DNA of 64,000 nt from Candidatus Pacearchaeota archaeon (GTDB lineage: Archaea > Nanobdellota > Nanobdellia > Pacearchaeales > GW2011-AR1): the NCBI GenBank assembly GCA_016866995.1, contig VGKQ01000001.1, positions 16,194 through 80,193 of the forward strand, read 5' to 3'. Shown here in pieces: positions 1-64,000 of the stretch; positions within the stretch are counted from its first letter, which is position 1; the number at the start of each line of letters is the position of its first letter. A model generated the notes under the pieces. It did no database searches. It saw only the letters and a program-made list of their open reading frames with translations, and was not told the origin of the DNA. The position numbers were made by a program, and so were the translations under genes.

Positions 1-2
1 CA

Positions 3-194
3 GGAAAGAGAATAGTTGAGTTAAAGCAGGAAATTCTTGAGAAGCTAAATGGAAAAATTCAGGGCACAGAAGTTGCTCTTAGCATTGCAAGCGGAGAAGG
101 CAAGGAGCATATGGCTTTAATCTCTGCATTATTAAGCTTGCCTGTTGGTGTAAGATTTACTGCTCTGACTCAGGAAGGAATTATCTACTTGTAA
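3..194 (+). CDS. 3' end of a CDS that starts upstream of the window (C-terminal ~63 aa, ...SIASGEGKEHMALISALLSLPVGVRFTALTQEGIIYL*). Possibly a regulatory or ACT-like C-terminal domain
   Basis: An open frame runs in from the window edge to TAA at 192-194 and lies upstream of a SerB-like gene. The product assignment is only weak. Confidence 0.3.
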   Translation, partial: GKRIVELKQEILEKLNGKIQGTEVALSIASGEGKEHMALISALLSLPVGVRFTALTQEGIIYL

Positions 195-392
195 ATAAAT
201 AGGAGAAAAAACAAAATGACAGAATGTACTGACGGAGAATTTAATTCTGGAGAACCACAAAGATACACTACTTATTGTGTGATAAAAAATGGCAAGAGAG
301 AGTTAATAGAATTGGATACAGAATCAGGAATAGAAACAAAAATTAGTGTGCCTTTGGTATAATTTTATATATTTCTTAATCTTAACAAAAAC

Positions 393-1082
393 ATGAAAGC
401 ATTTATTATAAATGGCTCAGGAACTTTAATAGATTCAAGTTTATCTGGATTTGCCATGCTGGCAGATTCAATAGGAAAGAAGCAGGAAATGTTAGAACAC
501 CAAGCTCATTATTTTAAAGTCAGGCAGAAACACCCATGGGGCTCAGAAGAATTTGCAAAAATGTTTAAGGGAGCAAGCCAGGAATTATTAATGAAAAATG
601 CCCGCGAGATTGTAAGGAAAAATCTAAGAAACGGCTCAAGAGAATTAATAAATGAATTAAAAAATAAAAATTATCTGATTGCTTTTTATTCCACAGATCC
701 TTTGGAAATAGCTATTGCTATTCAGGAAGAACTTAATTTAGATAATGCATTTGGAACAGAATTTGAATATAAAAATGGAATTTGTACAGGAAATTTAAAA
801 ACAAAATTTGACAGATTTGACAGGGCAATAAAAATTAAAAAATTTATAGAAGAAAATAAGTTAAGGAAAGAGGATGTTTTTATTATTGGAGATTCCATTA
901 CAGTAGTTCCGTCAGCAGAACTTGGCAGAATTATAGCATTTAATCCAAAAAATCCAGAGCTTGAAAAAGTGGCAAAATTTAAAGTGAATAACCTCTCAGA
1001 AATTTTTAAAATTTTAGAGATAATGCTTATTTCAAATATCTTTTTTTTGTATCTTCATCTCCTTCCTGTCTTTCCCAAGTAA
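393..1082 (+). CDS. HAD-superfamily phosphoserine-phosphatase-like (SerB-like) protein with a degenerate motif I
   Basis: The C-terminal IIGDSITVVPSAELGRIIAFNPKNPE matches SerB motif IV (GDGANDxxMl..AGlGIAF). The N-terminal FIINGSGTLID aligns with the FDxDSTLI motif I but has N and S where the two Asp residues should be. Confidence 0.55.
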   Translation: MKAFIINGSGTLIDSSLSGFAMLADSIGKKQEMLEHQAHYFKVRQKHPWGSEEFAKMFKGASQELLMKNAREIVRKNLRNGSRELINELKNKNYLIAFYSTDPLEIAIAIQEELNLDNAFGTEFEYKNGICTGNLKTKFDRFDRAIKIKKFIEENKLRKEDVFIIGDSITVVPSAELGRIIAFNPKNPELEKVAKFKVNNLSEIFKILEIMLISNIFFLYLHLLPVFPK

Positions 1083-1982
1083 AACAACTCTTGATTCAAT
1101 TTTCTCGTCGAGAAAATTGTATTTTGGCAGAAATTTCAGCAGCTCAGATGCAAAATTTTTTATTTCTTCATGAGTTGGCATTCTGTCATATCCTAATCTC
1201 TTTCTTGCAAATCCAACAGAAACAAAACCTTTCATCTCCACGAATTGCGGAGAAGCTTTCTCAATCAACTTGGCATACTCTTCAATAAAATTATCAGACA
1301 TATTCAAATTTCTCACAAGATTAATTCTTATCACAGTTCTTGTTTTCAAATTTTTCATCAAGTTTAAAGTTTTCATCAGCTTTTTCCACGAGTTTTTTTC
1401 TTTATTTCTTGTAAATTCTCTAAATAATTTTTCTTGAGAGTAATTCAATGAAACATAAAGCTGAGTAGGCAAAGCATTTTTTTTCGCAAGTTCTTTAATT
1501 TTCTCAGGCAGCAGCCCATTAGTCACAAGAAAACTTGTAATTTTTCTTTTTCTCAATTCGAGAATTAATTCAGCAAGTTTTGGATAAATTGTAGGCTCTC
1601 CTGACAAAGAGATAGCAAACTGGCTCGGATTCTGAGCTTCTTTCCACTTTTTCAGATTTGTTTTTCTGCTTCCCTTGAAACCAGAAAGCATTTTTCTCTG
1701 CTGAAAAATGCTTTCATCAACTATTTTTTCTGGCTCATCAAATTTTTTTATCTTTCCATAATTCAATTCAATAGCTCTCCAGCAATGTACGCATTTGTTC
1801 TGGCACAAAAAACATAGAGACATCTGGCAGCATTTATGTGATTTTATTCCATAAAATTTTTCTTTGTAACAGCATCCTTCATCTCTCAATGATTTTTTTG
1901 TCCACCTGCATATCTGAATTCCAGAATGTCCAAATAAAGCATAATGCTGTTTCTTTAATATATTTTTGACTTTGGTATTCAT
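1032..1982 (-). CDS. taw1: Radical SAM tRNA 4-demethylwyosine synthase (Taw1/TYW1-like)
   Basis: CQNKCVHC is a CxxxCxxC radical-SAM cluster. There is an upstream Cys-rich KCCQMSLCFLC segment, and the length and N-terminus are typical of archaeal Taw1. Confidence 0.7.
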   Translation of the reverse strand: MNTKVKNILKKQHYALFGHSGIQICRWTKKSLRDEGCCYKEKFYGIKSHKCCQMSLCFLCQNKCVHCWRAIELNYGKIKKFDEPEKIVDESIFQQRKMLSGFKGSRKTNLKKWKEAQNPSQFAISLSGEPTIYPKLAELILELRKRKITSFLVTNGLLPEKIKELAKKNALPTQLYVSLNYSQEKLFREFTRNKEKNSWKKLMKTLNLMKNLKTRTVIRINLVRNLNMSDNFIEEYAKLIEKASPQFVEMKGFVSVGFARKRLGYDRMPTHEEIKNFASELLKFLPKYNFLDEKIESRVVLLGKDRKEMKIQKKDI

Positions 1983-2327
1983 CTTAAATTTTTTGTTTGT
2001 TTAGTTTAAAATTTAATGAGCCTGAAAATCTCTGATTTTCAGGATAAAAAAATTAGAAAAAGTTAAAATTTAAAACTATCGAATTTAAAAATAAAAAATT
2101 AATAAGAACTATCTTCTTTTTTTCTTTTTCTTTTTTGCCATTTTCCCCTCTTTTTATTGTTAATTTTGTTGCTAATTTAAATATTTTTTTATTTAAATAT
2201 CTTTCTATAATTTCAAGAAAAATTTTAATGCGAAGTTTTTTATCTGTATTTATACAGACATATTTTGGTTCTTTTCTAACTTTCTTTTTATTCTTTGGTC
2301 TTCTGCTTCTCTTCGAAAGAGAAGAAA

Positions 2328-2398
2328 TGGACCTGCTGAGAATTGAACTCAGGTTTATTCGTTGCGAACGAATTATTCTGCCGTTGAATTACAGGCCC
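2328..2398 (-). tRNA. tRNA-Ala (anticodon CGC)
   Basis: The minus-strand sequence GGGCCTG-TA-ATTC-AACGGCA-GAAT-A-ATTCG-TTCGCAA-CGAAT-AAAC-CTGAG-TTCAATT-CTCAG-CAGGTCC-A folds as a cloverleaf. It has the G3:U70 Ala identity pair and the A73 discriminator, and no CCA is encoded. Confidence 0.85.
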
Positions 2399-2442
2399 TT
2401 TCTCTGAAAGCCATCAGCTTTTCTTGCAAGTTTTTATTTTAA

Positions 2443-4023
2443 TTAAAAAATTGTATACACAAGCCACAATAATGTTAGAGCGAGAAATATTCCCACAATT
2501 ATATAAGTTAAAATCTTGTAGATTTTCTTGGCAGTTTCTTCCCTTTTTACAAAAAATAAAGCAGTCAAATAAAAAACTCTCCCCCCGTCAAATATTCCCA
2601 AAGGAAGCATGTTAAATATTGCAACACTTATGTTTATTATCATTATCCACCAGATAAGATTATAAATAAAAATTACGAGCTCCTCATTCCATCTTGCCTG
2701 ATAATATGTTTGTGAATCCTGGAAAAAAGAAAGCGCATCTCTTATTTTTCCCATTATGCCGCTGCTTGATGATGCAGATGTTGCTATCCCAAGATATGCT
2801 GCAGAACTGTTATCTGGCCTTTTTCCAAGAATTACATTATGCTCTTTTATTGAATTATTAAATAATGTTTTAATTTCAACACTGTCGCCCGGCTTCATTT
2901 TTAGAATCTGGCTTCTTAACTCTGCATTATTTTTTATTTTTATTCCATTAAATTCAGTTATTACTCCTGATAATCCCGCCCGTAATGCAGGAGAGTCTTC
3001 AAAAACAGCAATTAATGATGAATTCTGGGCAAGCATTCCAGATGTTGCAAAATAAGTTTTGTTTTCTGCTTCAATTTCAGTCAAATTTAATCCGCCATTA
3101 AACTTAACAAAAAAACCATCTTGAACTATTGTTATGTCTGAGACATTTATAGCAGCCATTGTATATGAACCAAAAATAACTCCCGATGGAACAAATGCAA
3201 ATGAAAAGAAAATCCAGAAAATAAAAAAGAAAATTATTGCAATAATCAGGTTGGAAAAAGTTCCGGCTATTAAAAATGGAAGCTGCTTTCTTATCTTCAT
3301 TTTCTTCACTTGGTTTTCATCTGGCTCGACAAAAGCCCCTATAAAAGGTAAAGTGATAAGAACTAAAATAATTCCAATTTCTTTCATATACGGAACCCCT
3401 AATAGAGATAAATACCATAAACTTCCAGTTATAATCCCCCCAAGTATTATAATTATTATTACTGAAAGAATCACTGCATAAACTGGTTTAACCCTTTTTT
3501 TAAATTTATTATAAAAAAATAGAAAAATTCCTCCTAAACCCCATAGAAACGCAAATCCGGTTGTTTTTATTTTCACACCTTCTTTTTTTGCAAATATGCC
3601 ATGGGAGAATTCATGAATAATAGCAGTTATTGCAATGGCAACAATCCAGTACGTAAAATAAAAAGGAGGAAGCCATGTTGCATTAAATATCTGCGGAAGA
3701 TACGGAATAAGAGGAGCAATAGGAGGAATTTTAATCATTCTTACAAAATCAGGCAGCTTTATAAAAATATAAAGAAGCTGGATAAACATCCAAACCCCTA
3801 TAGCCATCATTAAATATCCTGCAATAATAACAACATAATCCATAAATCCAAGAAATTTGTTGTATTTTTTTCCGATATAATTTATTAATTTTATTCCTAC
3901 TTGTGTCCTATAAAGATACATCAACCCCTCTCTCTTCAAATTTTTTCTTCTCCTGTACAGAAATATAAAAACAATTAGAGAAAAAATTACAAGAAAGGTT
4001 AAATCATATATCACAAAGCTCAT
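2443..4023 (-). CDS. Site-2 protease family (M50) membrane zinc metalloprotease with a PDZ domain
   Basis: HEFSHGIFAKKEG is an HExxH motif within a TM segment. The C-terminal LPLGIFDGGRV is the M50 LDG motif. The protein has multiple TM helices and a central PDZ-like soluble segment. Confidence 0.75.
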   Translation of the reverse strand: MSFVIYDLTFLVIFSLIVFIFLYRRRKNLKREGLMYLYRTQVGIKLINYIGKKYNKFLGFMDYVVIIAGYLMMAIGVWMFIQLLYIFIKLPDFVRMIKIPPIAPLIPYLPQIFNATWLPPFYFTYWIVAIAITAIIHEFSHGIFAKKEGVKIKTTGFAFLWGLGGIFLFFYNKFKKRVKPVYAVILSVIIIIILGGIITGSLWYLSLLGVPYMKEIGIILVLITLPFIGAFVEPDENQVKKMKIRKQLPFLIAGTFSNLIIAIIFFFIFWIFFSFAFVPSGVIFGSYTMAAINVSDITIVQDGFFVKFNGGLNLTEIEAENKTYFATSGMLAQNSSLIAVFEDSPALRAGLSGVITEFNGIKIKNNAELRSQILKMKPGDSVEIKTLFNNSIKEHNVILGKRPDNSSAAYLGIATSASSSSGIMGKIRDALSFFQDSQTYYQARWNEELVIFIYNLIWWIMIINISVAIFNMLPLGIFDGGRVFYLTALFFVKREETAKKIYKILTYIIVGIFLALTLLWLVYTIF

Positions 4024-4125
4024 TTTTTTCTCCTTATCTTATTTAGTTAAAATGATTTTTTAAAGCTATGTTTCAGTAACAAAAAACCAAAAAATATTTA
4101 ATTAGTTTAAAATCTATAATAAATA

Positions 4126-4392
4126 ATGAGCAATGATTATATTCTTCCAAACGGAAAAGGAACCCGCAGTTTCAGAAAATATGTTAATGCATGGAGGGCT
4201 AATGGTGCAAGATTAGCAGAACTTTTTGGAGGAGGGCATACTTCTGCTTTTGACCCAGGATATGCAATTGATATTTCAACAGGAGGCAGAATTGAAATAA
4301 CAAGAGAAATTGGCAATAAACTACTTGGTTTGCTTGATGAAATTGAGAAACTTAGGCGAGAAAACTCAAGATTAAAAAGAAGATTGAAATAA
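4126..4392 (+). CDS. Hypothetical small protein (88 aa)
   Basis: An ORF with a basic, coiled-coil C-terminus and no recognised motif. Confidence 0.3.
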   Translation: MSNDYILPNGKGTRSFRKYVNAWRANGARLAELFGGGHTSAFDPGYAIDISTGGRIEITREIGNKLLGLLDEIEKLRRENSRLKRRLK

Positions 4393-4396
4393 TAAT

Positions 4397-4561
4397 TTAC
4401 TTCTTGCTAATCGGCCTGAATTTTTTCCCGCCGCACTTTCTGCATTTAGCAGTTCCTTCTGCTATCTTTCTTGCGTCTGCCCTCATCTTGCTTGAGCAGT
4501 TTTTGCATACAAAAACATTTTTATACAATCTTGCCATCGCCGCGGGAATTTTTGTTGCCAT
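4397..4561 (-). CDS. rpl40e: Ribosomal protein L40e
   Basis: Hand translation gives MATKIPAAMARLYKNVFVCKNCSSKMRADARKIAEGTAKCRKCGGKKFRPISKK. The C-x2-C...C-x2-C zinc ribbon and basic tail are typical of L40e. It is missing from the ORF track because it is under 60 aa. Confidence 0.8.
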   Translation of the reverse strand: MATKIPAAMARLYKNVFVCKNCSSKMRADARKIAEGTAKCRKCGGKKFRPISKK

Positions 4562-4696
4562 CTTAAAAATTTTTAAGATTTTTTGTTATTTTAATTTTAT
4601 TATTTTTTAATTTTGTTAATTAGCTGTAACTTATTTTTTACTTGTTTTGATTATTAATTTTTTATCTTTACTGTTTTTTGATTAATCTTTTTATTT

Positions 4697-5095
4697 TCAC
4701 CCGGAAACTCTCTTCAAAACTTTTACACTATCAATTATCCAGTATTCAGCCCGCTTTCCTTCTTGAACTTGAGATTTTGCTTCCTCATCTATTGTTATAT
4801 CAAATGTTTCAAAGCTTTCAGAGTCCATTACGCTTGCCTTCTCTCCAGAAACAGACAAAATTTGGCATCTTTTTTTCTCGATTAACGGAACTTCAAATCT
4901 CTCTCCTCCAGGAACAGCCACAATTCTCTTTTTTCCGTCAAGAATTCCAATGCACTCTATTCTGCACTTGCTTGCTCCGTGCTTTCCTGTCTTGCTTATG
5001 TCATTGCTCCTTACAGTGCAAGGCGCCCCGTCTACAATAATAGTTGTGCCCTCTTTTGCATCATGAGCATTTATTAATTTGTATGACATAATCAT
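4697..5095 (-). CDS. eif5a: Translation initiation factor 5A (aIF5A)
   Basis: The hypusination loop SKTGKHGASK is present, and the OB-fold length matches. Confidence 0.9.
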   Translation of the reverse strand: MIMSYKLINAHDAKEGTTIIVDGAPCTVRSNDISKTGKHGASKCRIECIGILDGKKRIVAVPGGERFEVPLIEKKRCQILSVSGEKASVMDSESFETFDITIDEEAKSQVQEGKRAEYWIIDSVKVLKRVSG

Positions 5096-5216
5096 TAAAT
5101 CAAAATTGCCTTTATAAACCTTTTTTATTCTTTAATAATCCCATTAATAATATTTATTAATAATAATTGTTTTATATTTTAGAAGAGTTTTTAAACCATA
5201 TTTATCTCGCTAATTA

Positions 5217-5867
5217 ATGTTGCAAAAAAACGATTTTATTGAGCTGGAATTTACAGGCAAAGTAAAGAATGGCGAGATTTTTGACACAAACATAAAAGAA
5301 GAAGCAAAGAAAATTAATCTTGAAATTGATACAAGACCATTAATAATTTGCCTCGGACAAAACATGATTCTTCCTGCAATTGACGAGTTTCTAATTGGAA
5401 AAGAAGTAGGAAAATACACTCTTGAACTTGAGCCAGAAAAAGCATTCGGCTCAAGAAACAGGGAAATGATAAAGACAATGCCTCTTAAGATTTTTCTTGA
5501 AAAAGAAACCTATCCTCATCCCGGAATGGTATTCAATTTTGACAATATTATGGGGAGAATTTCAGCAGTTTCAGGAGGCAGAGTTATTGTAGATTTTAAT
5601 CATCCTCTTGCTAATAAAACAGTTGTCTACGAGTTGAATGTAAAAAGAAAATCTGAAGATAACAAGGAAAAAGTAGAATGCCTGCAAATTTTCTTCTTCA
5701 GAAGAAAATTTGATTTCGAGATTAAAGAAAACAAGCTGATAATAAAGGCAGAAGAAAAAATCAAGCCCTTATTTGAAATATTCAAATCCAAGTTCAAAGA
5801 AATTTTAAATTTAGAGCTTGAAGTTGAAATTCTGCCTGAGAAAGCTGAAGAAAATCCTGAAAAATAA
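5217..5867 (+). CDS. FKBP-type peptidyl-prolyl cis-trans isomerase (archaeal long FKBP with IF insert and C-terminal domain)
   Basis: IVDFNHPLANKTVVYELNV is the archaeal FKBP signature. Confidence 0.75.
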   Translation: MLQKNDFIELEFTGKVKNGEIFDTNIKEEAKKINLEIDTRPLIICLGQNMILPAIDEFLIGKEVGKYTLELEPEKAFGSRNREMIKTMPLKIFLEKETYPHPGMVFNFDNIMGRISAVSGGRVIVDFNHPLANKTVVYELNVKRKSEDNKEKVECLQIFFFRRKFDFEIKENKLIIKAEEKIKPLFEIFKSKFKEILNLELEVEILPEKAEENPEK

Positions 5868-5998
5868 CATATATACGTTTTTATATAAAAACTTAAAAAC
5901 CTTCATTCTTTTAGTAAAACCATAAAGAGCACGCTCTTTAGGGCCCCGAAAATCTTATGATTTTCGTGGGAAACAAAACTCGCCTATAAGGATGAAAC

Positions 5999-7087
5999 AT
6001 GGCTGACATAATAAAAGTGGGTGAAAAAAGCCAGGAAATTATTGAAATTGACAGGGAGCTGGAAGAATTCTTGAAGAAACAAACAGCAAAGATAAAAGTA
6101 GTTGGAATAGGCGGAGGCGGAGGAAACACTCTTTCTAGAATGAGAGAAGTTGGAATTAAAGGAGGAGAAATGATTGCATTAAATACAGATGCACAGGACT
6201 TGCTTTATACAAATGCTGACCAGAAAATTCTCATTGGAAGAGAGCTTGCGCAGGGATTAGGAGCAGGAAGCAACCCAAAAGTCGGAGAGGAAAGCGCGCG
6301 AGAGGCAGAACACGAGATAAAGCAAAAGCTTTCAGGAGCAGACATGATTTTTATAACATGTGGATTAGGCGGAGGCACAGGAACAGGAGCTGCCCCTATT
6401 GTCGCAGAAATTGGCAAGAAGCTTGGAGCATTAATTATTGGAGTTGTTACCCTGCCGTTTACAATCGAAGGAAAAAAGAGAATTGAAAATGCAATGTACG
6501 GCTTGGAAAGGCTTGAGAGCATTGTTGATACATTAATCGTAATTCCAAATGACAAGCTTCTTGAGCTTGCTCCCGAGTTGCCTTTGCATACAGCTTTCAA
6601 AATAGCAGATGAAATTCTTACAAACGCAGTCAAGGGAATTACAGAACTTGTAACAAAAGTTGGCTTGGTTAACAGAGATTTTGCAGATGTAAAAGCAATC
6701 ATGAAAGACGGCGGAGTCTCGTTAATAGGAATGGGCGAGTCTGATTCACAGCAGAGAGCAATAGAAGCAGTCGAGAAAGCACTTGAAAATCCTCTTCTTG
6801 ACGTTGATGTCAGCAATGCAACAGGCGCACTAGTTAATATTATAGGCGGCCCTGATTTAAGTCTAGATGAGTCAAGAGTAATAATTGATTATGTTGGCAA
6901 GAAACTGAATGAAGATGCAAAACTCATCTGGGGGGCGCAGATTTCAGAGGATATGGAAAAATCAATTAGAGTTATGCTTATTATCACAGGAGTTCAGTCA
7001 GGGCAGATTCTCGGGCACGAGCATACAACAGTTGAAAAAGCCAAGAAAGATATGTCAGATGAGCTTGGTATTGAGTTCTTAGATTAA
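5999..7087 (+). CDS. ftsZ: Cell division GTPase FtsZ
   Basis: GIGGGGGN and the tubulin signature GLGGGTGTGAAP are present, with a full-length FtsZ fold. Confidence 0.95.
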   Translation: MADIIKVGEKSQEIIEIDRELEEFLKKQTAKIKVVGIGGGGGNTLSRMREVGIKGGEMIALNTDAQDLLYTNADQKILIGRELAQGLGAGSNPKVGEESAREAEHEIKQKLSGADMIFITCGLGGGTGTGAAPIVAEIGKKLGALIIGVVTLPFTIEGKKRIENAMYGLERLESIVDTLIVIPNDKLLELAPELPLHTAFKIADEILTNAVKGITELVTKVGLVNRDFADVKAIMKDGGVSLIGMGESDSQQRAIEAVEKALENPLLDVDVSNATGALVNIIGGPDLSLDESRVIIDYVGKKLNEDAKLIWGAQISEDMEKSIRVMLIITGVQSGQILGHEHTTVEKAKKDMSDELGIEFLD

Positions 7088-7209
7088 TGCTAAATAAGAC
7101 ACAAATTAATTAAAGCAATAAATTTGCAAATTAATTCTATAATTAGAGCTGCTAATAAAAGATTTAATCAGATAAATAACTTTAAAAATAACATTTAATT
7201 TAGTATTTT

Positions 7210-7377
7210 ATGAAGGAAAAATTAAAATCATTTTTTGAAAAATGTGTGAGAGTCTGGCTCTTGCTGAGAAAACCAAGCATGACAGAATACAAGACAATCG
7301 CAAAAGTTTCAGCTGTCGGAATACTTATAATAGGCTTGATAGGATTTATAATTTCAGTAATTATACACTTATTCTAA
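7210..7377 (+). CDS. secE: Preprotein translocase subunit SecE (Sec61 gamma)
   Basis: Hand translation gives MKEKLKSFFEKCVRVWLLLRKPSMTEYKTIAKVSAVGILIIGLIGFIISVIIHLF. It has the single C-terminal TM helix and lies in the conserved position upstream of Spt5/NusG and L11. Confidence 0.75.
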   Translation: MKEKLKSFFEKCVRVWLLLRKPSMTEYKTIAKVSAVGILIIGLIGFIISVIIHLF

Positions 7378-7645
7378 AAATTAATTATTATGTTTAGGTG
7401 TTCAAAATAGGACAATTAATTAAAACAATAAATTTTGGATTAATAAGCTAATAATAGAATAATTAAATCCAAAATCGACAGATTTATAAATGCCACATTT
7501 TAAATAATATAAACTTGTTCTTAAGAGATTAAGAGCTAGTGAGAACTTGCACGAGGCAAAATAAATAAGATAATAAAAAAATGAAATCAGCCATGAGCAG
7601 TAAATCAGCGGGAAAACTCGCCAAGAAAACCGGAGGTTGTCTGGC

Positions 7646-8146
7646 ATGATATTTGTAATAAAAGTAACAACAAACAAAGAAGATAAGGCAATGGATATGA
7701 TTATTGAGAAGATTGAGAAAAAAAATCTTCCTGTCCTAAGCATCTTCCGCCCGCATGGTTTGCGGGGATATATTTTTCTCGAAGCCAGTGAAAGAGATTT
7801 AGCAGAAGAAGCAGTATTTAATCTTCGATATATCAAAGGTATAATAGGAAAGACAATCGGCTACGAAGACGTGAAAAACATGCTCGAGCCAAGTGTTGCA
7901 GAAATGAAAATAGAGAAAAATGATATTGTGGAAATGATATCAGAGCCGTTCAAGAAAGAAAAAGCAAAAGTTATAAGAGTTGACAAGCAGAAGGGAGAGG
8001 CAGTAGTTACATTACTTGAGGCAGCAATCCCAATCCCAGTTACTGTAAAGCTTGATAATATAAAAGTTATAAGAAGAGAATCTGAAGAAGAAAAACAAGA
8101 GAAAGAGGAGGCAGAAGACACAGAGGAGGATTTCTTTAACCAATAA
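7646..8146 (+). CDS. spt5: Transcription elongation factor Spt5 (NusG)
   Basis: It has an NGN domain and a KOW motif (KAKVIRVDKQKGEAVVTLLE). The track ORF begins at a TTG (7637); ATG 7646 sits 10 nt after a GGAGG. There is an acidic C-terminal tail and the conserved secE-spt5-rpl11 order. Confidence 0.8.
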   Translation: MIFVIKVTTNKEDKAMDMIIEKIEKKNLPVLSIFRPHGLRGYIFLEASERDLAEEAVFNLRYIKGIIGKTIGYEDVKNMLEPSVAEMKIEKNDIVEMISEPFKKEKAKVIRVDKQKGEAVVTLLEAAIPIPVTVKLDNIKVIRRESEEEKQEKEEAEDTEEDFFNQ

Positions 8147-8176
8147 ATTTAAATATTAAACTTCAAGGAAATTAAA

Positions 8177-8887
8177 ATGATAATAAAATTATTAATTGAT
8201 GGTGGAGACATGAAGCCGAATGCGGCAATAAGCCAGAAGCTCGGCCCTCTTGGAATCAATATTGGAAAAGTTATTTCTGATGTAAATAAAGCAACTTCTG
8301 GATTTAAAGGAATGAAAGTTCCTGTCGAGCTTGATGTTAATCCAAAGACAAAAAGTTTTTCTGTCTCTGTTTTTTCACCTCCCACTGCTGAATTATTAAA
8401 AAAAGAATTGGGAATAGAACTTGCTTCTGGAATGGCAAAAAAACTGAAAGTTGGAAATTTATCAATTGAGCAGATAATAAAAATTGCAAAAATCAAGCAG
8501 GAAAACATGACATCATCAAGTTTAAAGGCAGCAGTAAGAAGTGTTGTTGGAAGCTGTGTTTCTCTTGGAATATTAATTGAGAATAAGGAAGCAAAAGAAA
8601 TTGAAAAAGAAATTCTGCAAGGAGTTTATGATTCTGAAATCAATTCTGAAAAATCAGAGGCAAGCGAGGATAAAAAGAAAAATCTTTCCGAGTTCTTTTC
8701 AAAACTGAAATCAAAACAGGATGAAATGCTCAAGAAAGAGGAAGAGGCAAAGAAGGCAGAGGAAGAGGCAAAAGCCGCGAAAACAGCAGCTCCAGGAGCT
8801 CTGGCAGCTGCAGCACCAGCAGCAGGAGCCAAGCCAGACGCAGGAAAGCCAGCAGAAGCAAAGAAGGAAGAAGTCAAGAAAAAATAA
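8177..8887 (+). CDS. rpl11: Ribosomal protein L11 with an unusual ~75-aa Lys/Glu/Ala-rich C-terminal extension
   Basis: The N-terminal 160 aa are canonical L11 (GPLGINIGKV..., KVGNLSIEQIIKIAK). The extension ends ...EEAKKAEEEAKAAKTAAPGALAAAAPAAGAKPDAGKPAEAKKEEVKKK. Confidence 0.85.
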   Translation: MIIKLLIDGGDMKPNAAISQKLGPLGINIGKVISDVNKATSGFKGMKVPVELDVNPKTKSFSVSVFSPPTAELLKKELGIELASGMAKKLKVGNLSIEQIIKIAKIKQENMTSSSLKAAVRSVVGSCVSLGILIENKEAKEIEKEILQGVYDSEINSEKSEASEDKKKNLSEFFSKLKSKQDEMLKKEEEAKKAEEEAKAAKTAAPGALAAAAPAAGAKPDAGKPAEAKKEEVKKK

Positions 8888-9184
8888 TTATCTCATTTTT
8901 GGTAATTCTAAGAAGATTATTGGATATTCTATGTCTAAACTAGAAAAACATCCATAAGGCTTGAAACCTCCTTCTTTACCCTTTCCAAGCAAATAAGCAT
9001 CTGCTCCCTTAGGAGCAATCTCTATTATCTTTTGTTCAAGTTCTTGTTTATGTCTCTCATGCAATCCTTTCACATCATTTGCACTATCTGTCATTATCTC
9101 CTTTGCACTTACATTTGTTCTTGCTAATTCTCTTACTCCATCTATCATTGCTAATTGTTCTTCTGTTATTCTTACAAGTGTCAT
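8888..9184 (-). CDS. Hypothetical protein (98 aa)
   Basis: ORF only. Confidence 0.3.
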   Translation of the reverse strand: MTLVRITEEQLAMIDGVRELARTNVSAKEIMTDSANDVKGLHERHKQELEQKIIEIAPKGADAYLLGKGKEGGFKPYGCFSSLDIEYPIIFLELPKMR

Positions 9185-9195
9185 TTTATTCTCTC

Positions 9196-9741
9196 CTATT
9201 TTTTAGTTTTCCAGCAGTTAAGCCATTCTATAAACCTGTCAAAGTTCCTTTTATCAAAAGATGCCTCCTCTTTATCCTTTAAAATTTCACATAACTCATC
9301 TGGACTACAGTTAACTCCTGAGAGAGAATAAGCTATACCCAAATTAAGATATCTAAAACAACAGTAGATAGATAATATATCTATTCCAGAACGTTCAATT
9401 TCTGCTTCCATAGAACCTAGAGGAAAAAAAGCAGATCTCCCGCTAGTTTCAGCTAGTATTCTTAGTACTTTGACAATTCTCGTATGACTTTTAGGTTTAA
9501 TTCCTAGTGAAAAAGGATCTGTTACAACTACAATCTCGTGCTTAAGAGGAGGAGCATGGAGGGTGGCATAAAAAATTTCACCTCTCTTGCACTCTCTAGG
9601 CAGATTTCTTAGCCCATTTTCCTCGCATTTTTCTGCATCTTCTCTTCTTGTATAAGTTTGCTTGCAAATCTTACAAGCATACTCATAAATTGTGTCTACC
9701 ATCTTATTTTTTCTTAATTTGTTGTTATTTATTATAACCAA
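9196..9741 (-). CDS. Hypothetical protein with an N-terminal zinc-ribbon-like CxxC...C motif
   Basis: The N-terminus YACKICKQTYTRREDAEKCEENG is zinc-ribbon-like; no other motif was recognised. Confidence 0.35.
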   Translation of the reverse strand: MVIINNNKLRKNKMVDTIYEYACKICKQTYTRREDAEKCEENGLRNLPRECKRGEIFYATLHAPPLKHEIVVVTDPFSLGIKPKSHTRIVKVLRILAETSGRSAFFPLGSMEAEIERSGIDILSIYCCFRYLNLGIAYSLSGVNCSPDELCEILKDKEEASFDKRNFDRFIEWLNCWKTKK

Positions 9742-9829
9742 GTAGCAACACCCGCCTATTTAGATATTTATCCTCCCAAATGATACTATAAAAAGAAAGA
9801 ATTAAAAAGCTCAATTTCCTTGGTTTTTT

Positions 9830-10561
9830 ATGGACACGGCAATACTTGAAGATTTAGGATTAACACAAGCAGAAATAAAAGTTTATCTTGCCTTATTGCA
9901 GTTAGGAAGTTCCTCTGCTGGAAAAATTCTGGAAAAATCTAGTCTCCAGAATTCGGTTGTTCATAGGGCTTTAAACAGCTTGATTGAAAAAGGATTAATA
10001 AGCTTTATTCTGAAGGGAAAGAAAAAAATCTATCAGGCAACTAATCCAGAGCATTTTTATGAGTTTATTGAGGATAAAAAGATAAATTTTGAAAAAATCC
10101 TGCCTGAATTAAAGGAAAAGCAAAAACAAGCCAAAGAGAAAGAGCAGGCAGCAGTCTATAAGGGAAAAAAAGGAATAAATGAAATCTATAATCTTTTATT
10201 AAATTCTAGAGGAAAAGAGTATAACACTTTCGGAGGTGGCAAGAGAGTAACTTATGATGTTATGGGGGAAGATTGGTGGTATTCTCTGCACACCAAAAGA
10301 ATTGCCAAAAAAATTAAATCCAGACAGGTATTTGATGAGACAATTAGAAAGTTTGGAAAGCAGCTAAACAAGCGCCCTTTGTCAAAAGTAAAATTCTTGT
10401 CTCAGGAATTTGAGCAATTAACAGAAACAATAATCTGCGGAAATTTTGTTGCAATTGTTATGTTTACAGAAAATCCCTATGGTTTATTAATCGAAGATAA
10501 AACTGTCGCAGAAAGTTACAGAAAATATTTTGAGCAGTTATGGAAAATAGCAAAGAGATAG
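9830..10561 (+). CDS. TrmB-family HTH transcriptional regulator
   Basis: The N-terminal LGLTQAEIKVYLALLQLGSSSAGKILEKSSL...VHRALNSLIEKGLI is a TrmB-type wHTH, with a C-terminal sensor-like domain. It is a paralog of 46501..47244. Confidence 0.6.
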   Translation: MDTAILEDLGLTQAEIKVYLALLQLGSSSAGKILEKSSLQNSVVHRALNSLIEKGLISFILKGKKKIYQATNPEHFYEFIEDKKINFEKILPELKEKQKQAKEKEQAAVYKGKKGINEIYNLLLNSRGKEYNTFGGGKRVTYDVMGEDWWYSLHTKRIAKKIKSRQVFDETIRKFGKQLNKRPLSKVKFLSQEFEQLTETIICGNFVAIVMFTENPYGLLIEDKTVAESYRKYFEQLWKIAKR

Positions 10562-10616
10562 AAAAGCAGAAGTAGCAAAATTTATTAAGGATGTTAAGCC
10601 ATTTAAAACTATCAAA

Positions 10617-10702
10617 GGGGCCGTGGGGTAGTCTGGTAGCCTTCCAGCCTTGGGAAAATCTCAAGAGAGTTGGCGACCCCGGTTCAAATCTGGGCGGCCC
10701 CA
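10617..10702 (+). tRNA. tRNA-Pro (anticodon UGG) with a 13-nt intron in the canonical position 37/38
   Basis: The acceptor stem is GGGGCCG/CGGCCCC with A73. The D-arm is GGGT-AGTCTGGTA-GCCT. The anticodon stem CCAGC/GTTGG encloses CTTGGG + aaaatctcaagag + A. The T-arm is CCCGG-TTCAAAT-CTGGG. Confidence 0.75.
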
Positions 10703-10744
10703 TATAAAACAAAGATTTAAAAGCCAAATTCAGCAGATATAAAC

Positions 10745-10957
10745 ATGAGAACAAAAAAAGTAAAAGCAGCAGGAAGATTAAGAGCAGGATATGGAAAATA
10801 TGTCCGGGGAAGAATAACAGAAATAGAAGGCAAGCAGAGAAAAAAACAAGCATGCCCTTACTGCAAAAAAACAGCAAGAAGAATATCAAAAGGAATATGG
10901 AAATGCAACAAATGCGGAAAAAAATTTGCATCTCATGCTTACTATATCAATAAATAA
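10745..10957 (+). CDS. rpl37ae: Ribosomal protein L37Ae (L43e)
   Basis: MRTKKVKAAGRLRAGYG... is followed by the zinc ribbon CPYCKK...CNKCGKKF. Confidence 0.9.
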   Translation: MRTKKVKAAGRLRAGYGKYVRGRITEIEGKQRKKQACPYCKKTARRISKGIWKCNKCGKKFASHAYYINK

Positions 10958-11112
10958 TCCTGAATTAATATTACAAAAACAAATTAAGAGTTAAAATATT
11001 ATAATATTAAAAAACCAATAAAAAATTCCTTAAATTAAAACAATTGATAAATTTAAGTTACAGCTAATTAAGGAAAGTTTAAAAATAAACAAAACTAACA
11101 AAATAATATAAG

Positions 11113-11250
11113 ATGGCGCAATACAAATGTTTCAAGTGCGGAAAGCAGATTTCTCACAAAGCTCTCGAGAAAAGATTTTCCTGCCCAGGCTGCGGCAGCA
11201 AAATATTTTTTAAGCCAAGAAAAGATACATTTAGGATAAAAGCCGAATAA
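11113..11250 (+). CDS. rpoP: DNA-directed RNA polymerase subunit P (Rpo12/RpoP)
   Basis: Hand translation gives MAQYKCFKCGKQISHKALEKRFSCPGCGSKIFFKPRKDTFRIKAE. It has the C-x2-C...C-x2-C ribbon and the conserved position after rpl37ae. Confidence 0.8.
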   Translation: MAQYKCFKCGKQISHKALEKRFSCPGCGSKIFFKPRKDTFRIKAE

Positions 11251-11254
11251 AATA

Positions 11255-11539
11255 ATGTCATTAGATAAAAATTTAAGTGAAGAAGACAAAAAACGAATTA
11301 AGGACGCAGTTAAAGAATTGTCAAGAAGATATCAGCAACGAGATTATAAATTTGACACCCCCTTTCCAGAACATCATCTTGGAGATGTATATTATATAAT
11401 AATTTGTTCTGATGGGCATGCCATTTGGGGCAAAGATATAAAAAGCATGATAAATAGGTTGAAAAGTAAAGGGTATGAAGAATACCAAATGTTAATAACC
11501 ACAAGGGGAGATGAACACCATATTTTATTAGTGGCATAA
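11255..11539 (+). CDS. Hypothetical protein (94 aa) in the rpoP-pfdB neighbourhood
   Basis: ORF only; it is tightly packed between rpoP and prefoldin beta. Confidence 0.35.
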   Translation: MSLDKNLSEEDKKRIKDAVKELSRRYQQRDYKFDTPFPEHHLGDVYYIIICSDGHAIWGKDIKSMINRLKSKGYEEYQMLITTRGDEHHILLVA

Positions 11540-11546
11540 AAATAAA

Positions 11547-11882
11547 ATGAACATTAAAAAAGAAATCCAGGAAAAAATTCAGGTTTTGCAGTCTCTTGAG
11601 CAGAATCTTCAAGCCTTGATGCTCCAAAAACAGGCATTTCAAGTCGAGCTTAATGAGGCAGAATCCGCTCTTTCTGAAATAGGAAAAACAAAAGATGATA
11701 TTTACAGAATAACCGGGCAGATAATGCTAAAAACAGATAAAAATCAAGTTGAGAAAGAATTGACAGAAAGAAAAGATATTATTTCTCTGAGATTAAAGTC
11801 AATTGACAAGCAGGAAAAATTATTGAAAGAAAAGCTTGAAAAATTGAAGGAAGAAGTCACTAACGAGATAAAAAAAGAGTGA
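11547..11882 (+). CDS. pfdB: Prefoldin beta subunit
   Basis: It is a 111-aa coiled-coil protein with central beta-hairpin spacing, in the conserved context after rpl37ae-rpoP. Confidence 0.7.
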   Translation: MNIKKEIQEKIQVLQSLEQNLQALMLQKQAFQVELNEAESALSEIGKTKDDIYRITGQIMLKTDKNQVEKELTERKDIISLRLKSIDKQEKLLKEKLEKLKEEVTNEIKKE

Positions 11883-12127
11883 TATTGTCTTTTGTTGATT
11901 GTCAAATAAAAATTCTATAACAAATATTAACAAAAATAATTAAACATAACACCTTAATTTAATTTCTAATAACTTAATCTCAGAATTAGTTTATATTAAC
12001 TTATATTTTTTAGTATAATTTGCTTTAGTTTATAGTTAAAAACAAATTTTTCAATTTTTTTTAACTACTCTATTGCAATTAATGGATTATAGAAATATTT
12101 ATAAACTATCTAGATATACTTTTGACT

Positions 12128-12523
12128 ATGGTGCTTAAAAAATTAAAAGAGATGTTTACAGGAGTTTCAACAGAGGCAGATTATGTTGAAATTGACTTGG
12201 GGCAGGAAGCAAGAAAAAGCAAGGTTCTTGTCCGCCCATTCATTCTAAGACAGTTTGATGACATAAACGAAATCTTAAATACATTAAGAGAAGGATACAC
12301 AATTGCTGTTATAGACATCCGCCCGCTGAAAACCAAAGATGTCATTGAGTTAAAAAGAGCGATAAGCAAAGTCAAAAAGACTGCAGAAGCTCTTGAAGGA
12401 AGCATTGCCGGATTTGGAGAGAATATAATAATAGTAACTCCAAGCTTTGCAGAAATCCACAAAGCAGTGCCAAAACCAGTAGCAAAAGGAATTGAGCTTT
12501 TTGATGAAGGCAAGTTTGAATAA
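12128..12523 (+). CDS. sepF: Cell division protein SepF (FtsZ membrane anchor)
   Basis: KVLVRPFILRQFDDINEILNTLREGYTIAVIDIRPL...ELKRAISKVKKTAEALEGSIAGFGENIIIVTP matches the SepF/DUF552 core. The track ORF starts at TTG 12122; ATG 12128 is the likelier start. Confidence 0.7.
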   Translation: MVLKKLKEMFTGVSTEADYVEIDLGQEARKSKVLVRPFILRQFDDINEILNTLREGYTIAVIDIRPLKTKDVIELKRAISKVKKTAEALEGSIAGFGENIIIVTPSFAEIHKAVPKPVAKGIELFDEGKFE

Positions 12524-12696
12524 TTCTTTGATTAGAATCACAGATGATTAAACTATTAATATAATACATAATTAACTTTCAATAGATTCCCAATTTTAAT
12601 AATATTTATTAATTTTAATTAAATTATTAATTTTAAGTTATGTCCAAACTAATTATATTCAGTTAATTTAATATACTTCTATTTTCTTGCAAATTT

Positions 12697-13296
12697 ATGA
12701 AAATCATGCACATAGAAGCAGTAAAAAAAGAAAAAATAAATTTTCAGGCTCTGGAAGAGCTTGAAAAAATTCTTCCTCCTATAATATATATAGCATACAG
12801 CATACAATACAAAAATCTGGCTCTTGAGTTAAAAAGCAAAATAAAGAAAAAAATAGCGGGCTTTTCACAAGTTCTTGGCTGTTCAAAACTCAAAACAAAT
12901 TTTCCTATACTATTACTGAGCTCAGGAAGATTTCACGCATTAAATCTCGCGCTTCAGGGAAACAAGGTTTATATTTTTGACAATTTCTCGCTAAAAGAAA
13001 TTGACAACAAGGAAATTGAATCAATAAAAAAGAGAGAAAAAGCAAAATATCTCAGGCTTCTTTCTTCAGACAATATAGGTATTATAGTATCAGCAAAATA
13101 CGGGCAGGAAAATCTCAGTAAAGCAGAAAAAATAAAAAAACAGCTCGAGAAAAAAAACAAAAAAGTTTTTTTATTTCTTTCAGATAATATAAATCCAAGC
13201 GAACTTGAAAATTTTTCATGTGATATTTTTGTCAATACTGCCTGCCCCGGATTAATGCTGGATTCTAACAAAATTATAAATCAAAATATTTTCTGA
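12697..13296 (+). CDS. Dph2-like diphthamide synthesis radical SAM family protein, short form (199 aa)
   Basis: QVLGCSKLKT...LLSSGRFHALNL and the C-terminal IGIIVSAKYGQ...DIFVNTACPG resemble Dph2 domains 2 and 3 (vLGaCd...GdGrFH; TACPR). The first domain is absent. Confidence 0.45.
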   Translation: MKIMHIEAVKKEKINFQALEELEKILPPIIYIAYSIQYKNLALELKSKIKKKIAGFSQVLGCSKLKTNFPILLLSSGRFHALNLALQGNKVYIFDNFSLKEIDNKEIESIKKREKAKYLRLLSSDNIGIIVSAKYGQENLSKAEKIKKQLEKKNKKVFLFLSDNINPSELENFSCDIFVNTACPGLMLDSNKIINQNIF

Positions 13297-13358
13297 GTTA
13301 TATATTTTACAACACAATAAAGTTTAAATACCTTTACAACTGCACAATTACAACAAAG

Positions 13359-14957
13359 ATGAAAAAAGAATTACTCACGCTGGTTTTAATGACGGTAATG
13401 CTTACAAGTTTGGCAAGCGCACTGAATTTTAATCCTCAGGTAAATACCCTTACAAAATCAGCAAATGTTTCAGCATTTACACTAACTAATAATGAACCCG
13501 GCCCATTTAATTTCAGTGTAACAATTCCTCAGAAAATTGCAGATTCAAATAATCATTTTGTCACAATAGCTTCTCCATATACATATAATTTTTATAATTT
13601 AAATACAAGCAACTCTAGCTCTGTAAATATCTCAATCTCAAAAATTGATGATAATTTTGATATTGGGACATTCAATGCTCCTATTAGTATATTAGCATAC
13701 AATGAAACAACTTTAGAGCAGAGAAACGTTTCTCTTCAATTTACTTATGATTTCTGCGACATGGGGCAGGTTGGAAAAATAAAAGTTCTTGATATTGATG
13801 ATGTTTCTTCAGAGACTAATTTCAAATGGAAGCCACTTGACAAAGTTGAGATTGATATTGATGTCCAAAATAACAGGATAGGAAGAGATATTGATGCAGT
13901 AGTTGAAATTGACTTGTATGACACTGTTGACAAGCAGTTTATAGGAGTAGATGGGGATGGAGGAGACTTGACAGAAGATGTCAGCATTGATGACGGCAAA
14001 AAAGAGCAGGTTACATTTACAATAAGTGTGCCTGCAGAAGTTGCAGAAGGCTCTGGAAGATATGTTCTTTATGTAAAAGCTTATGAAGATGGGGAAGAAG
14101 AAACAGAGTGCAATGAAAAGCTCCAGAATATACAGATTGAAAGAGATTCAAGAGAAGTTAAGGTTATGGAAATTATTGCTCCCAACTCTTCAATTTGCGG
14201 AGCTGATGAAGATATTAAGTTTAAAGTGGCAAATATAGGCAGAAATTCTGAGAAGAAAATCCTTGTTGAAATGGTTAACAAAGAGCTTGGGATACAAGAA
14301 TCAAGGGAAATATCTGATCTAGGGCAGGATGACAATCCAAAAGAAATAACATTTGCAATACATATTCCAGAAAATGCAACACAAAAAACATACACATTGT
14401 CATTTAATCTTCGCTATAAATATGACACCAACGACAAGACATATGATATAAGCGAAGACGGGGTTGCAAGCCATACAATAAAATTAGAAGGAAACTGCAT
14501 CCAGGTTTCCAATACAGATGCTCTAATCACAGCAACTCTTGAGTCTGGAGCAAACGCAGGGCAGGAAATGACTGTAAATGCAAACATAAAAAATACAGGC
14601 TCTCAGACAACTTCTTATACACTATTAGTAACAGGAATTGACAGCTTTGCAACACTTGAAAGCATTAATCCGCAGACATTTACACTAAATCCAAACCAAG
14701 CCAAAGATGTTACAATAAAACTTTTAGCCAAGCCAGACGCAGGCGGGGATTATACATTCACAATAACTGCTTTATTTGACGGAAAAACAAAGCAGCAGTC
14801 TGCAACACTTACAATAACAGGCAAGCAGTCAGTTTCAGGCTCAGCAATAATTGACAGCCTCAAATCAAACTGGCTAATCTGGCTTATAGTTGTAATTAAT
14901 ATTGTTCTGATAATACTAATAATTGCCGTTGCAGTTAGAATATCAAAAAGAGAGTAA
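13359..14957 (+). CDS. Secreted/cell-surface protein with an N-terminal signal peptide, repeated beta-rich domains and a C-terminal TM anchor plus basic tail
   Basis: The N-terminal signal is MKKELLTLVLMTVMLTSLASA. The C-terminus is ...NWLIWLIVVINIVLIILIIAVAVRISKRE. This is a tripartite C-terminal sorting-signal-like architecture. Confidence 0.6.
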   Translation: MKKELLTLVLMTVMLTSLASALNFNPQVNTLTKSANVSAFTLTNNEPGPFNFSVTIPQKIADSNNHFVTIASPYTYNFYNLNTSNSSSVNISISKIDDNFDIGTFNAPISILAYNETTLEQRNVSLQFTYDFCDMGQVGKIKVLDIDDVSSETNFKWKPLDKVEIDIDVQNNRIGRDIDAVVEIDLYDTVDKQFIGVDGDGGDLTEDVSIDDGKKEQVTFTISVPAEVAEGSGRYVLYVKAYEDGEEETECNEKLQNIQIERDSREVKVMEIIAPNSSICGADEDIKFKVANIGRNSEKKILVEMVNKELGIQESREISDLGQDDNPKEITFAIHIPENATQKTYTLSFNLRYKYDTNDKTYDISEDGVASHTIKLEGNCIQVSNTDALITATLESGANAGQEMTVNANIKNTGSQTTSYTLLVTGIDSFATLESINPQTFTLNPNQAKDVTIKLLAKPDAGGDYTFTITALFDGKTKQQSATLTITGKQSVSGSAIIDSLKSNWLIWLIVVINIVLIILIIAVAVRISKRE

Positions 14958-14959
14958 AT

Positions 14960-14978
14960 TTTCTCTTTCTAAGAGAAG
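14960..14978 (+). terminator. Stem-loop (TTCTCT-ttcta-AGAGAA) followed by a T-rich tract, 3 nt after the stop of 13359..14957
   Basis: A 6-7-bp stem sits directly after the TAA at 14955-14957 and is followed by ttttctttatttttt. The same hairpin motif recurs at 41080 and 43293. Confidence 0.45.
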
Positions 14979-15011
14979 AAGATATTTAAATAGCTTTTCT
15001 TTATTTTTTCT

Positions 15012-15533
15012 ATGAAAAAAGAAAACAAGAAACTGCTGCTTATTTTCTCAAGATACATATTTCTTGTATTAATTGCGCTGCCAAATCTTTTCTTGTTTTA
15101 TCTTGTCTTCACTCCGCTGACAGTCAATTCTGTGAATTTTTTTCTCAACTTTTTCTATTCTTCCATTATTTATGGCAGCAAGATACTTGTAAATAATACT
15201 TCAATAGAAATCATACAGGCATGCGTTGCGGGCTCTGCTTACTATCTTCTTTTGCTTCTTAATCTTTCCACTCCAATGAAAGCAAGAACAAGAATTTATT
15301 CAATTATTTTCTCACTTCTAGTTTTTCTCCTTATTAATATAGCAAGAATTTTTATTTTCTCAATGCTCTACTTGAATTCTTTCGCCTATTTTGATATAAC
15401 TCACAAGATTTTTTGGTATGTTGTTTCTGGAGTTATTGTTTTCTTTGTCTGGTTTGCTACAATTAAAATTTATAAGATAAAAAATATTCCTTTTTATACA
15501 GATATCAAATATATCTACAAACTGACAAAATAA
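15012..15533 (+). CDS. Small polytopic membrane protein, exosortase/archaeosortase-family-like
   Basis: It has about 5-6 TM helices and a Cys in ...IIQACVAGSAYY.... An Asn/Arg pair sits in ...LINIARIFIFS... It lies immediately downstream of a surface protein with a C-terminal TM+basic signal. Confidence 0.4.
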   Translation: MKKENKKLLLIFSRYIFLVLIALPNLFLFYLVFTPLTVNSVNFFLNFFYSSIIYGSKILVNNTSIEIIQACVAGSAYYLLLLLNLSTPMKARTRIYSIIFSLLVFLLINIARIFIFSMLYLNSFAYFDITHKIFWYVVSGVIVFFVWFATIKIYKIKNIPFYTDIKYIYKLTK

Positions 15534-15534
15534 A

Positions 15535-16158
15535 TTATTTTTTCTTTTTTTTAACACAGACATAGATAACTACTGCAATTATTGAAAAAATTACTGCAAA
15601 TACTGTTATCTTGTCAAGATTCTGTTTTATTAGCTCCTGATTCTGCCCGAAAGCATATCCAAGATAAATCAAAATTGCGCTCCAAATCCCAGCACCAAGC
15701 GCCGTGTAAAAAATGAATTTTCCAATATTCATTTTTGCAAATCCTGCCGGAAGCGAGATAAGCTGGCGTATTACAGGAATCAGTCTTCCTATAAAAGTTG
15801 TGATTTCCCCGTGATTTTCAAAAAATTTCTCTGATTTTTTTATGCTGTTTTTGTCAATAAAAAATATCTTCCCGTATTTTTTAGCAAGGGAATTCACGGC
15901 TCTTCTTCCTAGAAAATTCGCAAGATAATAATTTACAAAAGCTCCAAGCAGGCTTCCAAGAATGCTGGCTGTAAATATAAGAAATACTGACATTTTTCCC
16001 TGATACACAAGATATCCTGCAGGAATTAGTACAATCTCGCTTGGAAACGGGATAAAAGAGCTTTCTATTGCCATTAGAATGAATATCCCAAGATACCCAA
16101 GAGAGCCTATAGAAATTACAAGAAAATTCGCAAAATCCGACAATATCTCTGAAATCAT
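15535..16158 (-). CDS. DedA/SNARE-associated (TVP38) family membrane protein
   Basis: The DedA signature region is ...GRLIPVIRQLISLPAGFAKMN...; it is a multi-TM protein. Confidence 0.8.
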   Translation of the reverse strand: MISEILSDFANFLVISIGSLGYLGIFILMAIESSFIPFPSEIVLIPAGYLVYQGKMSVFLIFTASILGSLLGAFVNYYLANFLGRRAVNSLAKKYGKIFFIDKNSIKKSEKFFENHGEITTFIGRLIPVIRQLISLPAGFAKMNIGKFIFYTALGAGIWSAILIYLGYAFGQNQELIKQNLDKITVFAVIFSIIAVVIYVCVKKKKK

Positions 16159-16180
16159 AAATTATTTAGAATCCCTGCCT

Positions 16181-16840
16181 TTAAATGTCTATTCCTCTGT
16201 TGGATGCATAAACCCCCATCATAAATCTTTCTGTAACATTCATAAAATTGCAGTTGGCTATCTGCAGTCTGTAGCAATTTTCGTCTTTTATTATTTTATC
16301 ATTGCTTCCTTTTTCAAATAAAATCACAGAATATTTTTCATCTAAATTTCCACAATCTGAATATGTAAGATTTCTTTCAACTGCTTCTGTTTCATTTACC
16401 ACAACAGTATACTCCTTCAGGTTTAATCCTGCGCTTACAAGAAACGAATTAAGGCGGGAAGGGGCAAGAATGCTGTCATCGCATTTCTCCATAATAACTT
16501 CTTTAGTGGCTGAAAATGCAACATTTTTCTTTAGTTTTATTGTTCCATTAATTTTAATGTTTCTTAATTTTCTCGGATCTTCTGAAAATGTAAATGGCAT
16601 GTAAGCTGTAACTTTTCCAGAAGCATCAGCAAGAGGAAACAAAGCATTATATTCTATTCTGCTTCCTTGTTGTATTTTCTCAAACTTTACTCCAAGATAT
16701 TCAAACTTGCTGCTTCCCATTTCAACAAGAAAAATAGCCGCCATAATTGCTATAATTATTCCTAATATTGCCAAAACCCATTTTAACTGGCTTTCATGCT
16801 TGTCTTCTTTTATTTTTCTCTTTTTCATGTTATCTTTCAA
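16181..16840 (-). CDS. N-terminally membrane-anchored hypothetical protein
   Basis: A single N-terminal TM helix is followed by a soluble domain. Confidence 0.4.
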   Translation of the reverse strand: MKDNMKKRKIKEDKHESQLKWVLAILGIIIAIMAAIFLVEMGSSKFEYLGVKFEKIQQGSRIEYNALFPLADASGKVTAYMPFTFSEDPRKLRNIKINGTIKLKKNVAFSATKEVIMEKCDDSILAPSRLNSFLVSAGLNLKEYTVVVNETEAVERNLTYSDCGNLDEKYSVILFEKGSNDKIIKDENCYRLQIANCNFMNVTERFMMGVYASNRGIDI

Positions 16841-17040
16841 TTGAAACCCGCACTTATAAATCTTATGGAATTAAATTATTATTATCTTTAATTATTGTTC
16901 TGTTAATTTTATTGTGCATTCTTAATCTAAATTTATTAATCTATAACTCATTATTATTTATCTAGAGTTAATTTTAACATTTAATAATATTATTTATCAT
17001 TAACTTTTTTATTGTAAGTATATTTCTTCTTGCATTATTG

Positions 17041-17604
17041 TTAGCTTTGTAAAATCCTGTAAATAAAAGAATCAGCCGCCTTTATTGTGTTATTGGAGAA
17101 AATAAAAACACAATTATCTTCTTCAGTATACACTGATTTCTTAAAATCTGGCTTTTCTTTTATTATTATCATGTTGCTTGAGCAATTTTTTTCAGGCAGG
17201 TTTTCAGTGCAGTTTTCCATATAGCACGCAAGATTAATTCTCTCTGCAAACTGGGCAAGATTTCTCGCAATTTCTTCATCCGCAGCACTGCTTCCTGTAA
17301 GATACAGCGGATTTTTTATATAATCCTGCAATCTCTTGTTAATTTTCACTTCTTCTGTCTCATTTGGAAGATAGCGAAAATAAAATTTATAGCTGGAAAT
17401 TTCAGTTGTCCAGACATCTCCCTGCCTCGTAAAAGTCAAGCCATTCATGCTTACTTTCCCTTCTGCTGTTGTTTTCTCCCACCCAAAAAAAGCATATCCT
17501 GCTGAACTTAAAAGAAGAATAATTCCAAAAATAATCACAATTATCTTGTTTCTTCTTTCTCTCTTTTTTTCTGTTTCTTCTTTATTCTCAATTTTTCTTA
17601 TCAT
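17041..17604 (-). CDS. N-terminally membrane-anchored hypothetical protein
   Basis: It has a basic N-terminus, a TM helix and a soluble domain. Confidence 0.4.
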   Translation of the reverse strand: MIRKIENKEETEKKRERRNKIIVIIFGIILLLSSAGYAFFGWEKTTAEGKVSMNGLTFTRQGDVWTTEISSYKFYFRYLPNETEEVKINKRLQDYIKNPLYLTGSSAADEEIARNLAQFAERINLACYMENCTENLPEKNCSSNMIIIKEKPDFKKSVYTEEDNCVFIFSNNTIKAADSFIYRILQS

Positions 17605-17804
17605 AATCTAATTAGTTAATATTGATTTAAAAATATATTTATTATGTTTGAAATAAAAACCATTATTAATTGTTTTATCTAATTTATCAAAGATATTTAA
17701 TCTTTTTATAATCATTAATTTTATAATTTATTATAATTGAATTAACCCTTATGAATTTTTCTGATTTTTGTAAAGTGCAGATAATTCAGAGAGCTCTAGC
17801 TTGA

Positions 17805-17845
17805 AATTAAAAAAAAGAAAAAGAAAAGAAAAAAAATAAAGCCTA
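17805..17845 (-). terminator. Oligo-T terminator downstream of the S-layer gene
   Basis: The plus strand reads aaaaaaaagaaaaagaaaagaaaaaaaataaag. That gives a long T-rich run on the minus-strand transcript immediately after the stop at 17849. Confidence 0.5.
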
Positions 17846-17848
17846 TTT

Positions 17849-20449
17849 TTAAGCAGTTACTACTGGATACACATTGCTTGTACCTAATGTAGTTGCGTGG
17901 TTCTCTTTCAACTTTGCTACAGCGTTCTTTGTATCAGCTGCCTCATATCCAGCAACTAACACAGCCACTTTGGCAGAATTGTAAGGAGATGCCACTGCCT
18001 TGATTAAGTACTGTCCTACTCCAACATTTGTTTTTGCTGTCCAAGCAGCGCCACAAACCGGAGCAGTTGCATTTGCATCCACTATCTTCCTTGCAACAGT
18101 ATTTACACAGCTTCCACCAACAACAAGAAGGTTCTTGTCTTTGACAGAGTCAACATCTGCGTCTTTGACAACTTTTATAGTGCCTCCGCCAGCAGATGCG
18201 CTTCCAGCAACAGTTACTGCGCTTGGTGACTTGAAAAGCACATCTACATACATCTGCTCATCCGGATAACTTACACTTACAGCATAGTTTGTTCCTGTTG
18301 AAACATCTCTTTCAACAAGAGTTCCGTAAGTTGTAACTCCCTTGCTTTTGTAGGTATTAGTCTGCATTGTCTGCAAGCTTAATACTGTATCAGCTGAAAC
18401 AGGAGTTCCTACTCCCGGCATGTTTGTTGAGCCACTTGTGTAAATTGTCAATGGAATGCATACATAGTTTCCATTTGTGTCTGAAAGAGTTTTTTCCTCT
18501 TGTATTAACACAGCAGGCCCATATGTTGCATTAACAATACACTCTGCCCACAAAGCATTGTCTGTATTAATTCCTTCTATAGTTGCAGTGCTGTTTGTGC
18601 TTAGCACATTAAGTGTGTAATTTACATTTCCAAACTTTGTGCTGCTTTCTCCAATCGCCTCTGTATCATTTCTTATTAACACAGTCTGTCCTGCCTTGTA
18701 TGTAGTTAAGTCATACAATCCAGGCAGCGAGTAAACAGTCCCGTTTGTAAGAGTGACTGGTGAGATAAACGAGAGCCACTCTCCATTTTTCAGCTTTATT
18801 CTTGGGAATACAGTAATCTGTGTTCCTGTAACAGCTGTAGAAGAGACTGCGCCCCAAGTCAAATTAACAACCCATTTTGATGAGTCTGTATTGCTTGGAT
18901 CAGTTGCAGCATTGTATTCAGCTCCACCGATTGTTCGTGCGCTTAAAGTTGCATTTCTTGTTCCTGTTGCAAAGTCATAATCTGTTCCAGTTATGACATC
19001 TCTCAATCTTGTATAGTCATTGGTGCTTGTGCCTGCTCCTATGCTAATGACTTGGAATATTCTTCCTTCATCATTGTCATTTGCAATTATCCAATCTCCA
19101 ACTTTGGCATTTGCTCCTTCAATGTTCCAGATTGTATAATTTGCATCTGTTGCGAGCTGTGCAAGCAAAGCCCCGTTTGCTATCAAGTCCCTGTCTCTTG
19201 CAAAAGCAAGCTGTTTTTCACCAGCAGTTCCAGCCAAGTATGATGTAAACTTGACTCTTGCTGCGACTGAATTATCAGTGTCAACAAGGATAGTGTCTCT
19301 GGCTGTTGAATTCATGTCAGGTGTTGCTGCTGCAAACTCTACTTGCACTCCACCAAGCACTCTATCTGTAAAGCTTTGTCCAACTGTAAGATAGTCGCCT
19401 GTTGCTGACTCTGCAGCCTGTGCAATTGTAACAGAGTTTATTCCAGAGCCGCTTGTTCCGCTAACTAATGCAGCTGTTCCAAGGATTGTTGTGTCATCTG
19501 CTCCATACTTAACAGCCTGATTATTCTCTAAATGCAGTGTCTTTGCTCCTAAAAGCAAATCAGCACTTGATAATGTTCCTGTTTTTGTTGCATGGAACAA
19601 ATCTTTCACATAAACCTGGAAATCTCCTGCAAATTTGTAGCTTGAACCTTTTGAAACAGTTTTTCTTACTCCATCAACTTCAATTGTTGCTGAAGTTGTT
19701 GAAGAAGTTCCAACAAGCAAGACAGTATGGTCTTTATCAGCCACTTTGACTGTCTTTGTCTCGCCTTCATTCACTGATGCTCCGGCTCCAGACCCATATA
19801 GATATAATGTGTCTGCGTCAGAATTTGCTCCAATTGTAAACTCTGAGCCAAGCATCTTTATTGTTGCAGTTCCAACTACACTTGAATCAGAGACATTTAA
19901 TGTCTTTGAAAATGTCAAGGTGTAATTGTACAAAGGTGTTGTTCCCTGGTAGCCTGTATCAACCAACAATCCAGGATCCATGCTCTCCCCGCTCTTTGAA
20001 AAGGTAACTTTTCTGTTGCCTCCAATCACAGTGATAGTCTGAGTATATTTATACTCTGTTCCTGAATTATCATATGCAGAACCATCTGCAAGGATGTTTG
20101 GCATATGATCTTTTGTAAGAATAGTTCTTGCTGCATTCAAAGCGCTGTTCATATACAGCTTTTGACTTGATGTAGCAAGATTTACACTATCTCCGCCAGT
20201 TGTAGTTGTTGTTGTAGTTGATGTTCCTACACTAACAAGAGCTTGCAGGGCTGTTTGAGTTGAAACAGCTGCATCCCAGTCACTTACAGCGCCAACCTGG
20301 CTTCCAGAAGTCACAACAACTGCGCCATCAGCAGCTCCTCCAACAACGAATGGTGCCGGATAGTTTGCTGCAGCTGCAATTCCTAAGGTGCTTCCTAGCA
20401 TTACAACACTAGCTAACACTGATGCAATTTTTCTGAAATTAAATTTCAT
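17849..20449 (-). CDS. S-layer / major cell-surface glycoprotein-like protein (866 aa)
   Basis: The N-terminal signal peptide is MKFNFRKIASVLASVVMLGSTLGIAAAA. The composition is extremely Thr/Ser/Gly/Ala/Val-rich with many N-x-S/T sequons. A long AT-rich leader lies upstream. Confidence 0.6.
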   Translation of the reverse strand: MKFNFRKIASVLASVVMLGSTLGIAAAANYPAPFVVGGAADGAVVVTSGSQVGAVSDWDAAVSTQTALQALVSVGTSTTTTTTTGGDSVNLATSSQKLYMNSALNAARTILTKDHMPNILADGSAYDNSGTEYKYTQTITVIGGNRKVTFSKSGESMDPGLLVDTGYQGTTPLYNYTLTFSKTLNVSDSSVVGTATIKMLGSEFTIGANSDADTLYLYGSGAGASVNEGETKTVKVADKDHTVLLVGTSSTTSATIEVDGVRKTVSKGSSYKFAGDFQVYVKDLFHATKTGTLSSADLLLGAKTLHLENNQAVKYGADDTTILGTAALVSGTSGSGINSVTIAQAAESATGDYLTVGQSFTDRVLGGVQVEFAAATPDMNSTARDTILVDTDNSVAARVKFTSYLAGTAGEKQLAFARDRDLIANGALLAQLATDANYTIWNIEGANAKVGDWIIANDNDEGRIFQVISIGAGTSTNDYTRLRDVITGTDYDFATGTRNATLSARTIGGAEYNAATDPSNTDSSKWVVNLTWGAVSSTAVTGTQITVFPRIKLKNGEWLSFISPVTLTNGTVYSLPGLYDLTTYKAGQTVLIRNDTEAIGESSTKFGNVNYTLNVLSTNSTATIEGINTDNALWAECIVNATYGPAVLIQEEKTLSDTNGNYVCIPLTIYTSGSTNMPGVGTPVSADTVLSLQTMQTNTYKSKGVTTYGTLVERDVSTGTNYAVSVSYPDEQMYVDVLFKSPSAVTVAGSASAGGGTIKVVKDADVDSVKDKNLLVVGGSCVNTVARKIVDANATAPVCGAAWTAKTNVGVGQYLIKAVASPYNSAKVAVLVAGYEAADTKNAVAKLKENHATTLGTSNVYPVVTA

Positions 20450-20748
20450 TTTTTTAACCTCCTTTCACTTGTTAAAATTTTTGGCTTTGTCTCGCATGAT
20501 GGCTTAATAGGGAATTGCCACCTGTTAGACAGTTCTCTCTGTAGTCCCTATTAGAATCTCTGTCATCGGCCGGCTTAAGCATAGCTTAAGCAAATACCTT
20601 AATTCTTTAGTATTTAAAAAGCTTTCTGTCACAACTTCGCTTTAAATATATATTATCGAGGGGAAGTTGGTTATTCCTTTATAAAGCTTTCGGTGTTACT
20701 AATATGTTAATACACTCTTATTTTAATTAAAATAGAAAGTTTTTTAAA

Positions 20749-20794
20749 CATATATGGTATAATATATCATATATGTATTATTTAGCCATATATG
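20749..20794 (+). promoter_or_regulatory. Three copies of the palindrome CATATATG at exact 19-bp spacing in the promoter of the wHTH gene 20821..21177
   Basis: The copies are at 20749-20756, 20768-20775 and 20787-20794. They overlap TATA-like sequence 27-72 nt upstream of the ATG. Confidence 0.5.
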
Positions 20795-20820
20795 CTAAAA
20801 AACATTAAAAATCAGATAAA

Positions 20821-21177
20821 ATGGCAAAAACCAAAAGAAAAAAGACTATAAAAGTTGGGATAACTCCAAATACTTTTTCATATTTATTTAAAAGATTAAG
20901 GAGGCAGGAGGAAGAGTATGAATTTTCAGAGCTTTCTGAATTAAGGCGGGTTTTAAGCAATGAAAAAGCAAAAATTCTTTACACAATAAAATATGAAAAG
21001 CCAGAATCAATCTATAAGCTTGCAAAACTGCTTAATCGAGACTTTAAATCAGTAAGCCAGGATTTAAAAATACTTGAAAAATTCGGATTTATTGAGTTCA
21101 GAAAAATTCAGAAAGGCAGGCATAAATTAAAGCCTGTTTTGCTTATTGATTCTTTAAACATAATATTTGAAGTTTGA
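20821..21177 (+). CDS. Winged-helix DNA-binding regulator (118 aa)
   Basis: The basic N-terminus and ...LSNEKAKILYTIKYEKPESIYKLAKLLNRDFKSVSQDLKILEKFGFIE... are wHTH-like. Confidence 0.5.
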   Translation: MAKTKRKKTIKVGITPNTFSYLFKRLRRQEEEYEFSELSELRRVLSNEKAKILYTIKYEKPESIYKLAKLLNRDFKSVSQDLKILEKFGFIEFRKIQKGRHKLKPVLLIDSLNIIFEV

Positions 21178-21363
21178 ATTAGCCTGATATTAGTTTAATT
21201 AATAGCTATATTTAATATTAATTTATAGTTATTTCTACACCAAATAAAACCAATTAAACACATTTTACAATTAACCTTATATATCAGCTAGTAATTGAAA
21301 GTCAGTAAAGCAGGGTATTTGCCAGTTTCAGTATGATTTTAGTTTAAATTGAGAAGTGTTATT

Positions 21364-21855
21364 TCACTTGCATACTTCAATCTCTTCCCTTATTCCTCCA
21401 AGAATCATTACACTTGCTCCTGTTTTTGTGCCAGAGCAATTTCCATATCTTGCCTGAACAAGCGTCCTGTTCGACTCAGAATAAATCTTCAAGTTATATG
21501 AATTAATGCTTCCAATACTCCAGCTTTTTTTCATCATATCTGAGATTGTCTCATTCAAAATAGAACAAGCTGTCTTATTGTTCAGGCATTTTCTTCCTGA
21601 ATTGCAAGAAACAATCAAATCTTTCAAATTGTTTCTTTTTTCAGGGCTTTCATAGCAGTTTGTTGTATATTTCAGGCTTGATTGTATAAAAGTTTCAAGT
21701 TCTGTATTTATGAGCTTTTTCTGCGGCTGTTTCAGGCTTATTGCAAGGAAAATAAGAGATATAACTACAACAAGGACTATGATAAGCACAAATCCCACAA
21801 TTTCCTCCTGCCCTTTATTTTTTATTTTCATCTTATTTTTTATTTTATCTTGCAA
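21364..21855 (-). CDS. Type IV pilin-like protein (archaeal class III signal peptide)
   Basis: The N-terminus is ...KNKGQEEIVGFVLIIVLVVVISLIF. A basic stretch, a G/A at -1, Q at +1 and then a hydrophobic helix match the EppA-type motif. Confidence 0.45.
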   Translation of the reverse strand: MQDKIKNKMKIKNKGQEEIVGFVLIIVLVVVISLIFLAISLKQPQKKLINTELETFIQSSLKYTTNCYESPEKRNNLKDLIVSCNSGRKCLNNKTACSILNETISDMMKKSWSIGSINSYNLKIYSESNRTLVQARYGNCSGTKTGASVMILGGIREEIEVCK

Positions 21856-21884
21856 ACTTATTTGCCAATATATTTATTTTCATC

Positions 21885-22445
21885 TTATGCTTGTGTCTTA
21901 TATCCTATTATTAATTTAGCTACTTCACACTGGAAATAAATATAATCATTCTCATTCACCCTGTGACAAAGAGAAACAAAGCTTGAAGCAGTGCTCTCCC
22001 CGCCTTTTTTATTGCTGTAAATCTTTATTAAATTGCAGTACGGATAATTTGATATAGTGCATAAAATTTCTGTATTATTGCTGGGATAAACTGTTCTTAT
22101 TTCTATGCTTGAGACTTGCCATAATTTCTGAAATACTGTTCTGTTTCCAAGTATCATTGCCCTGTCCCCATCAATGCAATAATCTCCGCACGAGAATTCA
22201 GCGCTTGAAGCAAGAAAACCAGCCATTTCAGTAGCCCTGTTCTTTTCTTCAATATTAACTTCCTTTTTCAAGTCCTGCATATAAATTACAAGATAAAACA
22301 ATCCAGCCAATATAAAAAATATGAAAACAGCCATTATCATAAATGCCATCTGATGAATTTTCAACTGGGCTTTCATTTTAAAACACCAAATCTCCCTGCA
22401 AAAATATAATTTACCATATTTTGCACCCCTCTTTTGCAGCATCAT
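21885..22445 (-). CDS. Type IV pilin-like protein (probable true start near 22376, MKAQ...)
   Basis: The internal MKAQLKIHQMAFMIMAVFIFFILAG fits the K-A|Q class III motif. The longer track ORF overlaps the upstream gene by 35 nt. Confidence 0.4.
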   Translation of the reverse strand: MMLQKRGAKYGKLYFCREIWCFKMKAQLKIHQMAFMIMAVFIFFILAGLFYLVIYMQDLKKEVNIEEKNRATEMAGFLASSAEFSCGDYCIDGDRAMILGNRTVFQKLWQVSSIEIRTVYPSNNTEILCTISNYPYCNLIKIYSNKKGGESTASSFVSLCHRVNENDYIYFQCEVAKLIIGYKTQA

Positions 22446-23391
22446 TTGCTTGTTTAACAGTTTTTGCAGCTTGTCTCAAATTTTCAAAGCCAACAGAATT
22501 TGTTGTGCTTCCAGCAGCATTAGCAAGATTTATCAGGCTTGTTGACATGACATTCCCGCATCCCCTTGTTGACATAAATCTTAATTCATCAGAATAAACA
22601 TAGCATATCTGCTGTATTCTTAGCATCAGTCTTTTCAAGTTGCACTCATATATTTCCGCATCTGAAAATATTGCTCCATATATCAAGCTCCCTGTAAATT
22701 TTAGTGTCTTGCTGTTTTTTGTCACATATCCTGTTTCATACTCATTCCCGCATCCAAAACCAGTGCAGGAAGGATGAACATTTATCTCACAATTTCCAGA
22801 ATTAAAGCAGACTTTTGTGTCAGGTGTTGAGCAGTTTTCAAGCTTTATGTCAAGATTCAAGGCTCTTATTTCTTCTTTTATAAAATCAGGAGAATTAACA
22901 AAGCAATATTTTTTTGTTGTCAGGAAAATTATTTCTGAAACTTTAAACGGCATCTCAAACGGCTTTGAGAAAAAGCTTATTCTCTTTCCTTGCTCTATTT
23001 CTCCTGAAAAAACATACTTATTGCTTAGAGTAATATCAAACCCGGGCTTTGGCCATTCTTTCATAAATCCTGATTTCTGAGAAATTGAAAAGTCCTGGCT
23101 TCCAAATGCTCCTGAACTCGAGCACTTGTTATAAATTCTTGTTTCAGTGTTCAAGTCAACATGAGTTGATTTTCCAGATGCCAAGCCAGTCTCAAGCGGA
23201 TTGAACAAAATTGTAAGCTGCTTGGCTATCTGAGTATTTGACTTGTATTCTCCCTGATTAATAAGTTGTGTTGCTCCATATATTGCAAGAAACAAGACGC
23301 ATGCCCCAACTAAAATTGCAAACAGCCATGTAAAACTGAATTCAAATCCTCTTTTATTTTGCAAGATAATTTTTTGAATTTTTCTTGCCAT
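22411..23391 (-). CDS. Pilin-like/surface protein with a class III-like signal (326 aa)
   Basis: The N-terminus is MARKIQKIILQNKRGFEFSFTWLFAILVGACVLFLAIYG. Confidence 0.4.
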   Translation of the reverse strand: MARKIQKIILQNKRGFEFSFTWLFAILVGACVLFLAIYGATQLINQGEYKSNTQIAKQLTILFNPLETGLASGKSTHVDLNTETRIYNKCSSSGAFGSQDFSISQKSGFMKEWPKPGFDITLSNKYVFSGEIEQGKRISFFSKPFEMPFKVSEIIFLTTKKYCFVNSPDFIKEEIRALNLDIKLENCSTPDTKVCFNSGNCEINVHPSCTGFGCGNEYETGYVTKNSKTLKFTGSLIYGAIFSDAEIYECNLKRLMLRIQQICYVYSDELRFMSTRGCGNVMSTSLINLANAAGSTTNSVGFENLRQAAKTVKQANDAAKEGCKIW

Positions 23392-23575
23392 TATTTTACC
23401 TCTTTTTTGTTAGTATATATTCTAAAGTATATTATGTTATTTAAATATAATCTTGTTTTAAATTAAGCGCATTTATGGAAATTAGCTGTTAAATTAATTA
23501 TTTATTGGCTGTTAGAATAATTAAACCATAAGCCCTCCATAATAAATATAAATATCCTAATAAAATAATTTTAAA

Positions 23576-24100
23576 TTATTTTATCCTGACAAGCCCCTCA
23601 TAAAATCCTTTTTCTATTGTCAAGCTTGCTTTCTTGTTTGGAATGCAGTATGGGTTGTCTCGAGATGTAATTGCAGTTATATTTATATGCTGTATCTCAA
23701 TTCCCCGAAAATCCTCGCACGCGCTTTTTACAGGATAAAAGAAAAGATTTCCATTTTCATCTCTCTTGTATACTGTCAAGTTTTCATAGAAATTCCTGTA
23801 TTTCCCTGATTCTCTTCTTGATGTGTCAAGAAAGCAGACATAATCAATTTTTCCAGGAAGGCTTATTGAAAAATTTCTCTCGCTCCTGTCCGAGTCCCAA
23901 GCATCATTTACAGCATCCTGTAAATCTTGTTTAAATATTCCTTCCTGTATCTCATCAGAAATTGTGCATTTATCCTTGCTAGGATTCCAAAATATAAAAA
24001 TTGCAACTATCGCTATAATTATGAAAAATACAATAAGAATTATAGAAAATATCATTGAAAATGGCAATCCTAAAATCTGCGCTTTCTTCTCTTTTTTCAT
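23576..24100 (-). CDS. Type IV pilin-like protein (class III signal peptide)
   Basis: The N-terminus is MKKEKKAQILGLPFSMIFSIILIVFFIIIAIVAI (KA|Q). Confidence 0.45.
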   Translation of the reverse strand: MKKEKKAQILGLPFSMIFSIILIVFFIIIAIVAIFIFWNPSKDKCTISDEIQEGIFKQDLQDAVNDAWDSDRSERNFSISLPGKIDYVCFLDTSRRESGKYRNFYENLTVYKRDENGNLFFYPVKSACEDFRGIEIQHINITAITSRDNPYCIPNKKASLTIEKGFYEGLVRIK

Positions 24101-24236
24101 TTTTTATTCCTTGGAAATATTACAAATATTTTTTTATTCTTTAGTTCTTATTAACATATAAACTTTTACTTTAACATGTTTTCAAGTTAATATAAATATC
24201 ATAATTAATATAACAATTAGAGTTATTTAAATATTA

Positions 24237-24569
24237 TTAGGCAATCCTCAAACCATTCTCAATTTTTCTTTCTGGCTGCAATAAGACAACATCATTATCT
24301 TTGACAACTCCTAAAATCAAGCACTCAGAAATAAAATTAGCAATCTGCTTTGGAGAAAAATTTACAACAGCTATAATCTGTTTTCCAACAAGCTCTTCTT
24401 TTTTGTAAAGTTTTGTGATTTGCGCAGATGATTTTTTTATTCCCAACTCCCCAAAATCAATCTTAAGCTTGTAAGAAGAGTTCTTGGCTTCAGGAAAATC
24501 AAGAACTTCAAGGATAGTTCCAACTCTAATATCAATTTTCTCAAAATCTTTCCATGATATTTGTTCCAT
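24237..24569 (-). CDS. tRNA-binding protein (Trbp111/CsaA, EMAP-like OB fold)
   Basis: FEKIDIRVGTILEV...YKLKIDFGE...QIIAVVNF matches the tRNA-binding domain signature. Confidence 0.75.
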   Translation of the reverse strand: MEQISWKDFEKIDIRVGTILEVLDFPEAKNSSYKLKIDFGELGIKKSSAQITKLYKKEELVGKQIIAVVNFSPKQIANFISECLILGVVKDNDVVLLQPERKIENGLRIA

Positions 24570-24600
24570 AATTTCTTACATTTTTCAGATATTTAATTTT

Positions 24601-25221
24601 TTACATCCCATTTATTTCTTGTTCAATCATTGAAACATATTCTTTGTTGTCTTCCTTGTTTGTGCTGAGATATCCGATATTTTCATCTGAGTTAAACATG
24701 CTTACAAACTCAAATGCAAGCTTCCTGTCAATAATTCCAATTTTTCTCCTGTCTTTTCTCCTCATTATCTTAATTTTCTCTTTTTTCTTTCCAAGAAAAT
24801 CCAGCCTGAGTTCATCTATTGCAATCTCTGCCTTTTCTTCCATAAAATATTTTAACAAAAAAATAAGAAGTATTTTCTCATCTTTTAAAATAATCTGGGA
24901 AAATCTCTTGTTTAATATTCCAAAATGATTTTCAAGATATAATTTTTCAAGAAATGAGATAATTTCCAGGTCTGTGCTTGAATATAAAAATGATGGAGGC
25001 AGGAGAATATACGAAAAAAAATCCTGCTCCTCTGGCTTTGCTTTTCCTACTGCTCCCAATTCAAACAAGCTTTTCAAGAGCCTGTATCTCTTGCTGTAAC
25101 TAAATTCTTTCTCAAGTTCATTCTCTTTTTTCTTCAGAATTAAATAGTAAACCCTAGCCTCATCAAATCCGAGCACCTCTGAAAGCGCCTGTTGTGCAGC
25201 CCTATCCAGGAGATTGTTCAT
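24601..25221 (-). CDS. Hypothetical protein (206 aa)
   Basis: ORF only. Confidence 0.3.
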   Translation of the reverse strand: MNNLLDRAAQQALSEVLGFDEARVYYLILKKKENELEKEFSYSKRYRLLKSLFELGAVGKAKPEEQDFFSYILLPPSFLYSSTDLEIISFLEKLYLENHFGILNKRFSQIILKDEKILLIFLLKYFMEEKAEIAIDELRLDFLGKKKEKIKIMRRKDRRKIGIIDRKLAFEFVSMFNSDENIGYLSTNKEDNKEYVSMIEQEINGM

Positions 25222-25685
25222 GTTTATCTATCAGCATTTCTTTCATTTTTTCAACTCTTTCTCTGATTTCAGAAGCAAGATTTGCAGTTTCAGCATCTTC
25301 TATTTTTATTTTATCAATTGCTTCTAAGTCAGAGCTGATAAAATATAATCTTGATAATACTCTCTTTATTTTTGTTTTTTCAATTTCATTCATTCTCTTT
25401 ATTGCTCCATTCTATTCTATTTTCACATTCAGGGCATACATAAGCTTGTTCTTCAACCAGCACACTCATATTCACCCTTTTCCCGTTTTTTATACACTCT
25501 CTACAATACATAATATACTTAATTAAATTAAGTATATATGCTCTTTTTTTCATGGCTTTATGAATGTTTCAGCATTTTACTGAAGCTAACCCCATTCTTT
25601 CTTATAGAATACCTGCTGAAACTGCTGAACCAAAAGTTTAAATATCTGAACGTATTTAATAAATCAGGCAAAAAGAATAAAAAAT

Positions 25686-27260
25686 ATGCACCAAACAGAA
25701 CAAAAGATAATTGCCTTATTCAGAAAAGAGAATAATGAGTTGTCTACTTCTAATATTCTTGAACAGATTGATGAAAATTATTCTAAATTAAAAAATCAGC
25801 TTGGCTCATGCTCTCCTGATTATTTAAAAAAATTAAAATACGAACTTGCTCAATCGCACAGGAGAACCCTTCATCATATAAACAAGCTTGTCGAGCTTGG
25901 AGTTTTAAGATTAACAAGGCACGGAGAAAGAGGGGAAAAATTTTTCTCATTAAATCTCTCTGACAATGAAGAAATTATTGTTTCTGGCTTGAAAAAAAGA
26001 GTTCTTGTCTCCAAGCCAATTATTCCAACAATGCCTATTGAAGGCTATGAGCAAAAAGCAATCCTGTCAAAATATGAAACAGCAACCTGGATTGACAGGC
26101 TTAATTCAGTTATAATTAGATGTGAACTTGTAAATTCTGCAGGCGATTTATATAATATCTTAAGTGAGGATATTTTTCCTTTAATTAATGATTCTATCTG
26201 CTTAGATTGTTTTGAAAATATTATAAACAAGGAAAATGTCTCAAATTTTATTGAAAAAATAAATTCAGAATCAGAAGAATACGGCAAAAAAATAAGTTTT
26301 ATAATCAATCTTTCAAATATAAAGCACAAGGAAAATTTCTCAAGCTTTCTGAGTTTAATAGACAAAAAGCCGAAAAATATTGTTTTTATCTTCAATTTAA
26401 ATTCAAATGAACTGCAGGAATTTTTTGAATTGTTCAAAAAAATAGTTGAGATTTATTCCAAGAATAAAATGCCTCTTTTTATAAAAAACAAGAATATTTT
26501 TCCAGCGCCATATTTTCTTGGAAGAGCAGGGCCTTACTGCATAGATATTAAAGAATGGCTTTCAGATGATATCAAGAATAAAATTTGCATTGCCTGCTCC
26601 CAGTCATCAATAATAATTGATGTAAATAAATTTTATCTCGAATACGGCTTGGATGTAAGAAAATTTTCAGAAATGCTGCTTAATATTTCAAAGTCTATTT
26701 TGTCTGCAAATTCTCTTCAAAGGAGAAAATCAGAAGAATATTTCAAGAATATAATACTGTTAAATTCAAAAAGAGATTTTCTTGAAATATCAAGAAATTA
26801 CATACGTTTTTGGAATTTTGGGCTGAGCCAGCCGGATATAGAACAGGATTTTGTTTTGAATATGATAAGCGAGGCAAAAAAGAAAATTGACAATTTTTCT
26901 ATAGCAGAAGAAATTATTTACAACAGCTGCGGAATGCCTACAAGATTTCGTCTTGCATTTTCCTGCGCATTCAGGCAGGCAGATGAAAAATTATCCCCTG
27001 CAAAATTTGAAAAGCTTGAAATCAAGAATCTTGAGGAATTATACAAATCAAAGCTGAAAAAAGAGATGATAGCAAGGGAGATTGTCTCGAGCATTTTTGA
27101 CGGGGGAAATGATGTAAATTTTTTCAGAACAGGCACTTTTAATGCAGATGATGTGATAAGGGAGATAAACGTAATTCTCAACACATACAAAATTCCATTA
27201 TTCAGCTATGATTTTGAAAAAATTAAAACTGACTTGAAATTGTCAGATTTTTTAAAATAA
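25686..27260 (+). CDS. Hypothetical protein (524 aa) with a possible N-terminal wHTH
   Basis: A long ORF with AT-rich codon usage typical of the genome; there are no catalytic motifs. Confidence 0.4.
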   Translation: MHQTEQKIIALFRKENNELSTSNILEQIDENYSKLKNQLGSCSPDYLKKLKYELAQSHRRTLHHINKLVELGVLRLTRHGERGEKFFSLNLSDNEEIIVSGLKKRVLVSKPIIPTMPIEGYEQKAILSKYETATWIDRLNSVIIRCELVNSAGDLYNILSEDIFPLINDSICLDCFENIINKENVSNFIEKINSESEEYGKKISFIINLSNIKHKENFSSFLSLIDKKPKNIVFIFNLNSNELQEFFELFKKIVEIYSKNKMPLFIKNKNIFPAPYFLGRAGPYCIDIKEWLSDDIKNKICIACSQSSIIIDVNKFYLEYGLDVRKFSEMLLNISKSILSANSLQRRKSEEYFKNIILLNSKRDFLEISRNYIRFWNFGLSQPDIEQDFVLNMISEAKKKIDNFSIAEEIIYNSCGMPTRFRLAFSCAFRQADEKLSPAKFEKLEIKNLEELYKSKLKKEMIAREIVSSIFDGGNDVNFFRTGTFNADDVIREINVILNTYKIPLFSYDFEKIKTDLKLSDFLK

Positions 27261-27414
27261 TATTTTAAAAAATAATAATAGAAAATATTAAGATGACTGA
27301 AATAAAACTGCAAGAATATAAAATAGCTAAAGATAATAAAACTGATAATAGCATAAATATAAAATATAATAACTTCTTGTTTTATTTAATTAAATTCTCT
27401 TTGCCAATATTAAG

Positions 27415-28071
27415 ATGACAGAAATAAATGGCGAGACAGCCCTTGAAGTCTGGAAAAAAGCTCTTAAACTTTTAATAGAGCAGGGAACAGATTATGAAGA
27501 CAGAAGAAACAGGATATGCCGCGAGTATCTTAACTTGATTCTTACAATTGAAGACACAAAAAATGTTGACAAGCCAGTAGAAGTTTTAAACAGCTTTGGA
27601 AAATGGGTTTATCCTCCAATTGAAGAGCTTAAAGCATTTTTCCTAGGAAAAAAAGAAGCGCCTGGATATTATTATCATTACGGAGACAGAGCATTCAATC
27701 CCGCATGGAGAAACCAGGTTGATGATTATATTATTCCTCTTCTCAAGTCAAATCCCACAACAAAAAGGGCAATAATTATATTTTACAATCCAAAAATTGA
27801 TTCATATGTCAACAGAAAAGAAATTCCTGGCCTGATTATGGTTAATTTTAATCTGAGAAAAAATAAGCTTCATGTTACATCAATAATAAGGAGCAATGAC
27901 ATGTTTCACGGCTGGCCCGGAAATGTCTGCCAGATAAACATGCTGCAGGAATACATTGCAAAACAAGTCGGATGCCAGGCTGGGAAGATAGTCACAATTT
28001 CCGTCGCTGCCCACATATTTGACGACCAGTTTGAAGACATAGAAAAAGTTATAGCAATGAAAGAAAAATAA
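27415..28071 (+). CDS. Thymidylate synthase (ThyA)-family protein, short archaeal form; the catalytic Cys is not evident
   Basis: AIIIFYNP aligns with (iivsaWNP), and IRSNDMFHGWPGNV aligns with (qRSCDvfLGlPFNI). The segment aligning with the PCH motif reads PGLIMVNF. Confidence 0.5.
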   Translation: MTEINGETALEVWKKALKLLIEQGTDYEDRRNRICREYLNLILTIEDTKNVDKPVEVLNSFGKWVYPPIEELKAFFLGKKEAPGYYYHYGDRAFNPAWRNQVDDYIIPLLKSNPTTKRAIIIFYNPKIDSYVNRKEIPGLIMVNFNLRKNKLHVTSIIRSNDMFHGWPGNVCQINMLQEYIAKQVGCQAGKIVTISVAAHIFDDQFEDIEKVIAMKEK

Positions 28072-28099
28072 TTTTTATAAATGAAACTCTTTTAATACT
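28072..28099 (+). repeat. Left copy of a 27-bp perfect direct repeat, ttttataaatgaaactcttttaatact
   Basis: It is identical to 30582-30608 and overlaps the stop of the nucleotidyltransferase gene. Confidence 0.8.
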
Positions 28100-29132
28100 T
28101 TCTACATATATCAAGCAAAATATCTCTTGGCTCTCTTTTATTTGTATATTTTATAAAATCCATAAGTGAAAAAACATCATCTATGCTGAATGCCTCATCT
28201 TCTTCAACAAAAAATACCTTAACTCTATTTTGTGAATAAAAATAATCTGAATTATTATTGCCTCTAATAAATCTTCTTGCAAATTCCATACCCCATATAC
28301 TACCACACTTTATTCCAAAATATCCTGCCCTTCCAAAATTAGGGTTTCCAAATTTATATATTTCCGCGACTCTGTCATCATCTATATTAAAATTTTGAAT
28401 ACTTAATCCAAGATTTTCTATACTTCCTGGTTTTACTATTATTGTAGCACTATTTTCAGGTTCATCTTGATAATGAAAATTTATTGCTCTTTCTAATATT
28501 CCTGGCTTTCTATAAACATCTGCAGTTAATCTTAATATTATATCAACTTCTCTTTTTTCTAAAGCCTCACTCATTCTTAGAAAAGCTTCTTGCTTGGGCG
28601 TCTGTCTTCCTCGCAAATAAACTATTTCTGGCATATTCCAAAATCTGCTAATTCTATTAACATTTTTCCCTGCAGAAACAAAATTTATATCACATTCCTG
28701 ATAAATTTCTTTTAAAACCAATCCTATAATATGTTCTAATTTTCCAAATACAGGAACTTCAATCAAAGGTTTACACTGATCTGCTCCAATTAATGACAAT
28801 CTTGTTCCATCTCCTCCTGCGAGAATAAAAGAAGCAATTCCTCGATTTTTTGAATTTCTACTAAAACTAAAATCATGACTTAAACCCGGCATAATATTAT
28901 TATAATGCAAAAAATTATACAAAACAATTACTTCAATAGCTTGGCTGATTTTTCTTTCTTGTCCTCTTACACTTGCAGTATATTGGAATTTTTTAATTCT
29001 TTCTAAATTACTGGAAATTAATTTATGAGCATAATCAATAAATAAAGCAGTAGCAATCCCATCATTTCTAAGTTGATTAACATAAGATAAATAAATTTCT
29101 TTAAAGACTTCTTCAAATTTCATTTTAGACAT
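28092..29132 (-). CDS. Nucleotidyltransferase-family protein (sugar-nucleotide pyrophosphorylase-like fold) with an extra N-terminal domain
   Basis: ILAGGDGTRLSLIGADQCKPLIEV matches the LAGGxGTRL...KPL NTP-transferase signature. Confidence 0.55.
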   Translation of the reverse strand: MSKMKFEEVFKEIYLSYVNQLRNDGIATALFIDYAHKLISSNLERIKKFQYTASVRGQERKISQAIEVIVLYNFLHYNNIMPGLSHDFSFSRNSKNRGIASFILAGGDGTRLSLIGADQCKPLIEVPVFGKLEHIIGLVLKEIYQECDINFVSAGKNVNRISRFWNMPEIVYLRGRQTPKQEAFLRMSEALEKREVDIILRLTADVYRKPGILERAINFHYQDEPENSATIIVKPGSIENLGLSIQNFNIDDDRVAEIYKFGNPNFGRAGYFGIKCGSIWGMEFARRFIRGNNNSDYFYSQNRVKVFFVEEDEAFSIDDVFSLMDFIKYTNKREPRDILLDICRKY

Positions 29133-29607
29133 CTATTTTTGAAACTGTTCCATCTTTTGTATCATAAATTATATAGCATGCGGGAATTTTTCTTCCCATA
29201 ATCTCCCCACAACACACCAACAAAGTGCCATCACTATCTCTTTCTATTTTAAAATCATGCAGATGTCCATAAAAAACAGCATCAAAACCTTTCAATCTTT
29301 TGGCTACTCTTTCTTCATGCGTGAATCCAATCTTTTTTTTATCAACTTTAAGTTCTCCAAAATCTTTGAAAAATTCTATATTAGCTTCTCTACACCCATC
29401 TACTAATCTATAATTTTTTATGTCAGAATCGCTGAAAACCAGATACTGCTTTTTTACAAGATTTTTTAATTCATTAATTATAAACGGAGAACATATATCC
29501 CCACAATTTATTACTGCTATTATTTCTGTATTAGAATTAATACTTTCTATAGCTTTTTTAAGATTCCATATATTGTCATGAATATCTGAGATAATTGCTA
29601 TTTTCAT
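29125..29607 (-). CDS. Metallophosphoesterase (calcineurin-like, YfcE/MJ0936 family)
   Basis: It carries IISDIHDN, GDICSP and GHLHD, the canonical phosphoesterase motifs. Confidence 0.8.
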   Translation of the reverse strand: MKIAIISDIHDNIWNLKKAIESINSNTEIIAVINCGDICSPFIINELKNLVKKQYLVFSDSDIKNYRLVDGCREANIEFFKDFGELKVDKKKIGFTHEERVAKRLKGFDAVFYGHLHDFKIERDSDGTLLVCCGEIMGRKIPACYIIYDTKDGTVSKIDV

Positions 29608-30545
29608 ATTATTTTGTCAATTATTTTTTGAGCGTCTCCTCTTACATAAATTATTGTTTCAGCAGAGTCTATTAAATTTTTTACGAATTCAGCCCTTTTA
29701 TTCATTTGCTCTTCATTATCCAAAGAAGGAATGGGGAGGCTATAATAAAGCAATGAAGTATTTCTTATCCTATTTGTTATTTGTTCATATATTTCTGAAG
29801 CCGCTTTTCTTTTATTTTTACAAGGAAGTATAGTAACTTTAGAATCTTCTATAATATGAGGGAATATTATAGTCAATTTTGGATTTAATATTTTGCTTCT
29901 GTATTTAAAAATATTTAGATTTATAGGGGTTTTTTCATAAAATTTGTTCACATTTTCAGTAATATTTTTTATTTTTTTAAATTTAGATAAAGTTTTATTA
30001 TTTATTGGAGAAAAAGCACTTGTTGGAAATATAATATATTTTTTATTTTCTTCCTTAATTGATGAAAGATCATTTCCTAATATCATTAGTCCTTTTTCTA
30101 CTGCTGCCAACAAACATGTTGTTTTACCACTCCCAGCATGCCCAACAAACATAAAAACTTTGTTTGTTTTTTTATCAATTACGCTACTTGCATGAATATT
30201 ATATATTTTTAATTTTTTTTCCAAACACAGAAGAACATAATTATATATAAAATATCTTAAAATACTATGTACTTCCCCAAACTTTTTTTCTAATTCTGAA
30301 AAAGGTCCTCTTAAAAAAAGAGTATTGTCTTTAATCATAAATTTAAGAGGATTATTATCATCTATAATATAACAATAAAAATCAATATTTTGCTGTTTGT
30401 CTTTTAAAACAATAAAATTTTCTTCAAATTTCTCTTTTAGTTTTATTTCTAACTTTCCATTTACAAAATCAAGGATATTTGAAACTAATTCAAAATTTAT
30501 ACCAAATACAGAAATTTTCTTACGATACATATTTAATTCTTTCAT
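29604..30545 (-). CDS. HPr-kinase-related P-loop kinase-like protein
   Basis: MFVGHAGSGKTTCLLAAVEKGLMILGNDL resembles the HprK C-terminal domain (GxSGxGKS...GhrLvaDD). Its stop overlaps the start of the phosphoesterase gene. Confidence 0.5.
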   Translation of the reverse strand: MKELNMYRKKISVFGINFELVSNILDFVNGKLEIKLKEKFEENFIVLKDKQQNIDFYCYIIDDNNPLKFMIKDNTLFLRGPFSELEKKFGEVHSILRYFIYNYVLLCLEKKLKIYNIHASSVIDKKTNKVFMFVGHAGSGKTTCLLAAVEKGLMILGNDLSSIKEENKKYIIFPTSAFSPINNKTLSKFKKIKNITENVNKFYEKTPINLNIFKYRSKILNPKLTIIFPHIIEDSKVTILPCKNKRKAASEIYEQITNRIRNTSLLYYSLPIPSLDNEEQMNKRAEFVKNLIDSAETIIYVRGDAQKIIDKII

Positions 30546-30581
30546 TAAAAATAATCACTAAAAAGCATACTTTAATCAGCC

Positions 30582-30608
30582 TTTTATAAATGAAACTCTT
30601 TTAATACT
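30582..30608 (+). repeat. Right copy of the 27-bp perfect direct repeat, ttttataaatgaaactcttttaatact
   Basis: It is identical to the left copy and lies 37 nt upstream of the kinase start on the minus strand. Confidence 0.8.
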
Positions 30609-30646
30609 GAAAGTCTTATTAAAATTCCTTGTTTTCCTGATATTTT

Positions 30647-30982
30647 ATGCCAAATATTATTGAATTATATTTTTTTCAGAACAAGTATAATCAATCTGAA
30701 TCAAAAGAAGCGAAATTTATTTCAAGGATTAAAGAAATTTTTCCAGAAATTCAAGTAAAAGAGATTGATATTGTAAAGGCAGCAACGCCTGAATTTTCAG
30801 AAATTGCTCTTGACTTGATAAAAAATCAAGGAATTATTTCTCTGCCAATTGTAATAATAAATGACAAATTAATAAGCAAGGGGAAATTGCCAGATATTCA
30901 AGAAATAATTGAGGAATTAAGGAGCAAGCAGGATATCAGCGAGAAAATAAGAGACATGTTTAACAAATTTCAGGATTTTTAA
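30647..30982 (+). CDS. Hypothetical small protein (111 aa)
   Basis: ORF only; it may have a thioredoxin-like fold but there is no CxxC. Confidence 0.3.
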   Translation: MPNIIELYFFQNKYNQSESKEAKFISRIKEIFPEIQVKEIDIVKAATPEFSEIALDLIKNQGIISLPIVIINDKLISKGKLPDIQEIIEELRSKQDISEKIRDMFNKFQDF

Positions 30983-31197
30983 TAAAAAACCAAAATATTA
31001 GCTTCTGTTATTAATGTTGATTAAATGTAATCCAATTTACTAAACTTTAACAAATCAATATTAATATCTTTAATAATTACAATAAATTAGCTTACAAGTT
31101 AATTATAGTTCAAAGATTTTTTATTTGGAAAATATACTAATAACAGAAAATTAATTTTCCCCACCCAGCAATATTAACTTAATTCAATAATGTATAA

Positions 31198-33573
31198 TTA
31201 TGAAGCAGAGTTGTACATTCTTGCTATAATTGTGCAGTCAGCAGGATTTGGCTGATTTCCACTTGAGTCTACGCATTTGATATAATAGTTTGTGCTTGTC
31301 TTCCAGTCAGTATAATGATATGTTGTGTTTGCATATAATAATTGTGTTCCGGTGTTTAATGCAAAATTGCACTTCTGATTTACAGCTTCTGAATAATAGC
31401 AAGTTGATTTCTCATTTGTCTCAATTCTTAATTTTCCTCCTTCATTATACAGCCTTGTAACAAACGGAGCCTGCCTGTCTACTTGCACTGTAAATTTTGT
31501 GGAATTGTAGTCTGCATTATTTCCCAAATCAACGCACTTGAAATAATATGTGTATGTTCCAGGAGGCAGCTGCTGATTTTGCTTGTGTTTGCTTGAACCA
31601 GTTTCAAACATTTTTATGTAGCTTGAATCAGTATTTTGCTGGGAATAATAGCACATTGCATCTCCATTATTAAAACCGTTTCCTGTTTCAACTTCCAAAT
31701 CAACAGAAACAACATTTGCATATCCCTGAACTGTTCCGTTCGGTCCTGTTTTCAAAATATTCACAGGCTGTGTTCCTTTCAATATAAATGGATAGCTTTC
31801 TGCATTTGTATTTCTGTCATTTTGATTTTCCAGTGTTGGCTGGTCTCTGCATCTGAAGAAAAACTGATTGTCTTTTCTGTTTTCCAAGCCATTTAAAGTT
31901 GTATAGCACTTGTAAAGCATATTATTATTTATATTCCAGACATTCTGCGCACAAGTCATTGTATTTTCCATCAAATCATAATCTTTATCCTGCTTGCTCC
32001 ATCTGCAGTCAGCAGGCTCGTTTGTATAAACTTCTATATCTGTCTCATTCAAGCCAAACTGGAAAGGCATTCCAGACGGAATGCTTGTCCCAACAATTTC
32101 AGGAGGAGTTGTGTCAGGCCCTTTTTCAACGCAGAATCTTATTGCAAATTCATCCTCATTTATATTTCCATTCCCGTCCTGGCATCTTACATATAAAGTG
32201 TATATTCCGTCATGCTTGAGTTCAGGAGATGCATTCTGCATTGCACTTGGGCTTGGAAGTCTTAATGTCTGGCTGTGATTGTAGTCATACAAATTACTCT
32301 CTCCAAAATAAAACTGCATGTTTGAGTATGCGTTCTTGACATCTCTTACGTTTACAGTGTGATTATAATCTATTTTGCATTGTGTAGGCTCATTAGTTGA
32401 AATTCCAAATGTTATTGGAGTAAAAGCTTTAATACAGCCATCTGAAGCAGCATCTCTTGTAACTCTCATTCCTGTTCTAGGCGGACGTATGTTTACATCT
32501 TTATACGAGTGTCCTTTGCTTAAAACTTCCAGCCACGGAGCTATTGTCGGAGATGTTACATCATGAGGATTTTTCCAGTAGCACAACAATCCTTCTTTGC
32601 TTGGAACAACATCACATCCCTGCCCGAGTGATTTGCATCTGTATTCAGAACACGGACGCATTAAATCTTTATTGCATAACTCACAATATTTTCCTCCTGT
32701 TGGAGCTTCATATGGCTTGCATTCAAATACAACTTGTTTCTTGCTTTCTTTTTTCCATAACATATTCAAGACAAGCAATCCAACTCCAACTGCAATTCCC
32801 AAGCTTAAAAGCTGAGCCTGTCCTGCATTTGCCAAGCCAAGAGGCAATCCTTCAGTAGCTTTCGCACCCCAGACAGCTTTTCCTCCTCCCCACATCTCAA
32901 GATTTAATCCTTTTCCTGTTAAAATAGGTGATAATATCTGATATGTCATTGCTCCTGCAAATGCAGCCACTCCAAGAGCTTTCTGATTATTCTTGCTCAA
33001 TCCAAACATTCCTCCTCCAAGATATCCCACAAGCCCTATAACTCCTGCATAAAATAATGAACTGATAATAGAATCAGCTGCCAATGCTCCGAGAATATTC
33101 GAGCTTGCAGCAGCTCCTCCTGTCCCAGATGTTCCTACTTCTACAAGTTTGTTGCCTGCTCCCATTTCATATATTTTGTTTTTATACATAAGCTGACTTA
33201 AATCAGCATTAAATCTTACTTCTGACAGAGGAACTGCTCCTATGCCAGGTATATTAACACTATTTCCAAGAAGAAATCCTGAAAAAGGGTCTCCGGGCTT
33301 CATAATTCTTGTAAAAGCTTCTGCAACCTTCACAGGAGGGGCAACAGGGGGCGCAGGCGGAGGATTTGTAGCAGTAAGAATAATATTTGTTGTTGGTGTA
33401 GAATGATAGCTTAATCTTAAATCCATTGGTTTCAAAGATTCTTCTATGCTCGGCAAGCCAGGTACTTGAGCATCAGCAAGAGAAATCAAAAATGAAAAAG
33501 CAGCAACAGCTATAATTAAATCTGCAATTATAAAAATTGCTTTACCCCTTTTTCCCTCTTTTTTATTTCTCAT
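31198..33573 (-). CDS. Cysteine-rich membrane/surface protein, 'C-module' (791 aa), paralogous to the C-terminal half of 36989..41053
   Basis: It has an N-terminal TM, a Gly/Ala-rich multi-helix region and a Cys-rich ectodomain. Shared blocks with the giant protein include CKPYEAPTGGKYCELC... vs CKPWQPPVGGSDCDKC..., ADCRWSKQDK and PFVTRLYNEGG vs PYVTRVYNSQG. Confidence 0.6.
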   Translation of the reverse strand: MRNKKEGKRGKAIFIIADLIIAVAAFSFLISLADAQVPGLPSIEESLKPMDLRLSYHSTPTTNIILTATNPPPAPPVAPPVKVAEAFTRIMKPGDPFSGFLLGNSVNIPGIGAVPLSEVRFNADLSQLMYKNKIYEMGAGNKLVEVGTSGTGGAAASSNILGALAADSIISSLFYAGVIGLVGYLGGGMFGLSKNNQKALGVAAFAGAMTYQILSPILTGKGLNLEMWGGGKAVWGAKATEGLPLGLANAGQAQLLSLGIAVGVGLLVLNMLWKKESKKQVVFECKPYEAPTGGKYCELCNKDLMRPCSEYRCKSLGQGCDVVPSKEGLLCYWKNPHDVTSPTIAPWLEVLSKGHSYKDVNIRPPRTGMRVTRDAASDGCIKAFTPITFGISTNEPTQCKIDYNHTVNVRDVKNAYSNMQFYFGESNLYDYNHSQTLRLPSPSAMQNASPELKHDGIYTLYVRCQDGNGNINEDEFAIRFCVEKGPDTTPPEIVGTSIPSGMPFQFGLNETDIEVYTNEPADCRWSKQDKDYDLMENTMTCAQNVWNINNNMLYKCYTTLNGLENRKDNQFFFRCRDQPTLENQNDRNTNAESYPFILKGTQPVNILKTGPNGTVQGYANVVSVDLEVETGNGFNNGDAMCYYSQQNTDSSYIKMFETGSSKHKQNQQLPPGTYTYYFKCVDLGNNADYNSTKFTVQVDRQAPFVTRLYNEGGKLRIETNEKSTCYYSEAVNQKCNFALNTGTQLLYANTTYHYTDWKTSTNYYIKCVDSSGNQPNPADCTIIARMYNSAS

Positions 33574-33578
33574 CTTTT

Positions 33579-34268
33579 TTATTTTGTAACTAACATAAAT
33601 TCCTGCCTTCCGGCAGTGACACCATCAATTTCCAATTCAACAGCGCATGAAAGTCTTAATCCTCTTGCACCGCTTTTATTGTCAAAAAATTGCCTTGAAT
33701 AAATCATTCCTCCCGGGCTTACTTCATTTTCTGGCTCTCTTTCTATATCCTTTCCGTCGTCATACCAGACAAGCCTCATTTTTGCGGTTCTGCCTGTCTG
33801 ATTTAATCCTATTACAGTAATATTCTCTCCTTGGTTATATTGCCTTTTTTCAAAGCCAGACAACTCGCTTTTTCTGAGAAATTTATCTCCATTGTCAATC
33901 CAGTCATTGCACAAAATTAAAACAGGCAATCCATTTTCAAAATGAGTTTGCTGTACTTGCATAAATCTTCCAACATAAATATCCATTTTATTTGTCCATG
34001 AATTATACCTGTAAACATTATCTCCTAATCTTGCAAACTTCCAGTCAGGACTTACTAAGCAATTTGCAGTTCTTACATTCCCAACATATATTTCTCTTCC
34101 AGCAGGCACCCAGTTAATAGAATTAATATCAACAGCTACTGGCTGGCATTCCTCTCTTGGTGGCATATACGAGCCAAAATATCCCCCACCCCAGCATCCT
34201 GCAATACTTGCAGCTGCAGCACTTGCAAGTGCTGCCAATCCTCCCTTCATAAAATTTCTTCTGTCCAT
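33579..34268 (-). CDS. Putative Tat-signal lipoprotein (229 aa)
   Basis: The N-terminus MDRRNFMKGGLAALASAAAASIAGC has a twin-arginine motif (RRNFMK) and a lipobox-like AGC. Confidence 0.45.
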   Translation of the reverse strand: MDRRNFMKGGLAALASAAAASIAGCWGGGYFGSYMPPREECQPVAVDINSINWVPAGREIYVGNVRTANCLVSPDWKFARLGDNVYRYNSWTNKMDIYVGRFMQVQQTHFENGLPVLILCNDWIDNGDKFLRKSELSGFEKRQYNQGENITVIGLNQTGRTAKMRLVWYDDGKDIEREPENEVSPGGMIYSRQFFDNKSGARGLRLSCAVELEIDGVTAGRQEFMLVTK

Positions 34269-34330
34269 TTTCCTTGTTTTTCCTTATATAAACTTATATT
34301 TAAATCTTTTGTTTTGTTATTATTTAAAAG

Positions 34331-36157
34331 TTACATCACTTTTAAGCTTTCTAATAATCCCTGATTTATTGATTTATTTTGAATTTCAGCACTGGCTGTA
34401 GACAATCCTAAAAGCCAGTCTCCCCCCTTAAGCAAAGGCAAAAATAATTTTGTTCCAGAAACTCCAAAGCCACTTGAAAGATATTTGTAAACTCCTTCTG
34501 AGCCAGTGCAGTCTCCCAAAGCCCTGCAGATTTCTTCATTTTTCTTCTGCCAAGTATCACCCCCGCACTCGCAATTCTCAACACAATCCTCACTCCCTCC
34601 AAACAATCCTTTTTTCTCATACTCAATTGTGCACGCAGCATTTCCAAGGCTGCATTGTGATTGCGCCTCTCCTGCCTGCCAGAATTTCAAGCCAGGAGGA
34701 TAATTAGGCACACAAACCGCTCCTTTCAAAGTTTTTGGTTCATTTTCATCTTCTTCATCTCCTCCAAGAATTCCTGAAGAAGTTGTTTTCTCGGGCTCTG
34801 GAAAGCTTCCTGAACTTGAGCTTGTGCTTGCCTGAACTCCTGCAAGAATGCTTGTTCCAATTGCCCCTTCAATCCACTGGCAGTCTCCTTTGTCAACATT
34901 CTCACAGTCTTCTTTTGTCTTGAATGTCACGCAATTCTGCCACCTGTTTGCAATACACCCTGCCTGCTGAAAATCTCCTTTATCAGTTGTAATTTTATCT
35001 TGTAAACAAATCTCTGCTCTTAAATCAGCGCACGGCTCTACAAGCTCCTCGCCAGCAACGCAAATATGCTTCCAGTATCTTGAGCCAGCAGGATCTTTTC
35101 CTTTCCCTGTTCCATCATCATATATGCACCAGCTTTCACCATGTCGATAATCTTTTCCATCTTTTGTGTTCTTGCAGTTCAAATCCCTGCATATAAAATC
35201 TCCATATGTCGGCCTTCTTGCATCCTTGCTTGCATCATACTTCCTGCAAAAACTTCCGCCAAAATAATCACAATTTCCACAAGATACAGAATTTGCATTC
35301 GAGTTTGTATTTCCAGCCCCGCACGAATCTTTCTTTTCAATAATTTTTCTCCAGTATGCAGGCTCATCAATTTTTGCAGCATCATAAATATTCGCAGGAT
35401 TCCCGCACGTGTCCTTGAAATAAACTTCATCTCTTCCATCCACACATCCTGTTTTAACTTCTCCTTTGCTGTTTCTTCTTGCGCAGTTTGTTCCAAGCTC
35501 TTCAGCAGTGCACAAATAATCTTTGTGAAAGCTCGAGTTGCCTGTATAATTTCCTGTTTTCTTTTTCATTGCCTCGCACTCTCCTTTTGTTGTGAACTTG
35601 CATGTTTTTGTAAAATCCTGCTCATACACGCACGCTCCTTTGTCCTGGGCATGCGCAAGTGCAATGCATGCTGTTTCTGACTGAACATCTGTTCTGAAAT
35701 TAATCTGAACTCCAAAAAATGAAGAAAGCTTTTTGCATCTTACAAGAGTTACAAATGCTGCCTGGTCGCTGAATACACAGCATCCTAAATTGCATTGCGG
35801 AATTTCACATTTTGCAGAATCTGCCCATGTCCCATTGCTCGCCTGGCACACTAATTGCGGAGTGTTTTCCATGCATATTCCTTCCTTGCTGTCATAACAG
35901 CATCCCTGCCTGCAGTAAGATGTTGCATCGCATGATGTTGGAGTTATTCTAAAGCCAGAATCACAAGATTGTGTCAATGCATTCTGGCACCAAGCTCCAT
36001 AAATTGTTTTTTCACAGCAGACATTTGTCTGCTGTGCTGATGTTTGTGTTAATACAATAATAGACAATAAAAAAGCCATTCCAATAATTACAAAAGAAAA
36101 TATCATTCTCTTGATTAATTCTCTTTTTCTTTTTTCTTTAATCTTTTTTTGTTTCAT
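34331..36157 (-). CDS. Cysteine-rich membrane/surface protein, 'N-module' (608 aa), paralogous to the N-terminal half of 36989..41053
   Basis: An N-terminal TM is followed by a Cys-dense ectodomain (CC pairs). The 20-aa block CVDGRDEVYFKDTCGNPANIY is identical to one in the giant protein, and the two share a 60-nt identical DNA tract. Confidence 0.6.
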   Translation of the reverse strand: MKQKKIKEKRKRELIKRMIFSFVIIGMAFLLSIIVLTQTSAQQTNVCCEKTIYGAWCQNALTQSCDSGFRITPTSCDATSYCRQGCCYDSKEGICMENTPQLVCQASNGTWADSAKCEIPQCNLGCCVFSDQAAFVTLVRCKKLSSFFGVQINFRTDVQSETACIALAHAQDKGACVYEQDFTKTCKFTTKGECEAMKKKTGNYTGNSSFHKDYLCTAEELGTNCARRNSKGEVKTGCVDGRDEVYFKDTCGNPANIYDAAKIDEPAYWRKIIEKKDSCGAGNTNSNANSVSCGNCDYFGGSFCRKYDASKDARRPTYGDFICRDLNCKNTKDGKDYRHGESWCIYDDGTGKGKDPAGSRYWKHICVAGEELVEPCADLRAEICLQDKITTDKGDFQQAGCIANRWQNCVTFKTKEDCENVDKGDCQWIEGAIGTSILAGVQASTSSSSGSFPEPEKTTSSGILGGDEEDENEPKTLKGAVCVPNYPPGLKFWQAGEAQSQCSLGNAACTIEYEKKGLFGGSEDCVENCECGGDTWQKKNEEICRALGDCTGSEGVYKYLSSGFGVSGTKLFLPLLKGGDWLLGLSTASAEIQNKSINQGLLESLKVM

Positions 36158-36172
36158 TTTTTATAGATTATT

Positions 36173-36940
36173 TTATTTATTCACATATTTGTCAACACCA
36201 TAACCAGGAGGCCAGCTCAAGCTTCTTGTGGCAAACACAAGTTTTTCTCCTGTAATTCTGTGAGTTAAAGTATAAATCTTGCTTCCATCCTCAAGCTTCA
36301 TTTTCTCAATTTTAATATCAGGATAATACATCATAAATGTTTCTGGAGCAGAATCTCCTTCCCTTGCCTCCCAGTTTAAGATACTTGAGGCAATCATAAT
36401 CAAATCATACATCTCACTGTTCCTGGCAATGCTAAATTTTTCATAATTCTCGCTTGCTCCTTTTGTCAGAGTTACTTTCGAGTTAATTGTTATTTTTATG
36501 CTTCCAGATTCAATTTCTGTTGAAACTTCGGGCTTGCTTGAACTTGTTTGATATCCTTTGCTCTTGTAATCATTTATAAGCTCATTTAAACAAGTTTCTG
36601 CCTTATCTTTCATATAACTTGAGATTTCTTTTTCAACATGCTCCAATAATAATGGCTGCTGCATTGTGCATGTTTTATAATACTCATTTGTATAGCACAA
36701 ATATTCAATTTTATTTTCTTTATACATAATAGAATGCTCTGGCTCAAGGCTTCCCCCCCTTTCTGTAATATTTTCTATTATTCCCATATGCTGATTCATG
36801 CACTCTTCAATATAGCCAGAAGGAGTTTTTGGAGCTGCCCCTAAACTTGATAATCTTGGATAAAAAATAATTATTAACAAGCCGATAAGAACAATTGCTA
36901 TAATTATAAATATTGTCACCTGCGATTTTTTATTTATCAT
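36173..36940 (-). CDS. Pilin-like small membrane-anchored protein (255 aa), paralog of 41202..41981
   Basis: The N-terminus MINKKSQVTIFIIIAIVLIGLLIII is a class III-like signal (KS|Q). It shares YLCY...C.MQ.PL..EH.E.EI..Y with its paralog. Confidence 0.5.
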   Translation of the reverse strand: MINKKSQVTIFIIIAIVLIGLLIIIFYPRLSSLGAAPKTPSGYIEECMNQHMGIIENITERGGSLEPEHSIMYKENKIEYLCYTNEYYKTCTMQQPLLLEHVEKEISSYMKDKAETCLNELINDYKSKGYQTSSSKPEVSTEIESGSIKITINSKVTLTKGASENYEKFSIARNSEMYDLIMIASSILNWEAREGDSAPETFMMYYPDIKIEKMKLEDGSKIYTLTHRITGEKLVFATRSLSWPPGYGVDKYVNK

Positions 36941-36988
36941 TTTCCCTCTTTTTTCATAATCATTTTAATATTCTGCCTATTATAAATA

Positions 36989-39900
36989 TTATGCTGCTCT
37001 ATTATATGTCCTCACTTTAATTGAACATCCATAAGGCTCATTTCTCCACGCATCTCTGCACTTGATATAATAATTCTGCTGGCTATTCCATTCAGCAAAA
37101 TGCTCCTGAGTAAATCCTCCCTGCATTAATGTTCCATTTTCAAATATAAACCCGCAGTTCTTGTCTGTTCTCGAGTAGGCACATTCTGAATTTTCATTTG
37201 TGAAAATATACAGGTCTCCTTGTGAATTGTAAACTCGGGTTACATATGGCGCAGAAGTGTCAACACTCAATTTGAAATTTGAGCTTGCAGTTGCATAATT
37301 AAATCCAGCATCAACACATATAACATCAAGATTATATTCGCCTGCCGGCATTGATGTCAGTGTTGCTCTATGCACATTTGAGCCAGTGTTTCTAAATATA
37401 TCATACCAGTTTCCAATTACCCACGAGCATATTGCCTTTCCATTTTCTGCTCCTCCTGAAGTTTCTGCTCTCAAGTTAATAGAAATTGGCTCAGAGCCAA
37501 AAGAAAATGTCCCATTTGGCTCAATTTTAGTTATAGTCAGCTGGGTTTGTGGCACTTTTAATTTATAGACATAACTTTCTACATTTACATTCCTGTTTGA
37601 TTGATTTGCAGTTCCTTCCCATTCTGGATGATCCTTGCATTTAAAATAAAATGTATTCTCGCCTTTTGCCAAATTTGTTAAAGTTGTATTGCACTGCCAT
37701 AATAAACTATTTGAGTTGCATACAAATGAATTTTCCATTGCTGTATAATTCTTATCCTGTTTGCTCCATCTGCAGTCAGCTTTTTCATTTACAAAAATAT
37801 TTATTTCCTTGTCAGTTTGATTGAAAGCAACAAAAGCATTATTTAATGGATTGGTTGATACTATCATCGGCGCTGTTTTGTCAGGCCCCTCTCTTGTGCA
37901 TATATCAATTACATATTCCTGGCTGGATTTTCCAAAAGCATCCTGGCATCTTGTATAAAGCCTCATACTTCCAAGTTTATCAAGTACAAATTGTATTTCT
38001 GCATCTGACTGGTTTAAACCAAGCAGTTCTGCAGCAGCTTCTCTGCTTGGCATTGAAAACCCCATGGAATGATTTTCAAGATATAAATTTGAGTCTCCAA
38101 AATATTCAGCCATGTCTTCGTATTTTGCCTTGCTTGCAACATCAATCTTGCACTGGGAAATTTTATCTGTTTTTATTCCAAACAAGAAAGGAGTAAATAC
38201 AGGAATGCAGCTTCCATCTTTCTCTCTGATTTTAAATCCAGTATTGCTCACATTCATATATGAAAAATTTCCATTTAAAATTTCATACCATGGAGAAATT
38301 ACAGGAGCCTGCCCATTATCTGCAACAGCTGAGCATTTTTCCTGAGATGTTCCCTCGTTAAAAAACCGGCACGCTGTTCCAAGTGACTGGCATCTATATT
38401 TTGAGCACGGCTTTAATGCATCTTGTGAACATTTGTCACAATCACTTCCGCCAACAGGAGGCTGCCACGGCTTGCATGTATATGTTACTTTAACTGTCTT
38501 GCATACTTTTCCAACCCCCATGATTTCGAAAAATGACATGATAATAATTGCCACAATTACTCCAAAAACTATATTGCCTATACTTAATCCTCCAATTCCA
38601 ATTCCTGAAGCAGAAATACCTCCTTCGAGAGCTCCAGTTAAAGCATAAGTTAAGGCTTGGCCAAAACTCCAGCCATATACATTCATTCCATAAATAGTAG
38701 CAGCAGTATATGCTGCAGTCACTCCTGCAGCAGTTCCTGCAAACATTCCTGTTTGGCTTGTCTGAATTCCAAGCATTCTTAAAATAAGAGGAGCAATTGT
38801 CATGATTATTGCTGTAACCACTAATAAATTTGAAAACGCTGTTATAACTGCGCCAGGAGTTACTCCTGAAGTTATCGGCGCTGGAGGAGTTGTTATTCCT
38901 TCTGCAGCTGCAATTTCTCCAACACTTCCAACACTATTGCCAGCACTATCTAACAAAATTGTATCTGCAGCCAAATTTATTGACTCTCCCCCCATTGCCG
39001 TAGGAGCAACACTTATTTCAGGGCTATATGGAACATAAAATAAACTAGGCCCACTTTGTCCAGTAAGTTCAATAATAGCCATTTTTGTTCCTCCTTCACT
39101 AAGATAAGCAAATCCTTGAAATGTTGCAGGCACGCTTGTAGCACCAGATGCAGCCCCTCCTGCCCCTCCACCCCCACTAAAAATTCCTGCAAACATAGAA
39201 CTTTCTCTTGCTCCAACCACCCCCTTAGTCAGGCTGGAAAGAGCAGTTCCTCCATTCATATAATCAATAATCAACCCAGCTCCTGCAATTCCCAACCCAT
39301 ACATTAAATTTGCTTCTTTCTCTTTTTCTCCTCCAGGCATTCCAAGCTCCTGCAATGAAGTTAAGTTTCCTACAAGTTGTTGAATTGTTCCTGATTCTAC
39401 TTTCTGTCCAGCAACAGGAGTTGCATATTTTTTATACTGCTCTAATAAAATTTTGGGAGCTCCAGAAACAGTGTATCCTGCATCTGTAACTTTTCCAAGA
39501 ATATTTACATAAGCACCGCAATCTCCAAGTGAAATGCACAAGTCATTCATCTGCTGTGTGAATCCAATTTTCTCGCAGTTGCAGTTCTGCTCGCACTTGC
39601 ATTTCCCCTTCATATCTTTAATATAAATGACAGTGCATGTCTGAGTAGCCATTCCGCAAATCTGCTCAGCAGCTTTTCCTCCTGCTTCTGTTGACAAGTC
39701 AAATCCTTCTGGATATTTTGGAGCGCAAATGTCAAACTTAAATCCCTTGTCAACATTTACATTTTTTACAAAACAATCAAATCCAGTGCATCCATCTTTA
39801 TTTGCATTTGAGTTTATGCACTTCTGCCACTGATTCACTCGGCAAGAAGCACTTGAAAATTCCCCTAATGCAGTAGAAGTATCACTCTGAACACAAATTT

Positions 39901-41053
39901 CATTCCTGAAATCAGCGCACGGCTCTGATTTCACCTCGCCTTCAATGCAGGAATATTTAAAATGCCGAGAGCCAACAACATCACTTGAAAATTTATTACC
40001 TTCAACAACACCAATGCTTCCGTCATAAACACACCAAGATTCCCCGTTTCTTCTATCCTGCTTTCCGACATTGGCAGGAGCATTTTTACAAGATAAATCA
40101 GAGCAGATATAATTTCCTTTGTCTGGCTTTATTCCTGTCTCTTTATAATCCTTGCACTTGCTACCAAGATAATAATTGCAGTTTCCGCAAGTCTTGCTTC
40201 CTGCGTTTCCGTTTGCAGATTCAAGAAAACACGAATTTTCTTTTGGAATTATTCTCTCCCAGTAGCTCTGGTTGTTTATTTGGGAGACATAATAAATATT
40301 CGCAGGATTCCCGCACGTGTCCTTGAAATAAACTTCATCTCTTCCATCCACGCATGTTGTTTCTTCTGTTTTAGTGCACGAAGAATTCAGCAAACTTGAT
40401 GTGCATAAAATATCCTGGTAGAAATTATTATTTCTTCCTGTTAGTGATGAACACTCCTGTCCTGTCAGAATTTTGCATCCGCCATTATTAAGCATACAAG
40501 CTCCCTTTTTCTGCGCCATGCCAAGTGCCAGGCAGCTGAATTCTGTATTTACTGCTGCCCTGAAATCTGTTCTTAATCCTGATTCTGCAGACAATTTCTC
40601 GCACCTTCTGCTCGTAACAAACATTGTGTTTCCTCCAAGAATACAGCATCCAAGCCTGCATTCAGGAACAGAATTTATATTGCAGTTTTCGCTTTCATCC
40701 CAGCTCCCATGCTGTCTTATACAGGTTGCTTTTGGAGAATTTACAGAACAGGTTCCTTCTTCAGCATCATAACAGCACCCTGTCTGATAGTCAGAAAGTT
40801 CAGAGCATTTTGTAGGCAGGCATGTTTTTGTGCATTCTTGTGCGCAAGTGCTTGAAGGATAATCTTGTCCAAGTCTTCCATATTTGTCTTCAGGACAGCA
40901 TTGTTCATTTTCAGCGCTTGCTTCATCAATGCTTGCAATCATCCATGCAAAAGCAAAAGTTGAAAGAACAAGAATAAATATCTGCAGATAGCTTACTCCT
41001 GCTTTTCCTTTTATCAATTTATTTCTGTTTATTTTTACAATTTCCTTTTTCAT
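36989..41053 (-). CDS. Giant cysteine-rich membrane/surface protein (1354 aa) = N-module + Gly-rich TM region + C-module
   Basis: The N-terminal half is homologous to 34331..36157. The C-terminal half is homologous to 31198..33573. The central Gly/Ala-rich hydrophobic segment is like the N-terminus of the 791-aa protein. Confidence 0.65.
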   Translation of the reverse strand: MKKEIVKINRNKLIKGKAGVSYLQIFILVLSTFAFAWMIASIDEASAENEQCCPEDKYGRLGQDYPSSTCAQECTKTCLPTKCSELSDYQTGCCYDAEEGTCSVNSPKATCIRQHGSWDESENCNINSVPECRLGCCILGGNTMFVTSRRCEKLSAESGLRTDFRAAVNTEFSCLALGMAQKKGACMLNNGGCKILTGQECSSLTGRNNNFYQDILCTSSLLNSSCTKTEETTCVDGRDEVYFKDTCGNPANIYYVSQINNQSYWERIIPKENSCFLESANGNAGSKTCGNCNYYLGSKCKDYKETGIKPDKGNYICSDLSCKNAPANVGKQDRRNGESWCVYDGSIGVVEGNKFSSDVVGSRHFKYSCIEGEVKSEPCADFRNEICVQSDTSTALGEFSSASCRVNQWQKCINSNANKDGCTGFDCFVKNVNVDKGFKFDICAPKYPEGFDLSTEAGGKAAEQICGMATQTCTVIYIKDMKGKCKCEQNCNCEKIGFTQQMNDLCISLGDCGAYVNILGKVTDAGYTVSGAPKILLEQYKKYATPVAGQKVESGTIQQLVGNLTSLQELGMPGGEKEKEANLMYGLGIAGAGLIIDYMNGGTALSSLTKGVVGARESSMFAGIFSGGGGAGGAASGATSVPATFQGFAYLSEGGTKMAIIELTGQSGPSLFYVPYSPEISVAPTAMGGESINLAADTILLDSAGNSVGSVGEIAAAEGITTPPAPITSGVTPGAVITAFSNLLVVTAIIMTIAPLILRMLGIQTSQTGMFAGTAAGVTAAYTAATIYGMNVYGWSFGQALTYALTGALEGGISASGIGIGGLSIGNIVFGVIVAIIIMSFFEIMGVGKVCKTVKVTYTCKPWQPPVGGSDCDKCSQDALKPCSKYRCQSLGTACRFFNEGTSQEKCSAVADNGQAPVISPWYEILNGNFSYMNVSNTGFKIREKDGSCIPVFTPFLFGIKTDKISQCKIDVASKAKYEDMAEYFGDSNLYLENHSMGFSMPSREAAAELLGLNQSDAEIQFVLDKLGSMRLYTRCQDAFGKSSQEYVIDICTREGPDKTAPMIVSTNPLNNAFVAFNQTDKEINIFVNEKADCRWSKQDKNYTAMENSFVCNSNSLLWQCNTTLTNLAKGENTFYFKCKDHPEWEGTANQSNRNVNVESYVYKLKVPQTQLTITKIEPNGTFSFGSEPISINLRAETSGGAENGKAICSWVIGNWYDIFRNTGSNVHRATLTSMPAGEYNLDVICVDAGFNYATASSNFKLSVDTSAPYVTRVYNSQGDLYIFTNENSECAYSRTDKNCGFIFENGTLMQGGFTQEHFAEWNSQQNYYIKCRDAWRNEPYGCSIKVRTYNRAA

Positions 41054-41201
41054 TTTTTATATTTATATAACCTATTCTGCTTCTCTTCTAAAGAGAAGAT
41101 TTATACAAGATAAATCGCGCCTTTCTTCTTTACGAAAAGCACCCTGTTCTTTTCATTTTTTCTCTTTTTTTTCATTGTTCCTTTTTACAAATTTATATTT
41201 A

Positions 41202-41981
41202 TTAAAATCCTGCAGGAATTGCGCAGCTTCTTATTGCAATATTTAGTTTTTTGTTTGTGTATCTGTCATTAATAATATAAATTTTTGATGAATTTTCTCC
41301 AGAGCCGACTGGTTTTTTATCTATGCTGAAGTCTTTATGCATAATCATATAACCAAGATATTCAAAGTTGCAGTATTTTGCCTCTTCATTTGCAATATCC
41401 ATAGCAACAATTCCAAGATTATAAAGAGGAGAGTTGAATGCTGTTTTAAATGAATCAAATCTTCTTGTTTCCTGGTTTTTTTCAGTATTAAAAATCCTGT
41501 TTATTTTTATCTGAACATTGCCTGTTCCAAGAATTGTGCTTACATTCATTCCTTCCATTTTTACATTATGACTTTTGGCTTCTAATTCTGTTTTTAGTTG
41601 ATTAAAGCACAAATCAATTTTTCCTGTAATATAATTTGTAATCTCGTTTTCAAAATGCTCTATAAAAAGAGGAGTCTGCATAATGCACGGTTGATAATTT
41701 GCTTTAATATAGCAGAGATATGCAACTTTTGTATCATTATATAGCTTATAGTTTACAGGATTCAAGTAGCCCCCCTGAGGAAGCATTATATCTATTGCTT
41801 CAGATGCAGCATCTCGCGCGCATTTTTCAATATATGCCTGCGGATTGTCCATGCTCGGCCTCTGCATTTCTGGTTTTGTCTTTGATATTATAATAAAAAA
41901 TATTGCAATTCCCGCCACAATTATTACTGCAATAATTATGAATATTGTGATTTGCGCTTTATTTTTCATTTTGCCAGCCAC
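41202..41981 (-). CDS. Pilin-like small membrane-anchored protein (259 aa), paralog of 36173..36940
   Basis: The N-terminus MAGKMKNKAQITIFIIIAVIIVAGIAIFF has the KA|Q class III motif. Confidence 0.5.
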   Translation of the reverse strand: MAGKMKNKAQITIFIIIAVIIVAGIAIFFIIISKTKPEMQRPSMDNPQAYIEKCARDAASEAIDIMLPQGGYLNPVNYKLYNDTKVAYLCYIKANYQPCIMQTPLFIEHFENEITNYITGKIDLCFNQLKTELEAKSHNVKMEGMNVSTILGTGNVQIKINRIFNTEKNQETRRFDSFKTAFNSPLYNLGIVAMDIANEEAKYCNFEYLGYMIMHKDFSIDKKPVGSGENSSKIYIINDRYTNKKLNIAIRSCAIPAGF

Positions 41982-42151
41982 AAGTTCACCCCCTCTTTTT
42001 TTATTCTCTCAACCTTTCCTTCAATAACAAGCTCGAGAAATATTTTCTCAGCAGTATTCCAAGAAATTCCAAGCTCTTTTGCAAGCTCAGAAGTAGTCAT
42101 CACCTTTTCTTCCTTTAACAGTTTAATCACCTTTTCTTTATGAATATTCAT
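41966..42151 (-). CDS. Small winged-helix DNA-binding protein (61 aa) at the head of the surface-module operon
   Basis: ...MTTSELAKELGISWNTAEKIFLELVIEGKVERIKK... is wHTH-like. It overlaps the start of 41202..41981 by 16 nt. Confidence 0.5.
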   Translation of the reverse strand: MNIHKEKVIKLLKEEKVMTTSELAKELGISWNTAEKIFLELVIEGKVERIKKEGVNLWLAK

Positions 42152-42228
42152 AATAATATTAATAATATTAAACCTCTTTTTATTATTATGTTAAATATGT
42201 TGTATATAGTTATGAATATACATATTTA

Positions 42229-42396
42229 AATCTTCCGAAATAGGAAGATTTACGTCTGGAAATCTTAAACTTGTAAAAGTTTAATGAGTTAGAAAATCAA
42301 TTTCTAAACCTCTTCTAGAGGTTTATTTACATCAACTGTTTTGGTTGATGTGTTGTGCTGATAAGCACGACATTTGGAAACCTTTTTTAAAGGTTT
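42229..42396 (+). other. Highly structured intergenic region between PCNA and the wHTH gene, with four perfect hairpins
   Basis: Hairpin 1 is aatcttcc-gaaata-ggaagatt (42229-42250). Hairpin 2 is aaacctct-tct-agaggttt (42305-42323). Hairpin 3 is catcaac-tgttttg-gttgatg (42329-42349). Hairpin 4 is aaacct-tttttaa-aggttt (42378-42396). Confidence 0.4.
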
Positions 42397-42498
42397 ATTT
42401 TAAACCTTTCTCATCGAAGAAATCAGAAATAGATTATTAATCTTCTATGAAACCTGGCATTTATTATACTATTAATATACTATTAATTTTGCCTCATG

Positions 42499-43224
42499 TC
42501 AGTCTTCGTTCTCAACTCTAGGAGCGAGAACAAAAACAAGCTCGGCTTTCTCAGCCTTAAATTCAATTTTTAAAGGATAATCATCAGAAAAATTTATCTT
42601 TATCTTGTCAGTAAGCTTTCCTGCCTTTGAGAATTTCTGCAGGTATTCAAGCGAGTATTTTGATTTTGCATTTATCCCATCTATCTTCACCTCATCGCCT
42701 GAAAACTCATTTCTCGCAGAATTTAATCCTTTTGCTTCAATTATAAACTTGCTGTCCTTGACTGCAAAAGAGCACGAATCAGCGACAATAGAACAGTCTT
42801 CAATTGAATCTGAAAAATCCTGAGAAGACATTTCAATCTTGCTTGAAAAATCCAGATTTGGCACTTGCTTGTCCTCTGCTTCTATATCTATTAACGCAAG
42901 AGTAAAAACTCTTTTTATCTTGTCTTGTATTTCTATTTTCAGAGTATTATCTTCTGTCTGCATTATCAAGCTCGAGCCAGCCCCCGCTCTTCTTAATATT
43001 GATTTCAAACTGTCCAAGCCCACCCCCAGTGTCTCATCTGTAACTTCAAAACTTGAGAATGCGTGGTTTGGAAGAATAAATGATACAAGAGCAACATTTG
43101 CGGGGTCTATTGCAACAATCCTCAATCCATCCCTGTCCACTTTTATCTTCACCTCTGTTACAAGTTCAGATATTATTCCAATAACATCTGACAGTATTTT
43201 TGGGCTGTCTAATTTTACTAGCAT
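42499..43224 (-). CDS. pcn: DNA polymerase sliding clamp PCNA
   Basis: It is a 241-aa two-domain PCNA fold sequence (...VKIKVDRDGLRIVAIDPANVALVSF..., ...LAPRVE). Confidence 0.9.
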   Translation of the reverse strand: MLVKLDSPKILSDVIGIISELVTEVKIKVDRDGLRIVAIDPANVALVSFILPNHAFSSFEVTDETLGVGLDSLKSILRRAGAGSSLIMQTEDNTLKIEIQDKIKRVFTLALIDIEAEDKQVPNLDFSSKIEMSSQDFSDSIEDCSIVADSCSFAVKDSKFIIEAKGLNSARNEFSGDEVKIDGINAKSKYSLEYLQKFSKAGKLTDKIKINFSDDYPLKIEFKAEKAELVFVLAPRVENED

Positions 43225-43363
43225 GCTTATTAAAATCTAGAACCATATTTAAAGATTATTATAATGAATTAACATATAATTATATAAATCTTCTTCTCTT
43301 ATAGAGAAGCAGAAGACATTTATAAAAAATACAAAAAGAGGAAAATTATATTTGGAGGCTAAT

Positions 43364-44842
43364 TTGGAAAAGAAAAAAATTCAGCAACTGGCAGTATTTT
43401 ATTATTCAAGAAAAGATGTTCAACAAGCAATTTTTAAATTCTGCCATAATAGAGAGGCAATTCCAAGATATTATGAAGGATTTGGAAAGCGCCCGGATTC
43501 TTTTGAGTATCCAGGAGATATTATTTCTCAAGTTCAGAAAGGAGCAACAAGCTTTCATTGTTCAGAGGAATTATGGAATAATCCCATGGAAATATCAACA
43601 GAATTAAGCAAAGAACAGTTAAATCAGCTTAGAAAAGGCTGGGATTTGCTTATAGATATAGACTGCAAGTGGTTTGATTACAGCAAAAAAGCAGCCCTTG
43701 CTGTAATTCATGCTTTAAAAAGGCATGGAATTAAAAATATCTCAGTTAAATTTTCAGGAAGCAAGGGTTTTCATATTATTATTCCATGGAAAGCGTTTCC
43801 AGAAGAGATTAATGGAATAAAAACCAGCGAGATGTTCCCAGAATGGGCAAGAATAATCTGCGAGTATCTTAAATTTTCATCCCGCGATTTTCTGGAGAAA
43901 GAAATTCTCGAGTCTGGAGAAGAATACAAAAAGCTAGGAAATGCAGGAATTAAGTGCAACAATTGCGGCAATCTGGCTGAAAAATTCAAGGAAATAAGCT
44001 ATTTCTGCGATAGCTGCAAAATTCAGGAAACTTCAAAAGTCAAAGAAGAAAAGCCAAGAAAATGCTCTCACTGCAGAAAAGAGATGATAAAAAAAGCCGA
44101 GCGCGAGTTTTTTTTCTGCCAGAAATGCAAAATCAACTCGAATGATGACGAGAAAAATTTTTCTCCATCAATAGATATTTTTGGAATTTTGGGACTTGAT
44201 CTTGTTCTGGTATCTCCCCGCCATCTTTTCCGATGCCCATATTCTCTTCATGAAAAAACAGGATTTTCTTCTGTAGTTTTAGATGAGGCAGAAATAAAAA
44301 ATTTCCAGCCAAGCGACGCAGATGTTATGAAAATAAAAATCCGCGAGTTTTATCCAAGAGCAGAAAAGGAAGAGGCAAAAACTCTTTTTTCAAATGCTCT
44401 TGAGTGGCACGGAGAGAATATTAGAAGAAAAGAAAGCACAGAAAAAAAAGAAATTAAAACAACAGGAAAGAAGTTAGAGGAAATTAATGTTGACAAATCA
44501 AATATTGTTTATCCTCCATCAATCAAAAAGATTTTAGAAGGCATGGAAGACGGAAAAAAGAGAGCCTTATTTATCTTGCTGAATTTTTTCAGAAGCTTGA
44601 ATTTCTCCAGAGAAGAAACAGAAAAGAAAATTGAGGAATGGAACAAGAATAACAAGAAACAATTAAAAGAAGGATATATAATCTCTCAGTTAGATTGGAC
44701 ATTCAGGCAGAAAAAAATGCTTCCTCCAAACTATGACAAGCCTTTTTACAAGGATATAGGAATTTTTCCAGATGATGAAGAAATTAGGCTGAAAAATCCT
44801 GTCTCATATGTTGTAAGAAAGTCGAGATGGGTGAAAAAATAA
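43364..44842 (+). CDS. priS: DNA primase small subunit PriS (archaeo-eukaryotic primase) with Zn-ribbon inserts and a C-terminal helical extension
   Basis: LLIDIDCKW is the DxD motif and FSGSKGFHIIIP is the SGxxGxH motif. The Cys pairs are CNNCGN...CDSCK and CSHC...CQKC. The likely start is TTG 43364, which sits 5 nt after GGAGG. The track start 43352 is also a TTG and is in frame. Confidence 0.8.
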   Translation: MEKKKIQQLAVFYYSRKDVQQAIFKFCHNREAIPRYYEGFGKRPDSFEYPGDIISQVQKGATSFHCSEELWNNPMEISTELSKEQLNQLRKGWDLLIDIDCKWFDYSKKAALAVIHALKRHGIKNISVKFSGSKGFHIIIPWKAFPEEINGIKTSEMFPEWARIICEYLKFSSRDFLEKEILESGEEYKKLGNAGIKCNNCGNLAEKFKEISYFCDSCKIQETSKVKEEKPRKCSHCRKEMIKKAEREFFFCQKCKINSNDDEKNFSPSIDIFGILGLDLVLVSPRHLFRCPYSLHEKTGFSSVVLDEAEIKNFQPSDADVMKIKIREFYPRAEKEEAKTLFSNALEWHGENIRRKESTEKKEIKTTGKKLEEINVDKSNIVYPPSIKKILEGMEDGKKRALFILLNFFRSLNFSREETEKKIEEWNKNNKKQLKEGYIISQLDWTFRQKKMLPPNYDKPFYKDIGIFPDDEEIRLKNPVSYVVRKSRWVKK

Positions 44843-45754
44843 TTAATCATCTCTATAAGGAGTTGCTCCAATATTTGTTAAGATGTCTTTTTTGTGCTGA
44901 GAATAATCTCTCTCTACAACTTTTTTTTGTCTTTTAATTTTTGCCAAATCAACATAATGGGCTGCTTCTAAAATAAGGGCTTGTTCAGCTGCTTCAATCA
45001 ATGTTCTATCTTTAACACCATATCTCTCTATTGCTATTAAAGCCCTCGTTGCAGGAAGTTGTTCTTCTTTAACTTCAAAACCAAATCTTCTCATTAATCC
45101 ATTTAATCCATATTTCCAAAAATCAGTTTTCCTGCTTAATAATTCTCTTGCTAGGGCTTCTCCAAATTCAACCCTTCTTCCAAGTTCATCAAGAAAGCTG
45201 ACATGCATATTATTAAGAATTTTTTCAAGATTTCTGCATGTCCAATGAGCACAACCTTCACATGCATGCCCGATTTCATCAATCCTATTTTGATGAAAAA
45301 GCATTTCTCCAATTCCATGTTGATATTCAAATGGAATCTCATCACTAATCTTGCTAATTTCAGCAATCTTGCTATAAATTTCTCTAAAATCATAAGTCTC
45401 ACATGAATCCTTTTGTGTCATTCTTTCAATCTTCGCTTCCACACTGCCAGCTTTATTCTGCATATCCTCCATGCACCCTTTGACTAAAGGGCTACCCCCT
45501 TCTTGAGCCTTGGATAATCCTTTCCATATTTCTCTAAATTTTGGGGCATGCAAAACAAAAGCTTTGAGAATAATTTTCTTTCCTTTTTCTCTTAACTCTG
45601 CCCCGCCATTTTCATAACATATCCCGTCTTTCTTATTAGGTTCCCAATCCCAATGAAAGTATCTTCCTTTATTTCTTGAATCATAAGTTCCAACTACTTG
45701 TTTTCTAAATCTTTCCATCAAATCTTTAAATTGTCTTAATTGATTATCTTCCAT
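44843..45754 (-). CDS. Hypothetical protein (303 aa), compositionally distinct (GC-elevated)
   Basis: It has a CxxC-containing segment HACEGCAHWTC and no assignable family. Its start is 1 nt from the stop of the upstream gene. Confidence 0.4.
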   Translation of the reverse strand: MEDNQLRQFKDLMERFRKQVVGTYDSRNKGRYFHWDWEPNKKDGICYENGGAELREKGKKIILKAFVLHAPKFREIWKGLSKAQEGGSPLVKGCMEDMQNKAGSVEAKIERMTQKDSCETYDFREIYSKIAEISKISDEIPFEYQHGIGEMLFHQNRIDEIGHACEGCAHWTCRNLEKILNNMHVSFLDELGRRVEFGEALARELLSRKTDFWKYGLNGLMRRFGFEVKEEQLPATRALIAIERYGVKDRTLIEAAEQALILEAAHYVDLAKIKRQKKVVERDYSQHKKDILTNIGATPYRDD

Positions 45755-45755
45755 T

Positions 45756-46406
45756 TTACCTTTTGCCTCCTTCCACTTCTTCTATTAATTCTGATATAGC
45801 TTTTTCAAGCCCCATCAGAATATCTTGTTTTATTATTCTTTGAAATAATGGTGCCTGGCTTACTGAAAATCTTTTTCCGTCAAATTTTGTATTATCTCCA
45901 CATCCACCAAAATAAGTGTAGCATTCTATTTTCCAAGTCTTATCTTTAATAATTTCTCCTGCAACTATTCCAGTAGTTTGATATGGAATTATCTCCCCTA
46001 AATGAGTGTAAGTCATCAAAGCTGCATCTCCATCTTGTCTCGGCCCAATATAAATCCCGGCTTTTCTTGCCCCAAAACACTTATCAAAATCAGTAGCATG
46101 CATTTTGTCATCAATTAAAAGAATATGCCTGTCTTCTCCTGCTTGTGAAAATCTAGGGATTGGAGGATATCTATAACCCTTTTCTTTAGATTCAACAATG
46201 TCTTCTTTTTTAGCATAAGCTCTAAGAAAATCCTGTAACTGCCTGTCAGCATAAAACATTTCAAATGCTTCTTCTGCTCCCCTATATCTTGAAGAACCTT
46301 GCAATCTTTCTTGCATTGCTAAATATACTTCTGGCTTAAACAATCCGGTGCTTCTATTTTGATTCTTTGTTTCCATTTTCTTATTCTCCGTCGTGCTTTT
46401 TAGCAC
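45756..46406 (-). CDS. Hypothetical protein (216 aa), compositionally distinct (GC-elevated)
   Basis: ORF only, with Gly-rich loops (GGCGDNTKFDGKRF); it is translationally coupled to 44843..45754. Confidence 0.4.
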   Translation of the reverse strand: MLKSTTENKKMETKNQNRSTGLFKPEVYLAMQERLQGSSRYRGAEEAFEMFYADRQLQDFLRAYAKKEDIVESKEKGYRYPPIPRFSQAGEDRHILLIDDKMHATDFDKCFGARKAGIYIGPRQDGDAALMTYTHLGEIIPYQTTGIVAGEIIKDKTWKIECYTYFGGCGDNTKFDGKRFSVSQAPLFQRIIKQDILMGLEKAISELIEEVEGGKR

Positions 46407-46500
46407 GATAGAGTAACAACTACCCCTATTTTATAATTTATCTCCCACCCAGTGAGGTGTAAATAGCAAGATTTTTATAGCCAAAAATCTTGAAGATAAT

Positions 46501-47244
46501 ATGAACGAAAAACTGCTTGAAGAAATCGGGCTGACAAAAGGAGAAATTAGGGTTTATCTTACTCTGCTTAAGACAGGAGAAACAACTACCGGAAAGATAA
46601 TTGAAAATTCCGGATTGTCATCAGGAAAAATATATGAGATACTTGAAAAGCTGATTAAAAAAGGGCTTGTAAGTTTTATGATAAAAGAAAAAACAAAATA
46701 TTTTTCAGCAGCAAACCCCATAAGAATTCTTGACTATATGAATGAAAAAGAAAAAACAATAGAGCAGAAAAAAAGAGAGCTTAAAAAAGAACTTCCTTCT
46801 TTAATTGAACTGCAAAAAGCAGGAAAAGAAAAGCATGAAACAACTTTATTTAAGGGATTTAAAGGAATTCAAACAGCAATTTTTGAAGCACTTTCATATT
46901 TAAATAAAAATAATGAAATTTTGGCAATGGGAATAAGAAGCAGAAAAGAAGAGCAGTATAATCTATTGTGGCAAAGATGGCATAAAGAAAGAATAAGAAA
47001 AAAAATAATATGCAAAATGATGTTCTCAGAAAAAGGAGAGTATTATTCTTACTTCAGAAAAATGAAACTCACACAAATAAAAATAATTCAGGGATTAACT
47101 CCTTCTGCAATTGATATCATGGGAAACAGAATTTTGATTTTCACTTACGGAAAAGAGCCTTCCTGCCTTTTGATTTCAAACCCAGAAATAGCAGAATCTT
47201 TTAAAACTCTGTTCTATAGCTTATGGAAGATAGGAAAAAAATAA
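46501..47244 (+). CDS. TrmB-family HTH transcriptional regulator (paralog of 9830..10561)
   Basis: IGLTKGEIRVYLTLLKTGETTTGKIIENSGLSSGKIYEILEKLIKKGLV is a TrmB-type wHTH. Confidence 0.6.
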   Translation: MNEKLLEEIGLTKGEIRVYLTLLKTGETTTGKIIENSGLSSGKIYEILEKLIKKGLVSFMIKEKTKYFSAANPIRILDYMNEKEKTIEQKKRELKKELPSLIELQKAGKEKHETTLFKGFKGIQTAIFEALSYLNKNNEILAMGIRSRKEEQYNLLWQRWHKERIRKKIICKMMFSEKGEYYSYFRKMKLTQIKIIQGLTPSAIDIMGNRILIFTYGKEPSCLLISNPEIAESFKTLFYSLWKIGKK

Positions 47245-47287
47245 AAAATAAACCTCAAAACTAAAATAAAAATAAAATTATAGCAAA

Positions 47288-48070
47288 ATGAAAATCATAA
47301 ATATAACAGACATAACTGAATATTTATATTGTCCGAGAAAAGTTTATCTCAAGCTTGTCAAGGGAATAAAAGCCCCCCCAAGCCAGAGAATGATTAATGG
47401 CATGCTCAGGCATAAAGTTTTTGACATTTTCAATAAAAATGAAAAAGCTCTTGTTTCTTCAATTAAAGAAAAAATGTCAAGTTCAGAAATAAAAAAATTA
47501 TATGACAATCTAATCAGCAATATAACTCAGGAAACAATCTTGTTAAATAAAAATCTTATTACCAAGTTTAATATAGACAATAAGGAATTTTCAATCTCAA
47601 TAAAGAAAACAACAGAGCCGGAAATTAATCTCAGAATTTCTGCAATAACAAATACAATTAATTCAGGATTTTTCGGGGCAGAATTATGGAGAAATCTGAA
47701 GCCAAAATATCTTACAGAATACAAAATTGAATCTTTTGAGCTTGGATTAAGGGGAAGAATAGACAGAATCAAATTTGAAGATGGAATTTTGCCAATAGAA
47801 CGAAAATCAAGAGAAAAAATTTTTGAATCAGACAAGATACAATTGGCAGGATATGCGTTATTGCTTGAAAAAGAGTTTTCAAGAAAAGTTGAGAAGGGAA
47901 TAATAGAAATTATGGGAAAAGAAGAGCAAGTTGAAATTACAGAAGAGCTGAAATCTCGAGTTTTAGAAATAGCAGAAAAAATAAGAAACTTAGTTGAACA
48001 AAATGCCTTTACTCCTTCAAGTTTTCAAAAATGCGAGAATTGCGAGTTTAAGCAAGATTGTGATGAATAA
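47288..48070 (+). CDS. Cas4-like / RecB-family PD-(D/E)xK nuclease with a C-terminal 4-Cys cluster (standalone)
   Basis: YLYCPRKVYL is the N-terminal Cys motif. GRIDRI...PIERKS is the D...ExK motif, QLAGYALLLE is QxxxY, and CENCEFKQDC is the C-terminal cysteine cluster. Confidence 0.65.
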   Translation: MKIINITDITEYLYCPRKVYLKLVKGIKAPPSQRMINGMLRHKVFDIFNKNEKALVSSIKEKMSSSEIKKLYDNLISNITQETILLNKNLITKFNIDNKEFSISIKKTTEPEINLRISAITNTINSGFFGAELWRNLKPKYLTEYKIESFELGLRGRIDRIKFEDGILPIERKSREKIFESDKIQLAGYALLLEKEFSRKVEKGIIEIMGKEEQVEITEELKSRVLEIAEKIRNLVEQNAFTPSSFQKCENCEFKQDCDE

Positions 48071-48163
48071 TCATAATATAATTCAGCGATTTAATATAAT
48101 TTATAACAGAAACCTTAATAAATACATCTTCTTTTAATAAAGAAGCAAAACAAGTAAATTAAA

Positions 48164-49930
48164 ATGAAAAAAATAGGTGTAATTTTATTTTTAATCTTGC
48201 TAGTTCTAATTCCGGTTGTTCTGGCAGACGAAAAAGTTGACAAGGCTTATTCATGCTTGGAAGGAAAAGTAAAAACAAAATGCTCATCTCTGAGTTCAGA
48301 AGAACAGGCATTCTCTCTTCTTGCTCTTTCTTATAATTCAGATATACAAAAAGAATGCAAGTCAGCCTTATTATCTTCAAGCAAGGACAATGTCTGCTGG
48401 CCTAAGTCAGGATGCAAATTGCGAGAAACATCTCTTGCCTTTCTTGCCCTTGAAAATATAAAAGCAGACACTTCTAAAATACAGGACTGGCTTCTAAACC
48501 AAACACAGGTTGCTTCTGATTTGCAATGGTTTTTGGAAATAGACAGCAAAGAAGCTTCAACATGCAAAATCAGCTATGATGACAGGAATTATACAGTCAC
48601 AATTCAGTCAGACAAAAAACTCTCATCAGGCGCAGGCTCATGCTTGACTCTAGCTTACAGTAATTACTGGCTTCAAATCAACCCAAGCTGTGTGAATAAA
48701 AAATTTTCAGTAACATGCGACAAGGATTTTGCAACAGCACTATTATACAAGAAAACAAATTCAGATGTCTGGTTTGTCTCATCCCAGACAGAATCAGAAT
48801 CAGCAGGAGGAATGGCAGAAGCAAAAGTTGAATCTTTATGCTTCAAGCAAAATAATGTCTGCGATTATGAAGGTAGTTTGTGGGCTACTCTTGCCATTTC
48901 AAAAAAACAGGACATAAATAAATTCCTTCCTTATATAATAGCTCTTGCTCCTGATAATGCAAAATACAACCCTTCTGCATTTTTCTATCTTCTCACTTCA
49001 AATGACGAATATCTTTCAAATGTTCGGGACTTGCAGACTCAAACAGGCTTCTGGGATTTAGGAGGTTATAATAAATTTTATGATACAGCCCTCTCTCTTC
49101 TTGCCCTTCAGCAGCTAAATGATGAACAGGCAGGCAAGGCAAAAGACTGGCTTCTTAATTCTCAGGATTCAGCAGGATGCTGGAGCAGTTTAAGAGATAC
49201 TGCTTTCTTGCTTTATGCAGCCTGGCCAAAAACACCCGCTTCTGTAACAACAACAGAAACAAACTGCGAGGATTTTGGAAAATTTTGCTGCTCAAATGAA
49301 GACTGCTCAGATGCAGGAGGAGAAATACTAAGCCAGTATTTTTGTGCAGGAATGAAAGTCTGTTGTTCAAAACAGCCTGTGCAAAAAACATGTGCACAGA
49401 AGCTTGGAATAATATGCAAAAGTGATGAGACATGCACAGGAAGTCTTGGCTCGTCTTCAGATTCCTCAAAATGTTGCATAAATGGGGATTGCGAGAAAAT
49501 AGCAGAAGAGCCCGAATGCGAGAAGCAGGGAAATAACTGCAGAAACAAGTGCCTTGATACAGAAGAAATAGATAATAGTCTGGATTGCAATTCAGGATTT
49601 TGCTGCAAGGTAAAACAAGAACAATCAAGTTCAGCATGGATATGGATTCTTATCATATTTATAATTCTCATAATTCTTGTGGTTCTGGCAATAATATTCA
49701 GAGACAAGCTAAGATTATGGCTTTTCAAGATGAAAAACAGAACTCAAAAAGGTTCTCAAGTAACTCAGACTCGTCCGCCTTTCCCTCCCCAGCCTCCGAG
49801 AATGATGCCTCGCCCGATGATGAGGCCAATGCCACGCCCAATGCCAATGCAGAAGCCAATAGAAAAAAAATCAAGAACAGATTCTGAATTGGACGAAACT
49901 CTCAAGAAGCTGAGAGAAATGAGCAAGTAA
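48164..49930 (+). CDS. Secreted membrane-anchored protein with alpha/alpha-toroid (prenyltransferase/terpene-cyclase-like QW) repeats, a Cys-rich stalk and a Pro/Met/Arg-rich cytoplasmic tail
   Basis: There is an N-terminal signal peptide. The repeated motifs AFSLLALSY, TSLAFLALEN, SLWATLAI, TALSLLALQQ, QTQTGFWDLGGY and QDSAGCWSS are QxxxGxW-like. A CCS.../CC... stalk and a TM follow. The cytoplasmic tail is PPFPPQPPRMMPRPMMRPMPRPMP. Confidence 0.45.
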   Translation: MKKIGVILFLILLVLIPVVLADEKVDKAYSCLEGKVKTKCSSLSSEEQAFSLLALSYNSDIQKECKSALLSSSKDNVCWPKSGCKLRETSLAFLALENIKADTSKIQDWLLNQTQVASDLQWFLEIDSKEASTCKISYDDRNYTVTIQSDKKLSSGAGSCLTLAYSNYWLQINPSCVNKKFSVTCDKDFATALLYKKTNSDVWFVSSQTESESAGGMAEAKVESLCFKQNNVCDYEGSLWATLAISKKQDINKFLPYIIALAPDNAKYNPSAFFYLLTSNDEYLSNVRDLQTQTGFWDLGGYNKFYDTALSLLALQQLNDEQAGKAKDWLLNSQDSAGCWSSLRDTAFLLYAAWPKTPASVTTTETNCEDFGKFCCSNEDCSDAGGEILSQYFCAGMKVCCSKQPVQKTCAQKLGIICKSDETCTGSLGSSSDSSKCCINGDCEKIAEEPECEKQGNNCRNKCLDTEEIDNSLDCNSGFCCKVKQEQSSSAWIWILIIFIILIILVVLAIIFRDKLRLWLFKMKNRTQKGSQVTQTRPPFPPQPPRMMPRPMMRPMPRPMPMQKPIEKKSRTDSELDETLKKLREMSK

Positions 49931-50135
49931 ATATACAAGTGCATAACATACTCTATTAATGTTCTATAATCTCAATTTCTTTTGAACAGATAACCTTCTT
50001 TTAATCTGCTAATAATTTATTAATGTCAGAAAAATAAACTTAAGTTAATTTTGCGATAATTTAGAAAGTTTGTATGTTCACTAATTTATAAGAGTGTATA
50101 AAAAACTTTATTAATCTCCATTTTCTATAAATTTA

Positions 50136-51389
50136 ATGAAAAGAGTATTATTAATCTTCTTGTTGCTTCTTCCAATAGCATCTGCAGTAAATCTTGACAT
50201 CAAGGAAAATTACAAGCCAGGAGAAACAATGATTTTCAGCATGGAAGCAAACTTCTTATCTCCAGTAACTCAGGAAAATATTTATTTCTATTCGAATAAT
50301 GTTCAGATTCCGCTTGTTTCAGATATAACTCAGATTAATGATAAATATTATATCTATGCCCTTCTTCCTGCCCTCGAGAGAAACTACACATTTACAGCAA
50401 AAAACCTGCATTATTTCGAGAACGGGTTTGAGAAAACAGGGAGCATTGAGAAAAATTTTTCTGTATCAGGAAATATAACTGACTTCTCTGTCAAGCCGGG
50501 GTTTATAGTTGCAAAAAACAATTTTTCCATGTCAGTTGAATCAAAAAGCCAGTCTCTTGTTGTTGTTGCAAAATTTCTAAATTCCACGCAGAGCATAAAT
50601 GTTCCTGCAGGACAGGAGAGAACAATATATTTTACAAAAACAGCCAACAATTTAATGTTTACAGAAATCTCACTTTCTGCCCTTAATACACAATATAAAA
50701 TTCCTGCAGCAATTTTATCTTCTTTTAATGATTCAGCTCCAGTAAATATTTCTCTGCAAGAATCATTTGAATTTTCAAAATATGAGTATAATTTCTCAGT
50801 AAACAAGAACAAAGAAGACATTTTCTCAATATACCTGAAAAATACAGGAAAAAATACAAGCATTACTATAAACTTCTCAGATGAACTTGAGGATGTTATG
50901 AAAATTTCTCCTGTTGAATTTGATGTTAAATCAGGAGAAAGAAAAAGGATTGAAATCACAATAAAATCCAGTCAAGAAGGAAGATTAAGAGGGATAATAA
51001 ATGCTTATTCTGAAGATTACTCGGCTTTATCATATATAATAATAAATTCTCTTGAAGAAAATGCCGCTCTTCCTGCAAGAGAAAATGAAACTTTTGAAGA
51101 AACCTGTGCATTTAAGGGAGGGGAGAAATGCGGCTCTGGAGAAAAATGCAGCGAGAAAACAGTAAATGCAAGCGACGGAGATTGCTGTCTCGCAACTTGC
51201 AAAGAAAAACAAAATTATACAAGCATAATAATAGGAATTATTTTAATACTTGCAGTCGGGGCTGGAATTTTTTTCATGTATAAAAGAGCAAAGGCAAAAC
51301 AAAATCCTGCTGATATTTTAAAAAAACAAGAAGAAAAATTTGAGGAAAGAATGTCAGGAGAGGTTCGGGATAGTTTGTCTAAATCTTAA
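50136..51389 (+). CDS. Cell-surface protein with a signal peptide, Cys-rich membrane-proximal knob and C-terminal TM anchor
   Basis: The signal is MKRVLLIFLLLLPIASA. The knob is ...CAFKGGEKCGSGEKCSEK...DGDCCLATC, followed by a TM and a basic tail. Confidence 0.5.
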   Translation: MKRVLLIFLLLLPIASAVNLDIKENYKPGETMIFSMEANFLSPVTQENIYFYSNNVQIPLVSDITQINDKYYIYALLPALERNYTFTAKNLHYFENGFEKTGSIEKNFSVSGNITDFSVKPGFIVAKNNFSMSVESKSQSLVVVAKFLNSTQSINVPAGQERTIYFTKTANNLMFTEISLSALNTQYKIPAAILSSFNDSAPVNISLQESFEFSKYEYNFSVNKNKEDIFSIYLKNTGKNTSITINFSDELEDVMKISPVEFDVKSGERKRIEITIKSSQEGRLRGIINAYSEDYSALSYIIINSLEENAALPARENETFEETCAFKGGEKCGSGEKCSEKTVNASDGDCCLATCKEKQNYTSIIIGIILILAVGAGIFFMYKRAKAKQNPADILKKQEEKFEERMSGEVRDSLSKS

Positions 51390-51572
51390 TTTAATTTAGA
51401 TAATTTTAATTAATTATCAAAACTATAAATGATAAAAATAATAATTATCTTTAATATTGTTTATTGTTGCATTTTGTAAAATCTTGTCACATAGCTTTAA
51501 TTCATTTTTAATTAATTCTTAATTAAACAAATAATATTTTAATTGTCATTAGAAAACTAATAAGAGATAAAA

Positions 51573-52016
51573 TTATTTCTTTTCTTCTTTATTTTCAGGC
51601 AGATTAATCTTAATTCCTTTTTCTTCAAGCTGATTTAAAATAATATTTTTCTCAAATATCATTGCTTTTGCAACAGCATCATACTCATGAAGCTTTCTTA
51701 TTATCTCATTAAATACTGAATTCAAATCATAATTGCTTATTCCCAGTTCTTGCGGCTTTATTATATCTATATGCGAGGGCATATATAAGAAAATTATTCT
51801 TGCAAGACTTGCAATATTTTCCGCCTCAATTTCAATTTCTGCAAAGCTCAGAAATAACGAATTCTCAATTTTTCTCGGTGAATTTATTTTTTTCTTGGTT
51901 ATTTTTATTCCCTTTTCTTTCCCTATTTTTCCCACAATTTCAGAGAGAGATTTCTTTACATAATTTGCAGGCCTTCCCATAACTTCCAGCATTATTATTG
52001 CATTTATTTTTTCCAT
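51573..52016 (-). CDS. Hypothetical protein (147 aa)
   Basis: ORF only. Confidence 0.3.
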   Translation of the reverse strand: MEKINAIIMLEVMGRPANYVKKSLSEIVGKIGKEKGIKITKKKINSPRKIENSLFLSFAEIEIEAENIASLARIIFLYMPSHIDIIKPQELGISNYDLNSVFNEIIRKLHEYDAVAKAMIFEKNIILNQLEEKGIKINLPENKEEKK

Positions 52017-52069
52017 CTTATTCCGCAGACAGATTTATTCTTATTTTCTGCCAATTTATTTTTTCCATC

Positions 52070-52789
52070 TTATTTTTTTATTATTTTTATTATTAGCATT
52101 ATAAAGAGCATTATGCAAAAACAAACAAAACAGTAGATTGCATACTCTTTTATATATTGTGTTTTTGACTTATAGCTTTTTATATCTTTTGGAATAAGCT
52201 TTATTATGCTTGTTTCTGTTATTATTGGAGTTGTATTTATATTGCTCTTTATATTTTCAGCACTAGTTTTTTTGCTTCTTGTCTCAATTTTCTCTGTTTT
52301 TTTAGTTTCAGAATTATTCTCAATTATAACTTCATTGTTTTCTTCACTAGTTTTATTTTCTTCTTTTTCGCAATTATTATCTTTTTCCTTGCTTGATTCT
52401 GCAAATATCCATTCTTCACATAACTGCCAGCTCCTGTTGTCATCTGCCTTGTCAGTTATTTCTGGAGTTTCGTCAATTTTCTCATTATCATTAAATAAAA
52501 CTAATTTTTGCTTTTCATTGGCAAGAAAAGAATAAGGAGTATTAACAATAAAAAATCCAGAAAAACTCCCGTTCAGGCTGATATTTTTTCCTCTAACATT
52601 CATTATTATCAAATTATTTAAGTTAAAATGACTTTCTGAATATAATTCAAGCCACTCATTTCCAGAATCAGTTCCAGCAGGATTTAACTCAACTTCGTTT
52701 ATTCTTATTGCAGATATCAAAGTAATATTAATAATTATAAATAAAAACAATAAAACAATTAAGAACAATAATATATTTGCTCTTTTCAT
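52070..52789 (-). CDS. Membrane-anchored lamin-tail-domain (LTD) protein
   Basis: RINEVELNPAGTDSGNEWLELYSES matches the LTD signature. An N-terminal TM and an acidic linker are present. Confidence 0.5.
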   Translation of the reverse strand: MKRANILLFLIVLLFLFIIINITLISAIRINEVELNPAGTDSGNEWLELYSESHFNLNNLIIMNVRGKNISLNGSFSGFFIVNTPYSFLANEKQKLVLFNDNEKIDETPEITDKADDNRSWQLCEEWIFAESSKEKDNNCEKEENKTSEENNEVIIENNSETKKTEKIETRSKKTSAENIKSNINTTPIITETSIIKLIPKDIKSYKSKTQYIKEYAIYCFVCFCIMLFIMLIIKIIKK

Positions 52790-52833
52790 TAATTAACAAG
52801 TCTTGCAATAAATAAATAGTTTTTGTTTATGCT

Positions 52834-53691
52834 TCAAATATTGCCTGTATGCACGTTTTTCATTCCAAGCTTTCTTGCAACTTCAGCAGCATGAATTACT
52901 GTCTCTGCAGGTGTTTCTTTCACATTTACAAGCTTATAGTGAGGAAAGAATGCTGAAAAATGCAGAGGAACATCATCAGAAAGATTAACTTTAATCCAAA
53001 AAACAATTTTTTTGATTTCAGAATCAGAATCATTTAATCCGGGAATAAGCAGATTTGTAATTTCAAGATGCTTTCCTGCTTTATGTATTATTTTAATTGT
53101 TTTTAGAACAGGCTGAATTCTTCCGCCACAAATTTTCTCGTAAAACTTATCATTTCCCTTTAAGTCTATATTAAAAGCATCAATAAAAGGAAGAAGCTGT
53201 TTTAATGGCTCTGGATTTATGTATCCGTTGCTTACCATTGCTGTTTTCATTCCCTCTTTTTTCGCAAGTTTTGCAATATCAAGCATGTACTCGTAAAAAA
53301 TTGTAGGCTCTGTGTAGGTAAATGATATTATCTTGCTGTTCACATTTTTTGCCATTTCAATTATTTCTTGTGGAGAAGCTTCTCTTATTTTCTCAATAAA
53401 CTTCTGTGAAATCTGCCAGTTCTGGCAGTGCTGGCATGATAAATTGCAGCCAAAAGTTGCAAGAGACAATGTTTTTGAACCAGGATAAAAATGATATAAT
53501 GGCTTTTTTTCAATAGGGTCAAGGGCAATTGAACACGGCTTTTCATAAACAAGAGAAAACAATTTTCCTGTTCTATTCTCTCTCACCTTGCATTTTCCCT
53601 TTTCCCCGTTTTTCAGTGTGCAGAAATGCGGGCATAACTCGCATTGAACAATCCCACTTCCAAGCTTTTTGTAGAATAAAGCTTCTTTCAT
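52834..53691 (-). CDS. AmmeMemoRadiSam-system radical SAM enzyme (PFL-activase-like)
   Basis: The N-terminal CELCPHFC and the radical SAM cluster GCNLSCQHCQN are present, with a typical length of ~285 aa. Confidence 0.75.
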   Translation of the reverse strand: MKEALFYKKLGSGIVQCELCPHFCTLKNGEKGKCKVRENRTGKLFSLVYEKPCSIALDPIEKKPLYHFYPGSKTLSLATFGCNLSCQHCQNWQISQKFIEKIREASPQEIIEMAKNVNSKIISFTYTEPTIFYEYMLDIAKLAKKEGMKTAMVSNGYINPEPLKQLLPFIDAFNIDLKGNDKFYEKICGGRIQPVLKTIKIIHKAGKHLEITNLLIPGLNDSDSEIKKIVFWIKVNLSDDVPLHFSAFFPHYKLVNVKETPAETVIHAAEVARKLGMKNVHTGNI

Positions 53692-53740
53692 AAAAGAAGC
53701 AATTCAGCTTATCTTAAAAATTTAACTATAATACAGAATA

Positions 53741-54127
53741 CTATTCAAAAAACTGGGAAAATCTCTTTCCTTTTTCTTTCGCAAGCTCGAGAGAAACAAG
53801 AAAATTTTTCCCACTATTAATTAATTCAGAAGGAGAAAGAAAAAACCACCCTTCTCTGTTAAATCTCACAGCTATAACAGGCTCAAGCCCGAATATCTCA
53901 GAGAATATCATAAATTCTTCTATCTGTTTTTTTGTTATATACTTGCTTCTTTTCTTGCTTGCCTTGCACTCAACACAATATTTTTTCCCAATTTTCCCAG
54001 CAATCAAGTCGCATGATGTATTATCCATAACTCCAGAGCCAGCTACTCGAACAGCCCTGAAAGAGTTATCTATAAACATAGCATAAAGCTCGCGTTCAGC
54101 ATTCGCCCCTTTTTCCTTGTTACTCAT
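53741..54127 (-). CDS. hjc: Holliday junction resolvase Hjc
   Basis: GANAERELYAMFIDNSFRAVRVAGSG...CDLIAGKIGKKYCVECKASKK carries the archaeal Hjc nuclease motifs (E, D, E-x-K). Confidence 0.8.
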   Translation of the reverse strand: MSNKEKGANAERELYAMFIDNSFRAVRVAGSGVMDNTSCDLIAGKIGKKYCVECKASKKRSKYITKKQIEEFMIFSEIFGLEPVIAVRFNREGWFFLSPSELINSGKNFLVSLELAKEKGKRFSQFFE

Positions 54128-54180
54128 AAATAAGTTTAGAATTAATAGTTTTTAATACTTTTTAATAAAGAAAAGTTAAA

Positions 54181-54558
54181 TTAGCCTCTTGTATCGGTTG
54201 TTTCTTCTTTTCTTCCTATTTGGCTGCAAGAATTCTCCAGAAAAAATATTACCTTCCTTTTTTTATCGTGTATTCTAAGACATGTATAATAACCTGTATA
54301 AAAATTTAACTCATACTTATCCGGAGATAAATTCTCCAATCCAAGATATTCGGCGCTTTGTACGGGCCTTAATCTAACTGCTACTGGCGGGTCTTTTCTC
54401 GTGAGAGAAATTGTAACATCCATTAAGAAGGGGTCTTCAACACTCCCACCACCCCTCAATCTAATCGGTAGTTCATCCAGAGCCTCCCTAGCAATTTTTT
54501 CCAAATTTTCATCAAAGACTCTTATATCTTCACGTAATTTTAAACTTTCAATTTGCAT
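54181..54558 (-). CDS. Hypothetical protein (125 aa), GC-elevated
   Basis: ORF only. Its promoter region shares the 26-nt repeat that flanks the adjacent TA pair. Confidence 0.3.
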   Translation of the reverse strand: MQIESLKLREDIRVFDENLEKIAREALDELPIRLRGGGSVEDPFLMDVTISLTRKDPPVAVRLRPVQSAEYLGLENLSPDKYELNFYTGYYTCLRIHDKKRKVIFFLENSCSQIGRKEETTDTRG

Positions 54559-54622
54559 TTCATTCCTATCAGAACTCTCTTTGCCTATCCCCCCTCAGTA
54601 TTTTCACTTTTATAAACCTTTC

Positions 54623-54648
54623 TTTTACCCCTCATAAAAAGTAGCTTA
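54623..54648 (+). repeat. Left copy of an imperfect 26-nt direct repeat (ttttacccctcataaaaagtagctta)
   Basis: It matches 55369-55394 at 23 of 26 positions; the two copies bracket the toxin-antitoxin pair. Confidence 0.7.
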
Positions 54649-54674
54649 ATCTCCTTTCTCTTTATTTCCCATTT

Positions 54675-55073
54675 TCAGCTTTTATATCCAAAAACTTTAT
54701 CATAATCTTTATGACTAAAGATATCCATAATAAATGTAATTATTTCTACTTGATTTCCATTTATTGTATAAACTAATCTCCATCTATCAGCAAGTTCAAT
54801 TCTCCAGACATTTTCAGCTTCATATTTTTTATCATATTTTTGTGGAATTCTAAATTTTGAAACTTGGTCTCCTGCAAAAGGATTTATTTTCAATAATTCT
54901 TTGATTCTGTTTATGCTCCTTAACAATGTTTGGTGAAAAGAGCTTTCAACTCCTTTTGATTTTTCCTCTCCAACAATTTTATTCAGTTCATCATAAACCT
55001 TTTCAGCTTCTTCTGATAATTTTACAACTACCTCTTTTCCATGATACATATTATATCTCTCTTGCCTTTTCAA
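54675..55073 (-). CDS. RelE/ParE-superfamily toxin-like protein
   Basis: The C-terminal ...NVWRIELADRWRLVYTINGNQVEIITFIMDIFSHKDY resembles the RelE/ParE core (RIIY...V.il.ighRKdvY). It overlaps the upstream small gene by 23 nt. Confidence 0.45.
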   Translation of the reverse strand: MKRQERYNMYHGKEVVVKLSEEAEKVYDELNKIVGEEKSKGVESSFHQTLLRSINRIKELLKINPFAGDQVSKFRIPQKYDKKYEAENVWRIELADRWRLVYTINGNQVEIITFIMDIFSHKDYDKVFGYKS

Positions 55074-55323
55074 TAGCCCTTTTTAATTTTTTTGAGGGAT
55101 TGTAAATCCATAATACGCCCTTATGCCCATCTATAATCATGCCTTTTTCTTCCAAATAAACGAGAACTAAATTAAGAGTTTGGTGCATAATTTTTACAGG
55201 TAATCTTCTCTTAATCTCTTCTCTATCAATAGCCAAGTCTGCTTCTTTCAAAACTTTTTCAATCATCAACACAGTCTTCAAACTTGGATAGTGAATTATC
55301 TTCATATGTTTATATATTTCCAT
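55051..55323 (-). CDS. Putative antitoxin / small wHTH protein (90 aa)
   Basis: It lies upstream of, and overlaps, the RelE-like ORF. ...LNLVLVYLEEKGMIIDGHKGVLWIY is wHTH-like. Confidence 0.35.
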   Translation of the reverse strand: MEIYKHMKIIHYPSLKTVLMIEKVLKEADLAIDREEIKRRLPVKIMHQTLNLVLVYLEEKGMIIDGHKGVLWIYNPSKKLKRAIEKAREI

Positions 55324-55368
55324 ATTAATCTATATATAAACTTATATATAAATCTTTCTATTTTCATA

Positions 55369-55420
55369 TTTTACTCCTGACAAAAAGTAGCTTAGTTTTT
55401 TATATTCAAGCTACTTTTTG
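55369..55420 (+). repeat. Right copy of the 26-nt direct repeat (55369-55394), overlapping a 13-bp-stem inverted repeat (caaaaagtagctt ... aagctactttttg)
   Basis: The palindrome arms are at 55381-55393 and 55408-55420 with a 14-nt loop. The element sits 46-97 nt upstream of the antitoxin start. Confidence 0.7.
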
Positions 55421-55494
55421 TTATTATAAATAAAGAAAACCCCAATTAACCCCAATAAATTATTTATTTAATATAATCATAAAATTTTTGAAAA

Positions 55495-56247
55495 ATGACA
55501 GAAGAAATCAAAAAAGGAATGAAAGTTGAAATTTTAACAAGAGAAAAGAAAAATATTACAGGAATAGTTGAAGAAATAGGAACAAAAGAAAGCGAGAAGG
55601 GAAAAATGGTTCTTCTAAAAACAGGAGAAGTTGGAAGAGTCCAGAAAATTATAGATGATAAAAAGAAAGCAGAAAGCGAGGCAGAAAAACTGATAAAAAA
55701 AGGTGAAAATTATCAGAGAGAATTCAAATCAGAAGCATTATGGAGCTTAAATTATACAAACCAGCAGATTGCAGAAAGCAAGTCAAATGACTTGCACACA
55801 CACAAGCACAAGGCATCTAAGGTTATAATTGCTCGTTCAATTGTAGCTTTATTAAACTCACAGGGAGGAAATCTAATAATCGGAGTTAAGGAAAAAAAGA
55901 ACGAGAAAGGAGAGTTTGAGATAGTTGGAATAGAAAAAGATTTGGAGAAATTAAAAGCACAAGGCAAGGACAACTCGCAGGATGGATACAAGAGAATGAT
56001 TATAGATGACATTATCAGGGCATATTTCCCGTTTAAAATTTACAATAATCTTAATGATTATATTAAGTTCACCTTCGAGGAAATCAATAACAAACTTGTC
56101 TGCAACATAAAAGTCCAGCCAAGCAGAAGCAGGATTTTTCTGAACTTAGAGGGCAGAAAAATCTTCATGATTAGGACAGAAACAGAAACCCGCCAGATAC
56201 AAGATGAAGAGCTTGTAGATTACTGCATGAGAAGATTTTTGAGCTAG
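55495..56247 (+). CDS. AlbA_2 / Schlafen-like divergent-AAA DNA-binding domain protein
   Basis: ...EFKSEALWSLNY...KVIIARSIVALLNSQGGNLIIGVKE... matches the AlbA_2 (putative DNA-binding) core. Confidence 0.5.
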   Translation: MTEEIKKGMKVEILTREKKNITGIVEEIGTKESEKGKMVLLKTGEVGRVQKIIDDKKKAESEAEKLIKKGENYQREFKSEALWSLNYTNQQIAESKSNDLHTHKHKASKVIIARSIVALLNSQGGNLIIGVKEKKNEKGEFEIVGIEKDLEKLKAQGKDNSQDGYKRMIIDDIIRAYFPFKIYNNLNDYIKFTFEEINNKLVCNIKVQPSRSRIFLNLEGRKIFMIRTETETRQIQDEELVDYCMRRFLS

Positions 56248-56368
56248 TTCAAAAATCTTAATTATTTCCCATAACCCAAATATAAAATTAAAATAACTAA
56301 AACTAAATTTTGCAAAATAATTCCCTTAATGTTATATGACATTAATTACAGATAAGAACTAATACAAT

Positions 56369-56536
56369 TTACAAGTCTCTTGCCTGCAGTGTTCTTCTTC
56401 CATTTGCCTTTGCCCTCTCGCTCGCCTCTTTAAGCAAGTTTTCAACTTTCTTATTCAGAGCATCCACAACTTCAGCAGCTACATTCAACTCAGGAACAGC
56501 CTCTTTTATCTTGCTTTTTATGATTAAATCTGTCAT
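56369..56536 (-). CDS. Archaeal histone (HMf-family histone fold, 55 aa)
   Basis: Hand translation gives MTDLIIKSKIKEAVPELNVAAEVVDALNKKVENLLKEASERAKANGRRTLQARDL. This aligns to HMfB ...[53 protein letters not shown]. Confidence 0.55.
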   Translation of the reverse strand: MTDLIIKSKIKEAVPELNVAAEVVDALNKKVENLLKEASERAKANGRRTLQARDL

Positions 56537-56537
56537 T

Positions 56538-57113
56538 TTATTCTAAGCCAATCTCGCTTTTTATATCTTTCATAGCCTCAATGGACAGCAAGAAAAACTC
56601 ATCCAAGCTTATTCCCACAAGTTCTATCTCTTTCACAATATTTCTGTCGCAATTAGCAGCAAACCTCTTATCTTTAAATTTCTTTCCAAGTCCCTTGGCT
56701 TCCATATCAGAAATATTTTTTCCTCTCATCAAAGCATATGCATAAATTATTCCTGTAAGTGTTTCAGCAGCAGCAAGGCAGTGTTCTATCCTGCTTGTTC
56801 TTTTTTTATCTTTAAAACAAGGAATAGCATCATACCCGTACCCATGAGATTGGATAATTTCAATAAAATTGTCATCAAAACCTTCTTTCTCAAGTATCTC
56901 GCGAGCTTTTGTGCAATGCTCCTGCCAATTATCTCGGGTTAAAGCCCAGTCAACATCATGCAGCAAGCCAAGCATGCCCCAATATTCAACATCTTCATTC
57001 AACTTGGAAGCTAATTTTCTCATAATTGCCTCTGATTCAAGATAATGATTCATGTCAGCTTCTGTCTGCGGCATTGACTTAAGAAGCTCAAGAGCTTTTT
57101 CACGTGAAATCAT
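56538..57113 (-). CDS. HD-domain phosphohydrolase (YqeK-like)
   Basis: An N-terminal His (MNHYLESEAI) and LGLLHDVDW are spaced as in HD hydrolases. Confidence 0.45.
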   Translation of the reverse strand: MISREKALELLKSMPQTEADMNHYLESEAIMRKLASKLNEDVEYWGMLGLLHDVDWALTRDNWQEHCTKAREILEKEGFDDNFIEIIQSHGYGYDAIPCFKDKKRTSRIEHCLAAAETLTGIIYAYALMRGKNISDMEAKGLGKKFKDKRFAANCDRNIVKEIELVGISLDEFFLLSIEAMKDIKSEIGLE

Positions 57114-57246
57114 TTTTTTGCTAATTTTTAGTAGTTTATAAATCTGTCTTTCAAAAATAAATATATAATTTCAAATTAATTATAGATAAATATTTCTTTA
57201 ATTATTAATTAACATAATCAATTCATAAACATTAATAAAATAATAT

Positions 57247-58719
57247 TTATTTTCCCTCAGGCTTCATCAAGGGAAAAATAACACATTCTCTTATTGGCTT
57301 GTCAACAAGATACGAGAACAATCTTTCTGAAACTCCAAACCCGCAGGTTGGAGGCATCCCATATTTCAAAGCTTCTACAAATTCCTTGTCATGTTCCATA
57401 GCATCTTTATCTCCTTTTGCCTTCTCTTTAGCCTGTTCAATAAATCTCTTTTCCTGCTCAAGAGCATCATTTAGTTCAGAATACCCATTTCCAAGCTCTG
57501 TTCCCGCAATTATAACCTGAAACTGTTCTACTGCTTTCTCATCATCTCGGCTTGTTTTTGCCAGAGGAGCAAGTTCAACAGGCTGGTTCACAAGAAATCC
57601 AGGACCTAAAAGTTTTTTTCTGCAGAATTTCCATAAATTATCAACTAATCTCCATTTTCCAAGATTTTTATCACACTCTATTCCAAGCTCTTCAATTTTT
57701 TTTATTATTTTTTTCTCATCATCCTTGTAAATATCAATTCCAGTATATTTTTTTATCACGCTCTTGTAATCATATAATTCCCATTTTTTCCCCAAGTCAA
57801 CTTTATAGCCATGAGTTTCAAACTTCAAAGTGCCAAGAACTTCTTTTGCAGCTTTTTTGTACATCTCTTCAACAAGCTTCATCCCATCTTTAAAATCAGC
57901 ATATGCCCAATAAAATTCCATCTGAGTATAATCCTGTAAATGCTCCATATCCATGCCCTCATTCCTGAACTGCCTTCCAATCTCAAATGTCTTCTCATAT
58001 CCCGCTATCATTAATTTCTTCTGCCATAATTCTCCCATAGAAATTCTCAGAAAAACATCAACATCAAGAGAATTATGATGTGTCTTGAATGGATTAGCAG
58101 CCGCTCCTCCTGCTGATGTTTCGAGCACAGGAGTTTCAACTTCTAAAAATCCTCTTTCAAGCAGAAAATTTCTTATTGTCTGCCAAAATTTCTGCTTCTT
58201 GATAAAAAGTTCTTTTGTTTCAGGATTTGAGATAATATCAAGATATCTTTTTCTTAATCTTTCTTCATCATCCTGCAACCCGTGCCACTTTTCAGGAAGA
58301 GGCAGAATTGCCTTAGTTAAAACTTCAATTTTCTTAGCAAGAACTGTCAACTCTCCTCTCTTTGTTCTCAGAATTGTTCCTTCTATTCCAATAATATCTC
58401 CTGAATCAACATATTTTTTGAATAATTCCAAATCTTTTTTAGGAGTTTCTCCTTCCTGAAGCTGAATTTGTATTTTTCCGCTTCCATCCTGAATACTGGA
58501 AAAAATTAATTTTCCAATATCTCGTATAATCATAACTCTCCCTGCAACTCTCGCTTTATTCTTAGTTCTTGAGCCGGATTTTAACTTCTTGTACTTCTCC
58601 TGCAAATCTGAACTTGCTTGTTTATTTTCAAACTTGTAAGTATATGGATTAATTCCAAGCTTTCTCAGCTCTTCAATTTTTTTCAATCTCTCTTTTACAA
58701 TTAACTCTTCTCTTCCCAT
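57247..58719 (-). CDS. lysS: Lysyl-tRNA synthetase, class II
   Basis: An N-terminal OB anticodon-binding domain is present. Motif 2 is FRNEGMDMEHLQDYTQMEFY and motif 3 is GTELGNGYSELND. Confidence 0.9.
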   Translation of the reverse strand: MGREELIVKERLKKIEELRKLGINPYTYKFENKQASSDLQEKYKKLKSGSRTKNKARVAGRVMIIRDIGKLIFSSIQDGSGKIQIQLQEGETPKKDLELFKKYVDSGDIIGIEGTILRTKRGELTVLAKKIEVLTKAILPLPEKWHGLQDDEERLRKRYLDIISNPETKELFIKKQKFWQTIRNFLLERGFLEVETPVLETSAGGAAANPFKTHHNSLDVDVFLRISMGELWQKKLMIAGYEKTFEIGRQFRNEGMDMEHLQDYTQMEFYWAYADFKDGMKLVEEMYKKAAKEVLGTLKFETHGYKVDLGKKWELYDYKSVIKKYTGIDIYKDDEKKIIKKIEELGIECDKNLGKWRLVDNLWKFCRKKLLGPGFLVNQPVELAPLAKTSRDDEKAVEQFQVIIAGTELGNGYSELNDALEQEKRFIEQAKEKAKGDKDAMEHDKEFVEALKYGMPPTCGFGVSERLFSYLVDKPIRECVIFPLMKPEGK

Positions 58720-58762
58720 AATATAAACAGAAAAAGATAATATAAAAATCTATCTTAAAATA

Positions 58763-59041
58763 TCAAAAACTCAAAACCTTAAATTCAGTGAAATCATCCT
58801 GCCACTTTTCTTCCTTGACATCAACGCTTTTTGTCTGGCTGTGTCTCGGTCCTATTCTGCAAACTTCAATCATCTCATCAACCATTTCTTTCTCACCCTG
58901 CAAAAAAGCTTCAACTCTTCCATCCTCGAGATTTCTTACAAAACCCTTTAAATTTCTTTTGTCAGCATTTTCCTTGAAAAACTGCCTCAAAAAAATCCCG
59001 TGCACAATTCCCTTATAATAAACTCGAACAGCTTTTTTCAT
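58763..59041 (-). CDS. acyP: Acylphosphatase
   Basis: VRVYYKGIVHGIFLRQF...GFVRNLEDGRVEAFLQG...IGPRHSQ matches the acylphosphatase fold signature. Confidence 0.8.
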   Translation of the reverse strand: MKKAVRVYYKGIVHGIFLRQFFKENADKRNLKGFVRNLEDGRVEAFLQGEKEMVDEMIEVCRIGPRHSQTKSVDVKEEKWQDDFTEFKVLSF

Positions 59042-59144
59042 TTTCTTATGAAAAAAGCAGTTAATTAGGATTTTTATAATTATCTATACTAAAAAATATA
59101 AATAAATTAATCTAACATTAATTAATAAAAATCAAGACTTTTGC

Positions 59145-59420
59145 CTATAATCCAAAAGTCTTCTCAAACTCTTTCATCTGGGCATACTTGTGGAAAAATT
59201 CTCTGCCTTTCTTTGTTATTGTAATTTTCTGCTTTCCATCAACTTCAATTTTCTCAATCAACTGATTTTTCTCAAGCTCAGCAAGATATAGTTTCATCTG
59301 GTTATGAGATAAGTTAGCTTTATACATTAAATGAGTAGGCTTAATTTTACCGCCCTTTTCTTGAATTATTGCCAGCATATCTGATATTATCTCTATTCTG
59401 CTTCTTTTTCTGTTTATCAT
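59145..59420 (-). CDS. Small winged-helix DNA-binding protein (91 aa)
   Basis: ...[54 protein letters not shown]... is wHTH-like. It overlaps the 3' end of 59347..60108 by 74 nt, so one of the two starts or ends is uncertain. Confidence 0.4.
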
Positions 59421-60108
59421 TTTTAGCCCCTATAATCCTTATCATAAGGAAAAGAAGGATTAAATAGCTTACTAATTGTATAACCTGTGCAATAACAGCA
59501 TAAAACTCAATCTTGGAGAAGAGGAATATTATCTGGCTCAATGCAAGCATTCCAAACAAAGCAATCAAGACAATAGTGTTCTTGGATTTATTTTTCTCAT
59601 AAATTGCAGTGTAATTCTGCATTATAAATATAAGCAGCAGGAGAAGTGTTAAATGAAATAAATAATAATGAAATATACAGCCGAATAATGCTATTATAAT
59701 AAGAAAATATGCAGCAAGAATAATATCTTTTTTTGCCTGTTTTTTCATATTAATTCTATAAATAATATAAAAACCCGCAAGTGTCAGAAGCTTATTGAAG
59801 AAAAACCCGGCATAATAAATAAAATCAACAGAACTTAGAACATTGCTGCTTACAATCATTTTTCCGACGTTCTGGGTGAAATCAGCAGCATAAAAATCAT
59901 AATACAATAGAAGTTTTGTAAACACTGTTGCAACCTCAGCAAGGGCAACAAGCAAAAACCCGCTTCCAAGATACAAAAAATTCTTGTTCCTGCTCAGTTT
60001 GTAATTTTTATAGGCAAAAATAAAAAACAAAGCCAGTATTGCAAAACTGAAAAATTCAATTAAAACATCGCCTTCAAGAAACCAGTCAGGAGTAAAAACG
60101 ATTTTCAT
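59347..60108 (-). CDS. Polytopic membrane protein (253 aa), function unknown
   Basis: It has about 7 hydrophobic helices. Confidence 0.4.
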
Positions 60109-60499
60109 ATTTTCCTTTCCTCTTCGATAAACTCTAATTTTATTTAAAAAGCTTATGAAACTTCATTTCATACTTTCTATTCAGAATAACTGTTCACAAT
60201 TGCTTTAAAAGGCATTTTCCTGTATATTTTAAGCTTAAAAGAAGTTAAATTTCATTTCCTCACCCGAGGAAATCATAATCAAACCATAGTCACCTCTTTT
60301 CGCCCAGGAGAAGCCCGACAATCTCTTTGAAAAGGGCTTCTCTCAGGGTTTATATCCGGCCTGGATGAAAAATGCAAAAAAACAAAGAGATAAGCCTGAA
60401 AAAGGAGATGAGAATTCTTAGAGAAATGGGATTAGATGATTCTGAATTAGATTATATTGCTCACTTGCATGAAAAAGATGAATTAAGCAGAAAATGGGA

Positions 60500-60775
60500 T
60501 TAATCTTGTTCTTGCTTTAATTCAGCATCAACAAGTTTTTCTATCTCAGCAAAATTTCTCTTAAATTCTTCATATGAAAATCTTCTGTCCCCTATTTCAA
60601 GCATTGTTCTTTCATCTTTTACAGGGCATAATTCAAATCTCACAAGCTTAGAAGCAAGATAGCAGACAATTTCTAGATAATCGCCTTTATTCTTTCTGCA
60701 GTCATAATCATATACAAGCTTAAAATGATTTTGGGACACTAATAATATGGAAACAAGATTTATAAAAATTATCAA
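60500..60775 (-). CDS. Hypothetical protein (91 aa)
   Basis: ORF only. Confidence 0.3.
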   Translation of the reverse strand: MIIFINLVSILLVSQNHFKLVYDYDCRKNKGDYLEIVCYLASKLVRFELCPVKDERTMLEIGDRRFSYEEFKRNFAEIEKLVDAELKQEQD

Positions 60776-61001
60776 TGCAGAAAATATATTATGATATATG
60801 CTATATTTTCTGCCAAAAAAACTTTATAATTTTTTTGATATTCTAAATAAATTTTCAATCTTGATATTCTAAATAAAAATTACAATTATCAAATTAATAA
60901 TTAAAATTAGTTTCTTTATTAACTATATAAATATCATAATTACATTAATTAATTTTACAATTATCATTGATGTTTTATTGTATTATTAAAGTTATATTTA
61001 T

Positions 61002-61613
61002 TCAGCTTTCTCTTTCATCTAATTCATGATTTACAATAGTTACTACCTGAGATGCAAAATAAATTTTCTTTCCAACAGAAACAGGAATGCAGATTTTTTT
61101 CAATCTCTTTAATTCCTTGTTTGGAAAACCCTCGTTGTCTCCAAGCACAAAAACAGGATTTTTCTCAATTTTCATATTTCTAATATTCTCGCCTTTCTCA
61201 TCAAGCAGATAAATATTTTTTCCTTCTTGCTTTAATTCTTCTATGAGCTTAAATAACGGCTTTTTTTCTATATAAAACCCATTCCAAACTCTTGTTTTCT
61301 GCCCATCTTTAAATTTGAACAACATTTTTTTTATCAAGCCAGCAACATCCTTCTTGCTTATATCTGGCTTGTCATCTTTAACTTGTGCTCCTGTCTCAGG
61401 GATACTTGAGCCGGGAAACATTTCAAGATGCATTGGAGGATTTGGAGGCCCATAAAATACAAGATGCAATTTAGTATCATCTCTTAATTTATGAGACAAG
61501 AAGAAAGCATTTATTACAACATGAAGCGCAATATCCATTCTTCCTGCTTTCATCAAATCATCAAAATTCCCACTAGTTCTTGCCTTGCTTGAAAAATAAA
61601 TAAATTCTCTCAT
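61002..61613 (-). CDS. trmY: tRNA (pseudouridine54-N1)-methyltransferase TrmY (SPOUT, DUF358)
   Basis: MREFIYFSSKARTSGNFDDLMKAGRMDIALHVVINAFFLSHKLR...LHLVFYG matches the TrmY family pattern. Confidence 0.7.
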   Translation of the reverse strand: MREFIYFSSKARTSGNFDDLMKAGRMDIALHVVINAFFLSHKLRDDTKLHLVFYGPPNPPMHLEMFPGSSIPETGAQVKDDKPDISKKDVAGLIKKMLFKFKDGQKTRVWNGFYIEKKPLFKLIEELKQEGKNIYLLDEKGENIRNMKIEKNPVFVLGDNEGFPNKELKRLKKICIPVSVGKKIYFASQVVTIVNHELDERES

Positions 61614-61654
61614 CTTTAGAATAAGTTAAGTTAGTTTTTAAGATTTTTGTTAAA

Positions 61655-62050
61655 TCATTGCTTTCGCATTCTAGCTTTTCTAGCGTCCTCTTCTCTAAGT
61701 TGTGTAGTTAAACGAGCCAAGCCATCACCTAAATCTTCTTCTTTTCTACACTGAACTCTATAAACCTTTGCATCTCCTGAAGGATTATAAGCGAGCGCAG
61801 CAAATATTGCAGTGTTTGGCGCTTTGCCTTTTTCATAAACTCTATACTCTCTTCCATTAACAGTTACAAATCTTAAGGTTCTTCCCAAATCTCTTCTTGC
61901 TTGCCTATTTAACTCTCTTGCGATAGGACTTTCAGAACTAACCTGAATTTCTGTAGGAGGATCTCTATAAACTCTACCATGGAATACTTCTGCTATACTT
62001 AATTGGCTTCCATAACTTACTATAGACACATCGGCTGGAACTTTACTCAT
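61655..62050 (-). CDS. Hypothetical protein (131 aa), GC-elevated, Arg-rich
   Basis: ORF only, with recurring (R/K)VYRV motifs. It sits between trmY and cbf5. Confidence 0.3.
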   Translation of the reverse strand: MSKVPADVSIVSYGSQLSIAEVFHGRVYRDPPTEIQVSSESPIARELNRQARRDLGRTLRFVTVNGREYRVYEKGKAPNTAIFAALAYNPSGDAKVYRVQCRKEEDLGDGLARLTTQLREEDARKARMRKQ

Positions 62051-62210
62051 AAAAAATTCACTTTTTCAAACTTTTTAAACCTTTTTCTCTGAAAAATCAA
62101 ATATATACTTTAATATTAATGTCACAAAATGCCCCTTTACTGTTTTATTAAATAAATTAATTTATAATATAATAAACATAAAAAATATAAGTTGTATTAA
62201 TAACAGAATA

Positions 62211-63035
62211 CTAATTAAAAACAAATTCAGCTCTTGCTATAATATCTTTCTCATTAACTTTCCTATAAATTCCTATAAATTTATCCTGGGAAAAAACAGC
62301 AAATTTTTCTTCTCCAAGTAGTTTTATTTCTCCCTTATGAATTGGTTTTCCGGTTAATAATTGTTTAATCATATTTTGTTTAATTTGAACACAAGTAAGA
62401 ACTTTTTCCAGTGCCTTTTCAGCCGGAATTAAAATTTTTCTTAACTTCTCATCATTCCCATTTTTCCAATCAGAAACAGCTTTTTCAAACTCATACATAT
62501 TTATAATTTTTTCTTCAGAAAAAATTCCAGCTTGAGTTCTTCTTAATTCAAGCATATGGGCTCCTCCAATATTATTGCCCAAATCTGAAATCAGCTTACG
62601 AATATAAGTTCCTGCCTGGACTTCTGTCTCAAAAAGAAAATCTTTTCCATCATTCTCAAGAATTTTAAATGAAAATATCTCTCTCTCGCGAATTTCTCTT
62701 TTAACTCTTGATTTTACAGGCGGAAGTTGCATTATTTTTCCTATAAACTTTGAAATTTCTTCCTCAAGTTTTTCCCTTGAAATTTCCTGATGAACTCGCA
62801 TAATTCCAACATACTTCTTGTTTTTATGCATAAAATAATCGCTTAATCTGCAGGCTCTTCCCAGAGCTATAGGCAGAACTCCTGTTACTTGCGGGTCAAG
62901 AGTGCCAAAATGCGATGTTTTGTTCAAGCCGAGCATTTTTTTCACAATAACATCAACTCCAAAACTAGTAGGCCCGCTCGGCTTGTCAATGTTAATTATG
63001 CTGAAATTCAATAATTCCTGGATTGTTTTCTCCAT
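62211..63035 (-). CDS. cbf5: H/ACA RNP pseudouridine synthase Cbf5 (TruB family) with PUA domain
   Basis: FGTLDPQVTGVLPIALGRA is the TruB catalytic motif. A C-terminal PUA-like segment is present. Confidence 0.9.
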   Translation of the reverse strand: MEKTIQELLNFSIINIDKPSGPTSFGVDVIVKKMLGLNKTSHFGTLDPQVTGVLPIALGRACRLSDYFMHKNKKYVGIMRVHQEISREKLEEEISKFIGKIMQLPPVKSRVKREIREREIFSFKILENDGKDFLFETEVQAGTYIRKLISDLGNNIGGAHMLELRRTQAGIFSEEKIINMYEFEKAVSDWKNGNDEKLRKILIPAEKALEKVLTCVQIKQNMIKQLLTGKPIHKGEIKLLGEEKFAVFSQDKFIGIYRKVNEKDIIARAEFVFN

Positions 63036-63095
63036 ATTTTTAATTATATTCCTGCTTATATAAAGATTTTTAAACCCAATTTTGTCAGTATTTTT

Positions 63096-63557
63096 ATGCC
63101 AAATACAGATACTAGAATAAGCAGAAGAAATCTCCTTCAGTATGGGGGAATGATACTGGCAGGTCTTGCAGTTATGGGAATTCCGATTGCTGGAGAATTA
63201 TACATAGATTCTCATACTCCTGAAAGAGAAAAGAAAATAACAAAAATTCAAGATGCTGTTGATAAATTAAACAGACATGGCAAGATTAATTATGTTCCTA
63301 ATTTTGGATATGGTTTTGATTTGTCTTTAGACGGAAGGCTTGTCAGAGCAAACATAAGCAGGCAGGAATTTAACAGAGGGCATAAATTAAGCTATCAGCC
63401 AGAAGGAACTGATTTTATTGTCAGAGTGTATGGAAAGCAAATAGAAGTATCAAAATTTGGAGAAAGAGTTTATGATTCCAAGATTGAGCAGGATATGCAG
63501 GCAATGACAGACAGGGTTCTTGATGCTCTTGTTGCTCAGACTTCTCCAGAGAGATAA
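63096..63557 (+). CDS. Secreted hypothetical protein with a twin-arginine (Tat) signal
   Basis: The N-terminus is ...ISRRNLLQYGGMILAGLAVMG, giving the SRRxLL motif followed by an h-region. Confidence 0.4.
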   Translation: MPNTDTRISRRNLLQYGGMILAGLAVMGIPIAGELYIDSHTPEREKKITKIQDAVDKLNRHGKINYVPNFGYGFDLSLDGRLVRANISRQEFNRGHKLSYQPEGTDFIVRVYGKQIEVSKFGERVYDSKIEQDMQAMTDRVLDALVAQTSPER

Positions 63558-63985
63558 GCTTTTCTCTCTTTATCAGAAAATTTTTCAATAGAGTATCTCA
63601 GCATTGTTCTTGGCATAATTTTATAATTTTTCTTTAAAAATTTTTCAAGTTCCTGCTTGTCTCTTTTTCCTATTTCTCTCAGCATCCAGCCAACAGCCTT
63701 ATGCATCAAATCGTGCTTATCTTTCAATAAAATTTCAGAGATTTTCAGGGCATCAGAAAAATCTTTTTCTTTAATAAATGCAAAACATGCAAGTGCAGAA
63801 ATTCTTCTTTCCCATAAATTTCCTTTGACAAGCCCATATAAAATTTTTCTGTCTTTATCAAGCAAAAACCCTCCTACAATTCTTGGCGCACTCAAGTCTA
63901 CCAAATCCCAGTTATTTATTCTGTTATTCTTGGCATTTTTCAAGTATAAATTAAATATTTTTTCTTTTTCATCTGACTTTTTCAT
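63536..63985 (-). CDS. DNA alkylation repair enzyme (AlkD/AlkC-like HEAT-repeat glycosylase), possibly truncated at the window edge
   Basis: NNWDLVDLSAPRIVG...HKAVGWMLREIGKRD is the AlkD family signature. The ORF starts 15 nt from the window end. Confidence 0.5.
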   Translation of the reverse strand: MKKSDEKEKIFNLYLKNAKNNRINNWDLVDLSAPRIVGGFLLDKDRKILYGLVKGNLWERRISALACFAFIKEKDFSDALKISEILLKDKHDLMHKAVGWMLREIGKRDKQELEKFLKKNYKIMPRTMLRYSIEKFSDKERKAYLSGEV

Positions 63986-64000
63986 CTTTTCAATTAAAAC

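Follow-up and report, generated by a model that had tools for sequence, protein, structure and literature searches.

A predicted RelE/ParE-type toxin-antitoxin cassette in a Pacearchaeota genome, probably relocated between duplicated copies of an older promoter element

The stretch of 64,000 nucleotides from Candidatus Pacearchaeota archaeon analyzed here (the window) contains a two-gene cassette bracketed by two copies of a 26-nt sequence. The genes are predicted, on the basis of structural models, to encode a RelE/ParE-fold toxin and a winged-helix antitoxin, i.e., a type II toxin-antitoxin cassette. We consider it fairly probable that this cassette has been relocated, that the 26-nt boxes are a duplicated part of an old promoter region, and that the operator is another palindrome, which lies in the cassette's own promoter. 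The initial annotation had offered a mobile toxin-antitoxin cassette as one of two readings; an insertion or relocation with duplication of the flank is now backed by a relative with an empty site (locus L026), by a stub of the neighboring hjc gene and by flank duplications at cassettes elsewhere.

The toxin gene (54675..55049, reverse strand) most likely starts at the ATG at 55049 and encodes 124 aa; all homologues start at the equivalent of this codon, and the length of 132 aa assumed previously was given up. With this start, the two genes are separated by 1 nt and, contrary to what had been thought, do not overlap. The toxin scores above threshold in none of the curated models (Pfam ParE_toxin, ParE_like and YoeB_toxin; TIGR02116 and TIGR02385): it reaches 17-18.6 bits at cut-offs of 23-27, and also 19.4 vs 51.8 and 15.8 vs 27.9. 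In the wider family, 14 of 43 members match ParE_toxin at E <= 0.01 (best E 5e-6). Scans of the pair with PADLOC and PHROGs returned only noise-level or weak RelE-like matches, and a scan of IMG/VR with the toxin found no relatives and no copy in viral contigs. Since profile searches against PDB sequences gave only marginal YoeB/RelE matches for the toxin and none for the antitoxin, a comparison of folds was needed. The AF2 model of the toxin (pLDDT 79.7, element order E-H-H-E-E-E-E) has the compact RelE/ParE layout: a strand at the N-terminus, a helical hairpin and an antiparallel sheet of three strands. Its top 50 Foldseek matches in the PDB are almost exclusively RelE, ParE, YoeB, HigB and YafQ toxins (best E 2.6e-5), and the best ~25, nearly all of these types, have a probability of 1.00. 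The closest structures are PfiT/PfiA (PDB 9w3a) and PaaA2-ParE2 (5czf), with E-values of 2.6e-5 to 5e-4 and query-normalized TM scores of 0.53-0.57, at a sequence identity of only 13-14%. The sub-threshold ParE/YoeB sequence matches agree with this fold, and the proposal of a RelE/ParE-like toxin, for which HHpred had been suggested as a check, is thus upheld by the model and the Foldseek search. In a profile alignment with YoeB, the near-invariant Arg91 falls on YoeB Arg65 with 52% probability; the catalytic residues of the RNase branch are Glu46/Arg65/His83/Tyr84 of YoeB. His113, Tyr116 and Tyr122, near the C-terminus as are His and Tyr in YoeB, are invariant or nearly so and are located in the low-confidence C-terminal part of the model. 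This conserved Arg/His/Tyr pattern leans towards an RNase rather than a gyrase-targeting activity.

The antitoxin gene (55051..55323, reverse strand) encodes 90 aa, predicted to form a winged helix-turn-helix and, at residues 73-90, a C-terminal tail of low confidence. Its model (pLDDT 77.5) matches mainly winged-helix domains with weak E-values (0.03-0.1), so this fold is predicted with moderate confidence. No match was found in Pfam, NCBIfam or the PDB sequences, and the modelled fold is not that of the Phd/YefM-type partner of the YefM-YoeB and Txe-Axe systems. The antitoxin gene is located directly 5' of the toxin gene in 61 of 62 loci from GTDB species and in all other fetched toxin-bearing loci, in the same orientation and at a spacing of -1 to +40 nt. 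Of 73 loci, 10 have a disrupted toxin gene or none at all, and nine of these retain an intact antitoxin gene; the converse was never seen.

Upstream of the pair lies a conserved 35-nt cassette promoter and probable operator (55324..55358, reverse strand). It consists of GAAAGA (BRE-like), TTTATATATAAGTTTATATA (the TATA box with the palindrome TATATAA-GT-TTATATA) and 9 nt preceding the antitoxin ATG, a distance that implies a leaderless transcript. Fifty of 57 loci contain the motif GAAAGA-TTTATATATAA-nn-TTATATA, at a column identity of 90-100%, and across loci the palindrome lies after the TATA box and ahead of the start codon. This palindrome, and not the 26-nt box, is the likely antitoxin operator. 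The sequence 3' of the toxin stop is unrelated between loci and contains no conserved element.

The left box (TTTTACCCCTCATAAAAAGTAGCTTA, 54623..54648) and the right box (TTTTACTCCTGACAAAAAGTAGCTTA, 55369..55394), to neither of which a strand is assigned, were found again both by reading the sequence and with the repeat finder (family D5), and they are identical in 23 of 26 positions, as reported in the initial annotation. The right box ends 45 nt 5' of the antitoxin ATG, just outside the conserved cassette promoter; the left one begins 26 nt past the toxin stop and lies 6 nt 5' of the TATA box at present located in front of ORF125. A search for the repeat elsewhere, as had been advised, showed that the core box AAAAAGTAGCTTA (one mismatch tolerated) occurs three times in the 64 kb, every time at this locus; direct pairs with at least 23 of 26 identities and a spacing of <=1.5 kb number two in the entire window. 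As the BLAST score of the repeat (32.5 bits) is the same as that of the best mismatched-locus control, its significance rests on its position, its uniqueness in the window and the comparisons with the related loci L026 and L023. The right box overlaps an inverted repeat (55380..55421, no strand; arms 55380-55393 and 55408-55421, repeat finder I20). Its 14-nt arms are 100% complementary and enclose a 14-nt loop, AGTTTTTTATATTC, resembling a TATA box on the AlbA_2 strand; folded as single-stranded DNA, it has -12.2 kcal/mol (z = -5.6). The palindrome noted before is present and perfect, and slightly longer than the 13 bp given for it.

The cassette, ORF125 and an AlbA_2 gene form an accessory islet of 2.2 kb (54128..56368, no strand), which fills a variable gap between a histone-fold gene (hist55; 56369-56536) and the gene for the Holliday-junction resolvase Hjc (53741..54127, reverse strand). 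An accessory islet between hjc and AlbA_2 had been suspected, and we could place it as a variable slot within the conserved hist55-Hjc backbone. The gene for a DUF2196 + AlbA_2 (Schlafen-type) protein (55495..56247, forward strand) is divergent from the cassette. ORF125 (54181..54558, reverse strand) is an orphan: Pfam, NCBIfam, PADLOC, PHROGs and a set of 5.8 billion proteins contain nothing similar except itself. It was described as GC-elevated, and its GC content is indeed higher than that of its surroundings, but the rise is modest (0.38-0.39 vs ~0.27-0.36). It is preceded by the BRE/TATA element AAAGGTTTATAAAAG (54607..54621, reverse strand), the orthologue of the Hjc promoter of L026. 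No genes for an integrase, transposase or recombinase are present between hist55 and Hjc. An integrase-like ORF was recognized by eye in locus L031, in the same hotspot. An Rfam scan of the window revealed one tRNA only, far from the cassette locus; a scan for sigma-70 promoters and terminators was set aside as uninformative for an archaeon.

The comparison with syntenic genomes, which had also been proposed, yielded an empty site (L026) and a donor-type junction (L023), and the history outlined below is based on these two relatives, one of each type. In L026, the order is AlbA_2 (reverse strand), 112 nt with a single TAAGCTACTTTTTATGAGGGGT box and a TATA box, and Hjc; there is neither a toxin-antitoxin pair nor ORF125 at this site. 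The left box of the window equals the L026 box in 25 of 26 positions, the initial 22 nt being identical. The box is part of an older AlbA_2/Hjc divergent intergenic region, and the right box is orthologous to the lone L026 box, which lies shortly before Hjc. In L023, a lineage represented by Ga0172362_10238380, the stop codon of the toxin gene (90% identical) is located 5 nt before the Hjc ATG; the L023 sequence is cut inside the toxin gene, and the comparison covers the downstream side of the cassette. The counterpart of this junction in the window is a 22-nt stub after the toxin stop (54651..54672, reverse strand; ATGGGAAATAAAGAGAAAGGAG), which reads MGNKEKG. L023, L050 and L058 have the same 20-mer where their Hjc genes start; in the window it is confined to the stub, which can thus be read as the mark of a former cassette-Hjc junction. 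Given this stub behind the toxin stop, a [box-cassette-Hjc stub] segment appears to have been joined to a [box-TATA-ORF125-Hjc] segment. The contexts of the closest antitoxin homologues (P0122, P0123 and P0130) are unrelated and lack flank repeats.

Similar traces surround the same cassette in six other species among ~68 loci, in the form of locus-specific direct duplications of 19-69 nt (69 nt in L147, 47 in L128, 39 in L144, ~50 in L127, 19-22 in L124 and 27 in L110). At least 39 nt separate the end of the upstream copy from the ATG, and the downstream copy begins 0-26 nt past the stop codon; the latter is usually the true end of the neighboring gene and the former a stub. The best four duplications score 100, 82, 62 and 45 bits, against control maxima of 29 (inverted) and 32.5 (mismatched-locus). 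About 90% of the cassette loci have no flank duplication. A synonymous bias in the stubs was considered as proof of a foreign donor and dropped as decisive, because a functional copy gathers mostly synonymous changes under either model.

We propose the following sequence of events. The two boxes would be copies of the older AlbA_2/Hjc promoter element and thus lie outside the cassette proper. Starting from an arrangement as in L023, in which Hjc immediately follows the toxin stop, a segment comprising the box, the cassette and the first 22 nt of Hjc would have been joined to one comprising the box, the Hjc TATA box, ORF125 and Hjc, after which the boxes bracketed the cassette; the imported part may be either the cassette segment or the ORF125-Hjc segment. 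As to the mechanism of insertion, we infer that the route was likely homology-assisted: a circular intermediate would have crossed over once inside the box, or template switching would have taken place during replication. The right box and its inverted partner still flank the TATA-like element facing AlbA_2, and the left box fronts the former Hjc promoter, now found upstream of ORF125. With a length of ~0.7 kb, the cassette comprises its own promoter, the winged-helix antitoxin gene and the RelE/ParE-fold toxin gene. An antitoxin dimer presumably binds TATATAA-nn-TTATATA between the TATA box and the start of the leaderless transcript, in the manner of classical type II autoregulation, and the C-terminal tail of the antitoxin would neutralize a putative ribosome-dependent RNase-type toxin.

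Among other explanations, it is possible, if somewhat unlikely, that the box and the inverted repeat function as an operator for the local divergent promoter of AlbA_2 and Hjc, the regulator perhaps being the DUF2196-AlbA_2 protein; the 14-bp inverted repeat is a candidate for such an operator. The left box has kept 25 of 26 positions in common with L026, yet the AlbA_2 and Hjc proteins share 76% and 81% identity, respectively, and the remaining intergenic sequence has diverged; two lineages are, however, a weak basis for footprinting. Inverted arms surround a TATA-like element facing AlbA_2 in both lineages, being perfect across 14 bp in the window and weaker (7 bp, AAAGTAG/CTACTTT) in L026, and among 165 fetched loci exact box matches are restricted to these two lineages, in which AlbA_2 adjoins Hjc. 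On the other hand, the left copy amounts to a single half-site; in the window, 74 nt separate the inverted repeat from the AlbA_2 ATG, and other TATA-like sequences are nearer to this codon; and DNA binding by the AlbA_2 domain is assumed from the family name. Under this explanation ORF125 remains in the same regulon through the duplicated left copy, and the repeat would be retained for regulation rather than as a neutral scar; the explanation is compatible with the insertion history. Very improbable is the other reading of the initial annotation, in which repeats and palindrome are the operator of the antitoxin, common to the toxin-antitoxin operon and ORF125. The antitoxin is a predicted DNA-binding winged helix, and both copies are located 5' of a TATA box on the strand of the genes (by 16 and 6 nt). 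But neither box nor palindrome is found beside any other cassette examined (~70 loci, 45-90% protein identity), which rules the box out as a feature of the cassette; those cassettes conserve the core-promoter palindrome instead, and L026 possesses the box without an antitoxin gene at the site.

We likewise give little credit to the idea that the repeats are core sites of a recombinase (att-type) or ends of a transposon or MITE. Direct repeats do bracket the insert like attL/attR, an inverted pair brackets it too, and the integrase-like ORF of L031 resides in the same hotspot; but the islet has no integrase or transposase, the repeats vary in sequence and length from locus to locus (19-69 nt), unlike a recombinase core or a target-site duplication of fixed length, and the cassette ends of different loci have neither a terminal inverted repeat nor an attC-like element in common. 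Nor is the box repeated elsewhere in the window or present in viral contigs. A MITE with 54635-54648 and 55408-55421 as terminal inverted repeats was rejected: a target duplication and further copies are missing, and the sequences are not conserved elsewhere. In terms of known element classes, the window harbors one cassette copy and no transposase, and the lack of termini conserved across loci does not fit an IS element, MITE or transposon; the unrelated post-stop sequences do not fit the conserved 3' attC of an integron gene cassette; and repeats different at each locus, with no integrase from hist55 to Hjc, do not fit an integrase-mediated island. Least probable of all is that the repeat is coincidental or reflects a generic promoter consensus of AT-rich intergenic sequence. 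The extension beyond the 26 nt, GAAAG-TTTATA, is indeed generic BRE/TATA-like sequence, occurring five times in the window, always on the minus strand, and the 26-mer scores no higher in BLAST than the best mismatched control. The core box, however, is found in the 64 kb only at this locus, pairs of such quality within 1.5 kb are limited to two, and the same box is present at the orthologous site of L026.

In several respects the predicted cassette resembles YefM-YoeB, RelBE and ParDE: a small antitoxin gene comes first and is tightly coupled to the toxin gene, the toxin has the RelE/ParE fold, the promoter contains a palindrome, and the toxin gene decays before the antitoxin gene. It differs from them in that the toxin has ~40 additional residues, an extended helical hairpin and scores under every curated threshold, and in that the antitoxin is a winged helix without a family match rather than a Phd/YefM, RHH or DinJ protein. 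Chromosomal superintegrons carry toxin-antitoxin pairs as discrete, promoter-bearing mobile cassettes that need a conserved attC and an integron integrase; the cassette described here lacks such a shared 3' element, and the repeats on either side of it are copies of the target. Campbell-type single crossover, or homology-facilitated illegitimate recombination, yields the arrangement A-H-X-H-B, in which H is a short shared homology. The cassette loci are similar in that one duplicate restores the neighboring gene and the other is a stub, but their homologies are short (19-69 nt), and no circular or excised form was seen.

Toxin-antitoxin pairs are usually patchy in distribution and fast-evolving. 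In contrast, this pair is DPANN-specific and far more conserved (70-90% amino acid identity, dN/dS ~0.1), at least as conserved as its housekeeping neighbors across Pacearchaeota and Woesearchaeota. With a dS of 0.8-2, synonymous sites are saturated when cassettes are compared, so the moves of the cassette must be old or rare, and much of its distribution may be vertical. We found no description in the literature of this toxin-antitoxin family or of such flank duplications. Another toxin-antitoxin-like DPANN module, the fused MNT-HEPN protein (cls.004259), is also unusually conserved and often found in a housekeeping context (Makarova et al. 2019, PMC6393860). The present pair shares this conservation and context but belongs to unrelated protein families and is a promoter-bearing cassette of two genes that shows signs of relocation.

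The analysis has turned an unexplained repeat into a readable insertion history, with an empty site, a donor-type junction and a stub, and has delineated a DPANN-restricted toxin-antitoxin family with an antitoxin lacking a family match, a toxin below the thresholds and a candidate operator. This strongly conserved pair still appears to shift its position as a unit of 0.7 kb, with about one in ten loci keeping long, locus-specific flank duplications. More speculatively, and with considerable doubt, the wHTH/RelE-like pair with its 35-nt promoter could be a minimal mobile unit of DPANN archaea, lacking a recombinase, that carries along a short piece of its previous neighbor and duplicates its target; it would spread between related genomes by single crossover or template switching at short homologies (19-69 nt) and be kept under unusually strong purifying selection through an acquired host-beneficial or addictive role. 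If so, the toxin-antitoxin cassette would act as its own mobile element. Should the duplications result from short-homology insertion, they would suggest that cassettes can be mobile without a dedicated recombinase and would provide a handle on the movement of DNA between uncultured, reduced genomes.

Every gene of interest at this locus is on the minus strand, the AlbA_2 gene excepted. The cassette consists of its own promoter, a gene for a 90-aa antitoxin (55051..55323) and a toxin gene (54675..55049). In the initial annotation the toxin had 132 aa and the two genes overlapped; the gene callers and every homologue place the toxin start at ATG 55049, which gives 124 aa, and the toxin gene begins 1 nt beyond the antitoxin stop. 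The assignment to toxin-antitoxin systems is supported. The toxin sequence gives only sub-threshold scores with ParE_like, ParE_toxin, YoeB and RelE; its AlphaFold model (pLDDT 80) matches solved toxins of the RelE/ParE superfamily (RelE, ParE, YoeB, HigB, YafQ) almost exclusively. The toxin has 529 relatives at E <= 0.001 in a library of 50%-identity representatives, and one third of a 43-member sample of them reach Pfam ParE_toxin at E <= 0.01. Arg91, near-invariant in the family, aligns with YoeB Arg65, and His113 and Tyr116 near the C-terminus are invariant or nearly so, which favours a predicted RNase-type toxin. The antitoxin has no family match and no PDB sequence match; in its model, a winged helix-turn-helix is followed by a C-terminal tail of low confidence, the usual layout of DNA-binding antitoxins.

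Directly upstream of the antitoxin ATG lies a common motif, GAAAGA-TTTATATATAA-nn-TTATATA and then about 9 nt (55324-55358 in the window); it was found in 50 of 57 loci, and its core columns are 90-100% identical. By its position, the first TTTATATA would suit the TATA box of a leaderless transcript. The conserved second half of the motif creates a palindrome (TATATAA-nn-TTATATA) between TATA box and start. This is where an archaeal repressor would act, and the palindrome is the best candidate for the antitoxin operator. DNA conservation among the loci extends from ~38 nt before the ATG to the toxin stop, and the cassette is thus a unit of ~0.7 kb.

The cassette is bracketed by a 26-nt direct repeat, box_L (54623..54648) and box_R (55369..55394). 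Reading of the sequence and a repeat finder both confirmed these positions and the identity of 23/26 reported initially. The repeat finder also returned a perfect palindrome with 14 bp per arm (13 bp had been stated) at 55380-55393 / 55408-55421 with a loop of 14 nt; as single-stranded DNA, its folding is far above that of shuffled sequence (z = -5.6). An ordinary promoter consensus would be another reading of the repeat, and its continuation, GAAAG-TTTATA, does resemble a generic BRE/TATA element. This holds for the continuation only; the 64-kb window has three occurrences of the core AAAAAGTAGCTTA (two direct copies and one inverted), all at the cassette locus, and the repeat itself is real, locus-specific and no general promoter consensus. 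In an exhaustive scan, only two direct pairs of at least 23/26 within 1.5 kb were found in the whole window. The other pair, 27281-27306 (GAAAATATTAAGATGACTGAAATAAA) and 27403-27428 (GCCAATATTAAGATGACAGAAATAAA), falls within, and at the border of, the intergenic region preceding ORF 27415-28071.

The origin of the two boxes can be read from two related loci, a comparison that we regard as decisive on this point. The first, L026, has neither the cassette nor ORF125, the ORF located at 54181..54558 in the window. Its Hjc (Holliday-junction resolvase, 53741..54127 in the window) and AlbA_2 are 81% and 76% identical to those of the window, and AlbA_2 is divergent from Hjc, with 112 nt in between. 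This spacer holds one box copy only (TAAGCTACTTTTTATGAGGGGTGAAAG); GGAAAGGTTTTATAAAG comes next, before the Hjc ATG. Box_L matches it at 25/26 positions, and the alignment runs on into the same TATA region; box_R aligns with the AlbA_2 side of the L026 sequence, where a weaker inverted repeat likewise encloses a TATA-like element. In the second locus, L023 (toxin 90%, Hjc 85%), 5 nt separate the toxin stop from the Hjc ATG. Downstream of its toxin stop the window reads AATGGGAAATAAAGAGAAAGGAG; in L023, L050 and L058 this 20-mer lies exactly at the start codon of Hjc. The window contains this 20-mer only as a stub, its own Hjc start being different. Read on the gene strand, the order is AlbA_2 (-), inverted repeat with box_R, cassette, Hjc stub, box_L, former Hjc TATA, ORF125 and Hjc. 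The stub and the two comparisons thus suggest that the window joins an L023-type and an L026-type arrangement, each of which contributed its copy of one intergenic element (box_L and box_R).

These data support the mobile cassette of the initial annotation, as a relocated unit with a target duplication (single box in L026, junction in L023, Hjc stub). The alternative proposed there, an operator shared by the cassette and ORF125, is not supported: the box appears to be a duplicated AlbA_2/Hjc intergenic element, and the cassette keeps its own promoter palindrome as candidate operator. The box may still be functional, as a suggested operator of the divergent AlbA_2/Hjc promoter, since it is conserved between L026 and the window (two lineages only) and the inverted arms surround the AlbA_2-facing TATA. 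Among the fetched loci, box and inverted repeat are present only where the DUF2196-AlbA_2 gene is present. A short tandem repeat (CCCCAATTAA / CCCCAATAAA, ~55441-55460, plus strand) is found within the ~75 nt separating the inverted repeat from the AlbA_2 start, a stretch missing in L026.

Similar duplications were found when, at 65 loci, the 400 nt preceding the antitoxin were compared with the 400 nt that follow the toxin. The scores of direct matches were 100 bits in L147, 82 in L128, 62 in L144, 45 in L127, 36 in L124 and 32.5 in L110, with control maxima of 28.8 (inverted) and 32.5 bits (mismatched locus). The window repeat only equals the best control in score, and its case rests instead on the shared geometry and on L026 and L023. 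The flank repeats (19-69 nt, 84-100% identity) differ in sequence from locus to locus; as in the window, the upstream copy ends at least 39 nt before the ATG, just beyond the conserved promoter, and the downstream copy begins 0-26 nt past the toxin stop. In L128, L144 and L127 the neighbouring gene has its true 3' end in the downstream copy, and in L124 and L110 its true 5' end; the upstream copy is a stub in all five. With three further loci lacking a flank repeat (about 68 examined in total), a target duplication brackets the cassette in about one locus in ten. The L147 copies (851-919 / 1645-1713) are a 69-nt segment with a 17-codon minus-strand ORF (MEGKVRKIKLSEWFV[R/G]E), in which three of four in-frame differences between copies are synonymous; this could be a small gene, or else the end of a gene.

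The window locus was assembled independently in seven metagenome contigs, and homologues of both proteins form hundreds of 90%-identity clusters (70-84% identity to the query). Among GTDB representative genomes, the toxin is present in 62 species of Pacearchaeota, Woesearchaeota and Nanoarchaeota, with the antitoxin upstream in 61 of the 62 loci (the remaining one ends at a contig edge); Micrarchaeota and Iainarchaeota have more distant copies (41-48% identity), and no toxin copy was found in viral contigs. Between cassette copies, synonymous sites are saturated (dS 0.8-2) and dN/dS is 0.04-0.2, so the copies have stayed similar through long-term purifying selection and not through recent transfer. 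Where neighbourhoods are shared, the adjoining housekeeping genes are no better conserved than the pair (e.g., toxin 81-84% vs radical-SAM 62-63%; toxin 90% vs Hjc 85%). An unusually conserved toxin-antitoxin-like module was noted earlier in DPANN (PMC6393860); it is an MNT-HEPN protein unrelated to the present pair, though comparably conserved. Ten of 73 loci (L111, L121, L127, L131, L141, L145, L153, L157, L160, L165) lack an intact toxin gene because of stops or frameshifts, truncation or absence, some of which may be sequencing or assembly errors in these MAG data. The antitoxin is intact in nine of these ten (L165 has an orphan antitoxin) and the reverse was never seen, an imbalance that a genuine toxin and its antidote should show.

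In 77 Hjc-anchored metagenome loci, a conserved backbone (LysRS, (HD), histone-fold gene, Hjc, radical-SAM gene, p239) contains a hypervariable slot, the gap between histone-fold gene and Hjc, which is between about 45 nt and 2.4 kb long and is filled with unrelated accessory genes (L025, L028, L031, L035-L037, L044, L048, L053, L068, L078). The contents of this slot, as judged by eye, include a HicA/HicB-like pair (L053), a further RelE-like pair (L025), an integrase-like ORF adjoining an NYN-like ORF (L031), and secreted proteins. As AlbA_2, cassette and ORF125 fill this gap in the window (54128-56368), the region was correctly described as an accessory islet. ORF125 (minus strand, GC 0.38-0.39), now behind the former Hjc promoter, has no homologue but itself among 5.8 billion proteins and no Pfam, NCBIfam, PADLOC or PHROGs match. 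The AlbA_2 gene (55495-56247, plus strand) encodes a DUF2196/YwbE-like N-terminal domain fused to a Schlafen-type AlbA_2 domain, with a weak PHROGs match to a DNA helicase family.

The same backbone carries the cassette in about 10 species (L100, L106, L112, L118, L126, L131, L139, L150, L156 and the window), but the intergenic slot differs from species to species, a hint of an ancestral home region and of local hopping. L019, L022 and L100, relatives at 82-84%, carry it between the radical-SAM gene and p239. Elsewhere the contexts are unrelated even at 80-82% antitoxin identity. Both observations agree with repeated relocation. A transposase would be expected to leave fixed short duplications and conserved ends; neither fits, and no transposase is present. 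For an integron, attC would be expected and is not present, and an integrase would require a constant core, whereas the repeats differ per locus and the islet has no integrase. We infer a recombination route from the A-H-X-H-B structure, in which H is variable in both sequence and length and one of its copies restores a neighbouring gene: relocation could proceed through a circular [H-X] molecule and a single crossover, or through a template switch returning through homology H.

Within the RelE/ParE type II systems, the pair represents a new variant restricted to DPANN, set apart by its predicted winged-helix antitoxin without a curated-family match, its unusually strong conservation and its recurrent flank-duplication signature.
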